Positions 1 to 44,510 of a stretch of 44,510 nt of DNA are shown here, one piece after another. Source of the stretch: Enterobacteria phage mEp460. The stretch is taken from sequence record NC_019716.1; one strand, written 5' to 3'. Positions within the stretch are counted from its first letter, which is position 1. Every line of letters begins with the position of its first letter. The notes beneath the pieces were generated by a model. That model saw nothing but the letters and a program-made list of their open reading frames with translations, searched no databases and had not been told where the DNA came from. Made by a program: the position numbers and the translations under genes.

Positions 1-519
1 ATGTTTAAAACATTCTGGAGCGGGTACGGATCGAGAGTTAAAAATCTGACGCTGAATATCAGTCAACTGGCGGCACTGTCAGGTGTACATCGCCAGACTG
101 CTGCGGCAAGGCTGCAAAATCTACCCGTTGCAGGGGGGCATGAAAGCAACCTCAAGCTTTATCGGGTGGTTGATATTGTGTCGGCATTTCTGGCATTACC
201 ACCGCCGGTTGCAGAAGGCGAAATGGACGCGCATGAGCGCAAAGCCTGGTATCAGTCTGAACGTGAGCGTCTTAAGTTCGAACAGGAAACGGCACAACTC
301 ATTCCGGCCAGTGATGTCAGACGGGAGTTTGCCATCTGGGCAAAAGCGGTCGTGCAGGTGCTGGAGACATTACCGGATATTCTTGAACGTGACTGCGGTC
401 TGCAGCCTGCCGCTGTGAGCCGTGTTCAGTCCATTATTGATGATCTGCGCGATCAGATAGCCCTGCGGGTGACTGAAGCAGGTGCGGATGATGAGGAGGA
501 ATTACAGCAGGAGGAGTAA
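1..519 (+). CDS. Terminase small subunit (Nu1-like DNA-recognition subunit)
   Basis: 172-aa ORF with N-terminal HTH-like region resembling lambda Nu1; stop overlaps the ATG of the large terminase (TAATG). True start may be internal (GTG/TTG) or lie outside the window. Confidence 0.7.
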   Translation: MFKTFWSGYGSRVKNLTLNISQLAALSGVHRQTAAARLQNLPVAGGHESNLKLYRVVDIVSAFLALPPPVAEGEMDAHERKAWYQSERERLKFEQETAQLIPASDVRREFAIWAKAVVQVLETLPDILERDCGLQPAAVSRVQSIIDDLRDQIALRVTEAGADDEEELQQEE

Positions 520-2621
520 TGCTGAATCAGGAAACCGCAAAGGCAGCACGAACCGATTCAGGTTATATCCTTCGCGCACCGAGACGAATGCGGGTTGCTG
601 ATGCCGTTGCTCAGTATATGCGGGTGCCCATGGGGGCAGGGAACTCAGTCCCGTGGGATCCGCTGGTGGCACCGTATGTTATTGAGCCGATGAACTGCCT
701 GGCCTCGCGTGAATACGACGCAGTGATATTTGTTGGTCCGGCACGAACCGGCAAGACTATCGGCCTGATTGACGGCTGGGTGATTTACAACGTGATTTGC
801 GATCCTGCGGATATGCTGATCATTCAGATGACGGAGGAAAAAGCCCGCGAACACTCCAAAAAACGACTTGCCAGAACGTTTCGCGTCAGCCCGGAAGTGG
901 TCAGTCGCCTGAGTCCGAACAAAAATGACAACAACGTTTATGACAGAACATTCCTTGCTGGCAACTACCTGAAAATCGGCTGGCCGTCAGTCAATATCAT
1001 GTCCTCATCAGATTATAAATGCGTGGCGCTGACGGATTATGACCGTTTTCCGGAAGATATTGATGGCGAGGGGGATGCCTTCTCTCTTGCCTCAAAACGT
1101 ACCACCACATTTATGTCCAGTGGTATGACGCTGGTGGAGAGTTCCCCCGGCAGGGATGTGAAGGATGTGAAATGGCGACGGACTTCACCGCATGAGGCTC
1201 CACCAACCACGGGGATACTGTCGCTCTATAACCGTGGCGATCGCCGTCGCTGGTACTGGCCCTGTCCACACTGTGGTGAGTATTTTCAGCCCTGCGGCGA
1301 TGTGGTTGCTGGTTTCCGTGATATTGCCGATCCCGTGCTGGCAAGTGAGGCGGCTTATATTCAGTGTCCTTCCTGTTCAGGACGGATTATGCCTGAACAA
1401 AAACGTGAGCTGAACGGACGTGGGGTCTGGTTGCGGGATGGTGAATCCATCAATGCGGATGGTAGTCGTTATGGTGATCCCCGACGCTCACGTATTGCGT
1501 CATTCTGGATGGAGGGGCCGGCAGCTGCTTACCAGACACTCTCGCAACTCGTTTACAAACTGCTTACTGCAGAACAGGAATACGAGACAACCGGAAGTGA
1601 AGAAACACTCAAGACGGTTATCAATACCGACTGGGGATTACCTTATCTTCCCCGCGCCAGCATGGAGCAACGAAAAAGTGAACTGCTTGAGCAGCGGGCA
1701 GAGCCAGTTCCTTCCCGCAGTGTGCCGGATGGCGTTAATTTCCTTGTGGCGACAGTGGATGTGCAGGCGGGACGTCATCGCCGTTTTGTGGTTCAGGTAA
1801 CGGGCTATGGCAGCCGTGGCGAACGCTGGATTATTGATCGTTACAACATCACGCAGTCATTGCGCGGTGACAGCGACGGGGAGAGCCAGCGAATTGATCC
1901 GGCCAGCTATCCGGAAGACTGGGATGTCCTGCTGACGGATGTTTTTCATAAAAGCTGGCCGCTGGCCTCCGATCCTTCTCAACAAATGCGACTGATGGCA
2001 ATGGCGGTGGACTCCGGCGGTGAGGACGGGGTCACTGATAATGCCTATAAATTCTGGCGTCGTTGCCGTCGTGATGGCCTTGGTAAACGTATTTACCTGT
2101 TTAAGGGCGACAGCATCCGGCGCGCAAAACTGATCAGCCGTACATTCCCTGATAACACCGGACGAACGGGCCGACGGGCGCAGGCCGCAGGTGATGTGCC
2201 GCTCTGGCTTCTTCAGACGGATGCCCTGAAAGACCGGGTGAATAACGCGTTATGGCGTGACTCGCCAGGTCCCGGCTATGTGCATTTCCCTGACTGGCTG
2301 GGAAGCTGGTTTTACGACGAACTGACGTATGAAGAGCGGAGCAGTGACGGGAAATGGAGTAAGCCGGGTCGCGGTGCCAACGAAGCTTTTGACCTGATGG
2401 TGTATGCCGAGGCTCTGGTCATTCTGCATGGATACGAAAAGATCCGCTGGCCGGATGCACCGGAGTGGGCGAGCCGGGAAACCTGGCTGGAGTGTGTCCC
2501 GGACAGTACCGAACCGTCACCCACACCGGAACCGGTATCCACGCCTGTTAAAAAACAAAAACGGAAGAAAACAGTAACTGACGATGTTAACCCCTGGCTG
2601 ACTTCCGGAGGATGGTTATGA
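519..2621 (+). CDS. Terminase large subunit (gpA-like ATPase/nuclease)
   Basis: 700-aa ORF with Walker A-like motif (GPARTGKT), gpA-type architecture, immediately after small subunit. Confidence 0.9.
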   Translation: MLNQETAKAARTDSGYILRAPRRMRVADAVAQYMRVPMGAGNSVPWDPLVAPYVIEPMNCLASREYDAVIFVGPARTGKTIGLIDGWVIYNVICDPADMLIIQMTEEKAREHSKKRLARTFRVSPEVVSRLSPNKNDNNVYDRTFLAGNYLKIGWPSVNIMSSSDYKCVALTDYDRFPEDIDGEGDAFSLASKRTTTFMSSGMTLVESSPGRDVKDVKWRRTSPHEAPPTTGILSLYNRGDRRRWYWPCPHCGEYFQPCGDVVAGFRDIADPVLASEAAYIQCPSCSGRIMPEQKRELNGRGVWLRDGESINADGSRYGDPRRSRIASFWMEGPAAAYQTLSQLVYKLLTAEQEYETTGSEETLKTVINTDWGLPYLPRASMEQRKSELLEQRAEPVPSRSVPDGVNFLVATVDVQAGRHRRFVVQVTGYGSRGERWIIDRYNITQSLRGDSDGESQRIDPASYPEDWDVLLTDVFHKSWPLASDPSQQMRLMAMAVDSGGEDGVTDNAYKFWRRCRRDGLGKRIYLFKGDSIRRAKLISRTFPDNTGRTGRRAQAAGDVPLWLLQTDALKDRVNNALWRDSPGPGYVHFPDWLGSWFYDELTYEERSSDGKWSKPGRGANEAFDLMVYAEALVILHGYEKIRWPDAPEWASRETWLECVPDSTEPSPTPEPVSTPVKKQKRKKTVTDDVNPWLTSGGWL

Positions 2622-2830
2622 ACCAGAATGATATTGAAGCCATGATTCAGCGTTATACGGAAGCTGAAATGGCGGTGCTGGACGGAAAATCCGTCACTTT
2701 TAATGGTCAGCAGATGACCATGGAAAACTTATCTGAGATCCGGCAGGGTCGGCAGGAGTGGGAGCGCCGCCTTGCGGCTCTGATTACACGACGACGGGGG
2801 CATCCCGGGTACCGGCTGGCGAGGTTCTGA
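2618..2830 (+). CDS. Head-tail joining protein gpW-like
   Basis: 70-aa ORF resembling lambda gpW, positioned between terminase and portal; GGAGGA SD 6 nt upstream of ATG 2618; stop overlaps portal ATG. Confidence 0.7.
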   Translation: MNQNDIEAMIQRYTEAEMAVLDGKSVTFNGQQMTMENLSEIRQGRQEWERRLAALITRRRGHPGYRLARF

Positions 2831-4338
2831 TGGCAATTCTTGATGATGTGATTGGCGTTTTTTCACCTGGATGGAAAGCGGCAAGGCTGCGTTCCCGTGC
2901 GGTGATCCAGGCTTATGAGGCCGTAAAAACGACGCGGACACACAAAGCCCGGCGGGAAAACCGAACTGCCGACCAGTTAAGCCAGTACGGGGCCGTGTCG
3001 TTACGTGAGCAGGCCCGTTACCTTGATAACAACCACGATCTGGTTATTGGTGTATTTGACAAGCTGGAAGAACGGGTGGTGGGGAAAAACGGGATTATTG
3101 TCGAGCCACATCCGGTATCACGCAATGGGGCCATTGCCCGTGACCTGGCAGCGGAGATACGCACCCGATGGAGTGAATGGTCTGTCAGTCCGGAAGTCAC
3201 CGGGCAGTTCACCCGCCCGATGCTGGAACGTCTGATGCTGCGTACCTGGCTGCGCGATGGTGAGGTGTTTGCCCAGATGGTTTCCGGGCGCATAAACAGC
3301 CTGACGCCTTCTGCCGGTGTTCATTTCTGGCTGGAGGCGCTCGAGCCGGACTTTATTCCCATGACCAGTGATGAGAGCAACAGGCTGAATCAGGGCGTGT
3401 TTGTTGATGACTGGGGGCGTCCCGAAAAATATCTGGTGTATAAAAGCCGTCCCGTATCCGGACGGCAGATGGAAACCAAAGAAGTGGATGCAGAGCGAAT
3501 GCTGCATCTTAAATTTGTTCGCCGTCTGCACCAGATGCGCGGGACGTCTTTGTTGTCCGGTGTGCTGATCCGCCTCAGTGCCCTGAAAGAGTATGAAGAT
3601 TCTGAGCTGACTGCAGCAAGGATCGCCGCTGCTCTGGGGATGTACATCCGCAAAGGCGACGGGCAGAGCTATGAACCGGATGGTAATGGCAGCAAGGATA
3701 AGGAACGCGAGCTTACCATTCAGCCAGGCATTATTTACGACGATCTGAAACCCGGCGAAGAAATCGGAATGGTGAAGTCGGATCGTCCCAATCCTAACCT
3801 TGAAACTTTTCGTAATGGTCAGTTGCGTGCCGTGGCGGCGGGCAGTCGTCTGAGTTTTTCCAGTACAGCGCGCAACTATAACGGCACTTACAGCGCCCAG
3901 CGTCAGGAGCTGGTTGAATCCACTGATGGCTACCTGATCCTGCAGGACTGGTTTATTGGTGCCGTCACCCGCCCGATGTATCGTGCCTGGCTGAAACAGG
4001 CTGTGGCATCCGGTGTTATCAGACTACCCCGCGATCTTGACCGTTCTTCACTGTATACCGCGGTGTATTCCGGACCGGTGATGCCGTGGATTGACCCTGT
4101 TAAGGAGGCTGAGGCCTGGAAAATTCAGATTCGTGGTGGAGCAGCGACAGAATCAGACTGGGTACGTGCAGGTGGTCGTAATCCGGATGATGTCAAACGT
4201 CGGCGCAAGGCCGAAATTGATGAAAACCGCAAGCTGGATCTGGTATTTGATACCGATCCGGCCAGTGATAAAGGAGGCAGCAGTGCCGCAACGAAACGAC
4301 AGGAGCCGCAGCACACCGACGACCAGTCCGAAGAATAA
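2830..4338 (+). CDS. Portal protein (gpB-like)
   Basis: About 500-aa ORF in portal position; ATG overlaps gpW stop (TGATG); ORF-track start at 2758 is an upstream extension in the same frame. Confidence 0.85.
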   Translation: MAILDDVIGVFSPGWKAARLRSRAVIQAYEAVKTTRTHKARRENRTADQLSQYGAVSLREQARYLDNNHDLVIGVFDKLEERVVGKNGIIVEPHPVSRNGAIARDLAAEIRTRWSEWSVSPEVTGQFTRPMLERLMLRTWLRDGEVFAQMVSGRINSLTPSAGVHFWLEALEPDFIPMTSDESNRLNQGVFVDDWGRPEKYLVYKSRPVSGRQMETKEVDAERMLHLKFVRRLHQMRGTSLLSGVLIRLSALKEYEDSELTAARIAAALGMYIRKGDGQSYEPDGNGSKDKERELTIQPGIIYDDLKPGEEIGMVKSDRPNPNLETFRNGQLRAVAAGSRLSFSSTARNYNGTYSAQRQELVESTDGYLILQDWFIGAVTRPMYRAWLKQAVASGVIRLPRDLDRSSLYTAVYSGPVMPWIDPVKEAEAWKIQIRGGAATESDWVRAGGRNPDDVKRRRKAEIDENRKLDLVFDTDPASDKGGSSAATKRQEPQHTDDQSEE

Positions 4339-4351
4339 TTCCTGGTTCAGG

Positions 4352-6310
4352 ATGCAGGCTGGTCACCAGAGTGACGCGGATATTTATATTTATGACGAGA
4401 TTGGTTTCTGGGGTGTTACAGCGAAGCAGTTTATCAGTGATCTGAATGCACTGGGCGATATCACCCACATTAATCTCCATATTAATTCACCGGGTGGCGA
4501 TGTCTTTGAAGGCATCGCCATTTTTAATGCGCTGAAAACACATGGTGCGTCCATTACCGTTTATGTCGACGGTGTGGCGGCGTCAATGGCGTCGGTCATT
4601 GCGATGGTGGGAAACCCGGTCATTATGCCGGAAAACACCTTCATGATGATTCATAAACCATTTGGCTTTACGGGCGGTGATGCGGAGGACATGCGCACCT
4701 ATGCCGACCTGCTCGATAAAGTTGAGGCGGTTCTGTTACCCGCTTATGCACAGAAAACCGGGAAAACCACCGATGAAATTGCTGCCATGCTGGCGGATGA
4801 GACCTGGATGTCCGGTGCCGAATGTCTGGCACATGGATTTGCTGATCAGGTGACACCAGCCGTTAAGGCAATGGCATGTATTCAGTCAAAACGTACAGAG
4901 GAATTTAAAAAGATGCCGGAATCCATTCGAAATATGATTACTCCGCCACGCAACAGTGCTCCACGCGTACAGGATGATGGACCTGCAGCCTCCCGGACGC
5001 CAGTGCAGGCAGCAGCACCCGTGGTGGATGAAAACAGCATCCGTGCGCAGGTCCTGGCAGAGCAAAAAGCGCGTGTAAACGGTATTAATGATCTGTTTGC
5101 CATGTTTGGCGGGCGTTATCAGTCGTTGCAGGCTCAGTGTCTTGCCGATCCTGAATGTTCGCTGGAGCAGGCCCGCGAAAAGCTGTTGAACGAGATGGGG
5201 CGCGAGTCCACGCCATCCAATAAAAATACCCCGGCTCATATTTATGCCGGTAACGGTAATTTTGTGGGGGACGGGATCCGCCAGGCGCTGATGGCGCGCG
5301 CCGGGTTTGAAAAAACCGAACGTGATAATGTCTACAACGGGATGACCCTGCGTGAATATGCCCGTATGTCACTAACTGAACGTGGTATTGGTGTTTCCAG
5401 TTATAACCCGATGCAGATGGTCGGTGCGGCGTTCACACACAGTACGTCTGACTTCGGTAATATTCTGCTGGATGTTGCGAACAAAGCCATTCTGCAGGGC
5501 TGGGAAGATGCCCCTGAAACCTATGAACAGTGGACGCGGAAAGGTCAGTTGTCTGATTTTAAAATTGCCCATCGTGTGGGTATGGGGGGCTTCAGTGCTC
5601 TGCGTCAGGTGCGTGAAGGGGCAGAATATAAATACGTCACCACCGGAGATAAACAGGCCACTATTGCACTGGCGACCTATGGCGAGCTGTTCAGTATCAC
5701 CCGTCAGGCCATTATCAATGATGATCTGAATATGCTGACCGATGTCCCGATGAAGCTGGGCCGTGCGGCGAAATCCACTATTGCCGATCTGGTTTATGCC
5801 ATTCTGACGTCTAACCCGAAAATCTCCACAGATAATGTAAGTCTGTTCGATAAAGCGAAACATGCAAACGTACTGGAGAGCGCGGCAATGGACGTGGCAT
5901 CGCTGGATAAAGCCCGCCAGTTGATGCGCGTTCAGAAAGAGGGGGAGCGTCATCTGAATATTCGTCCTGCGTTCGTACTGGTACCGACGGCGATGGAGTC
6001 TGTTGCTAACCAGGTCATTCGCTCCTCAAGTGTCAAGGGGGCTGACATTAACGCCGGTATTATTAACCCGGTGAAAGATTTTGCGACCGTTATTGCAGAG
6101 CCTCGTCTTGATGATAACAGCCAGACCACCTTCTACCTGGCTGCGTCAAAAGGCTCCGATACGATTGAAGTGGCTTATCTCAACGGTGTGGATACGCCAT
6201 ATATTGATCAGATGGAGGGCTTCAGTGTGGATGGCGTGACAACGAAAGTGCGTATTGACGCCGGTGTCGCGCCAGTTGATCACCGCGGTCTGGTGAAATG
6301 TACGGCGTAA
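4352..6310 (+). CDS. Fused prohead protease (ClpP/S14-like) and major capsid protein (HK97 fold)
   Basis: N-terminal ClpP-like region (IYIYDEIGFWG...INSPGGDVFEG...SMASVIAM) followed by capsid-like C-terminal half; ORF-track start 4091 overlaps portal, ATG 4352 preferred. Confidence 0.8.
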   Translation: MQAGHQSDADIYIYDEIGFWGVTAKQFISDLNALGDITHINLHINSPGGDVFEGIAIFNALKTHGASITVYVDGVAASMASVIAMVGNPVIMPENTFMMIHKPFGFTGGDAEDMRTYADLLDKVEAVLLPAYAQKTGKTTDEIAAMLADETWMSGAECLAHGFADQVTPAVKAMACIQSKRTEEFKKMPESIRNMITPPRNSAPRVQDDGPAASRTPVQAAAPVVDENSIRAQVLAEQKARVNGINDLFAMFGGRYQSLQAQCLADPECSLEQAREKLLNEMGRESTPSNKNTPAHIYAGNGNFVGDGIRQALMARAGFEKTERDNVYNGMTLREYARMSLTERGIGVSSYNPMQMVGAAFTHSTSDFGNILLDVANKAILQGWEDAPETYEQWTRKGQLSDFKIAHRVGMGGFSALRQVREGAEYKYVTTGDKQATIALATYGELFSITRQAIINDDLNMLTDVPMKLGRAAKSTIADLVYAILTSNPKISTDNVSLFDKAKHANVLESAAMDVASLDKARQLMRVQKEGERHLNIRPAFVLVPTAMESVANQVIRSSSVKGADINAGIINPVKDFATVIAEPRLDDNSQTTFYLAASKGSDTIEVAYLNGVDTPYIDQMEGFSVDGVTTKVRIDAGVAPVDHRGLVKCTA

Positions 6311-6333
6311 ACGTCGCAGACAACAACTCTGAT

Positions 6334-6354
6334 GGCCCGTAAGGGCTTTTTTTG
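6334..6354 (+). terminator. Intrinsic terminator/attenuator after capsid gene
   Basis: GGCCCGTAAGGGC hairpin followed by TTTTTTT, 24 nt after capsid stop. Confidence 0.6.
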
Positions 6355-6396
6355 TACCTGAAATCAGCCCCTGAACGGGGCTGTGCGGAGACAGTT

Positions 6397-6720
6397 ATGG
6401 CAAAGAATTTTGTAGAAGAAGGAAAAACGGTGGCGATTGTTGCCAGTGCAGCCATCAGCAGCGGAGATCTGGTGCAGGTGGGTGATGTTTTTGCGGTGGC
6501 ACTGACCGATATTCCACAGGGTGAAACAGGCGACGGCCTGACCGAAGGTGTATTTATGCTGCCTAAGCTGAAAACGGATGACATGAAAACGGGTAAGAAG
6601 GTTTATCTGAAGTCCGGAAAAGTTCAGCTGACTAACAGCGGCTCTGATCCGCTGGTCGGGGTTGTCTGGGCAGATGCCGGAACCAGTGCAGAAGAAGTGC
6701 CGGTAAAACTCAATGTCTGA
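6397..6720 (+). CDS. Putative head decoration/cement protein (DUF2190-like)
   Basis: 107-aa ORF after capsid gene, Gly/Val-rich beta-type composition; ATG 6397 chosen over track start 6352. Confidence 0.45.
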   Translation: MAKNFVEEGKTVAIVASAAISSGDLVQVGDVFAVALTDIPQGETGDGLTEGVFMLPKLKTDDMKTGKKVYLKSGKVQLTNSGSDPLVGVVWADAGTSAEEVPVKLNV

Positions 6721-6988
6721 TCCCTTTTCCCGGCTGGCAGCGCGTATGGATGCGATCACGGTCAGAAAGATGGGAAAGACAGCCTCGATTAATGATGTCG
6801 ATATGACTGTGATCCCGGGAGAAACACTGGCAGAGCTGAATGCTCTGTCCGGACCTGCGGTATCTCTGGTGGTGTTTTCTTCGGGATACCGCCCACGGCG
6901 CGGGGATCGCGTTGTTTATGACGGACAACAATGGACGGTCACACGGCATGAACGCTTTAACGGTAAGCCAATGATCTTTATTGAGTAA
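6713..6988 (+). CDS. Head-tail connector/joining protein (small prophage head-completion family)
   Basis: 91-aa ORF overlapping previous stop, between head and tail-completion genes. Confidence 0.45.
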   Translation: MSDPFSRLAARMDAITVRKMGKTASINDVDMTVIPGETLAELNALSGPAVSLVVFSSGYRPRRGDRVVYDGQQWTVTRHERFNGKPMIFIE

Positions 6989-6999
6989 AGAGGTGTGGG

Positions 7000-7578
7000 A
7001 TGAAGGGGCTTGAGAATGCCATCCGCAATCTGAACAGCCTTGATACCCGTATGGTGCCACAGGCCAGCGCATGGGCGATAAACCGTGTGGCACAGAAAGC
7101 GGTCTCGGTTGCCACCCGGCAGGTTGCCGGGAATACCGTTGCGGGAGATAACCAGGTGAAAGGGATCCCCCTGAAACTGGTACGTCAGCGTGTCCGGGTG
7201 TTTAAAGCCAGTCCGTCAGGAAAAATGACGGCCAGGATCCGCGTTAACCGGGGCAATCTGCCCGCCATTAAGCTGGGGACAGCCCGGGTCAGACTGGCCC
7301 GGCGTGGTGGAAAACTGCAGTACCGTGGCAGTGTGCTGAAGGTGGGTAAATATCTTTTCCGGGATGCGTTTATTCAGCAACTGGCGAATGGTCGCTGGCA
7401 TGTGATGCGGCGTATTGATGGCAAAAATCGTTACCCCATTGATGTGGTGAAAATCCCGCTGTCCGGACCGCTGACACAGGCATTTGAAGATGCCCGCGAC
7501 CGCATCATTGCTGCGGAAATGCCGAAACAGCTGGGGTATGCACTGAAACAACAACTGAGGTTATGGCTGACCCGATGA
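7000..7578 (+). CDS. Z: Tail completion protein Z
   Basis: 192 aa, same length and N-terminus (MKGLE...) as lambda gpZ; AAAGAGGTG SD upstream. Confidence 0.8.
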   Translation: MKGLENAIRNLNSLDTRMVPQASAWAINRVAQKAVSVATRQVAGNTVAGDNQVKGIPLKLVRQRVRVFKASPSGKMTARIRVNRGNLPAIKLGTARVRLARRGGKLQYRGSVLKVGKYLFRDAFIQQLANGRWHVMRRIDGKNRYPIDVVKIPLSGPLTQAFEDARDRIIAAEMPKQLGYALKQQLRLWLTR

Positions 7579-7976
7579 ACCGACATACACAAATCCGCCA
7601 GGCCGTACTGGCACGCCTTCGGGAACAGTGTGGAGACAGCGCCACGTTTTTTGACGGGCTTCCGGCATTTGTTGATGCGCAGGAACTGCCTGCCGTGGCG
7701 GTGTGGCTGAGTGATGCTCAGTACACCGGAAAAATGACGGATGAAGATGACTGGCAGGCTGTTCTGCATATTGCTGTCTTCATCCGGGCACAGGCACCGG
7801 ATTCAGAGCTGGATATGTGGATGGAGAGCACCATTTTCCCGGCCCTGAATGATGTACCGGCACTTTCCGGACTCATCGACACCCTGATCCCACTCGGTTT
7901 TAACTATCAACGTGATAATGAGATGGCCACCTGGGCGATGGCGGAAATCACGTACCAGATCACGTACACGAATTAA
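7575..7976 (+). CDS. U: Tail terminator protein U
   Basis: Resembles lambda gpU (ATFFDG...PAVAVWL...DSELDMWMES); start at second ATG (MNRHTQIRQAVL) by alignment to lambda U. Confidence 0.8.
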   Translation: MNRHTQIRQAVLARLREQCGDSATFFDGLPAFVDAQELPAVAVWLSDAQYTGKMTDEDDWQAVLHIAVFIRAQAPDSELDMWMESTIFPALNDVPALSGLIDTLIPLGFNYQRDNEMATWAMAEITYQITYTN

Positions 7977-7986
7977 GGAGGTGGCA

Positions 7987-8730
7987 ATGACCACACCAAA
8001 TCCACTGGCAAAAACGAAAGGTGCGGGAACGACGTTCTGGATGTACACCGGCAAGGGTGATGCGTTTGCGAACCCTTTATCGGACACTGACTGGCTGCGT
8101 CTTGCGATGGTGAAGGATCTGCAACCTGGCGAAATGACCGCTGATGCAGAAGATGACACTTATCTCGATGATGAAGATGCAGACTGGAAAACGACAACCC
8201 AGGGGCAGAAATCCGTCGGTGATACTTCGGCGACGCTGGCCTGGCGTCCGGGTGACAGCGGGCAGAAAAAACTGGTTCAGTTGTTCGACTCCGGTGAAGT
8301 CTGCGCGTTTCGTATCAAATATCCCAACGGTACTGTTGATGTTTTCCGTGGCTGGCTGAGTTCACTGGGTAAAACCATTGCCTCAAAAGACGTGATGACC
8401 CGCACCGTGAAAATCAGCGGTGTGGGGCGTCCATATCTGGCAGAGGAGGGCACTGAAACTGTGGGCGTTACCGGGCTGACGGTGGCACCGGCATCCGCCA
8501 GTGTCAATGTGGGAGCAACCACCACGCTGACCTTTACAGTAAAACCTGACGGAGCCAGTGACAAAGCGATCAGTGTGCATTCGACAGATCCACAGACAGC
8601 CACTGTGACCCTGAACGGACTTGTGGCCACGGTGAAAGGCGTGAAGCAGGGCAGTGTCAGCATTGTGGGCATGACTTCTGACGGCGATTTTGTGGCAGTG
8701 GCTACGGTGGCTGTCAGCGCCGCAGGTTAA
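7987..8730 (+). CDS. V: Major tail tube protein V with C-terminal Ig-like (Big_2) domain
   Basis: 247 aa; near-colinear with lambda gpV (KGAGTT.W.Y.G.GD..ANPLSD.DW.RLA.VKDL.PGE.TA...DD.YLDDEDADW...GQKS.GDTS.TLAW.PG). Confidence 0.9.
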   Translation: MTTPNPLAKTKGAGTTFWMYTGKGDAFANPLSDTDWLRLAMVKDLQPGEMTADAEDDTYLDDEDADWKTTTQGQKSVGDTSATLAWRPGDSGQKKLVQLFDSGEVCAFRIKYPNGTVDVFRGWLSSLGKTIASKDVMTRTVKISGVGRPYLAEEGTETVGVTGLTVAPASASVNVGATTTLTFTVKPDGASDKAISVHSTDPQTATVTLNGLVATVKGVKQGSVSIVGMTSDGDFVAVATVAVSAAG

Positions 8731-8750
8731 CAGGATGATACTCATCATTT

Positions 8751-8774
8751 GCCCCGGTTATTCGGGGCTTTTTT
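8751..8774 (+). terminator. Intrinsic terminator/attenuator after V
   Basis: GCCCCG-GTTATT-CGGGGC hairpin followed by TTTTTT. Confidence 0.55.
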
Positions 8775-8790
8775 GCAGGTGGAGAATATG

Positions 8791-9177
8791 ATGTTTCTGA
8801 AACAGGGCACGTTTAATTATGAAAAACAGTCCGTGGTGCTCAGTGAGCTGTCCGGGCTGCAGAGAATTGAATATCTGGCGTTTGTTCAGCAGCGAACGGC
8901 AAAGTTTGATGCCGGGGAGGGAGAACTGCCGGAGGCTGAACGACAGATTGCTTTTCTGCGGATGGGGATGGATATCAATGCCTGGCTGGTTTCCCGCTCA
9001 CTGTGGAATGCGGATCAGTCTAAGGATGTAGAGACGCTTTGCGCATCCGTTATTACAACATGGTCGTATGATGCCCTGGGTGCGGGGGCGGAGATGGTTC
9101 TGTCGCTGAGCGGTATGGGGGCCATTGATAATGCCGGGGATGATGAGCATGAGGCGCTGACGCCGGAAAAGTCCTGA
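8791..9177 (+). CDS. G: Tail assembly chaperone G
   Basis: Starts MFLK like lambda gpG, LSELS.LQRIE.LA motif; followed by T in the -1 frame. Confidence 0.8.
   Translation: MFLKQGTFNYEKQSVVLSELSGLQRIEYLAFVQQRTAKFDAGEGELPEAERQIAFLRMGMDINAWLVSRSLWNADQSKDVETLCASVITTWSYDALGAGAEMVLSLSGMGAIDNAGDDEHEALTPEKS
9165..9171 (+). other. Putative -1 programmed ribosomal frameshift slippery site (GGAAAAG) for G-T fusion
   Basis: Only A AAG/A AAA slippery candidate in the 25-nt interval where both frames are open; lambda uses GGGAAAG at the equivalent position. Confidence 0.5.
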
Positions 9178-9185
9178 CGCGGGAA

Positions 9186-9515
9186 ATGCAGTTTGTCATG
9201 CGGCTTGCCCGGGAGTTCCGGCGGGCAGACTGGCGGCGGATGCTGTCGGAAATGTCGGCCACTGAGCTTGGTGAGTGGGGCGATTATTTCCGGATGCAGA
9301 GCTTCAGTGATGTGTGGATGGATGCGCAGTTTGCCTCGCTGAAGGCATTGATCGTGAGAATGGTGTCCGGCAGCAGTGATGCTGCGGTGGCTGATTTCAG
9401 CCTTTTACCGGAAGAGAACGGGATACCGGAGCGAACGGACGAAGAACTGATGCATCTTGGGGAAGGTATTTCCGGAGGTGTGCGTTATGGACCAGATAGC
9501 CAACCTGGTCATTGA
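9186..9515 (+). CDS. T: Tail assembly chaperone T segment (expressed as G-T fusion by -1 frameshift)
   Basis: ORF in -1 frame relative to G; the -1 frame opens at 9153 within the last 8 codons of G; no RBS of its own. Confidence 0.7.
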   Translation: MQFVMRLAREFRRADWRRMLSEMSATELGEWGDYFRMQSFSDVWMDAQFASLKALIVRMVSGSSDAAVADFSLLPEENGIPERTDEELMHLGEGISGGVRYGPDSQPGH

Positions 9516-12500
9516 TTTGGGGATTGATGCGGCAGAGTTTAAAAATGAAATTCCCCGTATCAAAAACCTTCTGAATGGTGCAGCCAGCGATGCAGAACGG
9601 TCTTCTGCCCGTATGCAGCGTTTTATGGAGCGTCAGACTCAGGCCGCCCGGCAGACAACGCAGGCGGCTTCTTCGGCTGCAACAGCCGCATCCGTCCATG
9701 CGCAGACGGTGGAGAAGAACGCACAGGCTCATGAACGCATGTCCCGCGAGGTGGAGAAAACCCGCCAGCGCATGGAGGCACTGAGCCAGAAAATGCGCGA
9801 GGAACAGGCGCAGGCCATGGCTCTGGCGGAGGCTCAGGATAAAGCGGCTGCTGCGTTTTATCGTCAGATTGACAGTGTGAAACAGGCCGGTGCGGGGCTG
9901 CAGGAATTACAGCGTATTCAGCAGCAGATCCGACAGGCCAGAAACAGTGGCGGGATTGGTCAGCAGGATTATCTGGCGCTGATTTCTGAGGTTACGGCGA
10001 AAACCCGTGTTCTTACACAGGCTGAGGAAGAGGCTACCCGACAGAAAGTGGCGTTTATCCGTCAGCTTAAAGAGCAGGCAACCCGCCAGAATCTTTCATC
10101 TTCTGAGTTGCTTCGTGCTAAGGCTGCCCAGCTGGGGGTAAGCAGTGCTGCAGAAGTGTATATCCGCAAAATGGAGCAGGCAGGAAAAGCCACGCATTCG
10201 CTGGGTCTGAAAAGTGCAGCGGCCCGCCAGGAGATAGGCGTTCTGATAGGTGAACTGGCCCGCGGCAATTTAGGGGCGCTGAGGGGATCCGGGATAACGC
10301 TGGCTAACCGTGCCGGATGGATAGACACACTGATGTCACCGAAAGGCATGATGCTGGGCGGGGTTATTGGCGGTATTGCCGCGGCTGTCTATGGTCTGGG
10401 TAAAGCCTGGTATGACGGTCAGAAGGAGGGGGAAGAATTTAACCGCCAGTTGTCGCTGACGGGGCATTATGCCGGAGTCACTGCCGGGCAGCTGTGGACG
10501 CTTAGTCGTGCTATTTCCGGGAATGGTATCACGCAACATGCTGCAGCCGGTGCGCTGGCTCAGGTGGTGGGGAGTGGTGCATTTCGTGGAAACGATATCG
10601 GTATGGTGGCGAGAGCTGCCGCACAGATGGAGCGATCGGTTGGCCAGTCGGTCAGCGATACCATAAATCAGTTTAAGCGGCTGAAGGATGATCCTGTAAA
10701 TGCCGCGAAGGCTCTGGACAATGAGCTGCATTTTCTTACTGCCACTCAGCTTGAGCAGATACGCGTCCTTGGGGAACAGGGGCGGTCCAGTGATGCGGCA
10801 CGGATAGCCATGTCTGCTCTGGCAGAGGAAACCGGTCGGCGTACTGCGGATATTGATAATAACCTCAATGCGCTGGGCAGTACGCTGAAGTATCTGTCTG
10901 ATTTATGGAGTCGTTTCTGGGATGCGGCCATGAATATTGGTCGTGAAGACTCGCTGGATGAACAGATTTCCGCTTTACAGGAGAAAGTGTCGCGGGCGAA
11001 AAGACTCCCCTGGACGGCATCATCTTTTCAGGTTGAGTACGATCAGCAGCGTCTTAACGAGCTTCAGGAGAAAAAACGCCAGAAGGATTTGCAGGATGCA
11101 AAAGAGCAGGCAGAGCGGAATTATCAGGAGCAACAGAAACGCCGTAATGCTGAAAATGCTGCACTGAACCGGATGAATGAAACGGAAGCAGCACGACATC
11201 AGCGTGAAATTGCGCGTATTAATGCCATGCAGTACGCCGATCAGACTGTCAGGGATGCGGCGATACAACGTGAAAATGAACGTTACGAGAAAGCCCTGGC
11301 ATCCGGTAAGAAAAAAACACGCGAAACCCGTAATGATGAGGCCACCCGGTTATTGCTGCAGTTCAGTCAGCAACAGGCACAGGTGGAAGGACAGATTGCT
11401 GCTGCCAGACAGTCAGCAGGCATTGCCACGGAAAGGATGACAGAAGCGCATAAACAGCTTCTGGCTCTGCAGCAGCGCATCAGCGACCTGGACGGGAAAA
11501 AACTGACGGCAGATGAAAAGAGTTTGCTGGCCCGTAAAGATGAACTGATTCAGGCACTGGCGCTGCTGGATGTAAAACAGCAGGAGCTTCAGAAACAGAC
11601 GGCACTCAACGAGCTGAAGAAAAAAACAATTCAGCTGACCAGTCAACTGGCTGAAGAAGAGCGCGCTCAGCGTCAGCAACATGACCTGGATATCGCCACG
11701 GTGGGTATGGGTGATCAGCAGCGGCAGCGATATCAGGTACAACTGAGTCTTCGCCAGAAATACCAGCAACAGCTGGAGCAGTTGAGGCGGGATAGTGAGC
11801 AGAAAGGGACATATAACACGGATGACTACAGAAAGGCCGAGCAGGCGCTGACGGAGAGCCTGAACCGACAACTGAATGAGAATCGCCGTTACTGGCAACA
11901 GCTTGAAGTTGTGCAGGGTAACTGGAAAAACGGAGTCCTGCGTGCATTTCAGGATTTTACCGTGGATGCAGATAATACGGCAGGAACAGCAGAACAGGTG
12001 TTCTCGTCAGCCTTCAGCAACATGGGAAATGGCCTGGCAACTTTTGTCACTACCGGCAAACTCAATTTCAAATCCTTCACCTCTTCTGTGCTGTCAGATA
12101 TGGCGAAAATCCTGGCGCAGGCAACCATGATGAAATCGATAAAAGGGATTGGCAGTGTACTGGGATTTGATCTCAGCAGCCTTTCCCTGAATGCCAATGG
12201 GGGGATTTATCAGTCTGCTGATTTGAGTCGTTACAGTGGCACGGTGGTTAACCGTCCGACGTTTTTTGCTTTTGCAAAAGGCGCGGGTGTGATGGGGGAA
12301 GCGGGACCTGAAGCCATTCTGCCTCTGCGTCGTGGTGCTGACGGTAAGCTGGGGGTTGTGGCGGATATTGGTGGTTCAGGTATGGCGATGTTTGCCCCGC
12401 AGTACAACATCGAGATCAATAACGATGGCACGAACGGGCAGATAGGTCCGGCTGCCCTGAAGGTGGTTTATGACCTTGGGAAAAAAGCAGCAGCGGACTT

Positions 12501-12552
12501 TATGCAACAGCAGGCCCGTGATGGTGGTCGGTTAAGTGGAGCATATCGGTAA
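9487..12552 (+). CDS. H: Tail tape measure protein H
   Basis: 1021 aa, coiled-coil rich; N-terminus (LVIDLGIDAAEF) and C-terminus (INNDGTNGQIGPAALKVVYD) match lambda gpH. Confidence 0.9.
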   Translation: MDQIANLVIDLGIDAAEFKNEIPRIKNLLNGAASDAERSSARMQRFMERQTQAARQTTQAASSAATAASVHAQTVEKNAQAHERMSREVEKTRQRMEALSQKMREEQAQAMALAEAQDKAAAAFYRQIDSVKQAGAGLQELQRIQQQIRQARNSGGIGQQDYLALISEVTAKTRVLTQAEEEATRQKVAFIRQLKEQATRQNLSSSELLRAKAAQLGVSSAAEVYIRKMEQAGKATHSLGLKSAAARQEIGVLIGELARGNLGALRGSGITLANRAGWIDTLMSPKGMMLGGVIGGIAAAVYGLGKAWYDGQKEGEEFNRQLSLTGHYAGVTAGQLWTLSRAISGNGITQHAAAGALAQVVGSGAFRGNDIGMVARAAAQMERSVGQSVSDTINQFKRLKDDPVNAAKALDNELHFLTATQLEQIRVLGEQGRSSDAARIAMSALAEETGRRTADIDNNLNALGSTLKYLSDLWSRFWDAAMNIGREDSLDEQISALQEKVSRAKRLPWTASSFQVEYDQQRLNELQEKKRQKDLQDAKEQAERNYQEQQKRRNAENAALNRMNETEAARHQREIARINAMQYADQTVRDAAIQRENERYEKALASGKKKTRETRNDEATRLLLQFSQQQAQVEGQIAAARQSAGIATERMTEAHKQLLALQQRISDLDGKKLTADEKSLLARKDELIQALALLDVKQQELQKQTALNELKKKTIQLTSQLAEEERAQRQQHDLDIATVGMGDQQRQRYQVQLSLRQKYQQQLEQLRRDSEQKGTYNTDDYRKAEQALTESLNRQLNENRRYWQQLEVVQGNWKNGVLRAFQDFTVDADNTAGTAEQVFSSAFSNMGNGLATFVTTGKLNFKSFTSSVLSDMAKILAQATMMKSIKGIGSVLGFDLSSLSLNANGGIYQSADLSRYSGTVVNRPTFFAFAKGAGVMGEAGPEAILPLRRGADGKLGVVADIGGSGMAMFAPQYNIEINNDGTNGQIGPAALKVVYDLGKKAAADFMQQQARDGGRLSGAYR

Positions 12553-12881
12553 TGGAGACGTTTCACTGGAAAGTGCGCCCGGATATGAATGTGGTATCAG
12601 AGCCGAAAGTGGTGACAGTGAAGCTGGGCGATGGTTATGAACAGCGTCGTGCGGCGGGACTGAATAACCAGTTGTCGACTTACAGCGTGACGATACGTGT
12701 TCGTAAATGTGAACACCCATCTTTAAAAGCCTTTCTGGAACGGCACGGTGGCGTCCGCGCATTTCAGTGGACGCCACCTTATGACTGGAAACCGATTAGG
12801 GTGGTTTGTCGTAAATGGTCGGCAAGCGTGGGGGCGCTGTGGGTAACCATAACGGCAGATTTTGAACAGGTCGTGGCATAG
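12552..12881 (+). CDS. M: Minor tail protein M
   Basis: 109 aa, same length as lambda gpM with METFHWKV...GDGYEQR...WTPPYDW motifs. Confidence 0.9.
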   Translation: METFHWKVRPDMNVVSEPKVVTVKLGDGYEQRRAAGLNNQLSTYSVTIRVRKCEHPSLKAFLERHGGVRAFQWTPPYDWKPIRVVCRKWSASVGALWVTITADFEQVVA

Positions 12882-12890
12882 GAGGCTCTG

Positions 12891-13589
12891 ATGCAGGATA
12901 TTCCACAGGAAACACATCATGAGACGACACGCCTCACTCAGTCAGCCCAGGTGGTGCTCTGGGAAATCGATCTGACAGAGGTCGGTGGTGAACGTTATTT
13001 TTTCTGTAATGAGCAGAACGAAAAAGGTGAGCCGGTTACCTGGCAGGGGCGGCAGTATCAGGCATACCCCATTCAGGGGACAGGATTTGAACTGAACGGC
13101 AAGGGCAGTGCTGCCCGTCCGACACTGACGGTTTCTAACCTGCACGGCATGGTCACGGGGATGGCGGAAGACCTGCAGAGTCTGGTCGGCGGAACGGTGG
13201 TCAGGCGTAAGGTTTACGCCCGTTTTCTGGATGCGGTGAACTTCGTCAACGGAAACAGCGACGCCGATCCGGAGCAGGAGGTGATCAGCCGCTGGCGCAT
13301 CGAGCAGTGCAGCGAACTGAGTGCGGTCAGTGCCTCCTTTGTGTTGTCCACACCGACGGAAACGGATGGTGCCGTTTTTCCGGGGCGCATCATGCTGGCT
13401 AATACCTGCACCTGGACCTATCGCGGTGATGAGTGCGGTTATCACGGTCCGGCTGTCGCGGATGAATATGATCAGCCGACGTCCGATATCACGAAGGATA
13501 AATGCAGCAAATGCCTGAGTGGCTGTAAGTTTCGCAATAACGTCGGCAACTTTGGCGGCTTCCTTTCCATTAACAAACTTTCGCAGTAA
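12891..13589 (+). CDS. L: Minor tail protein L
   Basis: 232 aa, same length as lambda gpL; Cys-cluster C-terminus. Confidence 0.9.
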   Translation: MQDIPQETHHETTRLTQSAQVVLWEIDLTEVGGERYFFCNEQNEKGEPVTWQGRQYQAYPIQGTGFELNGKGSAARPTLTVSNLHGMVTGMAEDLQSLVGGTVVRRKVYARFLDAVNFVNGNSDADPEQEVISRWRIEQCSELSAVSASFVLSTPTETDGAVFPGRIMLANTCTWTYRGDECGYHGPAVADEYDQPTSDITKDKCSKCLSGCKFRNNVGNFGGFLSINKLSQ

Positions 13590-13594
13590 ATCCC

Positions 13595-14338
13595 ATGACA
13601 GAGACAGAATCAGCGATTCTGGCGCACGCCCGGCGATGTGCGCCAGCGGAGTCGTGCGGCTTCGTGGTGAGAACGCCGGAAGGGGAAAGATATTTTCCCT
13701 GCGTGAATATCTCCGGTGAGCCGGAGGCGTATTTCCGTATGTCGCCGGAGGACTGGCTGAGGGCAGAGATGCAGGGTGAGATTGTGGCGCTGGTCCACAG
13801 CCACCCCGGTGGTCTGCCCTGGCTGAGTGAGGCCGACCGGCGGCTGCAGGTGCAGAGTGATTTGCCGTGGTGGCTGGTCTGCCGGGGTGAGATTCATAAA
13901 TTCCGCTGTGTGCCGCATCTCACCGGGCGGCGCTTTGAGCACGGGGTGACGGACTGTTACACGCTGTTCCGGGATGCTTACCATCTGGCGGGGATTGAGA
14001 TGCCGGATTTTCATCGCGAGGATGACTGGTGGCGTCACGGTCAGAATCTCTATCTGGATAATCTGGAGGCAACGGGGCTATATCAGGTGCCGTTGTCAGC
14101 GGCGCAGCCGGGCGATGTGCTGCTGTGCTGTTTTGGTTCATCGGTGCCGAATCATGCCGCTATTTACTGCGGCGACGGCGAGCTGCTGCACCATATTCCT
14201 GAACAACTGAGCAAACGAGAGAGGTATACCGACAAATGGCAGCGACGCACACACTCCCTCTGGCGTCACCGGGCATGGCACGCATCTGCCTTTACGGGGA
14301 TTTGCAACGATTTGGCCGCCGCATCGACCTTCGTGTGA
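13595..14338 (+). CDS. K: Tail assembly protein K (MPN/JAB plus NlpC/P60 domains)
   Basis: HSHPGG JAB-like motif and downstream Cys-His region; overlaps I by 103 nt as in lambda; alternative start at ATG 13739 gives a 200-aa lambda-length product. Confidence 0.8.
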   Translation: MTETESAILAHARRCAPAESCGFVVRTPEGERYFPCVNISGEPEAYFRMSPEDWLRAEMQGEIVALVHSHPGGLPWLSEADRRLQVQSDLPWWLVCRGEIHKFRCVPHLTGRRFEHGVTDCYTLFRDAYHLAGIEMPDFHREDDWWRHGQNLYLDNLEATGLYQVPLSAAQPGDVLLCCFGSSVPNHAAIYCGDGELLHHIPEQLSKRERYTDKWQRRTHSLWRHRAWHASAFTGICNDLAAASTFV

Positions 14339-14883
14339 AAACGGGGGCCGAAGCCATCCGGGCGCTGGCCACACAGCTCCCGGTGTTTCGTCAGAAACTG
14401 AATGAGGGCTGGTATCAGGTGCGCATTGCCGGGCGTGATGCAGGCGAAAATGAATTATCTGCCCGTCTTAATGAGCCGCTGGCAAATGGTGCCGTGATCC
14501 ACATCGTGCCGCGTCTGGCGGGAGCTAAAAGTGGCGGTGTGTTTCAGGTGGTGCTTGGGGCGGCGCTGATTGCGGTGGCATGGTGGAACCCTGTGGGCTG
14601 GCTGGGGGCCGCGGCTGTATCGGGCATGTATGCGGCAGGGGCCAGTATGATCCTGGGCGGAGTGGCGCAGATGCTGGCACCGAAAGCCAGGACGCCCACG
14701 GCAGCCAGTACAGATAACGGCAAACAGAACACCTATTTCTCCTCACTGGATAACATGGTTGCCCAGGGCAATGTTCTGCCTGTTCTGTACGGTGAAATGC
14801 GCGTGGGGTCACGTGTGGTTTCTCAGGAGATCAGCACGGCAGACGAAGGGGATGGTGGTCAGGTTGTGGTGATTGGTCGCTGA
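14236..14883 (+). CDS. I: Tail assembly protein I
   Basis: Starts MAATHTLPLASPGMARICLYGDLQRFG..., ends NGKQNTYFSSLDNMVAQGNVLPVLYGEMRVGSRVVSQEI, as lambda gpI. Confidence 0.85.
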   Translation: MAATHTLPLASPGMARICLYGDLQRFGRRIDLRVKTGAEAIRALATQLPVFRQKLNEGWYQVRIAGRDAGENELSARLNEPLANGAVIHIVPRLAGAKSGGVFQVVLGAALIAVAWWNPVGWLGAAAVSGMYAAGASMILGGVAQMLAPKARTPTAASTDNGKQNTYFSSLDNMVAQGNVLPVLYGEMRVGSRVVSQEISTADEGDGGQVVVIGR

Positions 14884-14943
14884 TGCAAAATGTTTTATGT
14901 GAAACCGCCTCCGGGCGGTTTTGTCGTTTATGGAGCGTGAGGA

Positions 14944-17900
14944 ATGGGTAAAGGCAGCAGTAAGGGGCATACCCCGCGCGAAGCAAAGGACAACCTGAAG
15001 TCCACGCAGTTGCTGAGTGTGATCGATGCCATCAGCGAAGGGCCGATTGAAGGTCCGGTGGATGGATTAAAAAGCGTGCTGCTGAACAGTACACCGGTGC
15101 TGGACAGTGAGGGGAATACTAACATCTCCGGTGTCACGGTGGTGTTCCGGGCAGGTGAGCAGGAACAGACACCGCCGGAGGGATTTGAATCCTCCGGTTC
15201 CGAGACGGTACTGGGTACGGAAGTGAAATACGACACGCCGATCACCCGGACCATCACGTCGGCAAACATTGACCGTCTGCGCTTTACCTTCGGTGTGCAG
15301 GCACTGGTGGAAACCACCTCAAAGGGGGATAGGAATCCGTCGGAAGTTCGCCTGCTGGTTCAGATACAACGTAACGGTGGCTGGGTGACGGAAAAAGACA
15401 TCACCATTAAGGGCAAAACCACCTCGCAGTATCTGGCCTCGGTAGTGGTGGATAATCTGCCGCCGCGCCCGTTCAACATCCGGATGCGCAGGATGACGCC
15501 GGACAGCACCACAGACCAGCTGCAGAACAAAACGCTCTGGTCGTCATACACCGAAATCATCGATGTGAAACAGTGCTACCCGAACACGGCACTGGTCGGC
15601 GTACAGGTGGATTCGGAGCAGTTCGGCAGCCAGCAGGTGAGCCGTAATTATCATCTTCGCGGGCGTATTCTGCAGGTGCCGTCGAACTATAACCCGCAGA
15701 CGCGGCAATACAGCGGTATCTGGGACGGAACGTTTAAGCCAGCATACAGCAACAACATGGCCTGGTGTCTGTGGGATATGCTGACCCACCCGCGCTACGG
15801 CATGGGTAAACGTCTTGGTGCGGCAGATGTGGATAAATGGGCGCTGTATGTCATCGGCCAGTGTTGCGACCAGTCGGTGCCGGACGGTTTTGGCGGCACG
15901 GAGCCGCGCATCACCTGTAATGCCTGGCTGACCACACAGCGTAAGGCGTGGGATGTTCTCAGTGATTTCTGCTCGGCGATGCGCTGTATGCCGGTATGGA
16001 ACGGGCAGACGCTGACGTTCGTGCAGGACCGACCATCAGATAAGGTGTGGACCTATAACCGCAGTAATGTGGTGATGCCGGATGATGGCGCGCCGTTCCG
16101 CTACAGCTTCAGCGCCCTGAAGGACCGCCATAATGCCGTTGAGGTGAACTGGATTGACCCGGATAACGGCTGGGAGACGGCGACAGAGCTTGTGGAGGAC
16201 ACGCAAGCCATTGCCCGTTACGGTCGTAACGTCACGAAGATGGATGCCTTTGGCTGTACCAGGCGGGGGCAGGCGCACCGCGCCGGGCTGTGGCTGATTA
16301 AAACGGAACTGCTGGAGACGCAGACCGTGGACTTCAGCGTGGGTGCCGAAGGGCTTCGCCATGTGCCGGGCGATGTTATTGAAATCTGTGATGATGACTA
16401 TGCCGGTATCAGCACCGGCGGGCGCGTGCTGGCGGTGAACAGCCAGACGCGGACACTGACGCTCGACCGTGAAATCACGCTGCCATCCTCCGGCACCACG
16501 CTGATAAGCCTGGTTGACGGGCAGGGTAATCCGGTGAGCGTGGAGGTCCAGTCCGTCACCGACGGCGTGAAGGTAAAAGTGAGCCGTGTTCCTGACGGCG
16601 TTGCCGGATACAGCGTATGGGGGCTGAAGCTGCCGACGCTGCGCCAGCGCCTGTTCCGCTGCGTGAGTATCCGTGAGAACGATGACGGCACGTATGCCAT
16701 CACTGCCGTGCAGCATGTACCGGAGAAAGAAGCCATCGTGGATAACGGGGCGCACTTTGACGGTGACCAGAGTGGCACGGTGAATGGTGTCACGCCGCCA
16801 GCAGTTCAGCACCTGACCGCAGAAGTCACCGCAGACAGCGGGGAATACCAGGTGCTGGCGCGCTGGGACACGCCGAAGGTGGTGAAGGGGGTGAGCTTTA
16901 TGCTTCGCCTGACCGTGGCAGCGGACGACGGCAGTGAGCGGCTGGTCAGCACGGCCCGGACGACGGAAACCACATATCGCTTCACGCAGCTGGCGCTGGG
17001 AAATTACAGGCTGACAGTCCGGGCGGTAAATGCATGGGGACAGCAGGGCGATCCTGCATCGGTATTGTTCCGGATCGCCGCACCGGCAGCGCCGTCGCGG
17101 ATTGAGCTGACGCCGGGCTATTTTCAGATAACCGCCACGCCGCATCTTGCCGTTTATGATCCGACGGTACAGTTTGAGTTCTGGTTCTCGGAAAAGCGGA
17201 TTGCGGATATCAGGCAGGTTGAAACCACAGCCCGCTATCTTGGTACGGCGCTGTACTGGATAGCCGCCAGTATCAATATCAAACCGGGCCATGATTATTA
17301 CTTTTATATCCGCAGTGTGAACACAGTCGGCAAATCGGCATTTGTGGAGGCCGTCGGTCGGGCGAGCGATGATGCGGAAGGTTACCTGGATTTTTTCAAA
17401 GGCCAGATAACCGAATCCCATCTCGGCAAGGAGCTGCTGGAAAAAGTCGACCTGACGGAGGATAACGCCAGCAGACTGGATGAGTTTTCGAAAGAGTGGA
17501 AAGACGCCAACGATAAATGGAATGCCATGTGGGGCGTCAAAATTGAGCAGACCGAAGACGGTAAGCATTATGTCGCGGGGCTTGGCCTCAGCATGGAGGA
17601 TACAGAGGAAGGCAAACTGAGCCAGTTTCTGGTTGCCGCCAATCGTATCGCGTTTATTGACCCGGCAAACGGGAATGAAACGCCGATGTTTGTGGCGCAG
17701 GGCAACCAGATATTCATGAACGACGTGTTCCTCAAACGCCTGACGGCCCCCACCATTACCAGTGGTGGAAATCCACCGGTATTTTCCCTGACACCGGACG
17801 GAAAGCTGACCGCTAAAAATGCGGATATCAGTGGCAGTGTGAATGCGAACTCCGGGACGCTCAACAACGTCACGATAAATGAAAACTGTACGATTAAGGG

Positions 17901-18357
17901 TATGCTGGAGGCGAATCAGGTCAGAGGTGATTTTGTTAAAACAGTATCCAAATCATTCCCGAAAAAGGCAGGTACGTGGGGTAACACGGAAACACCAGAC
18001 GGGACGGTTACAGTCACCATCAGCGATGATCATAACTTTGACCGTCAAATCATTATTCCGCCCATTATCTTTAACGGTATAGCGTATGACGATCCGGGAA
18101 GTGGTAATAACCCGGGAGGTACAAGGTACACGGGGTATGGTTTTGAAGTTCGCAAAAACGGCGTATTAATCGCATCCAGAGAAACTAAAGGGGCCATTCC
18201 CGGTAGTTACAGTGCGGTTATTGATATGCCGAGTGGCAGGGGAAGCGTCACTCTGGAGTTTAAGGTTTTCCAGAAAGGCAATCAGGGGGCAGGCAATATC
18301 ACCGACTGTACGGTGATTGTGACCAAAAAGGCTGCTTCCGGCATCAGTATTCGTTGA
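14944..18357 (+). CDS. J: Central tail fibre / host specificity protein J
   Basis: 1137 aa, lambda gpJ-like N-terminus ([24 protein letters not shown]...) and fibronectin-III-like middle; C-terminal part read as divergent. Confidence 0.9.
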
Positions 18358-18379
18358 AATATTTATAACCCCAATAAAG

Positions 18380-18404
18380 GGCGTCAGGAATGACGCCTTT
18401 TTTA
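18380..18404 (+). terminator. Intrinsic terminator after J
   Basis: GGCGTCA-GGAA-TGACGCC hairpin followed by TTTTTTT. Confidence 0.7.
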
Positions 18405-18427
18405 TTGCAGAAAAGCGAGAGGTAATT

Positions 18428-19027
18428 ATGCGTAAAGTTTGTGCAGCCATTTTGTCCGCAGCCATCTGTCTGGTCGTATCCGGTGCGCCTGCATGGGCGT
18501 CTGAACATCAGTCCACGCTAAGCGCGGGGTATCTTCATGCCTCGACGAACGTTCCCGGCAGCGATGATCTTAACGGGATTAACGTGAAATACCGTTATGA
18601 GTTTACGGACACGCTGGGGATGGTGACGTCATTCAGCTATGCAGAAGACAAGAATCGCCAGCTGACTCATTACAGCGATACCCGCTGGCATGAAGATTCC
18701 GTGCGTAACCGCTGGTTCAGCGTGATGGCGGGGCCGTCTGTGCGCGTGAATGAATGGTTCAGCGCGTATGCGATGGCGGGTGTGGCTTACAGCCGTATTT
18801 CGACTTTCTCCGGGGATTATCTCCGCGTAACTGACAACAAGGGGAAAACGCACGAAGTGCTGACCGGAAGTGATGACGGTCGCCGCAGCAACACGTCTCT
18901 GGCGTGGGGGGCTGGCGTGCAGTTTAACCCGACCGAATCCGTGGCCATTGATATTGCTTATGAAGGCTCCGGCAGTGGCGACTGGCGCACTGACGGTTTC
19001 ATCGTGGGTGTCGGTTATAAGTTCTGA
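18428..19027 (+). CDS. lom: Outer-membrane beta-barrel protein Lom (Ail/Lom/PagC family)
   Basis: 199 aa, signal peptide, alternating beta-strand pattern, C-terminal aromatic residue (...GYKF); lambda lom position. Confidence 0.85.
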   Translation: MRKVCAAILSAAICLVVSGAPAWASEHQSTLSAGYLHASTNVPGSDDLNGINVKYRYEFTDTLGMVTSFSYAEDKNRQLTHYSDTRWHEDSVRNRWFSVMAGPSVRVNEWFSAYAMAGVAYSRISTFSGDYLRVTDNKGKTHEVLTGSDDGRRSNTSLAWGAGVQFNPTESVAIDIAYEGSGSGDWRTDGFIVGVGYKF

Positions 19028-19053
19028 TTAGCCAGGTAACACAGTGTTATGAC

Positions 19054-19081
19054 AGCCCGCCGGTTCAGGCGGGCTTTTTTG
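19054..19081 (+). terminator. Intrinsic terminator after lom
   Basis: AGCCCGCC-GGTTCA-GGCGGGCT hairpin followed by TTTTTT. Confidence 0.7.
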
Positions 19082-19091
19082 TGGGGTGAAT

Positions 19092-22000
19092 ATGGCAGTA
19101 AAGATTTCAGGTGTACTGAAAGACGGTGCAGGTAAACCGGTACAGAACTGCACAATCCAGCTGAAAGCAAAACGTAACAGCACCACGGTGGTGGTGAACA
19201 CGGTGGCCTCCGAAAATCCGGATGAAGCCGGGCGTTACAGCATGGACGTTGAGTACGGTCAGTACAGCGTTATTCTGTTGGTGGAAGGCTTCCCGCCGTC
19301 ACATGCCGGGACCATCACCGTGTATGAAGATTCCCGACCCGGTTCGCTGAATGATTTTCTCGGTGCCATGACGGAGGATGATGCCCGTCCGGAGGCACTG
19401 CGCCGCTTTGAACTGATGGTGGAAGAGGTGGCGCATAACGCGTCCGCAGTGGCACAGAACACGGCTGCCGCAAAGAAGTCAGCCAGCGATGCCGGCACAT
19501 CTGCCCGTGAGGCGGCAACCCATGCAACCGATGCCGCAGGCTCAGCACGTGCCGCCAGCACGTCAGCCGGACAGGCTGCATCATCTGCTCAGTCAGCATC
19601 TTCCAGCGCAGGAACGGCATCAACAAAGGCCACTGAAGCATCAAAAAGTGCTGCCGCTGCAGAGTCCTCAAAAAGCGCGGCAGCCACCAGTGCCGGTGCG
19701 GCGAAAACGTCAGAAACGAATGCCGCAGCATCACAACTATCAGCAGCCACTTCTGCATCCACCGCGACCACGAAGGCGTCAGAAGCTGCCACCTCAGCCC
19801 GGGATGCGGCGGCCTCAAAAGAGGCAGCGAAATCATCAGAAACGAACGCATCATCAAGTGCCAGTAGTGCAGCTTCCTCGGCAACGGCGGCAGGAAATTC
19901 CGCGAAGGCCGCAAAAACGTCTGAGACGAATGCGGATAACAGCGCACAGGCGGCAGCAGACTCACAAACTGCATCGGCAAACTCCGCGACAGCAGCCAAA
20001 AAATCAGAAACCAACGCGAAAAATAGCGAGGCAGCAGCAAAGAGCAGCGAAACCAACGCTAAAGCCAGCGAAACTAATGCTAAATCCAGTGAAACAAACG
20101 CGGCGAAATCTGCAGCGGACGCACTTAATTATCGCAACCAGGCGCAAGGGATTGTAGGCACCAGCATCGGCCTCGGGGCATCACCGCGTGATTGTCCTGA
20201 TATTTCCGGCAACCCATCAGGGTATATCGGATTTATGCGCATTATGAGTAATGCAAAAGGCTTTCCATCGATTGCATCCGGTGAAAGCAGTCTTACGGGG
20301 TTTATTAGTCAGGTAGATGGAACACCAGCGTATACAGGTGTATTTCAGGGATGGGCTACGCGCTCGCTTTATACTTATCGCTGGAATCCGACAACAGGCC
20401 CGCAATGGACACGCCACGCTCGCAAAAATGAAGTGGACCGTCTTGACCAATGGAATAGCGAAACATGGTTATATAACCATGATAAATCCATGCGCCTGGG
20501 TTTAACCGGATCAACATGGGGGTGTTACAGCGACACACAAAAAAAATGGATACCGCTTGATGTTTCTCATGGTGGCACTGGCGCAAATAGCCTTGATGAC
20601 GCCAAAACTAATTTGCAAATCCCTGAGGGTGGATTAACAAAAGCGATGACCCTTAATGCCCCTGGTGGTGCAGTGGATGGCAAATACTACCCTGTCATAA
20701 TAGACACATCCGCAATGAATGGGAGCGGTGCTATGTTATGTCCTGTTGAAATAAAAACAGCAGGAGGTCCGGCATCAAATCCGCTTAATAGTAACTCATT
20801 TTTTGGGTTCATTCGATGTGGTGGCTGGAGTGACGTTCGCGATGTGGCTTACGGGTCATTTGTTTGCTATGAAAAAAATGAACTCGGGATACTTTGCATT
20901 AAAGCGTCGCAAAGAGATTATGCGCAGCATGTAGCTTTCTACATCCATAAAAGCGCTTTTCCTGTCGTTGTGCAAACTGGCTACAAGGCGAAAGTTAAGG
21001 TTCCAACAGAAGACTACGTAATTGGTGACAACGGGGTTAGATATAAGTTTGGTGTATCAACGTCAACGGAGGATAACGACAAGAACTTTGTTAAAAATGT
21101 TCTTGACTTCACTGGCGGTGAACATGGCTTCTACAGCAACCTTCCGTTCAGACAAGGGGTGTCAGAAAGGATTGCATTAACAAATGGCCTGAGTTTTGAC
21201 AAAAATTTTACCGTCACTATTCCTATATTTGTAAACAATGGTCAGATTAAAGCAACACAATCTTTCACCGCGTACGGTACAGACGCTTCAAACAGAACAT
21301 TTGTTTCTCAAAGATTACAATCCGAAGGAGGTCCGGTTGTCGATCAAACTGAACTAAGGGCCGCTAACGCTTCTGGTGAAATTATTGTCAGGGACATAAA
21401 TAATTCAGGGAACAGTAAGTTCTTTAATTTTAACCTTGATGGTACCTTCAGTTCTTATCAGGGATTGGTTGTTCACACAGGGCAAAACTGGAGCACTCAA
21501 CATACAGATAATGTAAATAAGTTTAAGCCAATAGCAGGGAGCGCAGGCGGTCCTGACGGAACAATGGTTGTTGGCGGATTCCATGCTCAATTTAGCGGTA
21601 ATTACGTCACACAATTCGCCGGTCGCAACTCCAAATTTTGGGCAAGAAGCTTTGAGGCTGGGGTTGATAAGGGATGGAAACGACTATTAACAGTAGACGA
21701 TCTCAATTCATCTACCGATCTTGCTGTCAGGTCATTAACCACATCTAACCCGGTAAAATCTGGCGGAGGGCGAATTGATGTCCTTGGAAGCACGTCAGAC
21801 TATAGCAAAATGGATTGCTTTGTACGTGGGTTTGATAGCACCGGTAATTCTCTCGCGTGGGCGTTGGGTTCATCAGTCGGCGTAAGTAAGATGCTGTCGC
21901 TAAAAAATTTCTTTAGCGGAGCTGAGATACTGTTAAATGGTAATGACGGCGCGGTTCAACTCAAAACAGGTGCTGTTAACGGGGCTAAAGCGCAGGCGCT

Positions 22001-22694
22001 CACTATCAACAAGGATGAGGTTAATTCAACTGTTGATTTAACTCTTACAAAACAAACAGGGACTGGCAATCGTTTTGTTTTACAGAACTTAGGTAATACA
22101 GAACTATCATTTGCCGCAAAAGTATGGGGATCAAGTGATCGACAAAACGTTTTTGAGGTTGGAACGTCTGCTGCGTATCTGTTTTATGCGCAAAAAACGT
22201 CAGCAGGCCAGTTGTTTGATGTAAATGGCGCTATTAATTGCACAACGCTGAATCAGTCATCAGACCGCGACCTTAAAGACGATATTCTCGTTATCAGCGA
22301 CGCGACGAAAGCAATCCGTAAAATGAACGGATACACCTACACGCTCAGGGAAAACGGGATGCCTTATGCTGGCGTTATTGCACAGGAAGTAATGGAGGCG
22401 ATACCAGAAGCTGTAGGATCGTTTACTCATTACGGTGAAGAGTTGCAGGGACCAACGGTTGACGGCAATGAATTACGTGAAGAAACACGTTATCTGAATG
22501 TTGACTACGCCGCCGTGACGGGGTTACTTGTTCAGGTCGCCCGTGAAACAGATGGTCGCGTTACCGCGCTGGAAGAGGAAAACATAACGCTACGTAAAAA
22601 TCTGGCAACAGCAGGCACCCGGATCAGCACTCTGGAAAATCAGGTAAGCGAACTGGTTGCACTTGTCGGGCAGTTAACAGGAAGCGAACATTGA
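19092..22694 (+). CDS. Side tail fibre protein with Ala/Ser-rich repeat tract and C-terminal intramolecular chaperone (peptidase S74-like) domain
   Basis: About 1200 aa; repeat tract at roughly 19440-20140 (KSSETNA-type repeats); C-terminal SDRDLKDDI...KMNGYTYTLRENG motif plus terminal coiled coil; ORF-track GTG start 19086, ATG 19092 preferred. Confidence 0.8.
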   Translation: MAVKISGVLKDGAGKPVQNCTIQLKAKRNSTTVVVNTVASENPDEAGRYSMDVEYGQYSVILLVEGFPPSHAGTITVYEDSRPGSLNDFLGAMTEDDARPEALRRFELMVEEVAHNASAVAQNTAAAKKSASDAGTSAREAATHATDAAGSARAASTSAGQAASSAQSASSSAGTASTKATEASKSAAAAESSKSAAATSAGAAKTSETNAAASQLSAATSASTATTKASEAATSARDAAASKEAAKSSETNASSSASSAASSATAAGNSAKAAKTSETNADNSAQAAADSQTASANSATAAKKSETNAKNSEAAAKSSETNAKASETNAKSSETNAAKSAADALNYRNQAQGIVGTSIGLGASPRDCPDISGNPSGYIGFMRIMSNAKGFPSIASGESSLTGFISQVDGTPAYTGVFQGWATRSLYTYRWNPTTGPQWTRHARKNEVDRLDQWNSETWLYNHDKSMRLGLTGSTWGCYSDTQKKWIPLDVSHGGTGANSLDDAKTNLQIPEGGLTKAMTLNAPGGAVDGKYYPVIIDTSAMNGSGAMLCPVEIKTAGGPASNPLNSNSFFGFIRCGGWSDVRDVAYGSFVCYEKNELGILCIKASQRDYAQHVAFYIHKSAFPVVVQTGYKAKVKVPTEDYVIGDNGVRYKFGVSTSTEDNDKNFVKNVLDFTGGEHGFYSNLPFRQGVSERIALTNGLSFDKNFTVTIPIFVNNGQIKATQSFTAYGTDASNRTFVSQRLQSEGGPVVDQTELRAANASGEIIVRDINNSGNSKFFNFNLDGTFSSYQGLVVHTGQNWSTQHTDNVNKFKPIAGSAGGPDGTMVVGGFHAQFSGNYVTQFAGRNSKFWARSFEAGVDKGWKRLLTVDDLNSSTDLAVRSLTTSNPVKSGGGRIDVLGSTSDYSKMDCFVRGFDSTGNSLAWALGSSVGVSKMLSLKNFFSGAEILLNGNDGAVQLKTGAVNGAKAQALTINKDEVNSTVDLTLTKQTGTGNRFVLQNLGNTELSFAAKVWGSSDRQNVFEVGTSAAYLFYAQKTSAGQLFDVNGAINCTTLNQSSDRDLKDDILVISDATKAIRKMNGYTYTLRENGMPYAGVIAQEVMEAIPEAVGSFTHYGEELQGPTVDGNELREETRYLNVDYAAVTGLLVQVARETDGRVTALEEENITLRKNLATAGTRISTLENQVSELVALVGQLTGSEH

Positions 22695-22730
22695 TATCCT
22701 TCAAGCCCTGAAGGAGGCTGTTCCTGGTAC

Positions 22731-22877
22731 GTTCAGACTGTTGTTGAGCTGGAAATCGCAACGGAGGAAGAAACTTCGTTGCTGGAAGTCTGGAAAAAGT
22801 ATCGGGTGTTGCTGAACCGTGTTGATACATCAACTGCACCTGATATTGAGTGGCTGGAAGAACCAAACACAATGTAA
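22731..22877 (+). pseudogene. 3' remnant of a tail fibre assembly (tfa) gene, no start codon, in frame with stf after its stop
   Basis: Translation [48 protein letters not shown] resembles Tfa C-termini; reading frame continues directly from the stf TGA at 22692-22694. Confidence 0.5.
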
Positions 22878-22880
22878 GCG

Positions 22881-22924
22881 AAAAAGAAAAACCGCAGACA
22901 CGACGTATGCAGGACGTGCTGCGG
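22881..22924 (-). terminator. Intrinsic terminator for the leftward dinI/int transcript
   Basis: Imperfect hairpin CCGCAGACACG...CGTGCTGCGG with a T-run on the minus strand (plus-strand AAAAAGAAAA). Confidence 0.45.
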
Positions 22925-22992
22925 TTGGCTGGTGAGCTTTCGATAGTGCGAGTATTGAATGATTTCCAGCCGTTACCGATTTTACGTGTTAA

Positions 22993-23241
22993 TTAGTGAA
23001 CAAACCACTCGTCAGCAGATTCCCAGGTATCTTTCAGAGTCTCCTGAACAAAAGTTTTTGCAGAATCCTTATCTGCGGTGCGTGTAACAGAAAGGCCATC
23101 GTTGCTGGTGGCTTTTACGATCACCTCTACATCGTCATAACGTTTACTGATGCGTCGGGTTAATTCTTCCTTTAACGCATCCACAGCACCGGTTGGCATT
23201 TTAGTCATTTTTTCTTTGGCTATGCAGATTTCAATACGCAT
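22993..23241 (-). CDS. DinI-like SOS-inducible protein
   Basis: 82 aa with DinI family pattern (MRIE...ELTRRI...[14 protein letters not shown]). Confidence 0.8.
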
Positions 23242-23254
23242 AAAAGTCCCTCTA

Positions 23255-23274
23255 TACTGTGTTTGTATACAGTA
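23255..23274. promoter_or_regulatory. LexA (SOS) box 1 upstream of the dinI-like gene
   Basis: TACTGTGTTTGTATACAGTA matches the CTGT-N8-ACAG consensus, 14 nt upstream of the dinI-like start. Confidence 0.65.
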
Positions 23275-23282
23275 TTATTTTT

Positions 23283-23302
23283 AACTGTATGGATAAACAG
23301 TG
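23283..23302. promoter_or_regulatory. LexA (SOS) box 2
   Basis: AACTGTATGGATAAACAGTG, a second CTGT-N8-ACAG motif 9 bp from box 1, abutting the int stop codon. Confidence 0.5.
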
Positions 23303-24400
23303 TCAAGAGGTCTTATTTCTGCTCCTTTGGAGCTCTTCAAAACGATTATGTAAAGATTTCGGATACAGTTCGGTATATACCTGCCATAGCACGTTTAATG
23401 AACGATGCCCTGTAACCTGGGCGACTTCCTCAATACTAAAACCAGCCTCAAATAAGCGACTTGCCCCTCCTCTACGCAAATCATGGTATCGCAGATCTTT
23501 AATACCTAATTTGCTTCTTACCCTCTGGAATCCCGCAGTAACAGAAGTGCTGTTATATGGAAAAATGAATTCCGATTTTTGGGGCTGTCGTTGGGCGATA
23601 TCCCAGGCTTCCCCAAGCAAGGCTACTTTCATGTGGTTGCCTTCCTTTTTGCGTGGATCTTTCCTGTCTCTTACGAGTATAGATTTTTGTTCCTGGTCGA
23701 GATCTTCCCATCGTAACCGGCATACTTCTCCGATTCGCATACAGGACCACACAGAAAATTTGAGGATATCAACGAACGGAATTTTTGAGCATTTATGAGT
23801 AGATCGTTGTTGAAGGCCTTCAATGAGCATGTCCAGTTCATCAGATGCTGGTCTACGATTACGACGGTTTGATTTTCCAATCAAACCAAGTTTAAGTAGA
23901 TATGGACGAGCACTTTTCGCCGGGTTTGATGTGTAATTAATTCCGTATACAGGTTTGGCCGCATCCAGAACACTGCCAAGATAACTAACATCGTGGCTGA
24001 CTGTTGCTGGACCTGCGCCAGCGTTGTTTCTTAGCCTGCAATGTTCAATTACGTCATTTTCTGTCAGTTCAGATAGTTTGATCGCGGAGATGTCACTATC
24101 CATAAGCAGTTCTAGCACATATCTTTTAGTACGGCCTGCTTTACCTCCGGCATTTGGGTCATTTAAATATTTGTGTAGTAAGTCACGGACTGTAAGTCCG
24201 TCAACTGCATTTGATGATGGAATGCCATATAGATCTAATTCCATCACTTTCTGTGTGCCCCATGTTTTGGCATGAGCATGTTTAGGGAATGTTTTGCTTT
24301 CCCTGTAAGTGATAACACCTTTTTCATTGATAATCACATTACAGCGATAGCGTGGTGTGCCAACGGATTTTAGTCGTTTCTCTATGTTATAGTACGCCAT
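23303..24400 (-). CDS. int: Tyrosine integrase (site-specific recombinase)
   Basis: 365 aa; C-terminal catalytic-type region (HDLRRGGASRL...GHRSLNVLWQVY) typical of phage integrases. Confidence 0.9.
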   Translation of the reverse strand: MAYYNIEKRLKSVGTPRYRCNVIINEKGVITYRESKTFPKHAHAKTWGTQKVMELDLYGIPSSNAVDGLTVRDLLHKYLNDPNAGGKAGRTKRYVLELLMDSDISAIKLSELTENDVIEHCRLRNNAGAGPATVSHDVSYLGSVLDAAKPVYGINYTSNPAKSARPYLLKLGLIGKSNRRNRRPASDELDMLIEGLQQRSTHKCSKIPFVDILKFSVWSCMRIGEVCRLRWEDLDQEQKSILVRDRKDPRKKEGNHMKVALLGEAWDIAQRQPQKSEFIFPYNSTSVTAGFQRVRSKLGIKDLRYHDLRRGGASRLFEAGFSIEEVAQVTGHRSLNVLWQVYTELYPKSLHNRFEELQRSRNKTS

Positions 24401-24701
24401 TACACGACCTCGTTATTTCGGGTTCCCATAAAACGTGGGAACCTGTGCGGGAACCTAACGCGAGAAAAATAGCCTGAAATGTTCAAAAATGCACGATAAT
24501 CCTGAAATACAGAAAACTAATCAAACCAGCGTGATGCCTGAAAAAACTGGCGCTTACTGGAGTTCTCGGTTTAGCATTGCTCCTATGCTCGATAGGATGT
24601 ACCGTTTTTGAAAAACAAATAGTTATATACTTTGTGGGAGCCTATTGGGAACCCGGCGTTTTCATTTCAAGGTGTAATCCATACGCGGCTTAAGAATGAG
24701 A

Positions 24702-24707
24702 TATAAT
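24702..24707 (+). promoter_or_regulatory. Putative -10 hexamer (TATAAT) for the GNAT-like moron gene
   Basis: Perfect TATAAT 30 nt upstream of ATG 24737, GAGAGG SD in between; -35 not clear. Confidence 0.35.
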
Positions 24708-24736
24708 GCGACTTTTAGTGTTCCGCTTGAGAGGCC

Positions 24737-25273
24737 ATGATGCTTACCCTGGACGAGATAGGTCAATCAGTACGTAACAATATCCAGTTGATTATTGATC
24801 ATGTCGGCTTACCTCTTGCTGTTGGTCCGCTCAGTGATGATGATTACAAGATTCTGTGTGGTGGCTATGGTGAGCTTGAATGGGACTATGCGTTAAGTAC
24901 CTATGGCAACTCCAGAGAAAAGTATGAGTTCTGCATAAAACTTGTTCAGCAAGGTCGGGTTCAGGGAATACCATCAGGAGCAGCAATTTGTGTTTATGGG
25001 GTTGAAGAAAACATCTTTCGTATCCATATGATCGAAAGGTTTTCTAGAGAAGATGAATCTCACCCATTGAAAGGGCGCATGGTTTTACTCACTCTTATGA
25101 GTGCTTTTATATTTTGTAAAGCTGTTGAATGTAAAGTTGTCCACATTGTAGAGCCAGTACCAGAACTGGTGCAGTATTACGAGTCTTTTGGTTTCCGCAT
25201 GGAACAGTGCGGTTATGTGATGTCGGCAGTCATTGATGAGCTGCAGGATATCTTTCTTAAATTTGCTCAGTAG
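24737..25273 (+). CDS. GNAT-fold (acetyltransferase-like) protein, putative; moron
   Basis: 178 aa; C-terminal YYESFGF motif and preceding hydrophobic strand suggest a GNAT fold; opposite strand to int and xis; GC visibly lower than neighbours. Confidence 0.45.
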   Translation: MMLTLDEIGQSVRNNIQLIIDHVGLPLAVGPLSDDDYKILCGGYGELEWDYALSTYGNSREKYEFCIKLVQQGRVQGIPSGAAICVYGVEENIFRIHMIERFSREDESHPLKGRMVLLTLMSAFIFCKAVECKVVHIVEPVPELVQYYESFGFRMEQCGYVMSAVIDELQDIFLKFAQ

Positions 25274-25469
25274 GTATAGACGAGAAGGGTCTACAAATTG
25301 TAGGATACCCGTCCAGATTACCTTAAAGGTACATCTATGGCAGTCGTTTTGTGCTTAAACTACTAAGAAACGATGTCACCAATCGACATGATCGATTGGC
25401 ATAAGTTAGCGAAACAAGCTAGCTTTAAAGAAAGGGTTAGAGACGCCTTTACTGTCTCGGGAGTTTTCT

Positions 25470-25643
25470 ATGAAAGATCAAAAAGCAACCAAGCCACAGG
25501 TTAAGTTCGACACAATGAAAGCATTCGCAGGTATGGGTGCTGCTGTTGAAGTTCTGATGAAGGCTGCTCCTAATGCGTTCACTCACGCTACTGTCTCTGG
25601 TAAAGAGCAGCAGGGTAAACTTCGTCGTCGCAAAGCAGCATGA
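25470..25643 (+). CDS. Small basic hypothetical protein (57 aa), not in ORF track
   Basis: ATG with GGGAG SD; ends in KLRRRKAA; perfect 8-bp inverted repeat CCAATCGA-N5-TCGATTGG about 85 nt upstream; followed by terminator. Confidence 0.35.
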   Translation: MKDQKATKPQVKFDTMKAFAGMGAAVEVLMKAAPNAFTHATVSGKEQQGKLRRRKAA

Positions 25644-25663
25644 TCATAGCTGGTGCTTTTTGA

Positions 25664-25689
25664 AAACCCGCCTTCAGGCGGGTTTTTAC
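25664..25689. terminator. Bidirectional-looking intrinsic terminator between the moron cassette and the xis-like gene
   Basis: AAACCCGCC-TTCA-GGCGGGTTT hairpin with AAAA upstream and TTTT downstream. Confidence 0.7.
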
Positions 25690-25690
25690 T

Positions 25691-25999
25691 TTAGTGATGT
25701 TCTTTGTCCTTCTGTTTGACTGTTCTGACCTGTTCCCACTCAGCACGCCCTTCTTCTCGCCTTTTGTCTATGTATTCCGCAAGATCCTGAATATTGATGC
25801 AACGTTTTGCTTTTTGTGATGTGCCGATGCGATATGTTGGAACGGGCAACTTACAAGCGTTTGCTTTTGCTTCTGCCGTGGCTGGACTCATGCCAAAGTA
25901 CTTTTGGCTAACTGCTGAGAGTTCAATGTTTGGGGTATTGAATTCAGCCATCAGTAAAAACAAGGTGTTCATAATTTTCTCCATCAAAACCGGCTGCAC
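25691..25999 (-). CDS. PrtN/excisionase-like DNA-binding protein (putative Xis)
   Basis: Pattern FLLMAEF...YFGMSPATA...LPVPTYRIG.SQKA...IQDLAEYIDKRR typical of PrtN-like prophage regulators; probable start at internal ATG 25972. Confidence 0.6.
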   Translation of the reverse strand: MQPVLMEKIMNTLFLLMAEFNTPNIELSAVSQKYFGMSPATAEAKANACKLPVPTYRIGTSQKAKRCINIQDLAEYIDKRREEGRAEWEQVRTVKQKDKEHH

Positions 26000-26008
26000 C
26001 CGGGAAAA

Positions 26009-26584
26009 TCATAATTCTGTGCTGGTGGCAGGAATTAATTTCTGCCAGATAGCGGAAACATATTTTGCCTGATGACGGGCATCGGCCAGGGCGTTGTGCC
26101 GTTCGCCATCGAAAGGCATGTCCATTTTGGGGTCGAATCCGATGGAACGCCCAAGCGTAACGATCGTGCGTACATCGTGGTCATTCCAGTATGCCCACGG
26201 GCAGATTTGTCCTGCTCGCTCATAAGCTCCACGTAAAATTACGTTGTCGAAGGTGGCCCCGTTACCCCAGACTTTTAAATATTTCGTATTGGCTGCGTGC
26301 CGGTTAATGAAATGATTTAGTTCTGAGAGAGCATCGCTGATCGACAAAGTATCATCAATACAGATTGCAGCTCGTGCTTCAGGGCTTTGTTTCAACCACC
26401 ACAGGATGGTATCGCCGTCAGGTGTAGCTCCTTGCCCCATAGCACTTTCCAGGCTAACAACCGTATAGAATTCTTGTCCGATGTCTCCGGTTTCTGGAGT
26501 GAAGAACACCGCGCCAATGGAAACGATCGGTGCATCCTTATTTTTCCCCATCGTCTCAAGGTCGATCATTAAGTTGTTCATCAC
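26009..26584 (-). CDS. DnaQ-like 3'-5' exonuclease (DEDDh)
   Basis: IDLETMG, WGNGATFDN and HNALADA exonuclease motifs in order. Confidence 0.75.
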   Translation of the reverse strand: MMNNLMIDLETMGKNKDAPIVSIGAVFFTPETGDIGQEFYTVVSLESAMGQGATPDGDTILWWLKQSPEARAAICIDDTLSISDALSELNHFINRHAANTKYLKVWGNGATFDNVILRGAYERAGQICPWAYWNDHDVRTIVTLGRSIGFDPKMDMPFDGERHNALADARHQAKYVSAIWQKLIPATSTEL

Positions 26585-27333
26585 TTCACCTCCTGCGGCG
26601 GTTCCGGTAGCGGCATCCAGTGAGTTGCTTGCTCAATACCATTACCCGGCTTAATCGTTGCATCTCCTCTCCGAAAGGTGCTTCCGGTATAGCGTGCGGA
26701 GCATATTAGCGGTTCAACCAGAGAGCTATCGAAATTCACCGAAATAAGCACGTTCTGGCCCTTTTCAGGCATTCGATCACTACAGCTTATCCAACTATCC
26801 GGAGTTCCCGGAGAGTTGCCATTTACATCGAAGTTTGGCTCTGCGTCCTGAACCAGGAGGATGTAACCATTCTTGGCCGTATCAAGTTCTAACGCCTCGG
26901 TGACGGTGCCGAAATAGCGATTACCTAAATCAGCATCACAAGTGCTAACATCAATGGAAACTTCCATGCCTTCGATTAATTCTGGCAAGTTGTAAGTTTG
27001 GTTTACAGGTTGGCCTCCCTGAAGCATGGCGGCGCGGTGACACCAGATAATCCAGCCAAGCGCCATATCCCATGCCATGTATTCTCTATCACCATTTTTT
27101 GCCCTGCGGCGATCTACAGATTCCCCGAAACGCTTCTCCATAAATAATTCATAGGCTGCCCGTTCATCCGATACTGCTGCCAGCGATGCCAGTGCAATTT
27201 TAAATGCGGTAAGTATGTTGTTAACCTGACCTATTTCGAATGCTATTTCACTACATACAAACGATTTATCGTCTATTATCGACTCAATTCCGGTAATCGT
27301 GTTCTGTAACCATTCTTTGGTAATAGTATTCAT
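26581..27333 (-). CDS. DUF551-domain protein
   Basis: C-terminal W.S..DR.PE...THWMPLPEPP signature; overlapping stop/start with neighbours. Confidence 0.55.
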   Translation of the reverse strand: MNTITKEWLQNTITGIESIIDDKSFVCSEIAFEIGQVNNILTAFKIALASLAAVSDERAAYELFMEKRFGESVDRRRAKNGDREYMAWDMALGWIIWCHRAAMLQGGQPVNQTYNLPELIEGMEVSIDVSTCDADLGNRYFGTVTEALELDTAKNGYILLVQDAEPNFDVNGNSPGTPDSWISCSDRMPEKGQNVLISVNFDSSLVEPLICSARYTGSTFRRGDATIKPGNGIEQATHWMPLPEPPQEVK

Positions 27334-27335
27334 AA

Positions 27336-27527
27336 CTATTTCACCTTAATCTCAACATTTCGCAGCTTTAGCTCTACTGGCAGGTCTGACTTTCCTGTTA
27401 ATGCTAATGCGAGATTTTCAGGAGTAATGAGAGCAGTTATTGTTTTCCCCCTCGCCAGACGAATAATCATTCGTATCTCGCAATCGTCACATGCTCCCGG
27501 TCGAACAATTGAGATTTGTCCGTTCAT
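27336..27527 (-). CDS. Hypothetical small protein
   Basis: 63-aa ORF tightly packed within the early-left operon. Confidence 0.35.
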   Translation of the reverse strand: MNGQISIVRPGACDDCEIRMIIRLARGKTITALITPENLALALTGKSDLPVELKLRNVEIKVK

Positions 27528-27528
27528 C

Positions 27529-28083
27529 TCACTTCCCCTTCACACCAATGTTGGCGGCGGCGCGATCGGCTTCACTTTGTTCCCAAAACCACTTGTGAAG
27601 CGCCATAAGCTTTTCGTCAATCGGTGCATATTTGCGATTAAAGTAGGCCTGAGCATCTTTCTCAGATTCGTCCGGTAATTCGCCAGGGCCAAACAGTGTG
27701 TTATAAATCCATGCCAGTCCGCTCTTAGCGTCGCCAGTTGCCTGCCATTCGATAATGGCAGCCTGCATGACCAGAATGTTTTTCCCGATTAATAGGTCCA
27801 GTTCTTTGTACCGGTTGCGGATGTATGCATTCTCGCTTTGTAATTCAGCGTTTCGCTTCTCTGCTGCTTCCAGCTCATCCAGCAGCGCCAAGACGGTGGC
27901 AGGATTGGCGGCGGCTATGAATCGTTTATTGGCGCGATTATCTGGTCCTGAGCATGATGCTATGTAGTAATTGGCGTTCAGTCCGGCATCGGCAATTACT
28001 CCATGGTAGTCATCAGCACACCATTCGCCTGGTGTTGCATTTTCTGCCGCCAGTCGCAGAGCCTGATAGTTAATCTCGCTCAC
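27529..28083 (-). CDS. Ead/Ea22-like protein
   Basis: 184 aa, coiled-coil centre, resembles Ea22 family of the lambdoid b/early-left region. Confidence 0.55.
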   Translation of the reverse strand: MSEINYQALRLAAENATPGEWCADDYHGVIADAGLNANYYIASCSGPDNRANKRFIAAANPATVLALLDELEAAEKRNAELQSENAYIRNRYKELDLLIGKNILVMQAAIIEWQATGDAKSGLAWIYNTLFGPGELPDESEKDAQAYFNRKYAPIDEKLMALHKWFWEQSEADRAAANIGVKGK

Positions 28084-28319
28084 TGGTTGCCTCCTTTACG
28101 GATCTGCGCTGCGATGCGCGAAAAAAAAGACTCCCGCGTATGACTGTTAAGAGCTGGCGCGAACGCTGCGTTAAGAACGGCAGCATCACAGCCGTCATCG
28201 ATATAGAGCGCAATTTTTTTCTCCAGGCGCGCTTTGGCTTCCTGCAACTGCATACCCCGGCACGCACGCGGGATATACTCAGCAATTTGAGCGATAGATT
28301 TTTCGTTCTTTTTAAACAT
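28080..28319 (-). CDS. Hypothetical protein
   Basis: 79-aa ORF, 4-nt overlap with downstream gene. Confidence 0.4.
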   Translation of the reverse strand: MFKKNEKSIAQIAEYIPRACRGMQLQEAKARLEKKIALYIDDGCDAAVLNAAFAPALNSHTRESFFSRIAAQIRKGGNQ

Positions 28320-28515
28320 GCTTCACCTCGATAGGCTTGATGCTGTCGATCAGCAGTCGGCGGCGCGTATTTTCTGCAAAGTGGCGGCGTCCGGTTTCTT
28401 TGTGGTAAAACTCGTTTTTTCCGACGACCCACATCCGCTTTGTCTGGTGCAGTTTTTTTACCTGCGGACCGTCTCGGGTGATAACAATTCCTGTATGAGT
28501 TTTTATTACGCTCAT
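28312..28515 (-). CDS. Hypothetical protein
   Basis: 67-aa ORF in operon context. Confidence 0.4.
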   Translation of the reverse strand: MSVIKTHTGIVITRDGPQVKKLHQTKRMWVVGKNEFYHKETGRRHFAENTRRRLLIDSIKPIEVKHV

Positions 28516-28874
28516 TTCTTATTCTCCGGTGCTTTCGGCATTACTGCCCAGTGAGTGATATTGACGTTTTCAAGGTCCCCGATCTGAAATGTCCACTGCC
28601 ATTCTCCGGTTTCTTTTTGTCCCCAGGTGTACCAGAGAGAACGCCAGCCAATTAGCCAGCCTTCTCCGTTAGCATCAAATAACAGAACACTTTCATTTGC
28701 TGGTGGCAGTTCAGCTGACACTGGTATTATTTTGTTTTCCAGTGCCGCACATTTAGCTTCAAGCGCATCGAATTTACGTACCAGGTACTCAGCATTTGTT
28801 TCGTTCACTTTCAGATCTCGTGGTACACATTTCCCGCGAAGAAACCCTTCCATTTCGAAAACATTCATGCGCAT
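28512..28874 (-). CDS. DUF551-like protein
   Basis: 120 aa; C-terminal ITHWAVMPKAPE motif. Confidence 0.5.
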   Translation of the reverse strand: MRMNVFEMEGFLRGKCVPRDLKVNETNAEYLVRKFDALEAKCAALENKIIPVSAELPPANESVLLFDANGEGWLIGWRSLWYTWGQKETGEWQWTFQIGDLENVNITHWAVMPKAPENKK

Positions 28875-29413
28875 TTGCGTAACTCCGATAACTCGTTAAA
28901 ACGTTCCATAAACATCCCGTAGGCATGGCCCGGTGTCAGTGGAATCACGTTGAACATCTCTGTTGCCGGGATGCCTTCCAGTACAGGCCAGAAAGAGCCA
29001 TCATCAAGCCCGAGATCGCGGCGTTCGGTTGCCAGCATGATGAGATCGGCATATTTCACAGGCGTGCTCATAACCGGGGGTAACCCGTATTTCTCACGGA
29101 TTACGGCATCTATTTTTTCTTCCATCCGTTTATAGTCAGGAAGAAGTCGTTTCAGTGGCGCGGGGATGTCCTGGCAATATGCTTCTGTTGCATCATGCAT
29201 TAACGCTTCAAAAGCAAATTCCTGCGGCACCAGCTGGCTGCAAAGCACCGCATGCTGGGCGACACTGTAGAAGTGTGAAAGATGTCCTGCAAAGCGACAG
29301 ATATTTGAAAGGGAAACTGCGATATCGTTAATCACGATGTCGTCTTTATTTATCTTGTCATAATAAAAATGCTTCCCGGAAAAAGTTTTAATAAATGACA
29401 TTTCGTTCTCCAC
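28865..29413 (-). CDS. HD-domain phosphohydrolase (YfdR-like 5'-deoxynucleotidase family)
   Basis: H...HD...E metal-binding motifs (VAQHAVLCS...MHDATEAY); 182 aa. Confidence 0.7.
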   Translation of the reverse strand: MENEMSFIKTFSGKHFYYDKINKDDIVINDIAVSLSNICRFAGHLSHFYSVAQHAVLCSQLVPQEFAFEALMHDATEAYCQDIPAPLKRLLPDYKRMEEKIDAVIREKYGLPPVMSTPVKYADLIMLATERRDLGLDDGSFWPVLEGIPATEMFNVIPLTPGHAYGMFMERFNELSELRKCA

Positions 29414-29529
29414 TTTATATGCGCTGCACCGCGCTGAATTCTGCTAAAAGTGAGCTCTCACCATCCGGTGATTATTGAGTTAATTACGTTTCCATAAATG
29501 CCCCCGCAGGGGCATTTGCAGTAATGAAA

Positions 29530-30354
29530 TCAGGCGGTGAAAGTACCAATAAAGGTTTCTACTTTGCTGTCTTTGAATTTCTCAACAAGCAGATCACGAA
29601 ATTCGTTAGCCATATCTTCCTGCACCGCTTCCAGCTGAATAATGCGCAGAACCAGTACAGGACGATCGCCAGTGATAATGCTGAGGCGTAATTTAAACGG
29701 ACGTTCTTTCAGACCTTCAAACGGAACGCATTTAAATTCAAATGCCACTGGCATAATGTCTTTGGTCTTCGCTTCGACAGATTCCATCAGGGAGCGTTTG
29801 CCGCTGAAGTCATTATCTTCAAAATCAGCGGTCTGGTTTGCTTCAATCGTGATTTTACGGACTGCCGCAGCCGCTTTTGTTGCCTGAATAGCGTCACCAT
29901 TAGCATCAAAGCCCACAAGGTAGTCGGCCCAGTCTTCAATCCATTCTGCCAGTGACTTCTGGGAGTTACGCTCGCCGTTAACAGACAACAGGGCAGAGAA
30001 CGGTGCTGTCTTTTTCAGTTTGAGAGTGGCGGTGTTATCTGCGTGACCTGGTTCATCAATAGTACCCAGGTTAAGTACACTGACGGCACGCATATTATCA
30101 GCATCGATAAAGCAGCGGGTGCCTTCATCTGCAAGATCTTTAGAATAACGGGTAAAGTCATCGATGTTGGCAGTGGAAAGCGCACCACGGAAACGGAAGC
30201 GATTTAAATTAAATTTTTCCAGATCATGAATGCGGAAATTCTCAGGCAATGCCACAGCATCGGCACCAATCTTACTGATAATTTCATTAACACCCTGAGC
30301 AGAAATAAGGGCATGGATTTGATTAATTGCGGTTGCGTCTAAGTTCTGAGACAT
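29530..30354 (-). CDS. YfdQ-like protein (DUF2303)
   Basis: 274 aa, length and composition matching CPS-53-type YfdQ family as recalled; function unknown. Confidence 0.5.
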
Positions 30355-30419
30355 AATAAGTCCTCACTATATAAAGATATTCAGTGATGAGATAAATAAT
30401 CAGTTAATTAAGAACGATA

Positions 30420-30782
30420 TTAATGACCTGCTGCGCGTAGTTTTCCGTCAGGTTCACCGGCAAGAGTCAGTAATTGTCCCTGGTCTTCCTGCAGAATAGT
30501 CAGGCGACCACCGCGATTGACATACATCGGCGTTTCGGTGGTGTCTTCTTCGGAAATTTTCCCGCGGTTAGTCGGGCGAACATATGAGAGTTTGTGTTTG
30601 ATTTTCACACGGTTCTCATCAAATGGTTCGATTTCCAGGTTGAGTGAGACCTTACCTTTGGTTTTCGTGTTCATCACACCTGAAGCGACTTCACTGAGAA
30701 CTGCGCCGATTTTGGTTTCAAATACGCCGCCGTCCAGCTCCCCGATAAATGCCTGCACATCAGTACTGCGTTCGCTAGCCAT
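30420..30782 (-). CDS. YfdP-like hypothetical protein (120 aa)
   Basis: Start at MASERS with GAGGAG SD; the 182-aa track ORF extends through a hairpin-rich region and is unlikely. Confidence 0.5.
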   Translation of the reverse strand: MASERSTDVQAFIGELDGGVFETKIGAVLSEVASGVMNTKTKGKVSLNLEIEPFDENRVKIKHKLSYVRPTNRGKISEEDTTETPMYVNRGGRLTILQEDQGQLLTLAGEPDGKLRAAGH

Positions 30783-31410
30783 TTTGCTGCTCCTCATCAT
30801 ATCGACCCTGCAAGGTCGGTTGGTTTCTCCACAAAACAGAGAAGAACACCTGCGGTGGCAGCCGCCCGGATGGATTGGGTTATGAGCCCGTCGTCCGGTG
30901 ATGCTCTTCTCTGTTTTGTAAAAAGAGCGGTACCAGCCGGAAGCAAGTGTACAAACTGGTACCGCCAAAGCAGTGGCTGTTGTGGTGACCGGTGCTGATC
31001 TCCGGCTTGCGGTTATTTCAGACTCTCACGGGCGTTTAATTGCCCCGCCGAACAGCTCTTTTCCGCAATAGCTGCAATGTCTTTCGCGCATCAGCCTGCG
31101 CATTCACCACAACGCTGAGAGCACTTAGCCAGTTACGGCACCACACTTTGTCGCGGCTCCATAAATGCCCTCATCGTTGCACCCTGGTCTCTTCCCAGGC
31201 GTCAAACCGAATCGCCACGCTGGTTAGGCGTCTTATCAGCATCATCATTGACTTGCACATTCCGGCTACCTGGTTTGTTTGCCCGAGCAAGGAGTGGATT
31301 GTCCCCTTTAACGTCCCCAGACCGCTAACGACGCATGTGCCATACGCCGTGTTACAACCAAATTTTGTTAGTACCTTGTTTGTAGGTCTGGAAAGAAAGA
31401 TAAAATGAAG

Positions 31411-31449
31411 TTGCGCATTATGCAAGTGTTTTTATTGCGAGATATGCAA
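31411..31449. promoter_or_regulatory. Putative OL operators: two 15-bp TTGCG-N5-NGCAA sites, 9 bp apart
   Basis: TTGCGCATTATGCAA and TTGCGAGATATGCAA just downstream of the cI 3' end. Confidence 0.5.
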
Positions 31450-31463
31450 TTTGGTGGGTAATG

Positions 31464-31483
31464 AAAAGCCACCTTCTGGTGGC
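31464..31483 (-). terminator. Intrinsic terminator after cI
   Basis: GCCACC-AGAA-GGTGGC hairpin followed by TTTT on the minus strand, 23 nt past the cI stop. Confidence 0.55.
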
Positions 31484-31505
31484 TAATTGATGTTGAGGTA
31501 GGGGG

Positions 31506-32198
31506 TTAATTGTGTCGCTTAAGGGTTTGTGACTGACTGATTAAGACCTTTCCAAAGACCATAAACCGATGTTCGTTTTCGCTGGTAATTCCCCATTCGC
31601 GGTAAATCTGATTATCAGAAATTACCAGCAGTTTATCAGGTATCATTTGCAGTCGTTTGACGTAAATTTTATCATCAAAACCAAATACATATATACCATC
31701 CCCATCAAACTGATTGATACTGATATCAACGAAGATGAGATCTCCTGGCTCAATGGTTGGACACATACTGTCCCCACGAACGTTGATAACTTTAATGTGA
31801 TTGGCTGGTCGTCCGCCAAACATCGATACAGCATTATCAGTTCTGTATTCAATGGCATGAATCACATCAATGACATCACCGCCCTGGATAAGGCCATTTC
31901 CCGCACTGGCACTGACATCCAGCATTTCAATACGGAATACATCCTTCACCTGCGCAACATCCTCACTAATACTGTTTTTACATACAGTATTACTTTTGAC
32001 GTCTGAGGTAAAGAGATCAGCAATATCAACACCTAAGCTCCTGGCAATATTACTCAGGGCTTGTTCAGTGAATTGTTTCTGCTTACCTGTTTCCAGGCGC
32101 GAGATATTCGCCGCATCCACTCCTATTGCTTCAGCGAGATCGGCGATTTTCATGTTCTTCGCCTGGCGAAGTTGTCTGACTCGGTTTCCTATGTTCAT
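31506..32198 (-). CDS. cI: CI-type prophage repressor (HTH_XRE plus S24 LexA-like autopeptidase)
   Basis: N-terminal HTH (VRQLRQAKNMKIADLAEAIGV), C-terminal GDSM catalytic Ser and VKRL Lys motifs. Confidence 0.9.
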   Translation of the reverse strand: MNIGNRVRQLRQAKNMKIADLAEAIGVDAANISRLETGKQKQFTEQALSNIARSLGVDIADLFTSDVKSNTVCKNSISEDVAQVKDVFRIEMLDVSASAGNGLIQGGDVIDVIHAIEYRTDNAVSMFGGRPANHIKVINVRGDSMCPTIEPGDLIFVDISINQFDGDGIYVFGFDDKIYVKRLQMIPDKLLVISDNQIYREWGITSENEHRFMVFGKVLISQSQTLKRHN

Positions 32199-32218
32199 GC
32201 GTTTATTACATTTCTTTA

Positions 32219-32281
32219 TTGCGCGTTAAGCAAATCAACTTGCGCAAAATATTTGCGTGAAATAATATGCTCATCACGCAA
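32219..32281. promoter_or_regulatory. Putative OR operator region / divergent pRM-pR promoters
   Basis: TTGCGCGTTAAGCAA plus further TTGCG/CGCAA half-sites between cI and cro. Confidence 0.45.
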
Positions 32282-32295
32282 TATGTGGAGGTTAT

Positions 32296-32556
32296 ATGCA
32301 ATCACCATTACGAAATGTGCGTAAGGCGCACGGATTTACTTTGCAGCATGTTGCTGCGGGCGTTCAGGTCAATCCAGCGACGCTGAGTCGTATTGAAAGA
32401 CTGGAACAAATTCCATCTATCGATCTTGCAGAACGTCTGGCCAATTTTTTTAAGGGTGAAATCAGCGAAATGCAGATTCTTTATCCGGCACGTTTTCAAT
32501 CTAGCCAAAACCAGAATGGGTTTAAACCACAGGAACAGGAGGTAAGCCGTGGGTAA
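32296..32556 (+). CDS. cro: Cro-like HTH repressor
   Basis: 86 aa, HTH_XRE (RKAHGFTLQHVAAGVQVNPATLSRIE), divergent from cI across the operator region. Confidence 0.8.
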   Translation: MQSPLRNVRKAHGFTLQHVAAGVQVNPATLSRIERLEQIPSIDLAERLANFFKGEISEMQILYPARFQSSQNQNGFKPQEQEVSRG

Positions 32557-33100
32557 GCATCACTGGAAAGTGGAAAAACAACCTGAGTGGTACGTGAAAG
32601 CTGTCAGAAAAACTATCGCGGCATTGCCTGGGGGTTACGCTGAAGCTGCTGACTGGCTGGATGTAACAGAGAACGCTTTATTCAACCGCCTTCGTGCAGA
32701 TGGCGATCAGATTTTCCCGCTGGGATGGGCAATGGTTTTACAGCGCGCGGCTGGCACTCACTACATTGCGGATGCTGTCGCACAGTCTGCCGGTGGGGTG
32801 TTCGTATCGCTTCCTGAAATTGAGGAAGTAGAGAACGCCGATATAAACCAGCGCCTGCTGGAAGTCATCGAACAGATCGGGAATTACTCAAAGCAGATTC
32901 GTTCGGCAATCGAAGATGGGGTCGTGGAGCCACACGAGCAGACAGCAATTAATGATGAGTTGTATCTGTCAATTTCGAAGCTCCAGGAGCATGCAGCACT
33001 GGTCTACAAAATCTTCTGCGCTCCAGAAAAGAGTGACGCCCGCGAGTGTGCAGCTCCGGGCGTCGTGGCGTTTTGTGTCTGTGGAGAAACTAACGCATGA
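32549..33100 (+). CDS. YdaT-family / CII-position regulatory protein, putative
   Basis: 183 aa immediately after cro with overlapping start; family assignment from recalled sequence pattern. Confidence 0.5.
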   Translation: MGKHHWKVEKQPEWYVKAVRKTIAALPGGYAEAADWLDVTENALFNRLRADGDQIFPLGWAMVLQRAAGTHYIADAVAQSAGGVFVSLPEIEEVENADINQRLLEVIEQIGNYSKQIRSAIEDGVVEPHEQTAINDELYLSISKLQEHAALVYKIFCAPEKSDARECAAPGVVAFCVCGETNA

Positions 33101-33245
33101 ACAGTTTAACGGCAAATAACCGTTTGTCGCAACAGCTGGTGGTCAGTGTCGCTGAACACCTGTTGTTACGGCATGAATGCAGATTACCAAATCACTTGGC
33201 TGTAAGTAACCACAGAGAACTTTACCTGACTGTGGGGGGCGAGTT

Positions 33246-33425
33246 GTGCAGGAACTTAACCGCTGGTTTCGTGACGGAAGAGGGCTTTATGTCCATGTTA
33301 TTCGTTGGGAGCCAGAAACACAGCGCGTTATCTATCTTCGCAAAGACTACCCGCATGAGTGCTTTAGTCCTTTGTGGAAATTCAGGCGTGATTTTGTTGA
33401 GTGTGAAGGACCACCAGCACATTGA
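33246..33425 (+). CDS. Small hypothetical protein (59 aa, GTG start)
   Basis: Protein-like translation (...RWFRDGRGLYVHVIRWEPETQRVIYLRKDYPHECFSPLWKFRRDFVECEGPPAH); GGGGGCGAG SD-like upstream. Confidence 0.3.
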   Translation: MQELNRWFRDGRGLYVHVIRWEPETQRVIYLRKDYPHECFSPLWKFRRDFVECEGPPAH

Positions 33426-33510
33426 TTCTGCCATTCCGGGACGTTACACTGTTCAGGCACCTTATAAAGCGGGTGCCGGGCGTGGAAACCCGGAATTCAC
33501 CAAAGCGCAC

Positions 33511-33534
33511 AACCGCGCTCTTGCGGTTTTTTTG
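33511..33534 (+). terminator. Intrinsic terminator in the early-right operon (tR1-like)
   Basis: AACCGC-GCTCTT-GCGGTT hairpin followed by TTTTTTT. Confidence 0.6.
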
Positions 33535-33702
33535 TGTAATGAGCAGCATTACGCCCAAATTATGGTGGGGCGTGCAGGGCCAACTTCGGTTGGGCCGGGT
33601 TCTTTGGTGACCGGTATTTCCACCCCTGTACGTCTCACCACCAATAAGGTCGTGGAAAGCCTTGGTGGTGAGTTATTAAAAATCACCAAAGAGGCTGCCA
33701 TC

Positions 33703-34248
33703 ATGGCTACGATCCCAACCCTCACTCAACCTGAAATTGCCATCGTTGATGGTCAGGCTGTTACTTCATCCCTGGCTGTTGCCAACTTCTTCTCCAAACG
33801 TCATGACGATGTACTGAAAAAGATCCGCACGCTTGAATGCTCTGCATCATTCACTTCCCGCAATTTTTCGGTGAGTGATTACACCGATTGCACAGGCCGC
33901 AAACTACCTTGCTATCAAATAACCCGCGACGGCTTTGCGTTTCTTGCTATGGGTTTCACGGGTAAACGTGCTGCCCAGTTCAAAGAGGCATACATCAATG
34001 CCTTTAACCAGATGGAGAAACAGCTTTCAAATCCCTCTGTACTGAGCGACGTTGCACATAACGCCAGCGTTCTCTATTCCTACATTTCATCAATTCATCA
34101 GGTCTGGCTGCAGCAGCTTTATCCTATGTTGGCAAAAGCCGAATCTCCGCTGGCTGTTAGCTTGTATGACTATATTAATGATGCTTCGGCACTGGCCTGC
34201 CTCATAAATTTGTCGCTGAACCCTTCAGAGGTAAGGGGGCGCAAATGA
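33703..34248 (+). CDS. Rha-family phage regulatory protein
   Basis: 181 aa; AAAGAGG SD 8 nt upstream; Rha-type pattern (VDGQAVTSSL.VA..F.KRHDDVLKKI...YQITRDGFAFLAMGFTGKRAAQFKEAYINAF). Confidence 0.7.
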   Translation: MATIPTLTQPEIAIVDGQAVTSSLAVANFFSKRHDDVLKKIRTLECSASFTSRNFSVSDYTDCTGRKLPCYQITRDGFAFLAMGFTGKRAAQFKEAYINAFNQMEKQLSNPSVLSDVAHNASVLYSYISSIHQVWLQQLYPMLAKAESPLAVSLYDYINDASALACLINLSLNPSEVRGRK

Positions 34249-34469
34249 TCCGGAATATTTTCAAACGGTTTACCAATCAGACTTTCCGTTGTCCTCGTCC
34301 GGGTCAGTGGTACACCACACCTGCAGGGCATGTTCTACGTGTTAGCCTGGTTGACCGTGAATGCCAGAAGGTGATTTGTGAACCGCTGGGCCGTAATTAC
34401 CGCGTCAGTATGCCGCTTATAGCCTTTCGCTCCGGAAAAAACATGAAGCATCTCGGAGGTGCAGCATGA
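34245..34469 (+). CDS. Hypothetical protein, translationally coupled
   Basis: 74 aa; ATGA overlaps at both ends. Confidence 0.45.
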   Translation: MIRNIFKRFTNQTFRCPRPGQWYTTPAGHVLRVSLVDRECQKVICEPLGRNYRVSMPLIAFRSGKNMKHLGGAA

Positions 34470-35284
34470 GTATGGAGCTGATGGTTAAAGCGATGAAAAT
34501 TCGAGTGGGTAATCCATTGCGAAAACTGGTTCTGATCAAGCTGGCTGATAATGCCAGCGATCAGGGTGAGTGCTGGCCCAGCTACCAGCATATTGCTGAC
34601 CAGTGCGAGATTAGCAAACGTTCTGTGATGAATCATATTGCGGCCCTTTGTGAGTCCGGGCTGGTAAAAAAAGTCACCCGGAAAGGTGAAAAAGGTAACT
34701 CAAGTAATATCTATCTCCTTCATCTGGATGGTGCAGGAGATTCACTAGGGGGTAGTGCAAATAATTCACTATCTGGTGCAGCAAATTCACCAGGTAGTGC
34801 AGGAGTTGCACCAGGGGGTAGTGCAGGAGATTCACCCAGAACCAGTCACTCTTTTGAACCAGTCAAAGAACCAGTCAATGAACCAATAGCTGTTGGTGCA
34901 TCAGTTGATGAGTCCGTGCGAGTTCGTTCAAACCGACCGGAATACTCTCCGGAGTTTGAGCAGGCATGGCTGGCATATCCCAAACGTGCTGGTGGCAATT
35001 CAAAATCTGCAGCCTTCAAAGCCTGGAAAGCCCGTTTGAACGAGGGGGTAAACCCCGAAACCATGCTGGAAGGTGTGAAACGCTACGCGGGCTGGGTATC
35101 TGCGATGGGCAATAGCGGCACACAATTTGTGAAACAGGCTGTCACGTTCTTTGGTCCAGATCGTCATTTCGAAGAATCCTGGGAAGTTCCTGCGGTATCT
35201 GCAGCCAGACGCGAGGACCCGTACTTCAAAGCCAGTTACGACAACGTGGACTACAGCCAGATCCCGGCAGGATTCAGGGGGTGA
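34466..35284 (+). CDS. Replication initiation protein, putative (N-terminal winged helix, O-like)
   Basis: 272 aa; N-terminal HTH (SYQHIADQCEISKRSVMNHIAAL), low-complexity linker encoded by DNA repeats, conserved C-terminal region. Confidence 0.55.
   Translation: MSMELMVKAMKIRVGNPLRKLVLIKLADNASDQGECWPSYQHIADQCEISKRSVMNHIAALCESGLVKKVTRKGEKGNSSNIYLLHLDGAGDSLGGSANNSLSGAANSPGSAGVAPGGSAGDSPRTSHSFEPVKEPVNEPIAVGASVDESVRVRSNRPEYSPEFEQAWLAYPKRAGGNSKSAAFKAWKARLNEGVNPETMLEGVKRYAGWVSAMGNSGTQFVKQAVTFFGPDRHFEESWEVPAVSAARREDPYFKASYDNVDYSQIPAGFRG
34728..34890. repeat. Iteron-like direct repeats inside the replication gene (candidate ori)
   Basis: GGTGCAGGAGATTCAC twice, GGGGGTAGTGCA twice, ACCAGTCA three times. 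Confidence 0.4.
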
Positions 35285-35775
35285 TCATGAGTCTTTTGAA
35301 TGAAGTTCAGAAATTCATTGAAGCCCATCCGGGGTGTACTTCCGGAGACATTGCGGATGCTTTTGCAGGTTACTCACGGCAGCGCGTTCTGCAGTCAGCA
35401 AGCAAGTTACGTCAGAGTGGGCGTGTGGCTCACCGTTGTGAAGGAGATACACGCAGACATTTCCCACGCCTGACTGAGAGAGCGCAGGAGCCGGAACCAC
35501 AACCAGTTCGTGAAACCAGACCTGTGCGCAATTTCTATGTCGGCACTAACGATCCCCGGGTGATTTTGTGCCTGACCCGCCAGGCGGAAGAACTGGAGTC
35601 CAGGGGCTTATACCGTCGTGCTGCAACGGTGTGGATGGCGGCATTCCGTGAAAGCCACTCCCAGCCAGAACGAAACAATTTTCTGGCGCGTCGTGAGCAG
35701 TTTTTACGGAAAAGCAGCAAGCGCGCTGTATCGGGTGATGAGTGGTATCTGTCAGGGAATTACGTGGGGGCTTAA
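35281..35775 (+). CDS. PerC/ANR-like putative transcriptional regulator
   Basis: 164 aa; C-terminal EELESRGLYRRAATVWMAAF...ERNNFLARR pattern; overlapping starts and stops. Confidence 0.4.
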   Translation: MIMSLLNEVQKFIEAHPGCTSGDIADAFAGYSRQRVLQSASKLRQSGRVAHRCEGDTRRHFPRLTERAQEPEPQPVRETRPVRNFYVGTNDPRVILCLTRQAEELESRGLYRRAATVWMAAFRESHSQPERNNFLARREQFLRKSSKRAVSGDEWYLSGNYVGA

Positions 35776-36428
35776 TGAGTAATAAATATTGCCAGGAGCT
35801 GGTGGAACTGCGGAACAAACCAGCCCATGAACTGAAGGAAGTGGGTGATCAGTGGCGCACGCCGGACAACATTTTCTGGGGAATTAACACCCTGTTTGGC
35901 CCGTTTGTTCTGGATCTGTTCACTGACGGTGATAACGCCAAATGTGCCGCGTATTACACGGCGGAAGACAACGCGCTGGCGCATGACTGGTCAGAACGCC
36001 TTGTGGAGCTTAAAGGTGCTGCCTTTGGTAATCCTCCATACAGCCGCGCCAGTCAGCATGAGGGGCAATACATCACCGGCATGCGTTACATCATGAAACA
36101 TGCCAGTGCCATGCGTGATAAGGGCGGGCGCTATGTTTTCCTGATCAAAGCTGCCACCAGCGAAGTGTGGTGGCCGGAAGATGCAGATCATATTGCTTTT
36201 ATTCGCGGGCGTATTGGTTTTGAACTGCCTGTCTGGTTTATCCCGAAAGACGAGAAGCAGGTACCGACAGGAGCTTTTTTCGCTGGTGCTATTGCTGTTT
36301 TTGACAAGACCTGGAAGGGACCGGCAATCAGCTACATCGGGCGCGATGAACTTGAGGCATGTGGTGAGGCGTTTCTGGCGCAGGTTCGCCAGCAGGCGGA
36401 AAAACTGGTCAGGGAGATGGTGGCATGA
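35775..36428 (+). CDS. Phage Dam-like DNA N6-adenine methyltransferase (orphan)
   Basis: GNPPYS catalytic motif; start at ATG 35775 (MSNKY) overlapping upstream stop; no adjacent restriction gene. Confidence 0.75.
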   Translation: MSNKYCQELVELRNKPAHELKEVGDQWRTPDNIFWGINTLFGPFVLDLFTDGDNAKCAAYYTAEDNALAHDWSERLVELKGAAFGNPPYSRASQHEGQYITGMRYIMKHASAMRDKGGRYVFLIKAATSEVWWPEDADHIAFIRGRIGFELPVWFIPKDEKQVPTGAFFAGAIAVFDKTWKGPAISYIGRDELEACGEAFLAQVRQQAEKLVREMVA

Positions 36429-36751
36429 CGACGTTAACTCAATGCCAGCAGCAGGTGCTGGATATGCTGATTTCTTATCAGAAAGAACGTGGCTTCCCGC
36501 CAACCAATCAGGAGGTGGCAACCATGCTGGGATACCGTTCAGTGAATGCAGCGGTGGAGCATCTTCGCGCACTGGAGAAAAAAGGCGTCATCACGATAAA
36601 GCGTGGCGTGGCCCGGGGGATAACGCTTCATACCGCGGTGAAGGACGACGACAGCGAGGCGGTCGGGATTATCCGCTCACTGCTTGCCGGTGAGGAAAAC
36701 GCAAGGCTGCGTGCAACCCACTGGTTACATGAGAGGGGCCTGAAAGCATGA
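36425..36751 (+). CDS. LexA N-terminal DNA-binding-domain homolog lacking the S24 peptidase domain
   Basis: 108 aa; LT.CQQQVLDMLISYQKERGFPPTNQEVATMLGYRSVNAAVEHLRALEKKGVITIKRGVARGITL parallels the LexA winged-HTH; short helical tail. Confidence 0.6.
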   Translation: MTTLTQCQQQVLDMLISYQKERGFPPTNQEVATMLGYRSVNAAVEHLRALEKKGVITIKRGVARGITLHTAVKDDDSEAVGIIRSLLAGEENARLRATHWLHERGLKA

Positions 36752-37137
36752 AGCTGATCCTGCCTTTTCCGCCCAGCGTGAACACGTACTGGCGACACCC
36801 CAACAAAGGGGCGTTTGCTGGTAAGAGCCTGATAAGCGCGGCGGGGCGCAAATTCCAGAGCGCGGCGTGTGCAGCAATAGTTGAGCAGTTACGTCGTCTG
36901 CCGAAACCAACGTCGGCACCTGCTTCAGTGGAGATCGTGTTGTTTCCTCCGGATAACCGGATCCGCGATCTGGACAACTATAACAAGGCGCTGTTTGACG
37001 CCCTGACCCACGCGGGTGTGTGGGAAGACGACAGTCAGGTGAAAAGAATGCTGGTGGAGTGGGGACCGGTTATCCCGAAAGGGAAGGTCGAGATCACTAT
37101 CAGTAAGTACGAGAAAACGGCGGGTGCAGCCGCCTGA
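36748..37137 (+). CDS. rusA: RusA Holliday-junction resolvase
   Basis: 129 aa; PPSVNTYWRH and RDLDNYNKALFDALT...WEDDSQV motifs. Confidence 0.8.
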   Translation: MKLILPFPPSVNTYWRHPNKGAFAGKSLISAAGRKFQSAACAAIVEQLRRLPKPTSAPASVEIVLFPPDNRIRDLDNYNKALFDALTHAGVWEDDSQVKRMLVEWGPVIPKGKVEITISKYEKTAGAAA

Positions 37138-37156
37138 TCAAGAGGAGAAACGAAGT

Positions 37157-37966
37157 ATGAATAATCTGATGGTCATTGATGGTATTGAAGTTCGTCGTGA
37201 TGCTTATGGGCGTTACAGCCTGAACGATCTGCATCGCGCAGCAGTAGCATCTGGTGCAAATGCCAGAACCAAGGAGCCGGGAAAGTTTCTTTCCAGCCAA
37301 CAAACTGTTGAGCTTGTTCATGAATTGACCAACACCCAGAATTTGGGTGTTGACCCGGTGAGTGTGATTCATGGGGGAAATGAACGGGGAACGTATGTCT
37401 GCAAGGAACTGGTGTATGCCTATGCAATGTGGATCAGCCCGTCATTCCATCTGAAGGTGATCCGTACTTTCGATATGGTAACCAGCGCACCGGAAAAATT
37501 ATCCGGACAGGCTGCTGACAAGATGCAGGCTGGCGTGATCCTGCTGGACTTTATGCGCCGGGAGTTAAACCTGTCTAACTCTTCAGTGCTTGGTGCCTGT
37601 CAGAAACTCCAGGAGGCTGTTGGCTTACCGAATCTGGCACCGCGCTATGCCATTGATGCTCCTGCTGATGCACACGATGGCTCAAGTCGCCCGACACTGT
37701 CACTGAGTGCACTGCTGAAACAGTATGGTATACGCCTGACAGCTAATCAGGCATATCACCAGATGGTGAAACTGGGGATCGTCGAGCAGCGCGAACGATA
37801 CAGCCGTACCGCGATTAACAACATCAAAAAATTCTGGTCGCTGACAGCGAAAGGTTGCATGTTCGGCAAGAACATCACCAGTCCCGCAAATCCGCGCGAG
37901 ACGCAGCCGCATTTCTTCGAATCCCGATTCCCTGAGCTGTTAAAGCTGCTCGATACCGTTCATTGA
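37157..37966 (+). CDS. KilA-N domain protein (antirepressor-like)
   Basis: N-terminal KilA-N pattern (IDGIEVRRDAYGRYSLNDLHRAA...GTYVCKELVYAYAMWISPSFHLKVIRTFD); start at ATG 37157. Confidence 0.6.
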   Translation: MNNLMVIDGIEVRRDAYGRYSLNDLHRAAVASGANARTKEPGKFLSSQQTVELVHELTNTQNLGVDPVSVIHGGNERGTYVCKELVYAYAMWISPSFHLKVIRTFDMVTSAPEKLSGQAADKMQAGVILLDFMRRELNLSNSSVLGACQKLQEAVGLPNLAPRYAIDAPADAHDGSSRPTLSLSALLKQYGIRLTANQAYHQMVKLGIVEQRERYSRTAINNIKKFWSLTAKGCMFGKNITSPANPRETQPHFFESRFPELLKLLDTVH

Positions 37967-37967
37967 G

Positions 37968-38963
37968 GTGACCGTGAGAGCACTACTGACCCCTGAAATT
38001 GCCCCGCGTATGGGGATCGTATTGTTCAGGCCAGGTTCAGAGCTGATGCCCCTGTTTATGCAGGGGCGTGTCCTGCTGGAGCCTGAGCCGGAGCGTTATT
38101 CATCTTTCGCCAGTGGTGCCGTTCCGGCGGCATCACAACCGCTGGCGGATGATCCTGCCGTTCGGGCCGTGTTCCGCAATGAGGCAGTGATCCGTCGTGC
38201 TGGTGGCGTGGAATGTCTTGAAAGCTGGTTACTTCGTGAAAAAGGCTGCCAGTGGCCTCATTCCGACTGGCACAGCGAGAACATGACCACAATGCGACAC
38301 GCTCCGGGTGCAATCCGTCTGTGCTGGCACTGCGATAACCAGCTGCGCGATCAGTTCACGGAACGGCTGGAATCAATGGCAACGGATAACTGTGCCCGCT
38401 GGGTGTTGTCTGTTGTGCGTCGGGATCTCGGTTTTGATGACAGTCACGTTGTGACAATGCCTGAACTGTGCTGGTGGCTGATTCGTAATGATCTGGCGGA
38501 TGCCTTACCGGAAAGTGCAGCCCGTAAGGCACTGAGATTACCGAAGCCTGTTGTGCCGTCTGTTACCCGGGAAAGTGACCTTGTGCCTTCGGTTCCTGCC
38601 ACCAGCATCATCCAGGATAAGGCGAAAAAGGTGCTGGCGCTGAAAGTGGATCCGGAGTCGCCGGAGTCTTTTATGTTACGCCCAAAACGTCGCCGCTGGG
38701 TTAATGAAAAGTACACGCGCTGGGTTAAGACACAGCCGTGTGCATGTTGTGGAAAGCCCGCTGATGATCCCCACCACCTGATAGGTCACGGTCAGGGTGG
38801 AATGGGAACAAAAGCGCATGACCTTTTTGTGTTGCCTTTGTGCAGAAAGCATCACGACGAGCTGCATGCGGATACCGTGGCATTTGAAGAGAAGTATGGC
38901 TCCCAGCTGGAGCTGATATTTCGTTTTATCGATCGTGCGCTGGCAATTGGCGTATTGGCGTAA
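37968..38963 (+). CDS. DUF968-type protein with C-terminal HNH/Zn-finger-like motif
   Basis: 331 aa (GTG start in track); C-terminal CACCGKPADDPHHL.GHG.GGMGTKAHD...PLCRKHHDELH cluster. Confidence 0.5.
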   Translation: MTVRALLTPEIAPRMGIVLFRPGSELMPLFMQGRVLLEPEPERYSSFASGAVPAASQPLADDPAVRAVFRNEAVIRRAGGVECLESWLLREKGCQWPHSDWHSENMTTMRHAPGAIRLCWHCDNQLRDQFTERLESMATDNCARWVLSVVRRDLGFDDSHVVTMPELCWWLIRNDLADALPESAARKALRLPKPVVPSVTRESDLVPSVPATSIIQDKAKKVLALKVDPESPESFMLRPKRRRWVNEKYTRWVKTQPCACCGKPADDPHHLIGHGQGGMGTKAHDLFVLPLCRKHHDELHADTVAFEEKYGSQLELIFRFIDRALAIGVLA

Positions 38964-38976
38964 GTGGAGAACGAGC

Positions 38977-39729
38977 ATGAACCTTGAAGCCTTACCAAAA
39001 TATTACTCCCCAAAATCTCCAAAATTGAGCGATGACGCACCGGCGACAGGCTCAGGTGGTTTAACGATTACGGATGTGATGGCTGCGCAGGGGATGGTGC
39101 AGTCGAAAGCACCGCTTGGGTTTGCCTTATTCCTGGCAAAAGTTGGTGTTCAGGATCCTCAATTTGCGATTGAAGGTCTGCTCAATTACGCGATGGCACT
39201 GGATAACCCGACATTGAACAAATTGAGTGAAGAAACCCGGTTACAGATCATCCCTTACCTTGTGAATTTTGCCTTTGCTGATTATTCCAGGTCTGCGGCA
39301 AGTAAGGCTCGCTGTGAGCATTGTGCTGGTACTGGATTTCATAATGTATTGCGCGAAGTGGTGAAACACTCCAGAAGCGGGGAATCTGTTATCAAGGAAG
39401 AGTGGGTGAAGGAACTATGTCAGCATTGTCATGGTAAGGGAGAAGTCAGCACAGCGTGCAGAGGGTGTAAGGGTAAAGGTATTGTCCTGGATGAAAAAAG
39501 GACCCGGCTTCATGGCACGCCTGTTTATAAGATTTGTGGGCGTTGCAATGGAAACCGGTTTAGCCGTTTACCAACCACACTGGCGCGGCATCATGTCCAG
39601 AAGCTGGTACCAGACCTGACGGATTATCAGTGGTACAAAGGATATGCAGATGTCATTGATAAACTGGTTACAAAGTGCTGGCAGGAAGAAGCATATGCAG
39701 AGATACAATTGAGAAAGGTGACAAGATAA
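38977..39729 (+). CDS. Late antitermination protein Q
   Basis: About 250 aa with Cys-rich Zn-binding segment (CEHCAGTG...CQHCHGKGE...CRGCKGKG...CGRCNG); followed by promoter and terminator. Confidence 0.75.
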   Translation: MNLEALPKYYSPKSPKLSDDAPATGSGGLTITDVMAAQGMVQSKAPLGFALFLAKVGVQDPQFAIEGLLNYAMALDNPTLNKLSEETRLQIIPYLVNFAFADYSRSAASKARCEHCAGTGFHNVLREVVKHSRSGESVIKEEWVKELCQHCHGKGEVSTACRGCKGKGIVLDEKRTRLHGTPVYKICGRCNGNRFSRLPTTLARHHVQKLVPDLTDYQWYKGYADVIDKLVTKCWQEEAYAEIQLRKVTR

Positions 39730-39760
39730 ATGGTTTTCGCCGAAGATGACGACATGATGC

Positions 39761-39789
39761 TTGCATTTTTCAAAAAATATGGATAAGAT
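39761..39789 (+). promoter_or_regulatory. Putative late promoter pR' (TTGCAT-17-TAAGAT)
   Basis: Sigma70-like hexamers with 17-bp spacer, 30 bp after Q stop and about 50 nt before a terminator. Confidence 0.45.
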
Positions 39790-39835
39790 TTTCCCAACGA
39801 TGGGCTTTGTATGTCTACCGTTGATAAGATTTAAG

Positions 39836-39860
39836 AACCCGCCCCTGAGCGGGTTTTTTT
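39836..39860 (+). terminator. tR'-like intrinsic terminator
   Basis: AACCCGCCCC-TGAG-CGGGTTTTTTT. Confidence 0.65.
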
Positions 39861-40009
39861 GTGCCTGATGTCTCATGAAACTATGAAATGGATTGGTGCG
39901 TTAAACATTTTTTCTTATTATCTTTTAGATTTTGGAGAGATGGTTAACGTCTGTATTCCAGAAACTCGATGATTATTTAATAAATTAGTTTCAATGATGC
40001 TTCTAGGTT

Positions 40010-40435
40010 ATGACTGTAATGAAAAAGGTATTAATAGCAGCGATAGGTTTTTGTTTAGTTGGTTGTGCAGGTATGAAATTACCTGAGTATTCGCAAGTTA
40101 AAGCAAGTCCGTATTATACAGATTGCCGTGCGTTTGCCATGGATGTTTATAAAAATGATGGATACAGCAAAATTGCGAAAACTACTATCCTTAGCATGGA
40201 TGATGTGAAGGCTAGATATATTGTGACAGGGTGTGTAGTTGCTATGGGGAAAAACACTGTAGAGGAAATCAAAGCTGATCTCTCTGCTAAAGGGAGTTCT
40301 TTTGGGCTTATCAGTGGAGCTTGTTCTAGTGCGGCATGTCGGGTTGATGTAGAGCAGCAAATGAACGCTTATGTACTTGGTAGTTATTATGCTGCAAATA
40401 AAAAATTCCCGGATAAAATGAAAGCAGAGTTTTAA
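40010..40435 (+). CDS. Lipoprotein moron (signal peptide plus LVGC lipobox), function unknown
   Basis: 141 aa; N-terminal hydrophobic stretch ending in LVGC; six further Cys; AT-rich codons; between tR' and a second terminator. Confidence 0.6.
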   Translation: MTVMKKVLIAAIGFCLVGCAGMKLPEYSQVKASPYYTDCRAFAMDVYKNDGYSKIAKTTILSMDDVKARYIVTGCVVAMGKNTVEEIKADLSAKGSSFGLISGACSSAACRVDVEQQMNAYVLGSYYAANKKFPDKMKAEF

Positions 40436-40512
40436 GTAAACCTTGTTTTCGATTATATGTCGAAGATAAATGTTAGTAACGGCATAATAAGTAAATATAT
40501 AGCTGTAATAGC

Positions 40513-40537
40513 AACCCGCCACTGAGCGGGTTTTTTG
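40513..40537 (+). terminator. Intrinsic terminator, near-identical copy of tR'
   Basis: AACCCGCCACTGAGCGGGTTTTTTGTACCTG versus AACCCGCCCCTGAGCGGGTTTTTTTGTGCCTG at 39836. Confidence 0.65.
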
Positions 40538-40634
40538 TACCTGTAAACTTGGTGCAGTACAGTAAACACGCTGGTGGTCGTGAATACTGACTTTTTATCT
40601 TGCTGGCTTTTTAGACAAGAGTTATTGGTATGTC

Positions 40635-40862
40635 ATGTTAACCAGAAGGGAAAAAGACATGCTAAAACAGCAAGATATGACAGAAACCGCCGCCGCAGTC
40701 CTTCATTTCTTACCTGCTGACAAGTGGGTAACGCCACGCATGATGACGAGAACTACCGGAGTAAGCGAAGCCCGGTGCCAGTTAATACTGACTCAGTTAG
40801 TTCTGGCGGGTCTGGCGAAGGATAACGGCGGGTACGGGAATAAATTCAGACGCTGCCAGTAA
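40635..40862 (+). CDS. Small hypothetical protein, possibly winged-helix
   Basis: 75-aa ORF (possible start ATG 40659) upstream of the methyltransferase gene. Confidence 0.35.
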   Translation: MLTRREKDMLKQQDMTETAAAVLHFLPADKWVTPRMMTRTTGVSEARCQLILTQLVLAGLAKDNGGYGNKFRRCQ

Positions 40863-41012
40863 TGGCGGTTTCCTGCTGTGAAAATGGGCGGCTGGTGGGT
40901 GTTGGTAGCACCTGCCAGCCATTCGCTCATGCTTACTGGTCACAAGCGAACCACGGCCCACTGCTTTAGCGCAAAAGCAGAGTGAGCCTACCAGAGTTAC
41001 GCTTACTGATCC

Positions 41013-42065
41013 ATGAAAAATACTGTAAAAATAAACAGTGCTGATTTAATCAACGCTGATTGCCTGCATTTTATTCAGTCCCTGCCTGATGATTCCATTG
41101 ACCTGATTGTTACCGATCCGCCGTACTTCAAGGTGAAACCCAACGGCTGGGACAATCAGTGGAAAGGGGACGAAGATTACCTTAAGTGGCTGGACCACTG
41201 TCTGGCCCAGTTCTGGCGGGTGTTAAAACCTGCCGGAAGCCTTTACCTGTTCTGTGGGCATCGCCTGGCATCTGATATTGAGATCATGATGCGTGAACGT
41301 TTCAACGTGCTTAACCATATCATCTGGGCGAAGCCGTCCGGACGTTGGAATGGGTGTAATAAAGAAAGTCTGCGCGCATATTTTCCTGCCACAGAGCGCG
41401 TTCTGTTTGCTGAACATTACCAGGGGCCATATCGTGGCAAAAGTGACGGCTATGCGGCAAAAGAAAGGGAACTCAAACAGCACATAATGGCACCGCTGAT
41501 ATCGTATTTCAGGGATGCTCGTGCCGAACTGGGTATAACGGCAAAACAAATTGCCGAAGCCACAGGTAAGAAAAATATGGTTTCCCACTGGTTTGGTGCC
41601 AGTCAGTGGCAGTTGCCGAATGAGGCTGACTATCGGAAGTTACAGGCACTGTTTTCCCGTATAGCGGCAGAGAAGTTTCAGGAACAACAACTGGAACAAC
41701 CACACCACCAGCTGGTGGCATCTTATGATTCACTGAATCGCAAATATTCTGAATTGCTGGATGAGTTTAAATCTCTCCGGCGCTATTTCTCCGTATCAGT
41801 CTCCGTGCCTTATACCGATGTCTGGATGCATAAACCCGTTCAGTTCTACCCGGGTAAACATCCGTGTGAGAAACCGGCGGATATGCTCAGGCAAATAATC
41901 AATGCCAGTAGTCGACCCGGTGATCTGGTTGCTGATTTTTTTATGGGATCCGGTTCCACAATAAAAGCAGCAATGGCGCTGGGGCGTCGGGCCTTAGGTG
42001 TTGAGCTTGAGTCAGAGCGGTTTAACCAGACAGTGAAAGAGATAAACGAGCTGGTGGGGAAATAA
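41013..42065 (+). CDS. Beta-class DNA methyltransferase (N6-adenine or N4-cytosine), orphan
   Basis: DPPY catalytic motif N-terminal (LIVTDPPYF), AdoMet motif C-terminal (DFFMGSGST); no partner restriction gene. Confidence 0.85.
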
Positions 42066-42132
42066 TCTGGTGGCCACGTCAGGTGGCCTTTTTATTTCCA
42101 TTACACAGCACCCGCATCTGCGAGGTGGGGTT

Positions 42133-42348
42133 ATGAAATCCATGGATAAGTTAACAACGGGTGTCGCCTATGGCACCTCAGCAGGTAGTGCCGGGTACTG
42201 GTTTTTACAGTTGCTCGATAAAGTCACGCCCTCACAGTGGGCGGCAATAGGTGTGCTGGGTAGTCTGGTATTTGGCCTGCTGACGTACCTGACAAACCTT
42301 TATTTCAAGATTAAAGAAGACAAGCGTAAGGCTGCACGGGGAGAGTAA
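42133..42348 (+). CDS. Class II holin, phage 21 S-like pinholin with dual-start motif
   Basis: [26 protein letters not shown]... with two TMDs and charged C-terminus; GAGGTGG SD; M1/M4 dual start. Confidence 0.75.
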
Positions 42349-42352
42349 TTCA

Positions 42353-42667
42353 ATGACTCAAAACTATGAACTGATTGTGAAAGGGATCCGCAATTTTGAG
42401 AATAAAGTTACGGTAACTTTAGCGTTACGGGACAAAAACCGCTTTGACGGTGAAATTTTTGACCTGGACATCTCGCTGGACCGTGTTGAAGGTGCCGCGC
42501 TGGAGTTTTATGAGGCAGCAGCCAGAAGGAGCATCAGACAGGTCTTCCTGGATGTTGCTGCCGGGTTATGTGAAGGGGACGAGCTGTTGCCAGAAACGCG
42601 CCCCTGTTCAGAGGCGCGGTATACCATAAAAATTAACAGTTCTGATAACTCGATTACGGGTTGTTAG
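42353..42667 (+). CDS. Hypothetical protein inserted between holin and endolysin
   Basis: 104-aa ORF, no TM segments, acidic; function unknown. Confidence 0.45.
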   Translation: MTQNYELIVKGIRNFENKVTVTLALRDKNRFDGEIFDLDISLDRVEGAALEFYEAAARRSIRQVFLDVAAGLCEGDELLPETRPCSEARYTIKINSSDNSITGC

Positions 42668-42722
42668 CTTTTTGCAGTTGGCTTTCCAGTATCTTTCATT
42701 GGTAGCATCCTGATAAATATCC

Positions 42723-43256
42723 ATGAGCGCAAAAATCAAATACGGCCTGTCAGCTGCTGTTCTGGCGCTGATTGCTGCAGGCGCGTCTGCTCCTCAAATC
42801 CTTGACCAGTTTCTTGATGAAAAAGAGGGTAACCACACTACGGCATACCGCGATGGTTCCGGTATATGGACCATCTGTCGTGGTGCCACAATGGTGGATG
42901 GTAAGCCCGTCATACCGGGAATGAAGCTGTCGAAGGAAAAATGCGACCAGGTTAACGCTATTGAACGTGATAAGGCGCTGGCATGGGTGGAGCGCAATAT
43001 TAAAGTACCACTGACCGAACCACAGAAAGCGGGTATAGCGTCATTTTGTCCCTATAACATTGGCCCCGGTAAGTGTTTCCCGTCGACGTTTTATAAGCGG
43101 CTGAATGCCGGTGATCGTAAGGGTGCATGTGAGGCGATTCGCTGGTGGATAAAAGATGGTGGGCGCGATTGCCGCATACGTTCAAATAACTGCTATGGAC
43201 AGGTTATTCGTCGTGACCAGGAAAGCGCATTAGCCTGTTGGGGGATAGATGAGTGA
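42723..43256 (+). CDS. SAR endolysin (T4-lysozyme-like muramidase with N-terminal signal-anchor-release domain)
   Basis: N-terminal weakly hydrophobic Ala/Gly-rich segment, then E-8aa-D-5aa-T catalytic triad ([18 protein letters not shown]). Confidence 0.85.
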
Positions 43257-43720
43257 GCAGAGTCGCCGCGATTATTTATGCTCTGGTTATCTGCATCATC
43301 GTCTGCCTGTCGTGGGCGGTCAATCATTACCGTGATAACGCCATCGCCTACAAAGAACAGCGTGATAAAAAAGTCAGTGAGCTGAAGCAGGCGACCGCCA
43401 CCATTACTGACATGCAGCAACGCCAGCGTGCTGCTGATGTACTCGATGCTAAATACACGAAGGAGTTGGCTGATGCGAAAGCTGAAAATGATGCTCTTCG
43501 GCGCAAGCTTGATAATGGTGGTCGGGTGCTCGTCAAAGGAAAATGCTCTGTGCCATCCTCAGCCGAAACCTCCAGCGCCTCCGGCATGGGCAATGATGCC
43601 ACCGTCGAACTCTCTCCAGTTGCTGGACGAAACGTTCTCGGTATCCGGGACGGAATCATCAGAGACCAGACAGCACTGAGAACGCTTCAGGAATATATCA
43701 GGACGCAATGCCTTCGATGA
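43253..43720 (+). CDS. Rz i-spanin
   Basis: 155 aa, N-terminal TMD, coiled-coil periplasmic region; ATGA overlap with endolysin. Confidence 0.75.
43473..43679 (+). CDS. Rz1 o-spanin lipoprotein, embedded in +1 frame of Rz
   Basis: [21 protein letters not shown] lipobox followed by Pro-rich stretch (PQPKPPAPP), entirely within Rz. Confidence 0.65.
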
Positions 43721-43860
43721 TAGCGATAATTTTACTCATCATCCTTCACATTTGGCTCTGTAGACAGGGTGGTGATCACTTCTGGAGTGAATCCAGATTA
43801 AATATCTCATTGCTGATGCTTGATATTGAGCATCTTGCGCGCGGTAAGGGGCTGCGTTGA
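43717..43860 (+). CDS. Putative small membrane protein (47 aa), not in ORF track
   Basis: ATG overlaps Rz stop (ATGA); hydrophobic N-terminus [14 protein letters not shown]; speculative. Confidence 0.2.
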
Positions 43861-43894
43861 GATAAGAGCCAGTCATTACAAATACCAGGATTTA

Positions 43895-43917
43895 GCCTCG
43901 CATTCGCGGGGCTTTTT
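43895..43917 (+). terminator. Intrinsic terminator downstream of lysis cassette
   Basis: GCCTCGC-ATT-CGCGGGGC hairpin followed by TTTTT. Confidence 0.45.
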
Positions 43918-44001
43918 ATTGCCATTACAAAAGCCACTCCCTACAGAGTGGCTTTGATAATGGCTTATACCCTACACGGGATAGCTTAACTGATATCCCT
44001 T

Positions 44002-44217
44002 TTAACGGATAAAGGTATTCAAGCCTGACACATCATGCGCTGTATCGTCGCCGTATTCCCGTATTAACAGAGACCGTAGCCCGACGGGGAACTCCTTCTG
44101 CGCGAGTGTGCGGGAATAATCAAAAACGATGCACGCCGGGTTTTTACCGCGTTTATGGTTCGCGGGTTTGTCCCTCATGCTCGCCAGTCCTGTGCGGGGG
44201 TGGAAGAAACAGGACAC
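44002..44217 (-). CDS. Hypothetical ORF
   Basis: 71-aa ORF, only candidate in the right-end region; hairpin downstream on its strand; weak. Confidence 0.2.
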   Translation of the reverse strand: MSCFFHPRTGLASMRDKPANHKRGKNPACIVFDYSRTLAQKEFPVGLRSLLIREYGDDTAHDVSGLNTFIR

Positions 44218-44510
44218 TTACACAGATTCTTGTGGGCACGATGCTATGCCTTTCTGGATTATCCCGATGCCATTCATGCAAGGCGTTGTATCAGACGTTC
44301 GTCAGAGCTGTCAGGCTGACGGGTCCTCCCGGTGGGGTGGCCTGCCACGGGGCGGGAGCGGCGCGGAAAAAGGCTAGTTTTTGAAATTTCATTCGTCATC
44401 ACCACTACTGTAATATATTGATATTACGGTGATTTTATTTTTATGGTGTCGATTTTGATTGTTTTTTGTTCGCCACTAACACCGTTTGCCTAAAGTTGTT
44501 CGCAAGATGC

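Follow-up and report, generated by a model that had tools for sequence, protein, structure and literature searches.

Where does the temperate phage mEp460 begin to copy its DNA, and how would it recruit a helicase? The question is raised by one gene in the early rightward operon of Enterobacteria phage mEp460 (NC_019716.1), whose middle part carries clusters of short direct repeats. A sequence-only reading had proposed that these repeats form an origin inside an O-like initiator gene, as in lambda, and had remarked that a PerC-like gene rather than a helicase or loader gene comes next. The Pfam matches bear out the latter remark. The window, meaning the whole stretch of 44,510 nucleotides that was analyzed, is a complete lambda-like temperate phage genome with the following landmarks.

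1 to 22.7 kb: lambda-type terminase, portal, capsid, and tail genes.
23303 to 24400: integrase, then the leftward early operon.
31506 to 32198, minus strand: cI.
34245 to 34469, plus strand: small open reading frame (74 aa, phrog_1153; ORF list, PHROG) whose stop overlaps the initiator start codon.
34466 to 35284, plus strand: initiator gene containing the candidate origin (272 aa; SfV orf39 type; PHROG 270 "replication initiation protein"; ORF list, Pfam, PHROG).
35281 to 35775, plus strand: PerC-like gene (yfdN in RefSeq; Pfam PerC), a neighbor outside the replicon.

Before the initiator gene, the rightward early region reads cI (on the minus strand), cro, a CP76-type cII-like gene, a Rha/Ash antirepressor gene, and the 74-aa open reading frame. 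Downstream, Pfam identifies PerC-like, Dam, LexA-DNA-binding-domain, and RusA proteins, and past RusA come KilA-N, DUF968/HNH, antiterminator Q, and then the lysis genes. The 74-aa open reading frame is confined to close relatives (SfV orf38, cdtI orf45, and Salmonella phages). Phage cdtI has no PerC-like gene, and its dam gene comes right after the initiator gene. The DNA of the replication region is 96 to 99% identical in SfV, Stx2c, Stx2k, and some Stx2a phages, Ayreon, 2H10, and 1720a-02 and 84% identical in Salmonella phage 118970_sal3. Isolated phages that carry the module include SfV, Ayreon, PhiR phages, and Stx2c/Stx2k phages, and about half of the complete E. coli genomes match the initiator, with 897 of 5426 having a match that covers at least 80% of the gene.

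The initiator is 100% identical to the SfV orf39 "replication protein," and the PHROG 270 profile covers its aa 3 to 271 (E = 1.7e-88). Two parts of the protein can be distinguished in the gene.

34466 to 34729, plus strand: coding part of the N-terminal winged-helix DNA-binding domain (aa 1 to 88; Pfam HTH_36, alignment).
34940 to 35200, plus strand: coding part of a conserved C-terminal domain (aa ~159 to 245, YSPEFEQAW...FFGPDRHFEE; alignment, AlphaFold, gene neighborhood).

Pfam places HTH_36 at aa 17 to 67 (E = 1.8e-11; 44.1 bits versus a cutoff of 25), while DnaD_N, at 24.3 bits, stays under its cutoff of 27. Phage_rep_O and Rep_3 or RepA-type domains were absent from the Pfam matches of the initiator, and the best BLASTP hit between it and lambda O had an E value of 0.02 over 22 residues. 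The N-terminal domain aligned across 10 relatives with a mean column identity of 67%. A PDB profile search with this domain returned weak winged-helix matches only (FadR/GntR, MarR, and the DnaD N-terminal domain, the last being 2vn2 at E = 0.087), and the placement of the recognition helix at aa 50 to 59, predicted as S50-K-R-S-V-M-N56-H-I, uses these weak matches. AlphaFold models the C-terminal domain as four helices with moderate confidence (mean pLDDT of 70). The domain had no match in the PDB by phmmer or profile search and no Pfam family, and a Foldseek search of the PDB with the model gave no hit with an E value below 1. A protein search with the C-terminal part returned mostly fragments, and an IMG/VR scan with the initiator protein returned near-identical copies only. 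This domain presumably recruits a helicase or a loader.

Between the two domains lies the first of two repeat elements.

34731 to 34835, no strand assigned: iteron array of five 15-bp dyad-symmetric units, GTGCA-N5-T(T/G)CAC (pattern scan, homologues, helix covariation).
34731 to 34745, 34755 to 34769, 34776 to 34790, 34797 to 34811, and 34821 to 34835: the five units.

The pattern GTGCANNNNNTKCAC (GTGCA-N5-TKCAC) occurs five times on the plus strand with spacings of 24, 21, 21, and 24 bp (mean, 22.5) and has zero copies elsewhere in the window. Shuffled sequence contained a mean of 0.29 matches and a maximum of 2, and none of 100 shuffles reached 5. When the codons of the linker were shuffled 300 times, the best cluster held one to three units in 299 cases and four in one, compared to the five observed. 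Repeat finding and TRF also recovered these arrays, at periods of 21/24 and 12. The repeats of the sequence-only reading are therefore confirmed, but its three families turned out to be overlapping descriptions of two elements, the array spaced at 21 to 24 bp and a set of 10-mers described below. The array starts at codon 89 and the units occupy gene nucleotides 266 to 370 (aa 89 to 124), straight after the HTH_36 domain and within the linker-coding part of the gene, where that reading had put the repeats. Of the five units, the one at 34797 is a perfect 5-N5-5 palindrome, and the other four have one arm-to-arm mismatch each. All five share one codon frame, and the peptide that they encode is rich in G, S, and A.

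Homologues were taken from annotated phages and from an N-terminal-domain profile scan of one genome per species, which contributed 80 further loci (Enterobacterales, Pseudomonas, Aeromonas, Shewanella, Vibrio/Aliivibrio, Marinomonas, Xenorhabdus, and others). Absence of the repeats from relatives had been named as evidence against an origin here; the opposite was found, with an array at the same position in 81 of 83 homologous genes (at least three clustered 15-nt units within gene nucleotides 230 to 480). At least four units were present in 72 of the 83, and the position of the array among the homologues is aa ~87 to 99. Unit spacings were 21 bp in 91 intervals, 22 in 41, 23 in 42, and 24 in 82, together 256 of 280, with a mean of 22.45 bp. 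The linker holds four to eight clustered units in 57 of 64 full-length genes, compared to one or two, and never more than three, in the controls drawn from the same 64 genes (N-terminal part, C-terminal part, and codon-shuffled linker). The number of units differs between relatives, with eight in phage cdtI, via an exact in-frame 66-bp duplication, and seven at locus L096. More than one codon frame is used by the units in 49 genes, such as those of PseuP_222 (Pseudomonas), mEp044, RAH1 (Klebsiella), and D79 (Vibrio), so the repeat resides in the DNA and not in the peptide. At the level of sequence comparison, these results demonstrate that the arrays are DNA-level features under selection.

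The 5-N5-5 dyad form is retained while both half-sites change jointly between lineages, as listed here.

GTGCA/TGCAC or TTCAC: mEp460, Pseudomonas, and Aeromonas.
GTGAC/GTCAC: Vibrio phages D77 and D79, mEp044, Erwinia, Izhakiella, and Aliivibrio.
GGGCA/TGCCC: Stx2a_F451.
TGCCA/TGGCA: RAH1.
CCTGTGCC...GCAC, a longer site in which arm pairing is less clear: S107 and ZF40.

The type of unit tracks residue 56 of the predicted recognition helix. Genes encoding Arg56 have GTGAC-type units in seven of eight cases under the strict pattern, and the eighth has GTGA[CT]-N5-GTCAC. None of the 74 genes without Arg56 has GTGAC-type units; their units are of the GTG[CA]A type in 62 cases and of other kinds in 12. 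In L140 and L151 (Erwinia and Izhakiella), the N-terminal domains are 79 to 84% identical to those of mEp460 and L131 and differ from them over helix residues 50 to 58 solely by N56R. This covariation would be expected if a dimer of the protein bound the repeats that its gene contains, and it is very probable that the iteron units are binding sites of the phage's own initiator. The link between helix and half-site, including the single N56R exchange (GTGCA versus GTGAC), offers a simple model for the diversification of phage origin specificities.

The second repeat element follows immediately.

34838 to 34884, plus strand: conserved DNA element AGAACCAGTCA-CTCTTTT-GAACCAGTCA-AA-GAACCAGTCA-ATGAACC, with three 10-mer copies, abutting the last iteron.

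Exact copies of the 10-mer GAACCAGTCA start at 34839, 34856, and 34868 (span, 34839 to 34877), and the window contains no other. Of 82 distinct homologous genes, 73 have the core of the element, AGAACCAGTCACTCTTTTGAACCAGTCAATGAACC (35 nt), directly past the last unit, with up to 7 mismatches allowed; the GC content of the loci surveyed ranges from 38 to 61%. The fractions of non-consensus bases at the three codon positions are 0.059/0.079/0.070 in the core versus 0.092/0.069/0.431 in the N-terminal block, and third positions in the core are as conserved as first and second positions. In all 44 sequences that keep the RTSH peptide, including those of Pseudomonas prophages, Arg is encoded by AGA. 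Two codon phases read the 10-mer within the mEp460 gene itself (as RTSH and as EPV), and Shewanella prophages read the first copy in the other phase. The flat variation over codon positions and the reading of the 10-mer in two phases indicate that the element is under constraint at the DNA level, and this is an unusually clear example, within a gene, of codon choice giving way to a function of the DNA. When a phage collection was queried with a 41-nt version of the element, 137 records matched, including phi24B, Aeromonas AsXd-1, Stenotrophomonas BUCT708, and Aggregatibacter S1249, and matches with annotation were always in an O-like, HTH, or "primosomal protein I" gene. Two other candidate functions were dropped: a programmed frameshift at TCTTTTGA, because those positions are the least conserved in the element, and an IHF site or leftward promoter within the element, for which a consensus match was absent by eye.

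The duplex stability of the element was compared with that of its surroundings by a nearest-neighbor profile, in which the least stable 40-mer was sought within 500 bp on either side at 70 loci. It fell inside the element in 32 of the 70 and in the left iteron flank in 19. For mEp460, the profile marks the following stretch.

34686 to 34726, no strand assigned: least stable duplex stretch of the mEp460 origin region, in the left flank of the iterons; an alternative unwinding site (nearest-neighbor profile).

Thus, in mEp460 the left flank of the array, and not the element, is the weakest; the GC content of 34670 to 34729 is 0.383. A strongly AT-rich tract beside the iterons, as in lambda, was not found, and the element, with a GC content of 43%, stands in its place. 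The element is likely the unwinding or helicase-entry part of the origin. That it is instead conserved through exchange of C-terminal modules (as a homology patch), as the site of another DNA-binding factor, or as an mRNA signal seems rather unlikely to us, even though it sits at the exact junction of C-terminal domain swaps, is not AT-rich, and is not the least stable segment in mEp460. Some 35 nt kept near-invariant across loci of 38 to 61% GC is more than recombination alone can maintain, the juxtaposition to the last iteron is fixed, and the element does coincide with the least stable 40-mer in the 32 loci mentioned above. A codon-based mRNA signal is also disfavored by the reading of the 10-mer in two codon phases.

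Other local signals gave no independent support. A sigma-70 promoter scan of 34200 to 35400 gave no sites, and no DnaA box (at most 1 mismatch) was found within about 1.5 kb of the origin locus, the nearest DnaA-box-like sites being at 33080 and 37428. Rfam had no match at the candidate origin, and the folding of 34720 to 34900 as single-stranded DNA was not significant (z = -1.28). A search of plasmids for a mini-replicon based on the initiator gene alone returned only phage-sized or large records.

The arrays in homologues, the constraint at the DNA level, the helix covariation, and the likeness to the layout of the lambda ori all support the earlier proposal of a lambda-like intragenic origin, and we consider 34731 to 34884 to be the probable replication origin of the phage, placed inside its initiator gene. 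The units might instead bind the initiator for autoregulation, copy control, or incompatibility (as a roadblock or by handcuffing), with the true origin elsewhere in the phage. Plasmid iterons are known to perform both jobs, and no strongly AT-rich tract adjoins the array. This alternative is nevertheless improbable: the motif cluster is unique in the 44.5-kb genome, its layout, spacing, and linker position match those of the lambda ori, and the DNA-constrained element fixed beside the last unit in 73 of 82 genes would be superfluous for a pure operator. It is scarcely credible that the repeats are a low-complexity Gly/Ser/Ala peptide linker made by slippage and devoid of DNA function, as the single frame and G/S/A-rich peptide of the mEp460 units and the in-frame duplication in cdtI might suggest, since the frames differ in 49 genes and the peptides encoded are unrelated, the dyad symmetry survives changes on both arms, the spacing of 21 to 24 bp is held even where it is not divisible by 3, and the unit sequence tracks the recognition helix.

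Returning to an origin at 34731 to 34884, we infer from sequence how it would fire, how the initiator would bind, where the DNA would open, and that the DnaB-DnaC of the host would be used. The initiator would be transcribed from the early rightward operon, and its N-terminal winged-helix domain would bind each of the five dyad iterons, probably as a dimer. The iterons are about two helical turns apart, and for this reason the complex formed may resemble the lambda O-some. Such a complex would strain the adjoining DNA, most likely at the GAACCAGTCA-repeat element or, alternatively, at the low-stability left flank. The C-terminal domain would then bring in the replicative helicase, the presumed client being the host DnaB-DnaC.

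Pfam scans of the open reading frames found no helicase, loader, primase, or polymerase gene in the whole 44.5-kb window. The same C-terminal domain is found in phiP27 and in L112, L117, L128, and L138 (two Rahnella prophages, a Phytobacter prophage, and a Kosakonia prophage), and DnaC-like and DnaB-like genes come after it in all five. In the SfV group and in Vibrio phages D77 and D79, the domain occurs without DnaC-like or DnaB-like genes. Use of host DnaB and DnaC is presumed because the phage encodes neither helicase nor loader and relatives pair the domain with DnaC-like and DnaB-like genes. From gene neighborhood, the simplest reading is that DnaC/DnaB-type proteins are the partners of the C-terminal domain and that phages of the SfV group rely on those of the host. 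More generally, the N-terminal domain and iterons occur with a variety of C-terminal domains, and the partner gene that follows differs accordingly; lambda-P-like, DnaC-like, DnaB-like, primase-helicase, and "replisome organizer" genes were observed. At four loci (L095 to L097 and L170), this N-terminal domain and its iterons are joined to a lambda-O-like C-terminal domain. The left operon of mEp460 encodes homologues of YfdQ and YfdR. YfdR of E. coli K-12 binds DnaA and inhibits the DnaA-DnaB interaction (PMC4776307), and one could speculate that the phage homologue frees host helicase for the phage.

The wide occurrence of the element invites a broader but tentative reading, which we regard as possible without favoring it: the GAACCAGTCA repeats may be a universal, sequence-specific origin core common to temperate phages from numerous gammaproteobacterial genera (Escherichia, Salmonella, Klebsiella, Pseudomonas, Vibrio, Aeromonas, Shewanella, Stenotrophomonas, and Aggregatibacter). 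Such a core would be independent of the iteron that is read and of the helicase or loader partner that is used, and either a conserved surface of the initiator or a conserved factor of the host would recognize it as DNA. If so, an initiator of the SfV group, which has no loader of its own, could load host DnaB directly.

Several known systems can be set beside this origin. Replication regions of Stx phages, the non-lambdoid Eru types among them, have been classified by gene content, with HTH_36 in Eru5, 6, 8, 11, and 13; the classification describes no origin and states that knowledge of the replication proteins of Eru phages is lacking (PMC8951638). Two features place mEp460 with the HTH_36-bearing Eru5/Eru6 types: its gene order, namely cI, cro, cII-like, Rha/Ash, and HTH_36 protein (PMC8951638), and the nearly identical DNA of Stx2a_1447, Stx2a_WGPS2, and the Stx2c/Stx2k phages. 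Stx2a_F451, Stx2a_F403, and phi24B ("O2") have the same N-terminal domain, iterons of their own, and the 10-mer element. A comparative paper on phi24B describes five O/P systems, and its list does not include origins (PMC3430580). Our literature searches for the motifs and iterons of this family returned unrelated primers only; the SfV genome paper was outside their coverage and may mention repeats. The initiator type is very common and also drives the replication of SfV and of several Shiga-toxin phage types for which that process has been stated to be unknown (PMC8951638). Prediction of an origin opens to testing which host functions are needed, how a helicase is recruited without a loader, and whether origin strength has a bearing on the induction of toxin phages.

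The cryptic prophage CPS-53 of E. coli K-12 (yfdO, yfdN, and yfdQRST) has yfd genes in common with mEp460, and RefSeq uses CPS-53-like names in the phage, giving yfdN for the PerC-like neighbor and yfdQ and yfdR for genes of the left operon. The C-terminal part of the initiator has a 98% identical counterpart in a 122-aa E. coli "replication protein" (P0008). Judged by its length, the K-12 copy, which we take to be the gene named yfdO, would be a remnant without the N-terminal domain and the iterons.

In iteron plasmids (such as RK2, pPS10, R6K, and F), Rep binds repeats in the unwinding element, and arrays of ~20-bp sites for the plasmid's own initiator lie beside short direct repeats where the DNA opens. 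The mEp460 locus shares with them sites of roughly 20 bp for its own initiator beside short direct repeats. Unlike these plasmids, mEp460 has its probable origin within the initiator gene, has no Rep_3 or RepA-type domain, and has no DnaA box nearby.

The closest parallel is lambda, whose annotated record has four 18-bp dyad iterons at nucleotides 349 to 433 of the O gene, spaced at 20, 24, and 23 bp, with an AT-rich tract next to them, a layout likewise described in the literature (PMC7466680). Both phages have dyad-symmetric direct repeats inside the initiator gene, between an N-terminal DNA-binding part and a C-terminal partner-binding part, with a mean spacing of about 22 bp and with a copy number that varies between relatives. 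Both have the initiator gene in the early rightward operon past a cII-like gene, and the mEp460-type initiator is modular, as is lambda O. In contrast, the initiator has no recognizable sequence similarity to lambda O, and its Pfam domain is HTH_36 instead of Phage_rep_O. The mEp460 units are 15 bp long with a 5-N5-5 form, whereas those of the lambda type are 18 to 19 bp; the conserved GAACCAGTCA-repeat element of 43% GC stands beside the iterons where lambda has its AT-rich tract; and no P-type loader gene lies downstream in mEp460, unlike in lambda. An intragenic iteron origin is of a classical kind, of which mEp460 is a well-supported new example in a different initiator family, and what goes beyond lambda is the 10-mer element and the absent loader.

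The number of iterons, the 15-bp dyad-symmetric repeats of the candidate origin inside the initiator gene, differs among close relatives. Phage cdtI has eight units (L082, positions 3266-3436), the result of an exact 66-bp tandem duplication that covers three of them, while an Enterobacteriaceae prophage (L096) has seven. The genome of the symbiont Candidatus Phlomobacter fragariae holds copies of the initiator in differing states: L149 retains three units, L142 has only one recognisable unit ahead of the conserved element, and L144 is a truncated copy of 63 aa.

The following genes lie near the initiator gene.
Window 34245-34469, + strand: 74-aa ORF, phrog_1153
Window 35281-35775, + strand: PerC-like gene adjoining the initiator gene, annotated as yfdN in RefSeq E. 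coli
Window 35742-36428, + strand: Dam-family gene, just past the replication region

The stop codon of the 74-aa ORF shares ATGA with the start codon of the initiator. This ORF matches no Pfam family and is seen in close relatives only (SfV orf38, cdtI orf45, and Salmonella phages). Because the PerC-like gene is absent from phage cdtI, where dam directly follows the initiator gene, we place it outside the replicon.

Farther upstream, three Rfam RNA matches were found.
Window 33444-33496, + strand: c4-a1b1 target, a weak match under the gathering score
Window 33457-33533, + strand: isrK, 67 bits
Window 33558-33645, + strand: C4 antisense RNA, 83.6 bits

All three (window 33444-33645) lie within the 5' part of a long ORF (33097-34248) that encodes 383 aa with Ash and Rha domains. 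The matches look like the signature of an antirepressor under P1/P7-type immI control. The 5' end of the ORF is probably over-called; the SfV annotation at this position is a shorter gene, labeled "immunity region."

Other genes of the window include the following.
Window 28865-30354, - strand: left-operon homologues of yfdQ (DUF2303) and yfdR (HD 5'-deoxynucleotidase)
Window 36425-36751, + strand: 108-aa LexA DNA-binding-domain protein (Pfam E = 2.9e-19)
Window 41013-42065, + strand: N6_N4_Mtase gene, downstream of Q

In K-12, YfdR reportedly binds DnaA and inhibits its interaction with DnaB (PMC4776307), an effect that may be of importance to a phage without a helicase loader. The 108-aa protein contains the LexA DNA-binding domain alone, without a peptidase domain; its gene lies between those for Dam and RusA and is conserved as SfV orf42 and cdtI orf48. 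The phage carries two DNA methyltransferase genes, one Dam-family and one N6_N4_Mtase.

The initiator N-terminal domain is also found on phage-sized PLSDB records that were deposited as plasmids (e.g., NZ_CP148393.1, 44.6 kb). Many are extrachromosomal elements of Arsenophonus nasoniae, which accounts for ten records, nine of them 28 to 48 kb in size. The phage-sized records may represent episomal phages or phage-plasmids running on the replicon of this initiator.

In four prophages (L095, L096, L097, and L170), the N-terminal domain of the initiator family and its iterons are fused to a C-terminal domain that shares ∼40% identity with its lambda O counterpart, and in three of the four a DnaC-like gene is next downstream. 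These chimeras are direct evidence that modules have been exchanged between this initiator family and true lambda O.

Follow-up and report, generated by a model that had tools for sequence, protein, structure and literature searches.

The two adenine methyltransferases encoded by this DNA, which we call MT1 and MT2, are independent modules without restriction partners, and both are already well-known genes of lambdoid prophages, with nothing new about either; the sole feature that is possibly new is a conserved, folded RNA leader immediately before MT2. In addition, MT2 belongs by sequence to the M.EcoGII family and is best understood as an adenine methylase without sequence specificity, a correction that changes which experiments make sense.

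Two partnerless methyltransferases

The window, that is, the whole stretch of 44,510 nucleotides that was analysed, corresponds to a lambdoid E. coli (pro)phage of the SfV/Ayreon/1720a-02-like type. Phage 1720a-02 matches its right arm at 96.5% and has been named as the carrier of a very similar methyltransferase (PMC11551740), while the "bully phage" preprint on 1720a-02 makes no statement on methylation. MT1 and MT2 are 98-100% identical to genes annotated across many phages and E. coli genomes, and in an E. coli prophage of 98.8% identity RefSeq calls genes at exactly these coordinates (Table 1).

Table 1. Positions of the genes, terminators and RNA elements discussed in the text
Feature	Position	Strand	Remarks
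MT1, phage Dam-family N6-adenine DNA methyltransferase	35775..36428	+	217 aa, NPPY
Q antiterminator gene	38977..39729	+	PF03589, E 1.3e-53; RefSeq name ydfT; marks the late-operon start
Intrinsic terminator, tR'-like	39836..39866	+	About 100 nt 3' of Q; from reading the sequence; direct repeat D2
Lipoprotein moron, low GC	40010-40435		Between the two terminator copies
Second copy of the tR'-like terminator	40513..40543	+	96% identical; from the sequence; direct repeat
Small gene, predicted winged-helix protein	40659..40862	+	67 aa; maximal ORF 40635-40862, 75 aa
Conserved structured leader of MT2, about 130 nt	40885..41012	+	Predicted fold and covariation
Leader helix P1	40885-89/40956-60
Leader helix P2	40890-901/40909-920
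Leader helix P3	40922-27/40945-50
Leader helix P4	40961-67/40974-80
Possible leader pseudoknot	40938-42 with 41007-11		Just before the ATG
MT2, beta-class M.EcoGII-family adenine methyltransferase (from sequence)	41013..42065	+	350 aa, DPPY then FxGxG
Intrinsic terminator between MT2 and the holin gene	42065..42096	+
Holin gene	42133-42348		After the MT2 terminator

The late genes run in the order Q, tR'-type terminator, moron (where present), winged-helix gene, structured leader, MT2, terminator and holin, which puts MT2 just before the lysis cassette. The order Q, terminator, small ORF, methyltransferase, terminator and holin is common to SfV, Ayreon and E. coli SC516, and it is retained beside differing Q genes and lysis cassettes. 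SfV shares the gene order of the window from the replication gene to the holin gene, but it has neither the duplicated terminator nor the lipoprotein moron, which is also missing from many other loci. The depositors of SfV and Ayreon annotated equivalent terminators downstream of Q. The best candidate for the late promoter found by eye (39761-39789) agrees with the consensus at only 7 of 12 positions, and a promoter scan did not report it.

Pfam and PADLOC scans of the flanking and accessory ORFs found no restriction endonuclease, which bears out the first-pass annotation in describing both enzymes as solitary. The neighbours encode PerC-like, LexA-DBD, RusA, KilA-N and DUF968 proteins, Q, the lipoprotein, the winged-helix protein and the holin. 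Only RusA and the DUF968/weak-HNH protein are nuclease-like, and both are present in Ayreon, which has no Dam gene. By these scans, the adjacent cognate endonuclease that marks a Type II restriction-modification system is missing in both cases.

MT1 falls within the phage Dam family by the curated cut-offs and by its NPPY motif. It matches Pfam PF05869 ("Dam") with an E-value of 1.2e-45 over profile positions 3-167 of 169 (155.7 bits; threshold 28.1) and the NCBIfam equivalog model TIGR01712, phage_N6A_met, with 256.4 bits (cut-off 97.05). Phage T1 Dam is a further example of this family (PF05869/TIGR01712). A PDB sequence search with MT1 returned no match even at E ≤ 1. The gene lies in the early-right operon and overlaps both neighbours: its start codon shares bases with the PerC-like stop (TAATG), and its stop codon with the LexA-DBD start (ATGA). 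As an accessory gene, it is present in some phages and absent from others: SfV dam is 99% identical, whereas Ayreon, otherwise near-identical to the present phage, lacks the gene through a clean indel.

The target of MT1 is harder to name. M.EcoVT2Dam, encoded by orf32 of VT2-Sakai, likewise belongs to PF05869 and is located in the early-right/nin region of a lambdoid phage; its NNPPYS and upstream acidic SAM-site block align with MT1, whose FGNPPYS motif is intact, and it has been reported as a GATC enzyme (PMC6602927). Nevertheless, because this one characterised relative compared is only 31% identical over 143 residues and MT1 extends 42 residues further at its C-terminus, the GATC target is not confidently transferable. 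Judged from its sequence, MT1 most likely adds site-specific m6A, for which GATC is a best guess. The window contains 163 GATC sites against 172 expected from base composition, so the site is neither notably avoided nor enriched, and, as palindromes in the window are generally avoided, neither palindrome nor GATC counts are informative on the target. The host already has Dam, which would make a GATC enzyme partly redundant.

MT2 matches PF01555 with an E-value of 2.2e-42 (145.9 bits; threshold 26.7) and carries its motifs in the order of beta-class N6A/N4C enzymes, with motif IV N-terminal (TDPPYF, residues 34-39) and motif I C-terminal (DFFMGSGST, residues 308-316). The motif blocks of both halves align with those of M.EcoGII and of the solved beta-class enzymes M.RsrI, M.MboIIA and CcrM. 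The first-pass annotation had assigned MT1 as a Dam-like N6-adenine enzyme from NPPY and MT2 to the beta class from DPPY followed by FFMGSGST; both assignments stand, and the disruption of catalytic motifs that a careful alignment might have uncovered was found in neither protein.

M.EcoGII, the founding member of the family to which we assign MT2, is sold commercially as an enzyme. The two proteins are collinear over all 349-350 residues, with 81% identity and 90% similarity, and they share the layout of DPPY, central domain and FxGxG, the clade marker Q179, a prophage location and the lack of an endonuclease partner, although 19% of residues differ. For this alignment, the M.EcoGII sequence was taken from the supplement of PMC11551740. 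Furthermore, MT2 is 98-99.7% identical to genes of SfV (orf48, 98%), cdtI and mEp460, and 89% identical to the experimentally active reconstructed ancestor Anc291. Anc291 and other reconstructed ancestors retain non-site-specific activity, and the nearest site-specific relative, M.PflMI, has only about 27% identity with M.EcoGII (PMC11551740). Since MT2 is full-length and lies inside the clade bracketed by non-specific enzymes, we infer that it methylates adenine without sequence specificity. For an enzyme of this family, the motif-based target prediction proposed in the first-pass annotation is moot.

The region upstream of MT2

The leader, in which no Shine-Dalgarno sequence is visible before the MT2 start, has a minimum free energy z-score of -3.0. 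A covariance model (R1) recovers it in 58 of 80 species-level loci, with one copy per matching locus, on the + strand and ending at the methyltransferase start. Compensatory changes occur at 22 pairs, compared with 9-12 in shuffled and 3-9 in slid controls, and the signal is also present on an unfitted MAFFT alignment. Helix P5 (GTGAGC/GCTTAC) of the single-sequence fold was rejected, as it is unsupported in homologues (31% of cells paired); when it is dropped and the possible pseudoknot is added, 18 compensatory pairs are counted, and the pseudoknot itself presents no two-sided covariation. Rfam 15 gave no match at E ≤ 1 over 40860-41024, and its only matches in 39600-42400 are sub-threshold and outside the leader.

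Other readings of this conservation were considered and set aside. The conserved TGTGRAAAT before P1 could suggest an extended -10 element, but many homologues read GGAAAT or GGAATG there and are without the key A2 position. Coding is an unlikely source of the conservation, given that the frames (a mini-ORF reading MGGWWVL and a stop codon, and longer ones) shift among loci through 1-nt indels in the P3 loop, that Providencia copies keep the hairpin and lose the peptide, and that no Shine-Dalgarno sequence precedes the mini-ORF. A Chi site in P2 could explain the conservation of the 5' arm, but not the compensatory changes in taxa without Chi.

The small gene before the leader was noted in the first-pass annotation as a 75-aa ORF that might be a controller. 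The ORF exists at that length as a maximal frame, but its true start is probably the ATG at 40659: an AAGGGA Shine-Dalgarno sequence lies 7 nt upstream, the RefSeq gene call in the homologous prophage begins there, and the homologues begin at MLKQQDMT. AlphaFold2 with an alignment (A1) gives a model of topology H-H-H-beta-beta with a pLDDT of 88; the alignment is needed, as the single-sequence model is poor (pLDDT 57). Foldseek relates the model to generic winged helices (Z-alpha with a TM-score of 0.84, as well as TrmBL2 and IclR), Pfam TrmB, DprA_WH and MarR match only below threshold, and the protein corresponds to PHROG 331, for which no function is given. We thus predict a DNA- or RNA-binding winged helix.

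The link between this gene and the methyltransferase is close. It lies directly before an M.EcoGII-type gene, at a fixed distance, in 53 of 77 species-level loci from Escherichia to Xenorhabdus, essentially all carrier loci in IMG/VR have a methyltransferase directly after it, and a methyltransferase gene or a truncated remnant of one was downstream of every copy found. The converse does not hold: in about 30% of homologous loci the methyltransferase and leader are present without the small gene, for instance in two (L100 and L148) where they directly follow Q. The leader is the more constant upstream element of MT2. Moreover, orf47 of SfV, its version of the small gene, is 51% identical and adjoins a 98%-identical methyltransferase, which indicates that the two genes recombine independently.

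Could the small protein be a timing device for MT2 comparable to the controller (C) proteins of Type II systems? C-proteins, about 80 aa long, have an Xre-type helix-turn-helix; they bind palindromic C-boxes upstream of their own gene and regulate, by delaying it, the expression of the endonuclease gene. They resemble the small ORF in being small nucleic-acid-binding proteins encoded just upstream of a modification gene, and the confident winged-helix prediction, the fixed spacing and the constant company of a methyltransferase or its remnant would fit such a role. Nonetheless, the predicted fold differs, Pfam HTH_3/Xre does not match, there is no endonuclease to control, and a search for C-boxes or operators around the gene gave only short repeats at chance level, with no convincing upstream palindrome. 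Together with the loci that lack the gene and its independent recombination in SfV, this makes a C-protein-like controller rather unlikely. The controller suggestion thus survives only in a loose sense, that of a predicted winged-helix protein tightly linked to a methyltransferase, and not as a C-protein.

The first-pass annotation did not mention the leader RNA. In the M.EcoGII literature that we consulted for comparison, there is likewise no mention of a structured leader or an upstream winged-helix gene. We tentatively propose, as a possibility that we do not rate as the likelier outcome, that M.EcoGII-family genes across Enterobacterales prophages carry a dedicated and previously undescribed control module, consisting of the leader RNA and often the winged-helix protein, that gates the translation of a toxic methylase. 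Its core might be the P1-P3 junction and hairpin P4, possibly pseudoknotted onto a start without a Shine-Dalgarno sequence, and it might sense a ligand (SAM or SAH), the MT2 enzyme itself or the winged-helix protein. If the leader and the winged-helix protein do regulate MT2, this would explain how M.EcoGII-type genes can be silent yet deployable in prophages; it would also represent a new class of cis-regulatory RNA in phage late operons and might help in the expression of M.EcoGII-type tools.

Possible roles of the two enzymes

Publications on related enzymes offer a frame for the function of MT2. In E. coli O104:H4 C227-11, prophages encode M.EcoGII and M.EcoGI, two adenine methyltransferases without sequence specificity. 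M.EcoGII is silent in the lysogen, damages cells that express it constitutively and, in vitro, protects DNA from many restriction enzymes (PMC5778455). Studies of ST131 and STEC lysogens likewise report that homologous prophage methyltransferases are not transcribed (PMC4659465; PMC6602927). A functional analogue exists in Hin1523, Nma1821 and Hia5 of Mu-like prophages, partnerless promiscuous adenine methylases that are thought to give broad protection against restriction (PMC3299994), although these are alpha-class enzymes with the opposite motif order (PMC5778455) and are not homologous to MT2 in architecture.

The families, intact motifs and gene order established here, together with the linkage and the covariation in the leader, lead us to favour, with fair confidence in the scheme as a whole, a late, non-specific anti-restriction MT2 with a limiting leader and an early, site-specific MT1. 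MT2, which lies after Q and the terminators, would not be produced in the lysogen, its synthesis being confined to the late lytic phase, when Q lets RNA polymerase pass the terminators. Phage DNA, both replicating and packaged, would then be densely covered with m6A, and the progeny could in this way escape many restriction systems of Types I, II and III on entering the next host. As an M.EcoGII-type enzyme harms cells when constitutive, the leader RNA probably holds MT2 output down further, and the winged-helix protein may contribute; pairing of the start-codon region with a leader loop, in the absence of a Shine-Dalgarno sequence, is a possible basis for this. MT1, in turn, would be translationally coupled to its neighbours and expressed with replication, adding m6A, perhaps at GATC, to fast-replicating phage DNA. 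Self-methylation against restriction, as envisaged in the original reading, is the best-supported role for MT2, although the non-specificity of the family had gone unrecognised. Dense m6A could also expose DNA to methylation-dependent (Type IV) nucleases.

One or both enzymes might instead mainly regulate phage or host genes, for example those that bear on the choice between lysis and lysogeny, the stability of the lysogen, packaging or the timing of replication. Dam methylation does regulate prophage genes, as in the phase variation of P22 gtr (PMC8022706), MT1 sits among regulators, following the gene for a PerC-like activator and preceding that for a LexA-DBD protein, and a second GATC enzyme would protect little in a host that methylates GATC already. 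However, site-specific epigenetic information cannot come from an enzyme without specificity, Ayreon does without MT1, which is therefore dispensable, and homologues of both enzymes are reported to be silent in lysogens; we consider such control quite unlikely.

Another possibility is a takeover of the host, in which host DNA and RNA would be massively adenine-methylated at a late stage; this would disable host processes such as mismatch repair, SeqA/oriC control and mRNA function, or blind other defence systems, with virion protection being secondary. The position of MT2 immediately before the lysis cassette and the broad activity of M.EcoGII, a cell-damaging enzyme that methylates dsDNA, ssDNA, DNA:RNA hybrids and RNA (PMC5778455; PMC7544214), would suit this idea. 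Expression just before lysis, on the other hand, leaves little time for a pay-off, and M.EcoGII is about 100-fold less active on RNA than on DNA (PMC11551740, Table S3), so we regard a takeover as quite unlikely, too.

Finally, that the enzymes are decaying, non-functional remnants of restriction-modification systems, as the Type II label of the closest PADLOC models might suggest, is scarcely credible, since neither ORF is truncated, the catalytic and SAM motifs of both are intact, their positions in phage operons are fixed, with no adjacent endonuclease remnant, and their 98-100% conservation extends over a very large number of phages and genomes (4060 members in one 90% cluster); a genuinely truncated copy (L038) looks different.

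The second methyltransferase and its place in the late operon

The first-pass annotation had described two orphan DNA methyltransferases, and in this it was right: both open reading frames are real and intact, with coordinates that equal the RefSeq gene calls in a near-identical prophage, and disruption of their motifs is excluded. MT1, the Dam-family N6-adenine methyltransferase gene, keeps its NPPY motif, while the product of MT2 has DPPY near its N-terminus and FFMGSGST near its C-terminus, which is the beta-class order. Their solitary status was also borne out, as no endonuclease family was hit when the flanking and accessory ORFs were scanned with Pfam, PHROG and PADLOC. Both are known partnerless prophage genes, and the finding is thus correct but ordinary; the main refinement is the assignment of the second enzyme, by homology, to the M.EcoGII family of non-specific adenine methylases, encoded in the late operon.

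MT2 matches PF01555 (E 2.2e-42), and both of its motif blocks align with solved beta-class enzymes. It shares 81% identity (90% similarity) with M.EcoGII, collinear over all 349-350 residues (the M.EcoGII sequence was machine-read from the PDF of Supplementary Table S1 of PMC11551740, and a few residues may be wrong), and 89% identity with the reconstructed ancestor Anc291, which has been purified and is an active non-site-specific DNA/RNA adenine methylase (PMC11551740). M.PflMI, the closest site-specific relative, is only ~27% identical to M.EcoGII (PMC11551740). As MT2 would be a non-specific adenine methylase, predicting a target motif for it is pointless.

M.EcoGII itself is encoded by a prophage of E. 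coli O104:H4 and is silent in the lysogen; its constitutive expression is deleterious, and in vitro it can modify as much as 99% of dA, thereby blocking many restriction enzymes (PMC5778455). The enzyme is part of "a very large family ... in different strains of E. coli" that includes phage 1720a-02 (PMC5778455), and homologues in ST131 (PMC4659465) and O111 STEC (PMC6602927) are reported to be silent prophage orphans. One 90%-identity cluster of the MT2 family holds 4060 member sequences, relatives at 62-85% identity are found across Enterobacterales, and the phages N15, PY54 and phiKO2 carry more distant copies (56-61%).

By sequence similarity, the window is assigned to a lambdoid E. coli (pro)phage. 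Its region 35000-43000 matches Stx2c-converting phages, phage Ayreon, PhiR phages and Shigella phage SfV at 96-99%, and is matched over at least 80% of its length in 241 complete E. coli genomes; phage 1720a-02 matches the right arm at 96.5%.

Features of the right part of the window, in order
Feature	Position	Strand	Remark
YmfL-like and Rha-like genes	from 32.5 kb	+	first in order
Replication initiator		+	after YmfL-like and Rha-like genes
PerC-like gene	35281-35775	+	directly before MT1
MT1	35775-36428	+	Dam-family methyltransferase
LexA-DNA-binding-domain protein	36425-36751	+	after MT1
RusA and KilA-N		+	between LexA-domain gene and Q
DUF968	37968-38963	+	between LexA-domain gene and Q
Q antiterminator	ends 39729	+	
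Intrinsic terminator, tR'-like	39836-39866	+	~100 nt after Q
Lipoprotein gene	40010-40435	+	PHROG 4748
Second terminator copy	40513-40543	+	
Chi	40570-40577		
Small winged-helix gene	40635-40862	+	maximal ORF
Mini-ORF	40884-40907		
Structured leader	40885-41012	+	ahead of MT2
Chi	40891-40898		
MT2	41013-42065	+	beta-class methyltransferase
Chi	42050-42057		
Further intrinsic terminator		+	after MT2
Holin, endolysin, spanin		+	end of order

MT2 lies between Q and the holin, and the depositors of SfV and Ayreon annotated equivalent terminators. In lambdoid late operons, RNA polymerase that starts at the late promoter does not get past the first terminator until Q has modified it. By analogy, the position of MT2 after Q and the terminators suggests that late-promoter transcripts would stop at the first terminator unless Q acts, so that MT2 would be made only late in lytic growth, at a time that would coincide with the packaging of concatemeric DNA. 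A promoter scan did not pinpoint the late promoter; the best candidate by eye, which the scan did not call, is TTGCAT-17-TAAGAT at 39761-39789, with only 7 of 12 consensus positions. Self-methylation against host restriction had been proposed alongside epigenetic control, and the M.EcoGII-family identity of MT2, together with its late-operon position, would favour this anti-restriction reading.

The tR'-like terminator is duplicated (39836-39859 and 40513-40536, 96% identical), and its copies bracket the low-GC (~43-44%) lipoprotein gene. This gene, which SfV and many related loci lack, has the appearance of a moron that inserted at the terminator.

The small winged-helix gene upstream of MT2

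The ORF at 40635-40862, previously suggested to encode a 75-aa controller, is genuine, but translation probably begins at 40659, giving 67 aa, on the basis of an AAGGGA Shine-Dalgarno sequence, the RefSeq annotation and the common N-terminus of its homologues (MLKQQDMT). AlphaFold2, run with an alignment of 25 homologues, predicts a winged helix with confidence (pLDDT 88). Foldseek searches with this model returned generic winged-helix domains, for instance Z-alpha, TrmBL2, IclR and PefI, and the Pfam matches to TrmB, DprA_WH and MarR were all sub-threshold; distant homologues go by the name "TrmB family transcriptional regulator" in some sources.

Among 80 IMG/VR loci picked by the small protein, the small ORF is followed at the same spacing by an M.EcoGII-type gene wherever there is enough DNA, with varied Q and lysis cassettes alongside. 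The one apparent exception is an IMG/VR contig (L038, 1747-2184) in which the small gene is followed by a methyltransferase truncated after ~110 residues, a case of real decay in contrast to the intact MT2 of the window. When 80 species-level loci were instead picked by the methylase (Escherichia, Citrobacter, Klebsiella, Pantoea, Providencia, Xenorhabdus, Photorhabdus and others), the small ORF was found 82-157 nt upstream in 53 of the 77 with enough upstream sequence, and in two loci (L100 and L148) the methylase directly follows Q and the small ORF is absent. The small gene is thus tightly linked to the methylase, yet optional. A C-protein is ruled out by the predicted non-Xre fold, the missing endonuclease and the missing C-box, for which a repeat and palindrome search around the ORF found no candidate; the controller label, as stated, lacks support.

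A structured leader ahead of MT2

The 150-nt spacer ahead of MT2 has a more stable fold than shuffled sequence (z-score -3.0), and its conservation across genera is strong. A covariance model built from a hand-drawn structure (helices P1-P5) matched 58 of the 80 species-level loci searched. Each of these had a single copy, which lay on the + strand and, in loci with upstream DNA, ended at the methylase start; the matches include loci without the small ORF. In the model-fitted alignment, 22 pairs showed two-sided changes (18 once P5 is left out and the pseudoknot included), against 9-12 for shuffled and 3-9 for slid controls, and 86% of cells were paired, against 82% and 28-47%. In an unfitted MAFFT alignment, the two-sided pairs numbered 9, against 5.2 and 1-4. 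Most of the signal lies in P2 (11 of 12 pairs compensated), whose arms are GGCTGGTGGGTG / CACCTGCCAGCC in the window, GACTGTAAAGGTG / CACCCTTACAGTC in Providencia and GATCGGAGAGCG / CACTCTTCCGATC in Lonsdalea.

G-U pairs are frequent on the + strand, which indicates an RNA in the mRNA sense. No Shine-Dalgarno sequence is visible ahead of the MT2 ATG, and the UGAUC just before it can pair with GGUCA of the P3 loop in 95% of sequences, with one-sided changes only. Our best guess, held with low to moderate confidence, is that the leader limits translation of a toxic enzyme. It has no match in Rfam 15, and neither it nor the small gene is mentioned in the M.EcoGII papers PMC5778455, PMC7544214 and PMC11551740; of the elements described here, only the leader may be new.

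The 5′ arm of P2 is formed by a copy of Chi (GCTGGTGG), which occurs 20 times in the window, where ~1.6 would be expected. Of these, 16 lie on the + strand, for the most part in the right half; in this orientation we would expect activity against RecBCD that enters from the right (lysis-side) end. A Pfam scan of ten early-left ORFs revealed no Red/Gam-type genes. The Chi sequence also gives rise to the tandem Trp codons of a mini-ORF, ATG-GGC-GGC-TGG-TGG-GTG-TTG... (MGGWWVL*). This mini-ORF, which lacks a Shine-Dalgarno sequence, turns up again when the leaders of several related loci are translated; Providencia does not conserve it, and in the window it extends to 34 codons.

The Dam-family enzyme and its neighbours

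MT1 matches nearly the full PF05869 profile (E 1.2e-45) and the NCBIfam equivalog TIGR01712, "phage N-6-adenine-methyltransferase" (256 bits, cut-off 97), and is 99% identical to SfV "dam". M.EcoVT2Dam is listed as GATC (PMC6602927), and we take it to be VT2-Sakai orf32, the sole DNA methyltransferase annotated in the first 30 kb of that phage. Orf32 shares a Pfam family with MT1, but GATC is unproven as the MT1 target, given an identity of only 31% over 143 residues, the lack of a related solved structure in a PDB sequence search and an unremarkable GATC frequency across the window.

The overlaps of MT1 with the PerC-like gene (TAATG) and the LexA-domain gene (ATGA) suggest translational coupling within an early-right operon. 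In Ayreon (L001, position 2276), MT1 is missing as a clean indel and the PerC-like gene abuts the LexA-domain gene directly; MT1 is therefore an accessory gene, independent of MT2. At its C-terminus, the DUF968 protein shows a borderline HNH-nuclease-like match (PF16784, 26.9 bits; cut-off 26.6), and it is common at the same position in lambdoid prophages; since it is also present in Ayreon, it is not a dependent partner of MT1.

In the SfV RefSeq record (NC_003444.1) and some other phage records, the dam gene is labelled "phosphoadenosine phosphosulfate reductase", which is probably a propagated annotation error. MT1 matches only the C-terminal part of PHROG 33262 (profile positions 283-492 of 495), a family built from PAPS-reductase-Dam fusion proteins and the likely source of the label. 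The gene whose start overlaps the MT1 stop encodes a 108-aa protein that consists of a LexA DNA-binding domain only (PF01726, E 2.9e-19; lexA positions 1-91 of 203), without the autocleavage domain, and could act as a non-cleavable LexA mimic at SOS boxes.

Follow-up and report, generated by a model that had tools for sequence, protein, structure and literature searches.

A lipoprotein gene between duplicated terminator hairpins downstream of the antiterminator gene Q in a lambda-like phage genome

Late-control region, terminator copies and cassette DNA

The window, i.e. the whole stretch of 44,510 nt that was analyzed, is a complete genome of a lambda-like siphovirus. Starting with the terminase genes, its gene order leads past J, Lom and a side tail fibre gene to the integrase gene and then, by way of the early region, to Q and lysis. 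Over the region studied here, coliphage Ayreon is a close relative (99.6% across 39700-40640). From Q to the holin gene, the genes, promoters, terminator copies and cassette interior described in this section lie on the plus strand. The late-control region begins with the gene for an antiterminator Q of 250 aa (38977..39729), which belongs to the lambda Q family (Pfam PF03589, E = 9.6e-54; phrog_127); lambda Q matches PF03589 as well. It is followed by the predicted late promoter pR' (39761..39804), consisting of a -35 element (TTGCAT, 39761-66), a 17-nt spacer, a -10 element (TAAGAT, 39784-89) and, 6 nt further on, AACGATGGG (39796-804). Read by eye, this arrangement is collinear with pR' of lambda (TTGACT-17-TAAATT-6-AACGATGGG), and the late promoter of the window is therefore regarded as lambda-type. 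The motif AACGAT within AACGATGGG constitutes the sigma-dependent pause element in lambda. Transcription is predicted to start at about 39796-97.

Two terminator hairpins lie downstream of this promoter, and both are annotated as terminators in the Ayreon record. The first copy (T1, 39836..39860) begins at about +41 from the pR' start and, judged by its position, would act as tR' of the predicted promoter, in agreement with the location behind Q, pR' and tR' that had been proposed in a first-pass annotation of this DNA. The second copy (T2, 40513..40537) forms the left edge of a module comprising an ORF of 75 aa, a methylase gene and the lysis genes, and is the proposed downstream insulator of the DNA enclosed between the two copies, here called the cassette.

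A repeat search reported both copies as a direct repeat of 24 nt, AACCCGCC[C/A]CTGAGCGGGTTTTTT, located at 39836-39859 and 40513-40536 (96% identical, spacing 677). With 23 of 24 core bases shared, and with T1 and T2 as the only two sites in 44.5 kb recovered by a pattern search allowing three mismatches (0.00 expected from 100 shuffles), the near-identical hairpins noted at first sight are homologous sequences. Allowing one indel and two mismatches, the likeness extends to approximately 32 nt, through GT[G/A]CCTG. Both copies fold into G+C stems of 7-10 bp followed by a run of 6-7 U, with folding energies of -14.1 kcal/mol for T1 (z = -3.7) and -13.5 kcal/mol for T2 (z = -1.9). The terminator scan flagged T2 and missed T1; at a guess, the extended stem of T1 consumes part of its T run. 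The stretches following T1 and T2 were no more alike than shuffled sequence, and since the flank alignments stay at the level of shuffles, the repeat in the window consists of the terminator core only. A longer ancient duplication, in which 40436-40512 would have arisen from the pR' region (39730-39835) and decayed since, was also considered and rejected, as its local alignment score of 14 was reached by 703 of 1000 shuffles.

The interior of the cassette (39861..40512, 652 nt) has a GC content of 35.7%, whereas the window as a whole has 50.9%. No other stretch of 652 nt has a lower GC content, and 0.05% of such stretches are equally low, so the AT-rich character first ascribed to this interval is confirmed. 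One real gene only was found within it, i.e. the unit encodes the lipoprotein alone. The reading frame extends over 40010..40435 and gives the 141 aa originally reported when read from ATG 40010; ATG 40019 (MKK...), which yields 138 aa, is the likelier start. The ribosome-binding site is weak for both start codons. Upstream of the gene, a candidate sigma-70 promoter (39893..39921) consists of TTGGTG, a 17-nt spacer and TATTAT. It matches 8 of 12 consensus positions and was not reported by the standard scan. About 150 nt upstream of the gene can be aligned among the cassettes of E. coli, Salmonella and Hafnia. Despite divergence of the spacers, a -35/-10-like pair is found at the corresponding place in Salmonella (TTGGTA-18-TATCAT) and in Hafnia (CTGGTG-18-TATGAT).

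The right flank, outside the cassette, starts with the 75-aa ORF (40635..40862; phrog_331), which is named 'TrmB family regulator' in an Stx2k phage. Further downstream are the genes for an N6/N4 DNA methyltransferase (41013..42065; PF01555, E = 2.2e-42; PADLOC MTase_II) and for the P21-type holin S (42133..42348; PF04971), the first lysis gene. A third, unrelated terminator-like hairpin was detected by the terminator scan ahead of the holin gene (42072-42088). The initial placement of the lipoprotein gene between tR' and the lysis genes thus holds for its position in the late operon, but the lysis genes are not adjacent, because the 75-aa ORF and the methyltransferase gene precede the holin gene. 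Genes for tRNAs, frequent companions of stx, were not found in the window, and a search for known RNA families across 39500-42400 gave nothing near the gathering score. Among the scanned ORFs of the early-left region (encoding a DUF2303 protein, an HD-hydrolase-like protein, Ea22, a DUF551 protein and an exonuclease), recombinases for short homologies, i.e. Red-beta, RecT and Erf, were absent, and a phage-encoded recombinase is therefore not claimed.

The lipoprotein and its family

The lipobox LVGC, which includes Cys19, closes the signal peptide MTVMKKVLIAAIGFCLVGC and is followed by an Ala at position +2. Two signal-peptide patterns for lipoproteins, a relaxed and a strict PROSITE-like one, were applied. 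MKKVLIAAIGFCLVGC fits the relaxed pattern (positively charged n-region, hydrophobic h-region, lipobox [LVI][ASTVI][GAS]C), and all members but one of the family alignment (A2) fit a lipoprotein signal-peptide pattern. The strict version fails in the window protein solely through the Cys at -4 and is passed by four of the seven other members of this alignment. Together with the invariant Cys19, the lipobox upholds the earlier designation of the product as a lipoprotein. Position +2 is Ala or Ser in all aligned members and never Asp; by the usual +2 rule, sorting to the outer membrane is predicted.

Cys19, Cys39, Cys75, Cys105 and Cys110 are invariant in the family alignment and Cys15 is not conserved. 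The six cysteines in 141 aa, for which the term 'Cys-rich' was an overstatement, hence comprise one unconserved residue of the signal peptide, one lipid-attachment residue and four invariant ones, the latter lying in a mature protein of about 122 aa. The AF2 model is an all-helical bundle (pLDDT 79), and two disulfides are probably formed within this predicted periplasmic bundle. Between lineages, dN/dS ranges from 0.08 to 0.22, with synonymous sites near saturation, and the first alignment, whose eight sequences show 54-98% identity to that of the window, contains 60 invariant residues. These values point to strong purifying selection on the ORF, as expected of a real gene.

Residues 1-141 of the protein align with positions 1-141 of the 141-position profile of phrog_4748, a PHROG of unknown function (E = 7.5e-91), and the match is thus full-length. 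Among 5.8 billion proteins searched with a word index, 9 clusters were found; an HMM search, exhaustive over 1.84 billion representatives, yielded 8, and a profile search yielded 34 clusters, all of them from Enterobacterales (Escherichia, Salmonella, Klebsiella, Citrobacter, Hafnia, Serratia and Buttiauxella). The 34 clusters keep the full length, contain no Pfam domain and, where named, are all called 'hypothetical protein'. At least 1000 contigs encode the identical protein, which is labeled 'hypothetical protein' or, automatically, 'Lipoprotein'. On the sequences searched, this appears to be a small family confined to temperate phages of Enterobacterales. A match to Pseudomonas phage UF_RH1 (tblastn, 28.7% identity, E = 8e-4) was discarded as spurious, since it aligned without the lipobox and the cysteines.

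The homology and structure searches called for at the outset returned no relative of known function at the level of sequence, profile or fold. Searches of Pfam, NCBIfam and PADLOC (E ≤ 0.01) gave zero families for the lipoprotein, a sequence search of the PDB gave no significant match, and neither sequence or profile likeness nor a common fold linked it to phage-encoded lipoproteins or exclusion factors described earlier (Bor, Cor, Llp, TraT, Rz1 and Ltp). The protein sequence is already in databases as hypothetical. We found no papers citing its RefSeq protein accession, the genome note on Ayreon does not mention the gene, and the literature on morons, lipoproteins and Stx2c contained nothing specific to it that we could find.

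Homologues occupy seven kinds of genomic place. In addition to the position described here, they follow a Q of the DUF1133/PF06530 type in Salmonella prophages (nine loci; 74-75% aa identity by tblastn, 76% by BLASTP) and a Q of the PF06323 type in Hafnia (67-68% identity). Other Salmonella prophages carry a homologue in the early region beside VapBC, KilR and RecE, and SSU5-like phage-plasmids of about 110 kb (Klebsiella, Citrobacter, Buttiauxella) carry one in their replication regions, where a second small lipoprotein gene was noted 11-20 nt downstream. A chromosomal homologue in Serratia is located between an efflux-pump operon and yfiF-trxC, and a distant family member was found in an IS-rich region.

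Filled sites, empty sites and the stx slots

Shigella phage SfV and coliphage vB_EcoM-720R4 (720R4) contain a single terminator where the window has T1, the cassette and T2. Their gene order is otherwise that of the window (KilA-N, DUF968, Q, an ORF of 65-68 aa, methylase, holin), and their Q genes are 93-98% identical to that of the window at the DNA level. In alignments of these empty sites, the left flank joins the terminator and the terminator joins the right flank without gaps. The counterpart of the 75-aa ORF lies beside the single terminator. A survey of 5426 complete E. coli genomes identified 425 empty sites, in which both flanks are shared and the interior is missing, and 215 filled ones; the filled sites always carry a full-length cassette (≥95% identity) and are never located on plasmids. 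As single-terminator empty sites exist, the unit of 677 bp is an insertion or deletion, the polarity of which cannot be read from the sequences; to this extent the cassette insertion that was first suggested is corroborated by the Q-to-S comparison. The single terminator corresponds to the T1 type in SfV and to the T2 type in 720R4, mEp460 and cdtI. At 42 filled loci of the E. coli type, T1 and T2 are spaced by 676-677 nt, and copy-specific marks are kept (T7 followed by GTGCC in T1, T6 followed by GTACC in T2). Since each copy retains its own marks, T1 and T2 are not being homogenized.

The positions at which homology breaks off were determined in an evenly spaced sample drawn from the 1767 matching records. 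Records matching only the left part end at query positions 158-166, just beyond T1. Those matching only the right part mostly start at query position 814, the first base of T2, and hundreds of E. coli genomes match only from 40513 rightwards. With the breaks falling at T1 and T2, the terminator is therefore seen as the place where exchangeable modules to its left and right are joined.

Repeats containing the terminator bracket the cassette in all three contexts in which it follows Q, with lengths of 24-32 nt in E. coli (42 loci), 37 nt in Salmonella (diverged) and 80-102 nt in Hafnia (94% identity). In addition, a terminator repeat of 35 nt surrounds a two-gene unit at five phage-plasmid loci. 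Within the longer repeat of the Hafnia cassette, the alignment shows an apparent remnant of a T1 flank of the E. coli/Salmonella type, which suggests an independent insertion event, again with duplication of local sequence. At the position directly after tR' that the cassette occupies in the window, E. coli VE-V10-F holds an unrelated AT-rich ORF of 176 aa with a different terminator of its own and no terminator duplication, and the duplication is therefore not a general property of the site. Concerning hallmarks of integrons or transposons, the only inverted repeats found were the palindromic terminators themselves, and the repeat length varies between contexts (24-102 nt) instead of being fixed.

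The region had also been likened to the position at which Stx phages carry their toxin genes. This is correct for stx1, since stx1AB comes directly after tR' in phage Lys8385Vzw, where Q (98.8% aa identity), pR' and the position of tR' agree with the window. It does not apply to stx2, which is located approximately 2 kb further downstream of the cassette in Stx2c and Stx2k phages. In the Stx2c phage examined, the order is Q, T1, lipoprotein, T2, 75-aa ORF, methylase, tRNAs, stx2AB and holin; the Stx2k phage agrees with it except that no copy of the methylase gene could be detected there. All 15 Stx2c phages of the phage collection match the cassette region (99.8% identity). From these gene orders, the cassette would occupy the slot of stx1 and not that of stx2, with the lipoprotein gene traveling together with stx2c. 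As stx1, the ORF of VE-V10-F and the lipoprotein cassette are all found there, the position after tR' is a recurrent cargo site. The holins and endolysins of carriers differ, i.e. the cassette is not tied to one lysis module, and carriers include genomes of human isolates, e.g. JJ1886 and JJ1887. The receptor-binding domain of J is about 96% identical in four of five carriers examined and only 39% identical in PhiR47_1, a comparison that, with so few and phylogenetically dependent carriers, does not settle whether the phage's own receptor is masked.

Interpretation and comparison with known systems

The best explanation, which we regard as on balance probable, is that the 677-bp unit is an insulated, horizontally acquired moron that is expressed on its own as well as by Q read-through, and whose product acts at the envelope. 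In a lysogen, the short pR' transcript would stop at T1, the sigma-70 promoter of the cassette could transcribe the lipoprotein gene, and T2 would halt this transcript ahead of the methylase and lysis genes. Upon induction, RNA polymerase that starts from pR' and is modified by Q would read through T1, the gene and T2, so that the lipoprotein would be produced late, along with the lysis proteins. The protein would be exported by Sec, lipidated at Cys19 and sorted to the outer membrane, its helical bundle facing the periplasm. The duplicated terminator would represent the scar of the insertion, kept because both sides need a terminator. Q-dependent expression, as expected from first inspection, is soundly based on the position of the gene, but is probably not the whole story, since the promoter-like motif is conserved in three lineages and homologues occur where Q has no control, outside any Q-to-lysis interval.

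How the terminator came to be duplicated may be pictured in two ways. Both fit the observations. In one, a circular 'gene plus terminator' enters the resident terminator by a single crossover, and the reverse reaction gives the empty site. We tentatively favor the other, two illegitimate joints on sister genomes, where selection keeps those products that are flanked by terminators on both sides; one terminator would silence pR' and the other would shield the lysis genes from the cassette promoter. This second route needs no special machinery and explains both the variable repeat length and the case of VE-V10-F, which lacks the duplication. A bolder proposal is that the cassette is a mobile unit moving between temperate phages by integrase-free recombination at terminator hairpins, with a circular form that enters a resident terminator and leaves it again, and that its product is a new exclusion or receptor-masking factor of the outer membrane that travels with Stx2c phages. 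Such a unit would explain the duplicated local terminator in four contexts and the common, precise empty sites with one terminator; taken as a whole, we hold this proposal to be improbable.

Two further accounts concern the repeat and the ORF themselves. T1 and T2 could be independent, look-alike G+C-rich terminators, which would make the repeat uninformative on insertion, and similar stems (AACCCGCC...GGCGGGTT) indeed end unrelated genes of phage-plasmids. However, the likeness of T1 and T2 includes the loop and the flanks (23/24 bases, then GT[G/A]CCTG) where zero chance matches are expected, the empty sites have exactly one copy joined to both flanks, and the Hafnia repeats of 80-102 nt reach well past the hairpin. 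We therefore consider a chance resemblance very improbable. That the ORF is a chance reading frame in AT-rich filler DNA is scarcely credible: the weak ribosome-binding site and the presence of an ORF of 147 aa on the opposite strand would be in keeping with it, but it is contradicted by the low dN/dS across lineages with saturated synonymous sites, by the full length kept in 34 clusters, by the 60 invariant residues and by a confident AF2 model.

With respect to function, a role at the envelope, most likely in exclusion of other phages or in receptor masking, is a tentative suggestion. It is based on the occurrence of an autonomous, phage-borne unit in several unrelated positions, untied to one lysis module, and on the fact that outer-membrane lipoproteins of temperate phages with known roles mostly exclude phages or mask receptors. 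A different account restricts the protein to lytic growth, as an essentially Q-dependent late accessory factor that masks the phage's own receptor on debris or modulates the breakdown of the envelope. Lipoprotein Llp of T5 offers a precedent, as it masks FhuA and thereby spares progeny from being lost on lysing cells and debris. In three lineages, whose Q proteins belong to unrelated families (PF03589, DUF1133/PF06530 and PF06323, respectively), the gene comes immediately after Q, so late, Q-driven expression could be what matters; it also lies on the strand of the late operon, where the only barriers are terminators overridden by Q, and one J receptor-binding domain is shared by four of the five carriers examined. 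Nevertheless, this account appears unlikely, given homologues beyond the reach of Q (in the early region, in replication regions of phage-plasmids and on the Serratia chromosome), the differing lysis modules of carriers, the divergent J domain of PhiR47_1 and the promoter-like motif conserved inside the cassette. Finally, the protein might serve the lysogen without any conflict between phages, either as a factor of host fitness or virulence like Bor of lambda, or as a periplasmic immunity protein or inhibitor directed against a cell-wall hydrolase or bacteriocin. Carriage by Stx2c and Stx2k phages and by human isolates such as JJ1886 and JJ1887, the architecture of a moron that may have its own promoter, and the Serratia copy beside an efflux-pump operon speak in favor of this option, as does the fact that known immunity proteins include small, disulfide-bonded helical proteins of the periplasm; we still judge it rather doubtful.

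Purifying selection together with the placement after three unrelated Q antiterminators indicates that the lipoprotein probably serves the phage or the lysogen in some way at the surface of the cell. Its gene was found in approximately 4% of complete E. coli genomes, in 15 of 15 Stx2c phages of the collection and in one Stx2k phage, and has been annotated merely as 'hypothetical'. If the lipoprotein does block phages or mask a receptor, this would bear on phage therapy and on the spread of Stx phages. The recurrent duplication of the terminator would provide a clean natural example of moron insertion and of how morons are kept from switching on lysis genes. Terminator bracketing and co-carriage with stx2c are the parts most worth following up.

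Among known systems, the stx1 operon of Lys8385Vzw shares with the cassette the same Q, pR' and tR' position as well as the location of cargo directly after the terminator. Stx1 genes have their own promoter and are also read from pR' under Q. The differences are the nature of the cargo and the terminator duplication, which does not occur in Lys8385Vzw. Several small phage lipoproteins are well known: Cor (phi80, N15, HK022) and Llp (T5) block FhuA, Bor (lambda) confers serum resistance, and Rz1 is a spanin. Like these, the cassette product is a small phage lipoprotein with a lipobox and a predicted location in the outer membrane, and Cor and Bor are likewise morons of temperate phages; it differs from them in lacking sequence similarity and in its predicted all-helical bundle with two probable disulfides. 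Ltp of Streptococcus phage TP-J34, a prophage-encoded, lipid-anchored helical protein of superinfection exclusion, acts outside the cytoplasmic membrane (PMC3952083). It belongs to a Gram-positive host and shows no detectable match in sequence or fold, and the parallel is one of analogy only.

Integron cassettes resemble the unit in being promoter-poor single-gene units with hairpin-forming repeats, of which filled and empty sites differ by one unit. The repeat of the lipoprotein unit, in contrast, is a terminator with a 7-bp stem and a U run and not an attC site, and there is no integron integrase nearby. Judged by these features, the unit would count neither as an integron cassette nor as a transposon, and its product falls outside every characterized family of lipoproteins and exclusion proteins as far as sequence comparison can tell. 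Instead of representing a new kind of system, the cassette corresponds to what Juhala, Hendrix and colleagues defined as morons in HK97 and HK022 (review: PMC3594210). Presence or absence among phages, base composition and a predicted downstream terminator all agree with this assignment: as in other morons, an extra gene of low GC content is found in some otherwise collinear phages, between functional modules, with a factor-independent terminator downstream; the promoter-like motif upstream is a candidate for the promoter that morons carry. What sets the cassette apart is that its downstream terminator copies the resident tR', and that this bracketing recurs in four genomic contexts.

Cargo and homologues in other genomes

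The slot directly after tR' also holds different cargo. In E. coli VE-V10-F (NZ_AP027971.1), an unrelated AT-rich cassette occupied exactly the same site after the tR' hairpin (comparison locus L019, 2640-3290; locus coordinates throughout are those of the locus itself). It encodes a 176-aa ORF, in which no Pfam domain was found, and it carries its own, different terminator, with no terminator duplication.

Homologues of the cassette lipoprotein (phrog_4748) were detected in other settings. In a Hafnia prophage (L021/L022), the homologue follows a PF06323-type Q gene and is flanked on both sides by a direct repeat containing a terminator (4707-4808 and 5539-5640; 80-102 nt, 94% identity). Ahead of the holin gene, the Hafnia interval also contains genes for a ParE toxin and an HTH protein, as well as an oppositely oriented flagellin gene. 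The SSU5-like phage-plasmids have another small lipoprotein gene 11-20 nt downstream of the homologue (L006, 6446-6745; L014, 2931-3230; also L071-L087). Its product of 99 aa has the lipobox LSGC and several Cys residues, and may be a partner protein that is absent from the lambdoid cassettes. Finally, a chromosomal homologue with 55% identity was present in Serratia (L023/L024, 5001-5429), between a MarR/outer-membrane-factor/EmrA/EmrB-like efflux operon on one side and yfiF-trxC on the other. No phage genes were found within 5 kb of this copy, which may be ancestral or domesticated.

Reading frames over and around the cassette

Two further ORFs overlap the cassette in the window. A 37-aa ORF (39859-39972, plus strand), annotated as a gene in phage Ayreon, overlaps the conserved promoter-like motif of the cassette, and a 147-aa antisense ORF (40079-40522, minus strand) extends over the lipoprotein gene. 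Each of these ORFs is probably an artefact of the AT-rich sequence.

Between tR' and the holin gene, the window contains a module of a 75-aa ORF and a 350-aa N6/N4 DNA methyltransferase (40635-42065), which is conserved and common to the phages SfV, cdtI, and mEp460. The 75-aa ORF belongs to phrog_331 and is labeled a TrmB-family regulator in one record; in Salmonella, the methylase is reduced to its C-terminal third. The lysis cassette (42070-43256) comprises a P21-type holin, a DUF1327 ORF (42353-42667) inserted into the gap from holin to endolysin, and a lysozyme, which looks SAR-like, its N-terminal segment being hydrophobic.

The receptor-binding domain of J (last 140 aa; J at 14944-18357 in the window, compared with L089-L092) was ~96% identical among the window, Ayreon, and the Stx2c and Stx2k phages. 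In PhiR47_1, likewise a cassette carrier, it was only 39% identical.

The late promoter and its leader

Within 39761-39860 of the window, pR' is collinear with lambda pR', including AACGATGGG. A repeat search detected GATAAGATTT twice, at a spacing of 41 nt: the copy at 39782-39791 is the -10 element of pR', and the copy at 39823-39832 immediately precedes the terminator T1, which acts as tR'. This second -10-like element lies too far downstream of the start for the lambda-type pause-element position. The leader occupies the position where Stx phages reportedly make the small RNA StxS; a search of 39500-42400 against Rfam families gave no match. tR' begins only ~41 nt past the pR' start, and the terminated leader is predicted to be ~65 nt long, whereas the 6S RNA of lambda comprises 194 nt.

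Follow-up and report, generated by a model that had tools for sequence, protein, structure and literature searches.

What is the 104-codon open reading frame that separates the holin gene S from the endolysin gene R in the lysis cassette of Enterobacteria phage mEp460, and does it take part in lysis? The window, meaning the whole stretch of 44,510 nucleotides analysed here (NC_019716.1), carries this frame within a type of phage gene cassette that is among the best studied. A first-pass annotation, made from the sequence, had presented it as an unknown gene in an unusual place. The gene is in fact already known: it is ydfR, an annotated gene of thousands of E. coli genomes with a namesake in K-12, and its position is ordinary. 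A search of the literature on rrrQ/essQ and on pinholin/SAR-endolysin systems found no description of an S-R insert. What the comparison adds is its linkage to one endolysin type, a hand-over of the ribosome-binding site, the recognition of the downstream gap as a gene remnant, and a hypervariable hotspot between S and R. On balance, the cassette is best explained as carrying an accessory YdfR gene that would be expressed late, would bind RNase E and would alter the translation of R.

A coding gene inside the lysis cassette

The cassette contains the following features.

42133..42348, + strand: S21-type pinholin gene S, 71 aa (PF04971, E 2e-35; phrog_9876, holin)
42338..42345, + strand: Shine-Dalgarno (SD) site of ydfR, GGGGAGAG, within the last codons of S
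42353..42667, + strand: ydfR-family open reading frame, ATG start, TAG stop, 104 aa
42642..42667, + strand: weak hairpin, then CTTTTTG, at the 3' end of ydfR (scan match; 11 pairs, 4 of them G-C)
42723..43256, + strand: RrrQ/933W-type SAR endolysin gene R, 177 aa (PF00959, E 1.1e-24, residues 33-167)
43253..43720, + strand: Rz spanin gene (PF03245, E 8e-29)
43473..43679, + strand: Rz1, embedded in Rz in the +1 frame (PF06085, E 3.7e-21)

These genes place the locus among the pinholin/SAR-endolysin cassettes. The S21 pinholin has a dual start, ATG 42133 and ATG 42142, corresponding to Met1 and Met4 of the N-terminus MKSMDK; the lysozyme begins with a Gly/Ala-rich, SAR-like segment, a putative SAR domain as read from the sequence; and Rz1 lies within Rz. 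The endolysin is 93% identical to K-12 RrrQ. As it shares no more than about 34% identity with the R21 type, the cassette is typed as Qin/933W and not as phage 21 proper.

The frame starts 4 nt past the S stop, and the endolysin gene begins 55 nt downstream of it. As the first-pass annotation had stated, its 104-aa product is acidic and soluble: the pI is 4.7, with 18 Asp and Glu against 13 Lys and Arg, and the Kyte-Doolittle 19-mer maximum is 0.75, with no transmembrane or signal segment. The length of the frame by itself proves nothing, because the region holds dozens of chance frames of 30-120 aa. Homology, a Shine-Dalgarno site and purifying selection together mark it as a true protein-coding gene. 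The site GGGGAGAG pairs with the anti-SD at -8.5 kcal/mol, within about the top 5% of 21-mers in the window (5th percentile, -7.4 kcal/mol). Among close ydfR haplotypes, 23 synonymous and 31 non-synonymous changes segregate, a per-site N/S of 0.40 (p=0.0016). Fisher tests of non-synonymous against synonymous changes agree for the pairs window/K-12 (p=4e-4) and window/Stx2-86 (p=7e-5). The frame is conserved and has the signals for translation.

Upstream, the features that bear on expression are these.

38977..39729, + strand: Q-type antiterminator gene (PF03589 Antiterm, E 9.6e-54; likewise annotated in the E. coli SC516 prophage described below)
40513..40532: terminator-like hairpin (scan)
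41013..42065, + strand: N6/N4 DNA methyltransferase gene, 350 aa (PF01555), separating the Q region from the lysis cassette
42072..42096, + strand: terminator-like hairpin with T-run in the methylase-S interval (hairpin 42072..42088, GGCCAC-GTCAG-GTGGCC, then TTTTTATTTC)

A scan for promoter-like sites between S and Rz, including the S-R interval, found none, and the terminator scan of the S-R interval gave a single weak terminator-like hairpin, at 42642..42667. With the Q antiterminator gene upstream and no promoter-like site between S and R, co-expression of ydfR with the late lysis genes, proposed at first pass, is well supported. Q-modified RNA polymerase would read through the terminator-like hairpins into the cassette.

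Family identity and distribution

The homology search that the first-pass annotation had suggested is answered alike by Pfam, PHROG, the K-12 protein and an identical RefSeq copy, and the statement that the product has no recognisable motif does not hold. Against Pfam DUF1327 (PF07041) it scores 133.1 bits, where the gathering cutoff is 25 (E 4.1e-39), with residues 1-96 aligned to profile positions 1-90 of 93, and the match to phrog_2735 extends over its full length (E 5e-55). K-12 YdfR (b1555, P76160) is 65% identical overall and 81% identical across residues 1-74; the window protein departs from it at 14 of the 74 core positions, and the two tails are unrelated. E. coli SC516 encodes a 100%-identical copy that RefSeq labels 'YdfR family protein' (WP_016063397.1), in a prophage 98.6% identical to window positions 36353..44510. 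Phage records give homologues the same label, "YdfR family protein", and place them between holin S and lysozyme R. With the HMM match, the homology to the namesake and the position between a holin and an RrrQ-type endolysin all found, membership of the YdfR/DUF1327 family is close to certain.

All five PHROG matches are listed under 'unknown function', with the lysis category in 0/5, and the Pfam and PHROG searches found no similarity to a known antiholin or lysis-category PHROG. No NCBIfam model was found for the window protein, and PDB sequence and profile searches returned nothing, leaving no relative with a solved structure. The PADLOC defence HMMs gave no match for the window protein or for the 176-aa and 268-aa alleles; a 161-aa allele (P0008) had a marginal Csm5 match (E 0.0095).

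The gene is abundant within a narrow group of hosts. By megablast, the 315-nt frame is matched in 4249 of 5426 complete E. coli genomes, a single genome holding as many as 8 copies, and matches spanning at least 80% of it occur in 2099 genomes. At 90% identity the family forms 260 clusters, and at 50% identity a set of 1.84 billion proteins yields 63 representatives. Among species-representative genomes it is found in Escherichia only, apart from two MAG contigs resembling misbinned enterobacterial DNA, and it also has a Salmonella branch. The family is taxonomically narrow. Three giant repeat proteins (P0149, P0156 and P0166; 818-3128 aa) came up as candidate relatives through several short-stretch matches to the 104-aa query (E 5e-10 to 2e-4); they carry repeated G2F, bacterial Ig, cadherin-like or lipoprotein-associated domains, and the matches were judged spurious, reflecting composition or beta-strands.

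Occupancy of the S-R interval

The synteny of S-R intervals, also proposed as a check at first pass, was compared in three anchored samples of IMG/VR loci, built on the holin, on YdfR and on the RrrQ-type endolysin. In the holin-anchored sample (99-100% identical holin, n=74), 65 loci have an R21-type endolysin abutting S without ydfR, and 9 carry ydfR with an RrrQ-type endolysin. The larger group is the phage 21/DLP12-type arrangement, which shares the pinholin family (99-100% identical proteins in this sample) and the order S, R, Rz/Rz1 with the window but differs in its endolysin, about 34% identical to the window's, and in the absence of ydfR. The RrrQ-anchored sample (n=75) divides into 42 loci with ydfR, 16 with R 4 nt after S as in 933W, and 17 with other inserts. 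The expectation that holin and endolysin genes are normally adjacent thus stands for R21-type cassettes and fails for the RrrQ type, where 16 of 75 are adjacent. Adjacency is the rule for R21-type cassettes only; in RrrQ-type cassettes an occupied interval is the majority state, and with ydfR in 42 of 75 such loci the interruption can hardly be called unusual.

The YdfR-anchored sample (n=87) shows how regular the arrangement is. Wherever S is present, ydfR starts 4 nt after its stop. In loci with enough downstream sequence, the endolysin that follows is of the RrrQ type in 81/81 and of the R21 type in 0/81. The distances from ydfR to R take discrete values of -4, 53, 55, 63, 321, 343, 370 and 452 nt. 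Three loci with a 104-aa ydfR and S (within L085-L171) have more than 1.5 kb downstream without a detectable RrrQ- or R21-type endolysin, and these could be rearranged or degraded cassettes.

The K-12 Qin cryptic prophage has the order essQ-ydfR-rrrQ-rzpQ/rzoQ, with ydfR in the same slot as in the window, 4 nt after the stop of an S21-type holin. Its YdfR differs in having an unrelated tail from about residue 75 and a stop that overlaps the rrrQ ATG, where the window has a 55-nt gap with a gene remnant. YdfR is the usual accessory gene of the Qin-type lysis cassette in Escherichia lambdoid prophages.

The Salmonella prophages (contigs L175-L177, about 2570..4212) separate the holin from the rest of this arrangement. 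Upstream of ydfR they have a different holin (PF16080), and directly upstream of ydfR lies a degraded 3' remnant of an S21-type holin gene that includes the SD. They keep the series ydfR, reverse 79-aa frame and RrrQ-type endolysin (72% identical). Since this module is retained behind another holin, the tightest linkage is that of ydfR with the RrrQ-type endolysin. Such strict linkage fits a lysis-specific role as well as it fits plain genetic linkage.

The slot itself is open to other genes. The other inserts in the RrrQ-anchored sample (17/75 loci) measure 560-1100 nt and hold a forward frame of 186-223 aa or reverse-strand frames of 104-122 aa. The forward frame (MNHEEMNQRF...) sits at the +4 position in cassettes without ydfR (within L178-L257, for example L200, L213 and L189). 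The junction also hosts phrog_21218, phrog_1853 and a DUF1823-annotated frame. The S-R interval is a hypervariable insertion hotspot.

The gap and the translation of R

Between the ydfR stop and the R start lie two features.

42668..42707, - strand: 3' remnant of a 79-aa gene on the reverse strand (phrog_21218), from the alignment with phage Perceval
42708..42722, + strand: SD-less leader of the RrrQ-type endolysin, TCCTGATAAATATCC, the last 15 nt of the gap

The 55-nt gap was correctly measured at first pass (42668..42722). Phage Perceval, which has the same 104-aa ydfR followed by 370 nt before the endolysin, carries the 79-aa reverse gene intact (L002 2812..3051, - strand), unannotated there and a member of phrog_21218 (E 1.9e-57); a Salmonella homologue, 81% identical, is intact in prophages. 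Relative to Perceval, the window lacks about 315 bp, and the deletion lies between short TCC(A/T)GAT repeats. By this alignment the gap is a deletion scar and not a neutral spacer. The leader TCCTGATAAATATCC is identical in Perceval and shares 11/15 nt with K-12 Qin.

The weak hairpin just upstream may be a leftover terminator between once-convergent genes, an idea that is not statistically supported. An RNA element spanning the 3' end of ydfR and the gap was considered and rejected, as the fold of 42642..42667 (z = -1.17) is no better than that of shuffled sequence. No Rfam match was found at the ydfR 3' end or in the gap.

Comparison with the 933W/Stx2a-phage cassette indicates what the insertion does to R. 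That cassette shares the S21-type holin, the RrrQ-type endolysin, the SD embedded in S and a start codon that follows the S stop by 4 nt, but there the start codon belongs to R and ydfR is absent. The same S-embedded site serves the 933W endolysin and the window ydfR, at -8.5 kcal/mol for both. Because the ribosome-binding site that serves the endolysin in ydfR-less cassettes is taken by ydfR, R is left with an SD-less leader: the anti-SD energy of that leader is +0.6 kcal/mol in the window and Perceval and +1.2 kcal/mol in K-12. In the RrrQ-anchored sample, the R leaders of all 42 ydfR-positive loci range from -1.5 to +0.6 kcal/mol and have no SD. R is SD-less whenever anything is inserted between S and R. 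Whatever the protein does, the presence of ydfR thus appears to change how the endolysin is translated, and it would probably lower endolysin translation or couple R to the translation of ydfR.

How far coupling could reach depends on the allele. Translational coupling classically involves a stop/start overlap of the form ATGA, and the ydfR stop and rrrQ start of K-12 overlap in exactly this way. Across the 55 nt of the window, coupling would be at best weak re-initiation. In alleles with gaps of 343-452 nt it is impossible, and R there retains the same SD-less leader.

Anatomy and evolution of the protein

The product divides into two parts.

42353..42574, + strand: conserved N-terminal domain, codons 1-74 (AF2 model, alignments, identity to K-12)
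42575..42664, + strand: variable C-terminal tail, codons 75-104 (alignments, low pLDDT)

In alignments of the family, a core of about 74-85 residues is conserved and the tails beyond it diverge; the alleles fall into length classes of 103, 104, 114/116, 161, 176, 183, 206 and 268 aa. An AF2 model of the window protein, built with 28 sequences, gives the core antiparallel strands at 5-15, 18-27 and 34-43 and a long helix at 50-73, with block pLDDT of 72-90 over residues 1-70. The product is predicted to be a small cytoplasmic protein with a 74-residue beta-beta-beta-alpha domain. At residues 76-96 and 99-104 pLDDT falls below 50, and the tail (residues 76-104) is predicted to be disordered and fast-evolving. 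The structure search suggested at first pass was unproductive: searches with this model found no informative structural neighbour. Across Escherichia and Salmonella alleles of 66-98% identity, 25 residues are invariant, among them K10, G11, R13, N14, E16, K18, F31, G33-I35, D37 and G47-E54.

Some long alleles are composite. In the Stx2-86 allele, residues 154-268 share 81% identity with a free-standing frame of 186 aa that fills the same S-R slot in cassettes without ydfR, and the 176-aa allele contains another piece of that frame. By this comparison, the long alleles (176 and 268 aa) are DUF1327 domains fused with parts of the forward frame. Database variants also include frameshifted and truncated forms, such as the 119-aa P0019 and many partial entries.

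Purifying selection on ydfR is real but weak. In divergent pairs, codons 1-74 have a pN/pS of 0.31-0.65, whereas S and R of those pairs give 0.06-0.20, and the pS of ydfR is comparable to that of flanking S and R. The gene is coding, yet 3-6 times less constrained than its neighbours. Low synonymous diversity in ydfR, compared with the flanking genes, was also considered as a sign of nucleotide-level constraint; this was rejected, since the loci had been chosen by YdfR similarity and the pS of divergent pairs is like that of the flanks. Two loci (L152 and L164) combine an N-domain 99% identical to the window's with flanking S and R at pS of about 0.5, mosaics that imply recent recombinational spread of the window's ydfR allele.

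These comparisons bear on whether the gene belongs to the lysis machinery proper. Since the 933W-type cassette has the same types of S and R without ydfR, the gene is dispensable for such a holin-endolysin pair. With such S and R types found in its absence, and with constraint on it 3-6 times weaker, ydfR is best read as an accessory gene and not a core lysis gene.

Candidate functions

The lead on activity comes from the one experimental study of a family member, K-12 YdfR (Gopel et al., RNA Biol 2026, PMC13232886). When RNase G served as bait in a bacterial two-hybrid screen, a fragment made up of the first 72 ydfR codons was picked up three times. Two-hybrid signals of YdfR(1-72) were stronger with RNase E constructs than with RNase G, residues 1-72 bound the RNase E catalytic domain, and the full-length protein interacted with Rne(1-597); with a short linker, the full-length T25-YdfR fusion gave a positive signal with Rne(1-597) alone (PMC13232886). 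FLAG-tagged Rne(1-598) co-eluted with Strep-YdfR, and DNase-resistant nucleic acid (RNA) co-purified with YdfR, for which the authors consider a contaminant source possible (PMC13232886). This evidence concerns the K-12 allele and comes from two-hybrid assays and co-purification from overproducing cells (PMC13232886). Overproduction of K-12 YdfR was non-toxic, left growth unaffected and changed few transcripts, and the gene had almost no RNA-seq reads in standard growth (PMC13232886).

Because the K-12 interaction region (1-72) coincides with the conserved domain, binding of RNase E or RNA is taken, with modest confidence, to be what the window protein most likely does. Its N-domain would bind the catalytic half of host RNase E (and RNase G), possibly also RNA, and by analogy with the K-12 orthologue this binding would adjust RNA decay late in infection. 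As a mechanism for the window protein, extrapolated from the K-12 allele, this remains tentative.

Phage-encoded modulators of RNase E include T7 gp0.7, T4 Srd and phiKZ Dip. If the K-12 result transfers, YdfR would like them be small, phage-encoded and able to bind host RNase E during infection; searches found no sequence or fold homology to gp0.7, Srd or Dip. Should the binding be real and relevant in induction, YdfR would be a temperate-phage addition to this short list.

A first alternative keeps the gene within lysis. SAR-endolysin systems have known lysis regulators, among them the S21-71 antiholin, the Mu gp25 'releasin' and P1 LydB, most of which are membrane-associated or act on the holin. 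Like these, YdfR is encoded in the cassette and could influence when the SAR endolysin acts; unlike them, it has no hydrophobic segment, and it is homologous to none of them. As a regulator it would tune the timing or amount of SAR-endolysin action in the Qin-type cassette, either as a protein at the cytoplasmic face of the pinholin or the tethered endolysin, or through translational coupling to R. The constant position between S and R, the exclusive link to the RrrQ-type endolysin and never the R21 type, the survival of that link through the Salmonella holin swap, and an R gene without SD whenever ydfR is present, together with the K-12 ATGA overlap, are all consistent with such a role. The K-12 ydfR deletion strain also appears among the envelope-leakage hits of a CPRG screen (Paradis-Bleau et al. 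2014, PMC3879167 supplement), although we suspect that the kanamycin cassette produced this hit through polarity on rrrQ. Several results weigh against regulation: YdfR has no transmembrane segment, signal sequence, or similarity to a lysis PHROG or antiholin, 933W-type cassettes do without it, the unrelated genes in the same slot suggest an insertion hotspot and not a functional requirement, purifying selection on it is weak, unlike that on S and R, and overproduction of the K-12 protein had no growth effect (PMC13232886). A lysis regulator is accordingly unlikely, and the evidence favours an accessory, moron-like gene over it.

A moron in the strict sense, with a role outside lysis and RNA decay such as superinfection exclusion, defence or host fitness, would merely exploit a permissive site in the late operon. 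This would agree with the several unrelated forward and reverse frames at the S-R junction, the variable tails and the alleles fused with the 186-aa protein, the mosaic spread of a 99%-identical N-domain between flanks with pS of about 0.5, and the narrow taxonomy of the family. It is nevertheless quite unlikely, as the window protein has no PADLOC matches, the lack of an upstream promoter-like site means no expression from a repressed prophage, K-12 ydfR is nearly without RNA-seq reads in standard growth, and the interaction with RNase E reported for K-12 YdfR argues for a specific target in the cytoplasm (PMC13232886).

That the protein is decaying or dispensable, and that the frame persists mainly to deliver ribosomes to the SD-less endolysin start, would account for the elevated pN/pS, the frameshifted and truncated database variants and the leader of R without SD, but it is highly improbable given a pN/pS significantly below 1, 25 invariant residues across Escherichia and Salmonella alleles, and the same SD-less R leader at 343-452 nt from the ydfR stop, where re-initiation coupling cannot operate.

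The reading of ydfR as a late accessory gene that would bind RNase E and alter R translation can be extended to the whole family. The DUF1327 domain may be an unrecognised RNase E/RNase G-binding module of lambdoid phages, expressed only late, with swappable tails (104 to 268 aa, some joined to a second protein) as variable effectors and with an insertion that shifts the endolysin to SD-less or coupled translation. This extension is doubtful at present; if true, ydfR would link the control of host RNA decay with endolysin dosage at the end of infection.

Elsewhere in the window, Rfam identifies on the + strand an isrK Hfq-binding RNA (33457..33533, 67 bits) beside a C4 antisense RNA (33558..33645, 83.6 bits). 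The pair, at 33457..33645, suggests an antisense-controlled antirepressor region of the P1/P7 type in the mEp460 prophage.
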